Below are positions 1 through 64,000 of a DNA stretch of 64,000 bases, one piece after another (the stretch's first letter is position 1; the number at the start of each line of letters is the position of its first letter). The position numbers and the translations under genes were made by a program. The notes under the pieces are model-generated. The model was not told the origin of the DNA. It saw nothing but the letters and a program-made list of their open reading frames with translations, and made no database searches. Source of the DNA: Eledone cirrhosa (Eukaryota); assembly GCA_964016885.1 (NCBI GenBank), contig CAXHJY010000664.1, positions 16,739-80,738 on the forward strand. The letters run 5' to 3'.

Positions 1-28690: not shown

Positions 28691-28808
28691 ACATATATAT
28701 ATATATATCACACAAACGTTGCCATATTCGTTACATGCACATATTACAAATATATGTTTGTGTGTTTCTATACGAATCAATGTAATCCCTAAGGCTTCAT
28801 ATATAAAC

Positions 28809-28855
<47 letters not shown>

Positions 28856-29352
28856 GATATATATGTATATACACCTTTATACATACATACGCATACGTGT
28901 GTGTGTGTATATTTATAAGCGATACATATATATATATATATACGTGTAAATACATATATACACACACATATATATATATATATAAATATATATATACACA
29001 TACATGTCTATAAATACATGTCTATACATACACATATATATATATACATGTATATACATACATATAAACACACACATGTATATACGTACATATATATGTA
29101 CATGAATAGACATATACATATACTTACATATAAGCACGCACACATATATATATGTTAGTGTACTCTTATACATGTACCCCCCCTCCCCACCACCACACAC
29201 ACACACAAAGAAAAAGGAAAAAAAATGCAATGAACGGTTGAAGACTAATTGGTATTAAAGCAATGAGAAGGTGGGGGGGGGGGTTGAGAAAGTGTATGAG
29301 CGAGAGTGAGTGAGTGAATGAGAGAGAGAGAGAGAGAGTGAGTGAGTGAGTG

Positions 29353-29389
<37 letters not shown>

Positions 29390-29750
29390 TGAGTGAGTGA
29401 GTGAGTGAGTGAGAGTGAATGAGAGAGAGAGTGAGAGTGAGTGAGAGTGAGAGTGAATGAGAGTGAGAGTGAGAGTGAATGAATGAGAGAGAGAGAATGA
29501 ATGAGAGAGAGAGAATGAATGAGAGAGAGAGAGAGAGAATGAATGAGAGAGAGAGAGTGAATGAATGAGAGAGAGGGAGAGAGAAAGTGAATGAGAGAGA
29601 GAGAGGTGGAGATAAAAAGAGAGCGAGTGATAGTGAAGTTGAGAGACAGAAAGAAAGAAAGAGAGAGAGAGAGAGAGGTGGTGACAAAAAGAGAGCAAAG
29701 AGAGGGAGAAAGAGACAAAGGAGTGATTTAGTGAATAATAATAGTACTAC

Positions 29751-29783
<33 letters not shown>

Positions 29784-29825
29784 GTGGGGGTAAGGGAGAG
29801 GACGAAAAAAAAATCAAACGAAGAA

Positions 29826-30065
29826 ACATGCAAATTCGAAAGTGAAAGTGAAACCAGACACAAATGGCGGCGCTTAGATGGAATAGATTACTAGAGAAGA
29901 AATATAATTCGGCGATTAATTGTCTGGGAAATTAAACGCCAAAGTAAATATTGCCAACATCTCTATGATGGGTCATCACCTGTGGCGCGCTCTTCACTGC
30001 AGCTACAGAGCTTTTGTGTGTTTTTCATCTATTGTTTTCGCCTGCAAACTCCGGGGGAATTCTCA
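29826..30065. promoter_or_regulatory. Candidate promoter/enhancer island
   Basis: Unique, CpG-containing island with ATGCAAAT (29828), GAAAGTGAAAGTGAAACC (29838; IRF/PRDM1 type), AAATGGCGG (29862; YY1 type) and GGGAATTCTC (30055; kappaB-like). Motif matches only. Confidence 0.4.
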
Positions 30066-30218
30066 TCATGTCTCTATCGCGTGCCGCCATGGATAGCATG
30101 CTGTCACTGTTGGTTTTTCTTTTGCTTTGCTTTTGCCCGCTCCATCTACTTTTGCCGTGAAAAGAATCAAGAATCATCCAGGTTGAAGCAAGTGGAAAAG
30201 ACTTCCTCACTCCCACCC

Positions 30219-30258
<40 letters not shown>

Positions 30259-30432
30259 CAGACACACACAGACACACACACACACTCACATGGGCAGCGC
30301 AATACTTTCTGCCAGAGTATTGCAGGGTACAAAATACAACCAAACAAACATTCTATAATGCACACACAAACGAACACCAACTCGTAATTATATACATATA
30401 TACACATATGCATATACATATACATATATATA

Positions 30433-30535
<103 letters not shown>

Positions 30536-30634
30536 AGTTGTATGTATAGATAGTGGCTGTGTATATATACGTATGTGTATATATACTTGTGTGCATGTGA
30601 TGGAAGAAATACAAAGAGGAACAAAAAGAAAATA

Positions 30635-30679
<45 letters not shown>

Positions 30680-30688
30680 TGTGTGTGT

Positions 30689-30745
<57 letters not shown>

Positions 30746-30769
30746 TGTGTGTGTGTGTGTGTGGATATA

Positions 30770-31910
30770 CCATCATGACAATCATAACGGTCATCATTAT
30801 CACTAATTTCATCGTCATTACCATCATCATCACCATCATCACCATCACCATCGTCATTATCATCATCATCACCATCATAAGCGTCACCACTATCATCATC
30901 ATCATCGTTATAACAATTTACAGTTACCCTTAAAATACGTCGTCACCTCTACAACCAGCATCAGCCCGAATCCTACCACTACGACCACCACCAAGACAAC
31001 CATCACTACCACCAACACTAATACAACTACTTTCACATCTATCCCAACCACCACCACCACCACCAATAGCACAACTACTATCACCACCACAAATACCTCC
31101 ATTATTACCAATACCACCAGGACCACCAATACCACCATTATTACCATACCAGCGCAACCACCATTGTAACCACCAATACCATCAAACACCAATACCACTA
31201 ATACCACCTTCATTATGAATACCACCCCACCACCTCCACCACCACAACCAACAATACCACGCCCACTACTAACACTACCATCCTTACCACTCCACCTCCA
31301 CCACCTCTGTCACAACCAGCACCATCAGCAACAACACCACCACCATTACTACCACCTCCACCAGCTCCTCTACAACGACCCCACCACCACCATCAGCTCC
31401 TCCACAACGACCCCACCACCACCACCACCATTACTACCACCATCACCACCTCCACCAGCTCCTCTACAACGACCCAACCACCATCACCACCTCTACAACG
31501 ACCCCACCACCATCACCACCAGCTCCTCCACAACGACCCCACCACCACCACCACCATTACTACCACTACCACCATCACCACCTCCACCAGCTCCTCTACA
31601 ACGACCCAACCACCATCACCACCTCTACAACGACCACCCCACCATCACCACCAGCTCCTCTACAACGACCCCACCACCACCACCACCTCCTCTACAACTA
31701 CAAACAAAACCACCACACCATCACCACCACTGCCATCACCACCATCACTACCACCACCACCATCACCACCATCACCACCACAACCATCACCACCATCAGC
31801 ACCAATACCATCACTACCACCACCACCTTCACCACCATCACCAGCACCACCACCATCACCACTACCATCACCACCACCACCAACACCACCATCACTAGCA
31901 CCACCACCTT
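30770..31910. repeat. (CAT)n/(CAC)n low-complexity tract
   Basis: Visible. Confidence 0.9.
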
Positions 31911-32245
31911 TTGTTTTCTAGCTGTGTTTATCTTTTCGTCATTCAATTTGACTAATTAATGTCGACGGAATAAAATATTTTATAATTTTATGTAAGAAAA
32001 ACAAACAAACATGACGTGTGAAAAACAACAACGAACACAACAACGAACACAACACAACACAACACAAACAACAGCAACAATAACAACAACAACACCATCA
32101 CCACTTCAAACAACAACAATAACATCAACACTAACACCAGCAGCAACCATAAAAACAACGCCATCACCATCAACAACTGAATGACACAGCAGAGTAATCT
32201 GGCAAATAGCGCCATTTTAATTGAAGAGCTTCAAACCTTCGCGAG

Positions 32246-32289
<44 letters not shown>

Positions 32290-33341
32290 TATATACACAC
32301 ACATATATACATACATATATACATATACATACACACACATATATATATATGTGTATATATACACATACATATATATACATACATATATACATATACATAC
32401 ACACACATATATATATATGTGTATATATACACATACATATATATACATACATACATACATACATACATAATACATACATACATACATACATACACACAAA
32501 TATATACATATCTATATATATATATATACATATATACATAAACATACATAAACATACATACATATATACATACATAATACATACATACATACACACAAAT
32601 ATATACATATCTATATCTATATATATATATATATATATACATAAACATACATACATACAAACAAATATATACATATCTATATCTATATATATATACATAT
32701 ATACATAAACATACATACATACAAACAAATATATACATATCTATATCTATATATATATATATATATATACATATATACATAAACATACATACATATACAC
32801 ATATATATATACAAACTTATACACATACATATATATATATATATATACATATGCATATACGTATGTGTACATATATATATATTATATACATATGTGTGTG
32901 TGTGTACATGTATCTATATTATAAACATACATATATGTGTGTGTATGCATCTATATGTATGTAATAATGTGCATACATGCGTGTGTGTGTGTATGTGTAT
33001 ATATATATATATGCACACACACACACACACACACACACATACATATATATATACGAATATATTATTTGCATTTATTTCCCTTTTTTAATACCTTAATGAG
33101 AGGAGTTCAATTCAACAAATTAATTACAGAGCTTGATAAGAAGTTTGTTTTTTTTCTTCTTTAATTTCACTCGTTGCAAACGGCAACTTACAGAATAGAG
33201 AACATTTCAGAATACAATAAAATATTCTTTGCTAGGGTATAACGCCATCTTTAAAATAATCTCACACCAACATCAAAATATTCACCTCTCGTTCTTTACT
33301 GCTTTTGCCCTTACGCATAACACTGATTATGTCTGTGTGAG

Positions 33342-33886
33342 TGTCGCATGGTCAGGTCGTCGCCGACTAAACCGGCAACCCTATCAAGTTTACTTGGTGA
33401 GGAGGGTGATTTTGGATACCCTGCAGGACAAATAACAAAACCTGACAAAGGGCGGAAGAATTCATAAGAGTCAATGGCCATCCAAAAATATGTAAATATG
33501 TATATATGTATGTCTATATGTGTATATATGCGCGGGGACAGAAATAATCGGGCTGGATACACGATCGCACGGTTAAACCACTGGGGGTGAATGACCCCTA
33601 GCCTTTGTCTGAGCATTTTTCTAGGAGAAGGCAACTCAGGAAACTGGGATAACTCCGACATAAAACCTGCGGCTCAGTAGTTACCGGTGATATTGATCTT
33701 TTCTTCTTTTCGGGTTATAGCTACTGTCTCTCAGAGAGTGGGATTGGCTCAATGCACAGTCTTTCCTCACTTAAAAAAATCTTCACACACAGGCATTGCA
33801 CAATAGCATCAATTGATAATTATTAATAATGCTATATCGTGCAATGGCCATACTCGATAACAACGGGGCAGCCATCATGTATGTAT
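33342..33886 (+). mobile_element. Divergent family B relative, near full length, split by a short microsatellite
   Basis: Shares GACTAAAC.GGCAACC, GAGTCAATGGCCATCCAAAA, CTAGGAGAAGG and the GGCAGCCA.C(ATGT)n tail. Confidence 0.75.
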
Positions 33887-33889
33887 GTT

Positions 33890-34072
33890 ATCTCTTTCTC
33901 CTACTTTCGAGTACATTTTTCACGGGTCACCTTTCTGGTGGCAAGGTTGTAAAAGAAAAGCAATTGTCATCCCTTGAATCGCAAGAACGTTTTGCAAATT
34001 TTGAAGGTGCCAGCTATCGCAGCCATTTGTAGTCTATGAATTAGGGAGCTGCGCTCTTTGTCCACATATCCA
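33890..34072 (-). mobile_element. Second R4/Dong-like 3' fragment
   Basis: Minus strand GYVDKERSSLIHRLQMAAIAGTFKICKTFLRFKG* aligns with the 18.5-kb C-terminus (LQ..SI.GTVKICKTF). Confidence 0.65.
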
Positions 34073-34983
34073 TATTTATGTATATGTGTATGTATGATTG
34101 TATGTATATATATATGTGGGTATGTAAGTGTGTATGCGTGAGTGTATGCACATATGTATGTAGGTAAGTATGTACGTGTGTGTATATGTGTATGTGTGTT
34201 TGTATGTAAGTGGGAATGTAAGTGTGCGTATGTATGTATATGTATGTATATGTGTGTCTGTGTATCTATGTGAGTTTGTATGTATGTGTATGTATGTGTG
34301 TATGCATGTATGTGTGCATGTGCATGTATGTGTGCATGTGCATGTATGTTCTGGTTTCATAATTAAAAAAAAATGTTTACCAATAGAGATGAGGTTTCTA
34401 ACAGCATATGTGTGTGTATGTATGCATCAATTTATGTATGTATGTGCTCATGTATGTGTGTATGTGTACGTGAATATGACTGTATGTAGGTGTACGTATA
34501 TGACTGATTAACAGTCACACGTGCTTTTTTTTCTCTTATATACCTTTTCTTTCTTTTCTTGTTCACGTCTATCTTCCCTTTTCTTCTTCTCACTCACACT
34601 ATCTATATCTACCGATGAAGGAAGAGCATCCGAAACGTTAAGACTCTTTTCCAACTATATCAAGCGTTTAACTAATATATCATCATTGTATAGTATTGTT
34701 CTTCTGAGTTAGACGGAGAGAAGAGAGACAGACAGACAGACAGACTGATAGACAGACACACAGATGGAGGATAGCACACACACGCACGCACCTACTAATA
34801 CACAATCATATATATATGAAGAAGGTGAGTTTTATTGTAGCACAATAAAGCAATGCAAATATCGGATAAGTAGCACTCAACAGTTTATAGGACTGGAGTA
34901 TAAATAATATAAAATAAATATAAATAATAAATAAAATAAATATAAATAATATAAAATCAAAAGATGGTTAAAAGAGTTCCATA

Positions 34984-35054
34984 TATTCTATTATGCGCAT
35001 TTCAAAAACAAATATCATCATCGGATAATATTTGCGTTCTCATCAGATAAAATA
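34984..35054 (-). ncRNA. Type I hammerhead ribozyme
   Basis: UAUUUUAU-CUGAUGA-GAACGCAAAUAU...AUAUUUGUUUUU-GAAA-UGCGCA-UA^-AUAGAAUA. Confidence 0.8.
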
Positions 35055-35112
35055 TGTTGATTTAACACTTCACTGCTCGCAAGTGCTTTTTAAGCTTCAT
35101 ATCATGTCTCCC

Positions 35113-35180
35113 TATTTTATCTGATGAGAACGCAAATATCATCCGATGATATTTGTTTTTGAAATGCGCATAATAAAATA
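35113..35180 (+). ncRNA. Type I hammerhead ribozyme
   Basis: UAUUUUAU-CUGAUGA(35121)-GAACGCAAAUAUC/GAUAUUUGUUUUU-GAAA(35161)-UGCGCA-UA^(35172)-AUAAAAUA. Confidence 0.85.
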
Positions 35181-35443
35181 CATGGAACTCTTTTAACCAT
35201 CTTTTGATTTTATATTATTGGCAGTATCGGTAGAGGGTTGGACGCCATGTTTTCTAGCAAATACCAGTACATTACTGGTACTTTATTTTATCGACCCCGT
35301 AAGGATGAAAGGCATTTTGAATTAATATTTTGAATTAATATTAATAACTCCAGAAAACTTTCATTGTTGAGTGCTTCTAATCTATTGTAAAACTATATTC
35401 ATTTATTAATCAATGAACCTTGTTTAACTTTTGGTTATATATA

Positions 35444-35478
<35 letters not shown>

Positions 35479-35519
35479 GTGTGTGTAGAGAGAGACAGTA
35501 ATTCGCACACACAGTGTGA

Positions 35520-36640
35520 TGAAAAGGGAGATAAAAAATGATGTACAGCAGGGGAGAGTGGAGTATAGAAGGAGAAAGTGATATCAAAGAAAAGGAATGA
35601 GAGAGAGGAAGGGGTAGAGAGATAGGGAGAGAGTAAGATAGAGAGGTGGAGAGAGCAAGAGAGAGAGAAGAGAGAGAGAGAGCAAGCGGAGAGAAGAAAG
35701 AGGAGAGAGCGAGAGAGCAAGAAAGAGAGGAGAGAGCAAGAGAGAGAGGAGAGAGCAAGAGAGAGAGAAGAGAGAGAGGAGATAGAGAAGAGAGAGAGAG
35801 GAGATAGAGAGAGAGCAAGAGAGAGAGGTGGAGAGATATGGAGAGAGAGAGAGGTGGAGAGATATGGAGAGAGAGAAAGTGATAAAGAGAGAGATTAAGA
35901 GACAAAGACAGAGAGACAGAGATAGTGTATGTGTATGAGTGTGATTGTGTGTGTGTGTGTGTAACGAATAAAGAGAGAAAGAGTGACAGCGAGAGATAGG
36001 AGAGATGAGAGTGAGAGTGTCAGAGAGAAACAATGAGTGAGAAAGAAGTGAGAGGGATGAGAGTAAGAGTAAGATAATGAGAGAGTGAAAGAGATAATGA
36101 GTGAGAGAGAGGTAATGAGTGAGTGAGAGAGAGGTAATGAGCGAGTGAGAGAGAGGTAATGAGCGAGTGAGAGAGAGGTAATGAGCGAGTGAGAGAGAGG
36201 TAATGGGTGAGTGAGAGAGGGGTAATGAGTGAGTGAGAGATAATGAGGGAGTGAGTGAATGACAGTAAGAAAGAACTAAAGAAAGTGAGAGAGATCGGAA
36301 AACGACGAGAGAGAGAGAGAGAAACTGAAAGAGAGAGAGAGAGAAAGTGAGCGAAAGAGAGAGGGTGTGGGAGAGAGAGAAAGATAGAGAGAAAGAGAGA
36401 GAAAGAGGGTGAGAGAAAAAAAAGAGAGAAAAAGAGGGATAGAGAGATATATAGAGAGAGATAGAGAGATATATAGAGAGAGACGAAGAGAGAGAGAGAG
36501 AGAGACGAAGAGAGAGAGACGAAGAGAGAGAGAGACGAAGAGAGAGAGACGAAGAGAGAAAGAGAGAAACAAATATCGAGGATAGAAAAATAGAGAGAGA
36601 AAAAGAAACAGAGTTGGATAGGAGAAAGAAGATGAAGGGG
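35520..36640. repeat. GA-rich polypurine tract
   Basis: Visible. Confidence 0.9.
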
Positions 36641-36905
36641 AAATACTATATATGTGCGCATGCGTCTCAGTTTATTGATTAAAAAACAGACGACAGCTAT
36701 CTCGCCTCCCGGGTCGAAGCCATTAAAGTTAGTTCTGGTTTTCCCTCATAATATTCAAACCAGACTTTAGCAGCTAAGACCGCTTATGTTCATGCAAATT
36801 TCTTCTACTCTTTCATTCGTTGCTTTACTTTGCTATCTTTTTCTCTTTTATTCTTCTTTGATTAGCTTTTATGAGGGTCTTTTTTTTTTTTTATTTACCT
36901 TTTAA

Positions 36906-36941
<36 letters not shown>

Positions 36942-37022
36942 TATATAATCTTTCTTATTTTTTTTTCTTATTTCCCTTTTCGTTGTTATTGTTATTTTGT
37001 TATTGCTCTTTTTCTTCTTCTT

Positions 37023-37790
37023 TTGGTATTGGTGGTGGTGGTGGTAGTGGTGGTGGTGGTTGTGGTGGTGGTGTGTGGTGGTAGTGGTGGTGGTATTAAT
37101 GGTGATGGTATTAGTGGTGGTGGTATTAATGGTGATGGTATTAGTGGTGGTGGTTGTGGTGGTTGTGGTGGTGGTGGTGGTGGTGGTGGTGGTATTAATG
37201 GTAGTAGTGGTGGTGGCGGCGGCGGCGACGGCGGTGGTGGTATTAGGGGTGGTGGCGTATGTGGTGGTGGTGTGTGGTGGTAGTGGTGGTGGTATTAATG
37301 GTGGTGGTATTAGTAGTGGTGGTGGTGATGGTGTGTGGTGGTAGTGGTGGTTATATTAGTAGTGGTGGTAGTAGTGGTGGTGGTGGTTGTGGTGGTGGTG
37401 GTGGTGGTGGTGTGTTGTGATAGTGGTGTTGGTGGTGGTGTGTGATGGTATTAATGGTGGTGGTATTAGTGGTGATGGTGGTGGTGGTGGTGATGGTGCT
37501 GGTGGCGGCGGTGGTGGTATTAGGGGTGGTGGCGTGTGTGGTGGCGGTGGTAGTGGTTGTGGTGATAGTTGTGGTGATAGTGGTGGTTGTGGTAGTGGTG
37601 GGGGTTGTGGTAGTGGTTTCGTTGATATTGATGGTGGTGGTGATGATGGTGGTGGTTGTAGTGCTGATTTCGTTGTTCTTGGTGGTGGTGGTGGTTGTAT
37701 GGCTGATTTTATTGTTGTTGTTGTTAGTGCTGATGATGGTTTTGTGCTGATTATGTTGTTGTTGTTGGTGGTGATGATGTTAATTATAGT
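37023..37790. repeat. (GGT)n low-complexity tract
   Basis: Visible; source of Gly/Val pseudo-ORFs. Confidence 0.9.
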
Positions 37791-37799
37791 TTTGATAAG

Positions 37800-37983
37800 A
37801 GTGGTGGATTGGCAATATCTGTAGAGGGTCGGACGCCATACTTTGCCACATAGAGTTTACGGTCTGAGTTCAAATCCCGCCGAGGTTGACTTTGCCATTC
37901 ATCCTTACGGGGTCGATAAAATAAAGTACCAGTAATACACTGGGGTTATTTGCTGTCCGTGTGCCAAAAGTAGAAACAATTAT
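37800..37983 (+). mobile_element. SINE family A copy
   Basis: Consensus motifs present. Confidence 0.9.
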
Positions 37984-38153
37984 AGTTTTGACATTGTTCG
38001 TGTTGCTATTGTTGTTGTTCATATATTTAATTTTAAATATTTTAAAAGTTCTTATTCAATAATATGAATACATCCGTGTGTGTATGTATCCATATGCGTG
38101 TGTATGTGCGTGTGTATGTGCGTGTGTGTGCATGTGTATGTATGTATGCATGC

Positions 38154-38184
<31 letters not shown>

Positions 38185-39011
38185 GATGGCCATTGACTCT
38201 TAAGAGTCAATGGCCATCCAAAATCACTGGGAGAGATGACCCCTTAGCCTTTGTCAAGGCAGAATTCTAGGAGAAGGAAAACTCTGATATAACAACTGCA
38301 ACCCTGATGGTATCCAATGATGTTACCTTGTTCTTCTTTTTGGTAAATATCATCTTGGTTAAGGGAGTGGGACTGGCTTTGTGCAGTGCCTTTGCTCACT
38401 ATAAAAGCTTCACGGCACAGGCATTGCTTTATATCTGGAGATCTTTCTGCACTTGTCGTTACATGGTACCATGGGCCCAGCACTATGTGTCAATGATTGT
38501 CACAGGTGTAGTGTTTGTACCAGAGTTTTCAAGTCGCTGGCTGGACTAGAAAGTCATATTCGTTCAGCGCATCGGTAGGGGTTCTCCTAGATGGATATAA
38601 AGTATTGGCCGTACTCGAAAACGAGTTGGCAGCCACCATGTATGTATGTATGTATGTATGTATGATATAACACCTGCAACCCTGATGTATCCAATGATGT
38701 TGACTTGTTCTTTTTGGTAAATATCATCTTGGTTAAGAGAGTGGGACTGGCTTTGTGCAGTGCCTTTGCTCACTATAAAAGCTTCATGGCACAGGCATTG
38801 CTTTATATCTGGAGATCTCTCTGAACTTGTCGTCACATGGTACCATGGGTCCAGCACTATGTGTCAATAATTGTCACAAGTGTAGTGTTTGTACCAGAGT
38901 TTTCAAGTCGCTGGCTGGACTAAAAAGTCACACTCGTTCAGCGCATCGGTAGGGGTTCTCCTACATGGATATAAAGTAGTGGCCGTACTCGAAAACGAGT
39001 TGGCAGCCACC
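38185..39011 (+). mobile_element. Two tandem 5'-truncated family B copies (38185-38637, 38664-39011), each with an (ATGT)n tail
   Basis: Near-identical to the reverse complement of 16329-16770. Confidence 0.9.
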
Positions 39012-39208
39012 ATGTATGTATGTATGTATGTATGTATGTATGTATGTATGGGTGTATCAATGAGTGTATATATGCATGTGTGTGTGTCTGCATGTGTGTG
39101 TATGGATGTATGCATGCATGTATATATGCATGTGTGTGTGTATGTACGTATGTATGTAGGTATGCACGTATGCATGCATTCATGTGCGTGTGTATATATG
39201 TATGTGTG

Positions 39209-39239
<31 letters not shown>

Positions 39240-40175
39240 CCATGTCCGTATGTACCCATATTTGTATGTGTATATGTATGTATACATGTGTGTGTATGTG
39301 CATGTATTTATGCATGCGTGTGTGTATGTGTGTATGCGTGGGTGTATCCATGTATGCATATATGCATGTGTGTATATGGATGTATGCATGTGTGTATATA
39401 TGCATGTGTGCATGTAGGCATGTGTGTAGGCATGTGTATGTATGCAAGTGTGTATCCATTGTGCATATATGCATGTGTGTGCATGTATGTATGTGTGTAT
39501 CGGTGTATGCATGTATACATACATACATTATATATATATAATGTACTATTGTAAAACAATAGCGTAAGGTCTTCGAAATGCTTTTAATTAAGCATAAGTG
39601 TATTGCAAAATACACTATATATACATTCATATATATATCGCTATTTCAGAGCACCAATTCTAAGTTTATATATATGCATGGTTTATATATATGCATGTTG
39701 AGGTAAAAACTCACAATATTCCCTTATAACCAAATAAGCTCAAAGAAGAGAGCAATGCCTGTACTATATTTCCTCACTTGATTGCCAAACATAGTACGAT
39801 TTTGAATGTGCCTGGATATAAAATGGTCGGTCTGTATATCTTTAATTTATCCTTTTAATTAATTTGTATTAATTTATCCTTTTAATTAATTTGTATTAAT
39901 TATCCTTTTAATTAATTTGTATAAACTGTTCTATCTGGAGTTAATATATTCGTCATCCCTTATGATTTGAACACGCACATGCGCACGCACACACATATAT
40001 ATATAACAAAAAAGGTATGGTAAGATACCAGGTGGACTATGACGTACCAGAGTACTCGATACTTAGGGTAGTAGAGTGGGTAATAGGAAAAGAGTCAGGA
40101 CAGCAGTCTGCTGGCTCAGTTCGGTTCTAGCTGCTGAAACGGCCGGAGCTCAGCCGTCGGGGTCCTGACTCTTTT

Positions 40176-40268
<93 letters not shown>

Positions 40269-40498
40269 TGTGTGTGTGTATTGATCTTTTACTGCGTTAT
40301 ATATATATATATATAAATTTATATATTTATATTTAACATATATACGCACATTTTTAGACATATTTATACATGCATACATTCATATTCATAATAGACATAT
40401 GCATACATATACGTACTTACACACACACACACATGTGTATATATATATATATATATATAGTTACGTGTACATAACAAAAACATCTAATAATTACTAAC

Positions 40499-40554
40499 CT
40501 GACACACAATCACCGCCATTTTGCTTTTCAACCGTTTAGAAATAATTTTCTTCC
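40499..40554 (-). other. Candidate 56-nt exon
   Basis: Minus strand ATTTATTTTTCAG|GGAAG...AAAATGGCGGTGATTGTGTGTCAG|GTTAGT; one open frame (KKIISKRLKSKMAVIVCQ). Splice signals only. Confidence 0.3.
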
Positions 40555-40587
40555 CTGAAAAAATAAATATTTACTACCACCACCACC

Positions 40588-40620
<33 letters not shown>

Positions 40621-41176
40621 ACTACTACTACTACTACTACTACCAATAATAATAATAATAATAATAATAGTAGTAGTAGTAATAACAATCATAATAATAA
40701 TATTAATAATAATAATAATTAGGCTACTTTAGATTAAATTTGCAAATCTTTCTTTTTTTATATTCTCCAACAAATTTTCCAATTGAAATATAACATAGCG
40801 ACAACAATTTCGTTATGACGACTTTTAAAAATAATTCTAATTCATTTTTCATGTTTTAATTTGAATGTTTTATATTTAACTTTAATTTCAAATTTTTTGA
40901 ATTTCTTAATTTATATTTTTCTTCTTCCATATCTTTTAATTTTAAATTTGTTAAGAAAAAAAAAATTTCTTTTCGAATTTTTTTTGGGTTATATATATTT
41001 CATTTTCTTCATATAGTCTCACTTAAAGCTACACTATATAGAAAACTCCAGCTCTGCCTGACTTATGTAGGTTTGCATGTCTAAGTCTTGATTTGTCTTT
41101 TTATTTTTTTGTTTTTACTTTCTTCCTTTTTTTCCTATTTAAATTTTCGTTCTTTCTTTCCTTATGTATGTGTGCG

Positions 41177-41237
<61 letters not shown>

Positions 41238-41310
41238 ATTTATATGTATGTATATATATATTTAAATGCATGTATATATATATTTATTTATATGCATGTA
41301 TATATATATG

Positions 41311-41341
<31 letters not shown>

Positions 41342-41394
41342 CATGTATATATATATGCATATATATATAGTTTATTAGGTTCGCGCTTTTGAGA

Positions 41395-41457
<63 letters not shown>

Positions 41458-42038
41458 AATGTATTTATATATATGTATATATATGAGAAAGAGAGAGACA
41501 AATGAACATCTATACATATATATATATTCGTATGTGGTTGACGTTTGATCGAAAAGAGCACTCGTTACCGGGGTAGAGTTTCAATATTCATGTTATTAAG
41601 GCGTTATTCGGGAGTTTCGCTTGTTTAACATAGGGAAATCAGACCTTGTGATAAACAGGGAATCTCCAGAGTAAGAAGACTCACTATTTAGCCTTAATAA
41701 AATGATATATAAATACATGTATATACATATCTATGCTAAAACTGAAGGGAAACAACACGGTAAAATGAAGAAATCTGTTAGTTCAACGCTTGACATAGTA
41801 GCAAAAAGGTTGATGTTTCGTGTGTATTGAATCAGCCATATATATATATATATATATATATAAATGGGGCGGGGGGGGGGGGATTTAGCATAATTGTGAA
41901 TTATTTCTATTCTGTCCAATTTCAAGTTTGTAAGAATAAAAACAACAAAAAATGTTAATAGTATAAAAACAAAAAGAAATGTTGAATCTGTTCATTTAAA
42001 ATTTTTCTTGCCATTATGAAACGACACCGTTTTAGTAT

Positions 42039-42094
<56 letters not shown>

Positions 42095-42174
42095 ATGTGT
42101 GTGTATATATGTGTGTGTATATATATGTATATGTGTGTATATATATACATGTATATATATATATGTATATATGT

Positions 42175-42209
<35 letters not shown>

Positions 42210-42258
42210 CATATATATACACACATATATATATATATATACACATATATAATATCTA

Positions 42259-42303
<45 letters not shown>

Positions 42304-42785
42304 ATATATACGCACACATACACAGGGAGATTATAAGAAATACAAAAACATGGGAAAGCCTCAGCAAAATGTGGAATGGAAGTGTTTATAAGCTATGTAA
42401 GAGGCGCCATTGAAGTTAATTTTTCATTGTAACTGATGACTGGCGGATGTTTGCACGATACGAGACTCTCAGAGAATAAAAAAAGAACATTATATTTCTC
42501 ATGCAATCATTGTCTACTTTGGCAGTCACTGGGACCGCATTTATTCTTACAAAGCAAATTCAATTCTAAGCTCAAGTAAAAATTATTTCCGATATAACTC
42601 AACGTTCTAACAAGTTGTATGAAAATTTATAATTATAAACATTACAATTGTATCTTCGGGGACTGAATATATATATATATATACACACACACATATATAT
42701 ATATATATACCTACATACATATATACACACACATATATATATATATATATATACATACATATATATATGCACACATATATATATG

Positions 42786-42841
<56 letters not shown>

Positions 42842-43544
42842 CACACACATATATATATATATATATACCTATATATATATATATACATACACACGAGTAC
42901 ATATACATACACACATATATATATATATATATACACACACGCACATATACATACATACATATATATATATAAATATACGTACATACATATATATATATAT
43001 ATATATGTTGGGGGGGGGGGTTACGTGTGTATATATAAAAACATACAAACATACCAAATTTAATGCTAAGATTTATTATTTTCATTCAACTTGTTTGAAT
43101 ATTAGGAGTAGGATCAAATTTTCTTTGGCTAAGAATTGAATTTATGCGTGTGTGTATTTTTTCGTGTGTGCATGTGTGTGTTTGCGTGTGTTTAGCTGTT
43201 CTCTAAAACGATCAATTAAAATATTTAAAAGTTTTCATTCATTTAGAAAATCTAGTAAATTAAAAAAAAGATTAAATTTATAATTTTGTAAAATTTATTT
43301 CTATAAAGAATCAGAATTAAATTTGATGACATTTTTGGGGTTGTTTTTTTTTTAGTGATTGTATGTGTGTGTGCGTGTGCGTGTGCGTGTGTGTTTACGT
43401 CTGCTATAATATTGATATAAGTTAATGAAAGAAAATCTTAAAAAGTTAAACGTTAAAACTATTTTTTGTAGATAGGATCATCTCGAGCAATTATTATTAA
43501 TAGCTTAATAACTTTTCAATATTTATGAGAATGCACACACACAC

Positions 43545-45539
<1,995 letters not shown>

Positions 45540-45810
45540 TGGCGGCGATGAATTAGTTTTGCGAGGTTTTTTTTATATGAAATCGTGTGTCGAAACAGAT
45601 ATTGTTATACTTGGGGAGGGTCATATTTGCGTAATATTGCCAGAATTAATAACAGAACACACTCACTGTTTGGTTGGTTTTCGCTTCTCGCTGTCTTTTA
45701 TTATATCTGCGATCTAACTTACTCGGTCCTCAATGTTGCCATTGACTGACCGACGGTCAAAAATAATACAGATACAATATAGACACAAACACACACATAT
45801 ATATATAGTT

Positions 45811-47669
45811 TACATAAATCTTTCGTTGCACATCTGCAACATCGTCAGTGGTGTTATATTCATTGTTCCTCCTGTTGTGTTGTATGCCTACGCCATTTTT
45901 TATTCAGTCTGTCTATATATTTACTTATTTATTTGCTTGTTTGTTTATCTTATTTTATTTTGTCTTCTTTGCGCATGCGTTTGCGTGTGTGTATAGTGTT
46001 ATGTGTGATGTGTGATGTGTGACTAGTGTGTATAGTGTTGTGTCTGCTGGGTGACTAGTGTGTGTTTATGTGCTTGTTGTTATTGTGCTTGTGTATGTAT
46101 TTATTTATCTTATTTTATTTTATTTTATTTTATTATTTATACTTCTCTTAGGTCAGTGTTGTTTGTTTGGGTGTTGTTGTTGTTCCACTCATTCTTTCTG
46201 TTTAGCTTTGGTCTTCTAATTTCTATGTTGTCTATGTTACCGTCATGTTGTTGTCTAGCATGTTCGTATAGTACTGACCCGTTTTTTCGTCCTTTTAGTT
46301 CCCCCCAGTGATGATCTATCCTTTCACCTATGCTACGAGCTGTCTCACCTATGTATGTTGTTGTCATGTTTCTGCAAGTACCCTCTGTACATCTTATGCT
46401 ATAGACTACGTTTCTAGTTTTACAGTTTATCCGGGGGTTCACCTTACATATGATACACTTCCTACAGTGGGTTTTCTTAAAAGGGTAGGTTTTGCTGATC
46501 AGGGATTTTATGGTGGTTCCTGGCTTTTCTACCACCTTTATTTTTAAGTGGGTCTTTCTCAGGGCCTTTCTACACTGGTTAGCTAATTTCCCTCCAAGGG
46601 TGGCGTCCACAAACATGACACTCTGATATCTCTGGTTGTCGTACCATGATGTGGCCTTCCCTATCTTATGTCTAGCCCTATCTAAGCTATTCCATGATTT
46701 GCTCCTGTATAGTGGGCAGATTCCTTTCATTTCATGTCCAGTTCTATGAGGGTCTTATACTTTTCCATGGCTCCTTCGTATACTCTGACTCTGTCTCTTT
46801 GGTTGTAGCCAGAGAACTGCATGCGGTTGATGAAGTGTTGGATGTGTCCTTCCATTTCTGTTGGGTCGCACATGCTGGACACATTCTTCATCACTCGTAC
46901 CAAATCTGCGATCAGAATATTAAACTTAGCACTACTGGACATTGCTGAGTTTTTGAGTATCAGGTATTTGGAGGCCATGGGTTTAGCATAGTGTGAGTGG
47001 AGAATTTGGGCTCTCTCGTCTATAGTGTTAATCCAGAGTTCTGTGTCTAATACAGGTAGTCTATTGTTAGGGTGTTTGGAAGGGAAGTCTATAGTTACAG
47101 TTATACTCTGGTGTATGGAATTAGCTATCTGCTGGATGCTTTCCATCGTGCTACGTTCTAAATCGAACTTGTTAGTGCTCTCTAGTGGGGGTGTTCTTAT
47201 AACTATATTGATATCATCTACATAACGAGAGTACATGATGAGGTCTATGGAGCTTTCATTAAGGAGATCTTTAAGTCTCCTTTCCCACCATACCATGAAA
47301 AGGTTGGCAACATCACCAGCTATGCTGACGCCGATGGCTGCTCCCTCATTTTGGGTGTAGATTTTCTCATTGAACTTAAATATGTGGCCCTTTAGGGTAG
47401 TTTTGATACTAGCCCCTATTGCATGTGCGACCATTTTTCTTACCTGATCAGTGTTTTGGGGGGTCCGTATGGCTTTGGTCCACCCAATCCACCTTCCTAT
47501 GGGAGTCTTTTTAGCCATTGAGGTTATGGTGGGGGGTCTACCTCTTATAGGTCTACTAGGGCAGAAACATCTAAGGTCATGGCTGTCTAGGTAGTCAGTG
47601 TCGTAGGTAAGTCTAAGTAGGAGGCCCAGTTCGTCTGTGTCGACGTCGCAGAACTCCACCTCACTCTCA
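45811..47669 (-). mobile_element. 5'-truncated Penelope-like element (RT + GIY-YIG endonuclease, one frameshift, 3' hammerhead)
   Basis: RT: [48 protein letters not shown] (46727-47669). After a frameshift near 46730, endonuclease CKTRNVVYSIRC...YIGETARSIGERIDHH (46137-46730). Confidence 0.92.
45813..45850 (-). ncRNA. Minimal hammerhead motif at the Penelope 3' end
   Basis: CA-CUGACGA-U-GUUGCA/UGCAAC-GAAA-GAUU-UA^-UG. Core intact, stem I only 2 bp. Confidence 0.65.
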
Positions 47670-48249
47670 ATATATATATATACATATATGTATATATATA
47701 TATATACATATATTTGTATATATATATATATACATATACATACATATGTATATATATATATATATACATACATACATACATATGTATATATATATATATA
47801 CATACATACATACATATGTATATATATATATATACATACATACATACATATGTATATATATATACATACATACATACATATGTATATATATATATATATA
47901 TACATATACATACATATGTATATATATATATATATACATACATACATATGTATATATATATATATATATACATATACATACATATGTATATATATATATA
48001 TACATACATACATATGTATATATATATATATATATACATATACATACATATGTATATATATATATACATACATACATACATATGTATATATATATATATA
48101 TACATATACATACATATGTATATATATATACATACATACATATGTATATATATATATATACATATACATACATATGTATATATATATATACATACATATG
48201 TATATATATATATATACATACACACATATGTATATATATATATACATAC

Positions 48250-48292
<43 letters not shown>

Positions 48293-48293
48293 C

Positions 48294-48332
<39 letters not shown>

Positions 48333-48347
48333 TATAGATATACATAC

Positions 48348-48388
<41 letters not shown>

Positions 48389-48451
48389 TATAGATATACA
48401 TACATATGTATATATATATATATATATATACATATATATAGATATACATAC

Positions 48452-48494
<43 letters not shown>

Positions 48495-48964
48495 TATAGA
48501 TATACATACATATGTATATATATATATATATATATACATACATATGTTTATATATATATATACATACATATGTATATATATATATATACATACATATGTA
48601 TATATATATATATACATACATATGTATATATATATATATACATACATATGTATATATATATATATACATACATATGTATATATATATATACATACATATG
48701 TATATATATATATATACATACATATGTATATATATATATACATACATATGTATATATATATATATATACATACATATGTATATATATATATATATACATA
48801 CATATGTATATATATATATATGCATACATATGTATATATATATATATATACATACATATGTATATATATATATATATACATACATATGTATATATATATA
48901 TATGCATACATATGTATATATATATATATATATATATACATACATATGTATATATATATACATA

Positions 48965-49010
<46 letters not shown>

Positions 49011-49290
49011 CATATATACATATATATACATACATATATACATACATATACATACATATGTATATATATATATACATATATATGTATATATATAGATATA
49101 TACATATATATATATACATACATATATATATACATACATATACATACATATATATACATATGTATATATATATACATACATACATATGTATATATACATA
49201 TACATACATATATATACATATGTATATATATATATACATAATACATATGTATATATATATATATACATACTTATATATATATATATGTAT

Positions 49291-49337
<47 letters not shown>

Positions 49338-49395
49338 CATACATATATATATATACATACATATACATATATATATATATACATATATATATATA
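47670..49395. repeat. (TA)n with CATACATATG units
   Basis: Visible. Confidence 0.95.
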
Positions 49396-49835
49396 ATTCA
49401 TAAGAAAGAAAGAAGGAGACCGATCTTTCCTTTACTATAAATCGCTGCATTTTTTCTTCTTCCATTTTTCATTATCTTCTTAACACCATTTTTCACCCAA
49501 AATCTTTCCAAGATGGAAACCATTATTACGATGGAGAAAATATTCTAATTTTCGTCGCTCTTTTCATACAGGAAATACCCGATTTCAATTATCATTGGTA
49601 CATTGATGTCATTGATACACTTCAATTAGTTGCCGACATCAATAACTTTAGCTTATTGGAAACAAACACAAGTGTACACGTGATATATTGCTAGTTTCTT
49701 TAAGTGTTGATTGTTTTTGTTGTTTGTTCTATGGTTGAGTTTCGTATGGTTTCTTTGTTTTCTCTCTTCTTGATTGTCGCCTTTGTCATGGCATTCCGTT
49801 TCTGTCTGTAAGTTTTGTTATCTTGAATCACTGTG

Positions 49836-52559
<2,724 letters not shown>

Positions 52560-52561
52560 CT

Positions 52562-52610
52562 GATTTCTGATGATTTCTAAAGAATGAAACAGTTCTAGTC
52601 CTGTAGAATC
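52562..52610 (+). ncRNA. Type I hammerhead ribozyme with closed stem III
   Basis: GAUUU-CUGAUGA(52567)-U-UUCU/AGAA-U-GAAA(52586)-CAG-UUCUAGUC-CUG-UA^(52605)-GAAUC; homologue at 58990. Confidence 0.8.
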
Positions 52611-52638
52611 TCATCTATAATAAATATATATATATATA

Positions 52639-52819
52639 TAATTGTTTCTATTTTAGGCACAAGGCCAGCAATTACCCAGTACATTACTAGTACTTTATTT
52701 TATCGACTCCGTAAAGATGAAAGGCAAAGTTAACATCGGCGAGATTTGAACTTAGATCATAAAGGGACGTAACTCTACGCTTCAAAGCATGGTGTCCGAC
52801 TCTCTAGCGATACTGCCAA
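52639..52819 (-). mobile_element. SINE family A copy
   Basis: Reverse complement of the consensus. Confidence 0.9.
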
Positions 52820-53367
52820 TACAACAAAAGATGCGGAAAGAAAGCAGACAGGCAGACTGACAAGCTGCATGATGGACAGAAAAGACAAACAGACAAGTTG
52901 ACAAGTAAAACAGACAGATAGACAAACAGACAGACAGATAGATAAGACATACATACAGACAGGCAGGTTTTAAGACAGGCCGACAAGCAGACAGACTTTA
53001 CGACAGACAGGAAAGGCAGACAGTTAAATAAATAGACTGAGATAGACATAATGATAAAATAGACAGCAAGACAAGGCAAAAGAGAGGAGAGGAATAAATA
53101 TAAGAGACAGGCGGAATCCATTTATAAAATTTCCCGCCTACATGAAAGCAACGTAATTACAATGTCCCCGTCTCCTTCTCGATTTATTCCATCGCCATTT
53201 TTTTCTATATCGTACCATTTACCTGTCTCCCCCCTCCATCGCCTTTTTTCTCTGTTTTCAAATATTATAGTAAACATCAATTTGTTTCTGTAATTGCAGA
53301 AAGCAAATTTTGCATTATCTTTTCACTTGATTTTCACTTCGAATTTGTTTTGATACTGTTCTACGGT

Positions 53368-53416
<49 letters not shown>

Positions 53417-53549
53417 ATATATATATATCTATATATATATATATATTCACGTGTATGTATATATGTATATATATATAGATATATATATTCACGTGCGTAT
53501 GTATATATATATGTATATATATATATATATATATTCACGTGCGTATGTA

Positions 53550-53580
<31 letters not shown>

Positions 53581-53674
53581 TCACGTGTGTATGTATATAT
53601 GTATATATATATATATGCGTATATATATATATATTCACGTGCGTATGTATATATGTATATATGTATTTGCGTAA

Positions 53675-53731
<57 letters not shown>

Positions 53732-53746
53732 CATGTGCGTGCATGC

Positions 53747-53825
<79 letters not shown>

Positions 53826-54003
53826 CATGTGCGTGCATGCATATATATATATATAGTACATTTACGTTGTACACTAATGTAAAAGTGCTCATTGCACTCA
53901 TCTGATACAATGTTATTGGTGAGCTTTTTATTCATATACAAGATAAACATTATATGCTATACACATACATTATATTTAACATATTATACGCACACATATA
54001 TTC

Positions 54004-54090
<87 letters not shown>

Positions 54091-54104
54091 AATATATATA
54101 TATA

Positions 54105-54158
<54 letters not shown>

Positions 54159-54215
54159 AATATATATATAAATATATAATATAAGATCAAAAGATGGTTA
54201 AAGGAGTTCCATGTA

Positions 54216-54282
54216 TTTTATTATGCACATTTCAAAAACAAACATCATCATGCAATAATATTTGTGTTTTCATCAGATAAAA
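54216..54282 (-). ncRNA. Type I hammerhead ribozyme
   Basis: UUUUAU-CUGAUGA-stem II-GAAA-UGUGCA-UA^-AUAAAA on the minus strand. Confidence 0.75.
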
Positions 54283-54342
54283 CAGGAGAACATGATATGA
54301 AGGCTAAAAAACACTTGTGGATAGTGCAGTTTTAAATCAACA

Positions 54343-54409
54343 TTTTATCTGATGAAAACACAAATATTATTGCATGATGATGTTTGTTTTTGAAATGCGC
54401 ATAATAAAA
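54343..54409 (+). ncRNA. Type I hammerhead ribozyme
   Basis: UUUUAU-CUGAUGA(54349)-AAACACAAAUAU...AUGUUUGUUUUU-GAAA(54392)-UGCGCA-UA^(54403)-AUAAAA. Confidence 0.85.
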
Positions 54410-54677
54410 TACATGGAACTCCTTTAACCATCTTTTGATCTTATATTATGTATACTCCAGTCCTACAAACTGTAGAGTGCTTCTTATCCGATATCTGCAT
54501 TGCTTTATTGTACTACAATAAAACTCACCTCCTACATTATATAAATATATATATATATATAAATATATATATATATAAATATATATAATGGAAAAATTTG
54601 AACAGGGACAAAACAGAGAGGCAGTACAATAAATGTTTCTTAATTTCACGCTCAGGAGAGTGGCGGGTAGGTGGGGG

Positions 54678-54709
54678 ACGACGTTTCGGGCATAAGCCCT
54701 TCCTCAGGT
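54678..54709 (-). ncRNA. Minimal Penelope-type hammerhead motif
   Basis: AC-CUGAGGA-A-GGGC/UUAU/GCCC-GAAA-CG-UC^-GU. Core intact, stem I only 2 bp. Confidence 0.65.
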
Positions 54710-54775
54710 GAGAAGTGTGTGGGAACAGAGTTCAAAAGGTGTGTAGGGGAGTGGTGGAGAGACATATAGCGATAA

Positions 54776-54806
<31 letters not shown>

Positions 54807-54831
54807 AATATATATAAATATATATAAAAAT

Positions 54832-54884
<53 letters not shown>

Positions 54885-54887
54885 AAA

Positions 54888-54918
<31 letters not shown>

Positions 54919-54933
54919 TATATATATATAAAT

Positions 54934-54968
<35 letters not shown>

Positions 54969-55063
54969 AATATATATATAAATAAATATATATATAAATA
55001 TATATATATAAAAATATATATATATATAAATATATATATATATAAATATATATATATATAAAT

Positions 55064-55114
<51 letters not shown>

Positions 55115-55143
55115 ATACATATGTGTATTATATAAATATATGC

Positions 55144-55187
<44 letters not shown>

Positions 55188-55191
55188 GAAC

Positions 55192-55547
55192 CACTGCATT
55201 ACTGGTACTTTATATTATCAACTCCGCAATGACGAAAAGTAAAGCTGACTTCGTCGGTTTTAAACCCAGAACGTAAATAGCTGTAACTAGTTACCACAGG
55301 GCGTGGTGTCTAGTGCTCTACCGATTCTGCCAATCCTCTACCCTTAATCATTAATAAATAATTGTTTCTACTTTAGGCACAAGGCCAGCAATCACCCAGT
55401 GCATTACTGGTACTTTATTTTATCGACCCCGTAAGGATGAATGGCAAAGTCAACCTCGGCGGGATTTGAACTCAGACCGTAAAGGGACGTAACTATGCTG
55501 GATAGCATGGCGTCCGACCCTCCACCGATACTGCCAATCCACCACCC
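55192..55547 (-). mobile_element. Two SINE A copies (diverged 55192-55345; intact 55358-55547)
   Basis: Reverse complement of the consensus. Confidence 0.85.
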
Positions 55548-55906
55548 TCATTAATACAAAATTATCATGTATAATTATTTTTATATTTTTACCCGAATTT
55601 TTTTAAAGACGGCCCTCAAATTTCATATAGAAACGGGCCTTAGTAGCTGAAAGTCCAGCCCTGGTGTATGTACAATTTCCATGCATAATGAAATTTATAA
55701 GGAACTTTAGGGAAATACGTATTTATAAGGACACAGGTATTGAAACTCTGTATAATGTGTGTAAATAACGAACTTCTAATTCTAACAACATGACTGAGGT
55801 ACGTAAGAACAATGTTTTGGTGTATAGTAGAAACTGTTACAGAAGGCGATAGATATGTCTGAATGGACCCTTACTCCTGAGCGATTCGTAGGGACGCAAT
55901 ATTCAA

Positions 55907-56127
55907 CCCTTTAGCATTTAAACAGTCTATATCCGGAGAGAATTATCCCTCCTCTTTCTATTCAAATCGGCCGTAACCAGCCACTCAGGCTTATGTTAAG
56001 ATATTATTCTCAAAATAAACAATATCAAAGTGCCATTGATTCAATATTGTGTGATATAATAGTGCGAGATAAAGTGTTTACCGTGAAAATACAATATTAA
56101 ATATAGAGTAATGTAATTGTTAAAGGT
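55907..56127. mobile_element. Probable piggyBac-type MITE
   Basis: Imperfect TIRs CCCTTTAGCATTT / AATTGTTAAAGGT with TCAA / TTAA flanks. Confidence 0.5.
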
Positions 56128-56202
56128 TTAAATACGGCGTTACTAGGTCATTTTATAACCTGGTGGATCTCTGATCTCCTCTCCAGATTTGAATATAGCC
56201 GC

Positions 56203-56720
56203 TTTCTTCTAGAGAAGGACAGAGAAAGCAAGAGAAAGAAAATTAAAAAGAGATATAGCGGAAGAATCGACCCCAGTACTTGACTGGTATTTTTTTTATC
56301 GACCTTGAATGGATGAAAGACAAAGTTGACCTCAGCGGGATTTGACTTCAGAAAGCAGAGAGTCGGAACAAATACTGCAAAGCTTTCTATCTAATGCTTT
56401 AAGGACTTTGCCAATTCGCTGCCTGATATATATGGTATGGTGTGAACCCGCAACCCCTTAAGCGTTTTCGGGGCATTTCTTAAACCTAGCGGGTCCATCT
56501 CCCCTCCTGATTTCTTCTAGAGAAGGACAGAGAGGGTGAGAGAAAGAAAATAAAAAAGAGATATGGAGGAAGAACCGACCCCAGTAGTTGGTCCTTTTTT
56601 TTATCGACCTCGAATGGATTAAAGGCTGGGTTGAAGAACTCAGAGAGCAGAGAGTCGGAACAAATCCCGCAAAGTATTCTACCCGATGTTCTAATGACTG
56701 TTAACTCACCGCCTGAGATA
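56203..56720 (-). repeat. Tandem duplication (~310-bp period) containing an older SINE A relative
   Basis: TTTCTTCTAGAGAAGGACAGAG...GACCCCAGTA...AGCAGAGAGTCGGAACAAAT occurs at ~56203 and ~56511. Confidence 0.8.
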
Positions 56721-56737
56721 TATATGCATATATAAAT

Positions 56738-56928
56738 ATAATTGTTTCTACTTTAGGCACAAGGCCAGCAATTACCCAGTGCATTACTGGTACTTTATTT
56801 TATCGACCCCGTAAGGATGAAAGGCAAAGTCAACCTCGGCGGGATTTGAACTCAGATCGTAAAGGGACGTAACTATGCTGGAAAACATGGCGTCCGACCC
56901 TCCACCGATACTGCCAATCCACCGCCCT
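56738..56928 (-). mobile_element. SINE family A full-length copy
   Basis: Reverse complement of the consensus. Confidence 0.92.
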
Positions 56929-57144
56929 ATATAATTATGCATATATAAATATAAATATGCATATATAAATATGCATATATAAATATAAATATGCATATAT
57001 AAATATGCATATATAAATATGCATATATAAATATAAATATGCATATATAAATATGCATATATAAATATAAATATGCATATATAAATATAATATTAATATA
57101 TAAGGGAACAAGGAATCAGTGTTGCATCATATACATATTTAATT

Positions 57145-57236
57145 ACATATTCCATATGTTTCACTGTCGATCAGCTCAGGGAACGATTTATTAATGATCG
57201 AACCTGATTCTGGAATCGGAAGCTCCTCAGATATGT
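57145..57236 (-). ncRNA. Hammerhead motif with long stem II and a U16.1>G substitution (probably inactive)
   Basis: ACAUAU-CUGAGGA-(61 nt)-GAAA-CAUAUG-GA-AUAUGU; stem II homologous to 23447-23510. Confidence 0.6.
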
Positions 57237-57504
57237 TTAAACATGGGTGATGGTGGTGGTGTGATGAAGGCAGTGGCGGTGGAAGTTATAGTCATGTCGT
57301 TGTTATTTGTGGTGGAGGTAATGGCGGGCATTGATGGTGGAGATGTGATGAAGATGGTGGCGGTGGTGGAGATGTGATGAAGATGGTGGCGGTGGTGGTT
57401 ATGCTCTGATTCTTGTTGTTGGTGGTTTGTGTGTGGTGGTGATAGTGAAGGTGGTAGTGATGATGGTTATGGTCATGTTTTGTTGTTGCTGTCAGTGGTG
57501 GTAG

Positions 57505-58080
57505 TAGCAATCTCGCCATAAAGCAGCTACTTCGGCATTCGCTTATCATTCATCCTTACAAGCGCAGCTGATGTTCCAAAATCAAGGACTCGACACTATC
57601 ACAGCCCCTTCTGTCCAGAACCTCGACGTCACTGACAAACATTTGCCAAGTTATGCCGAGGATCCGACGTAAGCAGTACTGGTGGAACCTCTCAAGTCGC
57701 TTCATCTGTCTACGGTAGACCACCCACGTCTCACAGGCATAAAGAAGTGCCGCGAGCACACACGCATGATACACTTTGACCTTTGTCCTTACCGAAATTC
57801 CATGTTGTAACCAGAGACGCTTGTTCAGTTTTCCAAAAGCATCACTGGCTTTCTGTATCCTGTTTGATATTTCCCCATCAAGATCGCAGGATATACTCAG
57901 AGTGCTTCCAAGATATACAAAACTGCCAACGACCCTTAGCATTTCACCATAAACCAAGATGTTGGGCTCACAACATGGCTTCCCAGGGACTCGTTGGTAC
58001 ATGGCTACTGTCTTTTTCAAGCTTATGGTAAGTCCAAATGCAGTACACGCATTAGAAAATGCATCCATGAGATGCTGCAT

Positions 58081-58082
<2 letters not shown>
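57505..58082 (-). mobile_element. RTE-clade LINE ORF C-terminal fragment
   Basis: [65 protein letters not shown], then VRMNDKRMPK*LLYGE after a small deletion. Confidence 0.92.
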
Positions 58083-58158
<76 letters not shown>

Positions 58159-58317
58159 TATTTATATATATATATATTTATATATATATATATATGCATA
58201 TACAAACATATATACAAATATATATACATATACAAACATATATACAAATATATATACATATACAAACATACATATATATATACATATACAAACATACATA
58301 TATATATACATATACAA

Positions 58318-58366
<49 letters not shown>

Positions 58367-58536
58367 CATATATATATATATATATATATATACATACATA
58401 TATCCAAACATATATATATACATACATATATATATGTAAAATGTAAACAGAAATAACAACACAATCGGTACAGTATATGGAAGGGATATATTAGGTTAAC
58501 GCTTGAAATAGCAGGAAGAGGGTCTTAACGTTTCGG

Positions 58537-58585
<49 letters not shown>

Positions 58586-58989
58586 AACACATACACACAC
58601 ATATATACATATATATATATATATATATACACATATATATGTCCGATATAGGTTTGTAATTTTTATTGATTTATTACTTGAAATCGAGACAGGCAAACCA
58701 TATTTTTTTAAATTAGTATTTTTTCAACCTACCTAACTTGGTCGTCTGCAATTGGAAGACATGTATACTTGTATCTGTGTTCATCCCTCCATATATTCAA
58801 TTGTATGACACGGCACGGAAGATTCCCTTCTTTGAGCTATTTAATTGTAATAAACTATTTTGAGTTTCTAACTCAATCTATGATACATATATACATATAT
58901 ATAAGTAGGTCCCGGGTTGAGTCGGGGATAACCACAGTAAGTAAGGTACTCGATACATGGCAGAGTAAAATATATTTATTGTATAGAAG

Positions 58990-59039
58990 GAGCTTCTACA
59001 GGACTAGTACTGTTTCATTCAGATGAAATCTTCAGAAAG

Positions 59040-59042
<3 letters not shown>
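58990..59042 (-). ncRNA. Type I hammerhead ribozyme with closed stem III
   Basis: GAGCUUU-CUGAAGA-U-UUCA/UGAA-U-GAAA-CAG-UACUAGUC-CUG-UA^-GAAGCUC; covaries with the 52562 copy. Confidence 0.85.
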
Positions 59043-59079
<37 letters not shown>

Positions 59080-59274
59080 AACACACAGACATATACAAAT
59101 ATATAAATAGAAACATGTGTGTATATATGTCCTTTTTTCATATAATAGTTCCAAATCATGGGCTGTGGCCATAATGTGGCAATGAATAAAAGGAAAAGGT
59201 TTTGCCAGCGCCCGAATAGGGATTCGTGACTGTGTTACTCGGAAACCTTTATTTGGATATGACCTAATTGTTTA

Positions 59275-61380
<2,106 letters not shown>

Positions 61381-61612
61381 CATACACAACTACCCCACCC
61401 CACCCACCACACATATATATATAAAAGTGTGTGGGTGAGGGGTATGTTCATGCCTCTGTGCGTAAATAATCGATATTTTATTTCTGTGAAATAATTAACT
61501 GACAATTTTCGTTTTTGTTGACGCGAACCGAGAAAAGATAAAATAAGTAATTGTATATATTTAATATATATTTAATTCGGCTTTCGCTCTTAGCTCACCA
61601 ATCTATCGTGGT

Positions 61613-61648
<36 letters not shown>

Positions 61649-61800
61649 ATATATATAAACATATATATATATATAAATATATATTCACATATATATATAT
61701 ATATATAAACTTATAAATATATATTCACATATATATATGTATATAAACTTATAAATATATATTCACATATATATATATAAACATATAAATATATATTCAA

Positions 61801-61839
<39 letters not shown>

Positions 61840-61868
61840 TATATATATATATATATATATATTCATAT

Positions 61869-61903
<35 letters not shown>

Positions 61904-62129
61904 CATATATATATACATATATATACATATATATATACATATATATATGCATATATATATATATATATACATTATATACGTATATATTTACATAAGGACT
62001 ATTAAAATATAAATAAATGGTCACATACTTATGAATATTCTAATATGATTACAGCATATACATATATAGGCTTGAAATGATGATGTTCAGATGTTCAAAT
62101 GCAGTAAATAAGGAAAACACACACACACG

Positions 62130-62194
<65 letters not shown>

Positions 62195-62559
62195 CGATTT
62201 CTATTTAAATGTATGCGTTTGAAGTTTAATGCATGTATATATATATATGAAGTATATGTAAATAGAGCGGCGCTCTATAAGTGCTGTGATTCGGCTTTTA
62301 CGTTGAAATTAAATCTGGAAAATGTAGACATCTTTAGCAAACAGATGCAGACGAAGAAGCTTATTAAATTACAGTTATTTATAATGTTATAATGCTTTTC
62401 CTATAGTGTAAGTGTGTGTATGTATGTAGGTATGATTGCATGTATGTAGGTAGGTAGGTATATCTGTATATGTGTACATATGTGGAATGAAAGAGAAGGT
62501 GAGATAGCCAGCATTAAGATGTTCCGTTATTTCAATTTATGAATATATATAAGTAATTG

Positions 62560-64000
<1,441 letters not shown>

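Follow-up and report, generated by a model that had tools for sequence, protein, structure and literature searches.

Insertions of Penelope-like elements (PLEs) have been described as an inverted, 5'-truncated copy beside a direct pLTR, often with a tail at one end only; the pLTRs carry hammerheads and the insertions are biased towards microsatellites (PMC8557442; PMC3846280; PMC8969392). The formation of the tandem and inverted structures and the role of the hammerhead are stated as open questions (PMC8557442, PMC11167929). A purified PLE protein was found to nick and extend both strands of AT-rich DNA in vitro, with two reverse transcription (RT) start sites whose spacing corresponds to the tail, and ribozyme cleavage was dispensable (PMC11167929). 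Opposite-strand hammerhead pairs, 100-700 bp apart, are known from Schistosoma, and small motifs with a palindromic helix III are thought to be active as dimers and to cleave weakly in vitro (PMC4209133). Octopus vulgaris has recently active PLE families (31 families; PMC13282606); the main text of that study is silent on hammerheads, ribozymes and palindromes.

Three related hairpins of comparable layout, each with two near-identical arms, were found in a 64-kb window, which is the whole stretch of DNA analysed here. The window consists of AT-rich eukaryotic DNA, 39% of which was masked as simple repeat or low-complexity sequence. The hairpins, designated c54, c35 and c24, share several features with the EN+ PLEs that form an inverted pLTR and a tail (Penelope/Poseidon, Neptune, Nematis, Hydra; PMC8557442, PMC3846280), namely the inverted copy placed head to head with a direct copy (in all three hairpins), the one-end tail, a hammerhead within the repeat, targets made of AT-rich or microsatellite sequence and a palindromic junction. 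They differ from the EN+ PLEs in having no open reading frame (ORF) in a whole unit of arms, loop and tail of ~370-400 bp, in a tail of 84-90 nt instead of the usual 30-40 nt, in a junction fixed between copies that are 8-10% apart, in a loop of 40-60 nt and in a long helix II. The inverted pLTR layout is already described and the hairpins are not a new kind of system.

Metazoan PLE hammerheads have the same type I motif, with a palindromic helix III suited to dimer folding, and likewise can form close pairs on opposite strands (PMC4209133), but the hairpins belong to a different sequence family, and a comparison of arms within and between copies was not found in the accessible text of that paper. 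Non-LTR retrozymes, which are non-autonomous PLE derivatives, are likewise short and non-coding, carry a type I hammerhead and are presumed to be mobilised by PLEs; they are described as head-to-tail tandems or solo monomers (bioRxiv 10.64898/2026.07.22.740005), whereas the two ribozymes of each hairpin face in opposite directions, and the window yielded neither a tandem unit nor a solo copy of the hairpin family. The Anolis Poseidon PAc, studied in vitro, also has two 3' ends that define a tail, a hammerhead upstream, a stem-loop near by and an AT-rich target (PMC11167929). The ORF of PAc begins inside the hammerhead and its tail is coding (PMC11167929), whereas no ORF was present in or beside the three hairpins, all frames of which close quickly. 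Reconstituted inverted insertions of PAc were not found in the accessible text of the same work. Literature searches with mostly open-access coverage returned nothing on this hairpin family, on clustering of arms by locus in PLE inverted repeats, on dating by pLTR pairs or on formation of PLE inversions from two primers. Repbase or Dfam may already list the family.

Layout, tail and ribozyme motif of the hairpins

The c54 palindrome occupies 54172-54453 with arms of ~111 bp, and the element runs on past 54449 to about 54537. Its tail-less arm, an inverted pLTR-like copy (54172-54282, minus strand), merges at the outer end with (TA)n, and its boundary is placed to within ~4 nt. A 60-nt loop (54283-54342) follows, then the tail-side arm, a sense pLTR-like copy (54343-54453, plus strand), and finally a one-sided tail of 84 nt (54454-54537, plus strand) with an opening stem-loop, a second hairpin close to the end and terminal (TA)n. 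Hammerhead motifs of type I lie at 54214-54284 on the minus strand (predicted cleavage after 54222) and at 54342-54410 on the plus strand (predicted cleavage after 54403).

The related copy c35 lies on the minus strand at 34940-35219. It is made up of a tail-side arm (34940-35054, minus strand; hammerhead motif 35055-34983), a loop (35055-35112) and a tail-less arm (35113-35219, plus strand; hammerhead motif 35113-35180), the outer end of which abuts a SINE fragment and not (TA)n. Beyond the tail-side arm, at 34816-34939 on the minus strand, comes a T/A-rich expansion of 42 nt at the arm/tail boundary, followed by the tail and last by a short TA run. The third and distant copy, c24, was picked up by BLAST at ~23846-24198 on the plus strand. 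Its tail-less arm (23846-23957, minus strand; hammerhead motif 23952-23887) has an outer end blurred by TA repeats, and its tail-side arm (23998-24108, plus strand; hammerhead motif 24003-24068) leads into a tail of ~90 nt (24109-24198, plus strand), a homologue of the tails of c54 and c35 that again terminates in (TA)n. The loop of ~40 nt (23958-23997) is a tandem duplication of ~19 nt and is not clearly homologous, in either orientation, to the loops of the other two copies. The duplication resembles nearby arm sequence and could be junction fill-in, not element sequence. No fourth copy, solo tail or solo loop was found by profile searches of the masked 64-kb window, and generic repeat finders and the ORF list gave nothing usable for this window, microsatellites dominating their output.

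The tail was present on one side only in all three copies, with a length of 84-90 nt and terminal TA repeats, and differed at 7 of 83 positions between c54 and c35. It opens with a stem-loop in every copy, and the tail-less arm ends at most ~5 nt from the homologous stem-loop position, again in all three. Five of the six element ends meet TA repeats, a weak test in a window with 39% low-complexity sequence, while the sixth, the tail-less end of c35, meets the SINE piece. A target-site duplication would be hidden by the TA flanks.

A motif scan detected the type I hammerhead motif in all six arms. Read towards the outer end of the arm, it begins with one helix I strand and the CTGATGA core; a long helix II and GAAA follow, then a palindromic helix III, and the TA cleavage site comes just ahead of the partner strand of helix I. 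The tail-side motif of c54 has a helix I of 7 bp, a long helix II and a palindromic helix III. Eight hits were obtained in the window (six arms and two solo elements), compared to a mean of 0.04 and a maximum of 1 in 50 shuffles; a second scan with other cut-offs gave five of the six arms and neither of the solo elements. Across the three tail-side strands, 38% diverged, 53 of 54 cells were paired and four pairs had changed on both sides, among them the two inner pairs of the palindrome in helix III; 8 of 500 shuffles scored as high, the comparison resting on three sequences with a structure drawn by us on those same sequences. Minimum-energy folds of single arms were no better than shuffles (z of 0.05, -1.63 and 0.11). 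Helix III was predicted by co-folding to pair between two molecules in c54 and c35, not in c24. The arms hold a predicted type I hammerhead, and its conserved structure points to an RNA stage. The hairpins could easily be misfiled as MITEs or microRNA precursors; their Rfam matches were confined to microRNA hairpin models below threshold. Rfam gave 22 matches and no hammerhead for 54160-54800, and for the whole window only microRNA hairpin models, all below threshold, among the 150 of 823 matches listed.

The two solo elements form a second hammerhead family, with copies at 52562-52610 (plus strand) and 58990-59042 (minus strand) that lie in TA repeats and are 84% alike. Both start at the 5' edge of helix I and neither is palindromic. 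The 52.56-kb copy is tail-less and ends at an AT stretch; the 59.04-kb copy has ~65 nt extra, part of which recurs at 27601-27652. The similarity of this 59-kb family to the palindrome family was not significant (its scores were equalled or exceeded in 426 and 487 of 1000 shuffles), and the two were treated as separate. Degenerate hammerhead-like pieces of other families were seen by eye at ~34600-34680 (plus strand), 54640-54720 (minus strand) and 58485-58533 (minus strand). All were missed by the motif scans, and two lie within 200-300 bp of the c35 and c54 tails.

Long inverted repeats, a short spacer, TA flanks and no ORF are also what would be expected of a DNA-based element (MITE or foldback with long TIRs, or Helitron-type) or a DIRS derivative with ordinary concerted evolution of its TIRs. 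Such an origin is highly improbable, since the repeats are not terminal, the conserved tail of 84-90 nt lies beyond one arm in all three copies, and the compensatory changes in the ribozyme motif point to an RNA stage. Particular candidates were rejected as well: a MITE or TIR DNA transposon because the inverted repeats are not at both termini in any copy, a Helitron because the 3' end of the hairpin is without the CTRR signature of Helitron 3' ends, and DIRS because the loop is without an ICR-like complement to either terminus (best local scores of 4-8, like same-strand controls).

The hairpins are very probably PLE-type ribozyme elements. They work like the inverted pLTR and tail of a PLE. 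As the hairpins lack an attached ORF, formal membership of the PLEs is unproven, and they can be no more than derivatives that are non-autonomous or heavily truncated. A separate PLE was identified at 45545-47670 on the minus strand, 5'-truncated, frameshifted and with TA repeats on both sides. Protein homologues, tblastn and motif comparison showed that it contains the YVDD motif of an RT, a CxxC linker and motifs of GIY-YIG type. For the 46.3-47.7 kb fragment the best hit was a reverse-transcriptase protein of Octopus vulgaris (70% over 308 aa, 57% over 134 aa), which suggests an octopus-like genome. Two homologues of the element gave weak Pfam support (RVT_1, E=0.004; GIY-YIG, E=0.008), and Pfam on 60 of 150 stop-free stretches of the window gave one sub-threshold hit, with none for the endonuclease stretch. 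No DNA match was found between this PLE, its 3' region included, and the hairpins, and it is therefore regarded as a neighbour and not as their parent. A degenerate hammerhead was seen by eye in its 3' region.

Arms match within a copy and differ between copies

The two arms of c54 differ at 1 of 105 sites (110-column arm core), those of c35 at 4 of 102 sites plus one 3-nt gap (three events on our reading) and those of c24 at 2 of 99 sites plus one outer indel. Between copies, the arms of c54 and c35 differ at 8-11 sites (7.8-10.5%), and c24 is 37-42% diverged from both. The initial annotation had reported diagnostic words shared by both arms of one copy, and alignment located all eight in both arms of the copy named. 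Fourteen columns vary among the c54 and c35 arms; six of these group the arms by locus, none by side and none crosswise, and eight are private or in a gap. Comparison of c24 with each of the other copies gave 40 and 39 locus-grouping columns and no side-grouping column in either case. Six differences at the same sites in both arms have a probability of 1.2e-5 under independent evolution of the arms.

The AU test supported the locus tree (p=0.995) and rejected both the full side tree (p=7.7e-7) and a tree with a side swap in c54 and c35 only (p=0.005); the latter was not rejected by the SH test (p=0.09). In the unconstrained tree the c24 pair had a support of 100 and the c35 pair of 89, and the c54 pair was not a resolved clade (zero-length branches, support 43). 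The locus-matched pattern of the arms is real. The clustering by locus that the initial annotation had foreseen was thus borne out in three copies from one window, with both side trees rejected by AU; such clustering is predicted by every mechanism, and the tree cannot separate them.

An assembly or polishing artefact was considered, given the many microsatellites in the region and the known difficulty of assembling PLE repeats from short reads (PMC8557442). This explanation is barely credible: the two arms still differ in every copy (at 1, 4 and 2 sites), the loops are unique, the breakpoints are homologous at three separate loci, and inverted SINE pairs of similar size have not collapsed. 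The latter, two inverted SINE-like pairs used as controls (19530-19934 and 9903-10145), have spacers of 67-78 nt and keep 24 of 163 and 12 of 87 mismatches, or 14-15%. The SINE-like family has at least 11 dispersed copies in the window, and the dispersed pairs have a median mismatch of 8.9% (55 pairs). The inverted pairs argue against blanket host conversion and against assembly collapse, although not decisively; conversion is inefficient between pairs that have already diverged, which makes the control imperfect.

Homogenisation by the host after insertion, through gene conversion driven by a hairpin or cruciform or through template switching in replication, is a rival explanation. High stability is predicted for the hairpins (-172 to -179 kcal/mol as RNA), which lie beside TA tracts, and one arm change in c35 perfects, on our reading, a small local hairpin in a template-switch-like manner. 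Palindromes with no ribozyme are present as well. At 26128-26247 a near-perfect inverted duplication of ~44 bp of unique sequence surrounds a TA tract, with no ribozyme motif and 2 of 58 mismatches, TA core included, which means that other routes to matched arms exist in the window; at 18949-18980 a perfect 32-nt palindrome adjoins a TA run. Against host homogenisation stand the mismatches kept by the inverted SINE pairs, and it leaves the homologous arm ends across loci unexplained. It is judged quite unlikely, and the gene conversion offered in the initial annotation is retained as an option of that rank, with two neighbouring inverted SINE pairs that were not homogenised.

The initial annotation had further proposed that the divergence of the arms could date insertions. 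This is valid in principle, provided that the arms start identical, but coarse, with 105 bp and very wide intervals. At the rate implied by PMC13282606 (a distance of 0.09 for 25 My), assumed to apply here, the illustrative ages are 1.3 My for c54 (95% interval 0-7.4), 4.0 My for c35 (0.8-11.6) and 2.8 My for c24 (0.3-10.1), all three intervals overlapping. The same assumed rate places the split of c54 and c35 at ~8-13 My. An arm clock would be useful for families, not for single copies.

Possible origins of the matched arms

We consider that the arms were made identical during insertion by reverse transcription, with a probability of roughly 0.7. The initial annotation had the arms regenerated in replication, and regeneration by reverse transcription is supported by the hammerheads in all six arms, the one-sided tail and the ends at TA repeats. 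The specific route preferred is more tentative, at somewhat less than even odds: two target-primed cDNAs of the same sense RNA, joined at helix I. A PLE protein with RT and GIY-YIG activity, supplied in trans, would nick both strands of an AT-rich target, and both nicks would prime reverse transcription, one cDNA starting from the tail end and the other from an internal start site. The two cDNAs would meet head to head and be joined via 6-13 nt of complementarity around helix I, with a short loop kept. Both arms would begin as copies of one strand, so that variants would be common to both arms of a copy, and later differences between them would be post-insertion mutations. The two nicks and the two priming events are suggested by PLE biochemistry (PMC11167929).

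An internal start site is favoured over a chance stop because the tail-less end is homologous in all three copies, in families 38% apart. Such a start site is also supported by the second hammerhead family, in which both end types occur as separate, non-palindromic insertions (n=2). The re-copying of one arm from the other, as the initial annotation put it, is only one of the options. The fixed outer end is better accounted for by two cDNAs that are primed from opposite strands of the target and copied from one sense RNA. The two-cDNA route is preferred over a fold-back. Points against the two-cDNA route are that no ORF is attached, that the tail-less end of c35 lies at a SINE piece instead of TA repeats, and that the junction and loop orientation shared by c54 and c35 are explained at least as well by a fold-back or by inheritance of the whole unit.

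In c54 and c35 the inner junction coincides with the helix I strand; in c24 it lies 5 nt past that strand. c54 and c35 have the same junction, and their loops are homologous and oriented alike with respect to the tail. Divergence between them is faster in the loop than in arm and tail (13 of 61 mismatches versus 15 of 188, Fisher p=0.009). The position of the junction and its sharing, with the loop orientation, by c54 and c35 would both be accounted for if one cDNA reached an RNA 5' end complementary to helix I, its 3' end formed a hairpin and copied itself, and the endonuclease resolved the product at the tail-less position. Self-priming of this kind was earlier proposed for the palindromic inverted-pLTR junctions of PLEs (PMC3846280), and a LINE-like copy in the window has, at 38188-38221, a palindrome at its 5' junction with a fold-back-like look and with a short self-complementary segment of the element at its centre. 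A fold-back nevertheless demands that the stop or cut be fixed at one position in families that are 38% apart. The tail-less type of end occurs also in a solo, non-palindromic hammerhead insertion, and an upstream hammerhead that could create the 5' end was not seen in the window. It is regarded as rather unlikely, though close behind the two-cDNA route.

Alternatively, the whole hairpin could be copied as a unit from few masters whose arms are equalised only occasionally, in which case the three copies would be three subfamilies with inherited identity. Three copies from three lineages cannot tell homogenisation per insertion from homogenisation per subfamily, and the junction and loop kept between c54 and c35 would fit. 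Equalisation would have to be frequent, however, with at least six changes present in both arms between c54 and c35 and no side-shared variant. A transcript of both arms is moreover predicted to be one long duplex hiding the ribozyme, yet the ribozyme structure is conserved, and inheritance of the whole unit is thought very unlikely.

If the preferred two-cDNA route is extended, the hairpins would represent a self-propagating class of non-autonomous ribozyme hairpins in an octopus-like genome, with a fixed unit of ~370 bp, a junction set by helix I and arms that double target-primed reverse transcription renews from a single strand each time the unit inserts. This extension is doubtful. If true, the hammerhead would gain a structural role in joining two cDNAs, the origin of the PLE inverted repeats would be explained, and an LTR-like clock would be available for each insertion. 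As the family is short, abundant (three copies in 64 kb) and has fixed ends, genome data alone could separate two primers, fold-back and host conversion, the distinguishing features being loop orientation, mixed-arm copies and side-shared variants.

A read-through transcript would form a duplex of ~110 bp and is hence a predicted substrate for editing or small-RNA production. Inspection of the arm differences by eye for an RNA-editing signature was given up, as the sites were too few to use. At 57559-58161 on the minus strand a stop-free stretch of 201 codons, with no Pfam hit, resembles by eye the C-terminal part of a LINE reverse transcriptase. The LINE-like element with the junction palindrome at 38188 has relatives at 2750-3033, 15952-16770 and 38670-39006, and its 3' end finishes in (ATGT)n.
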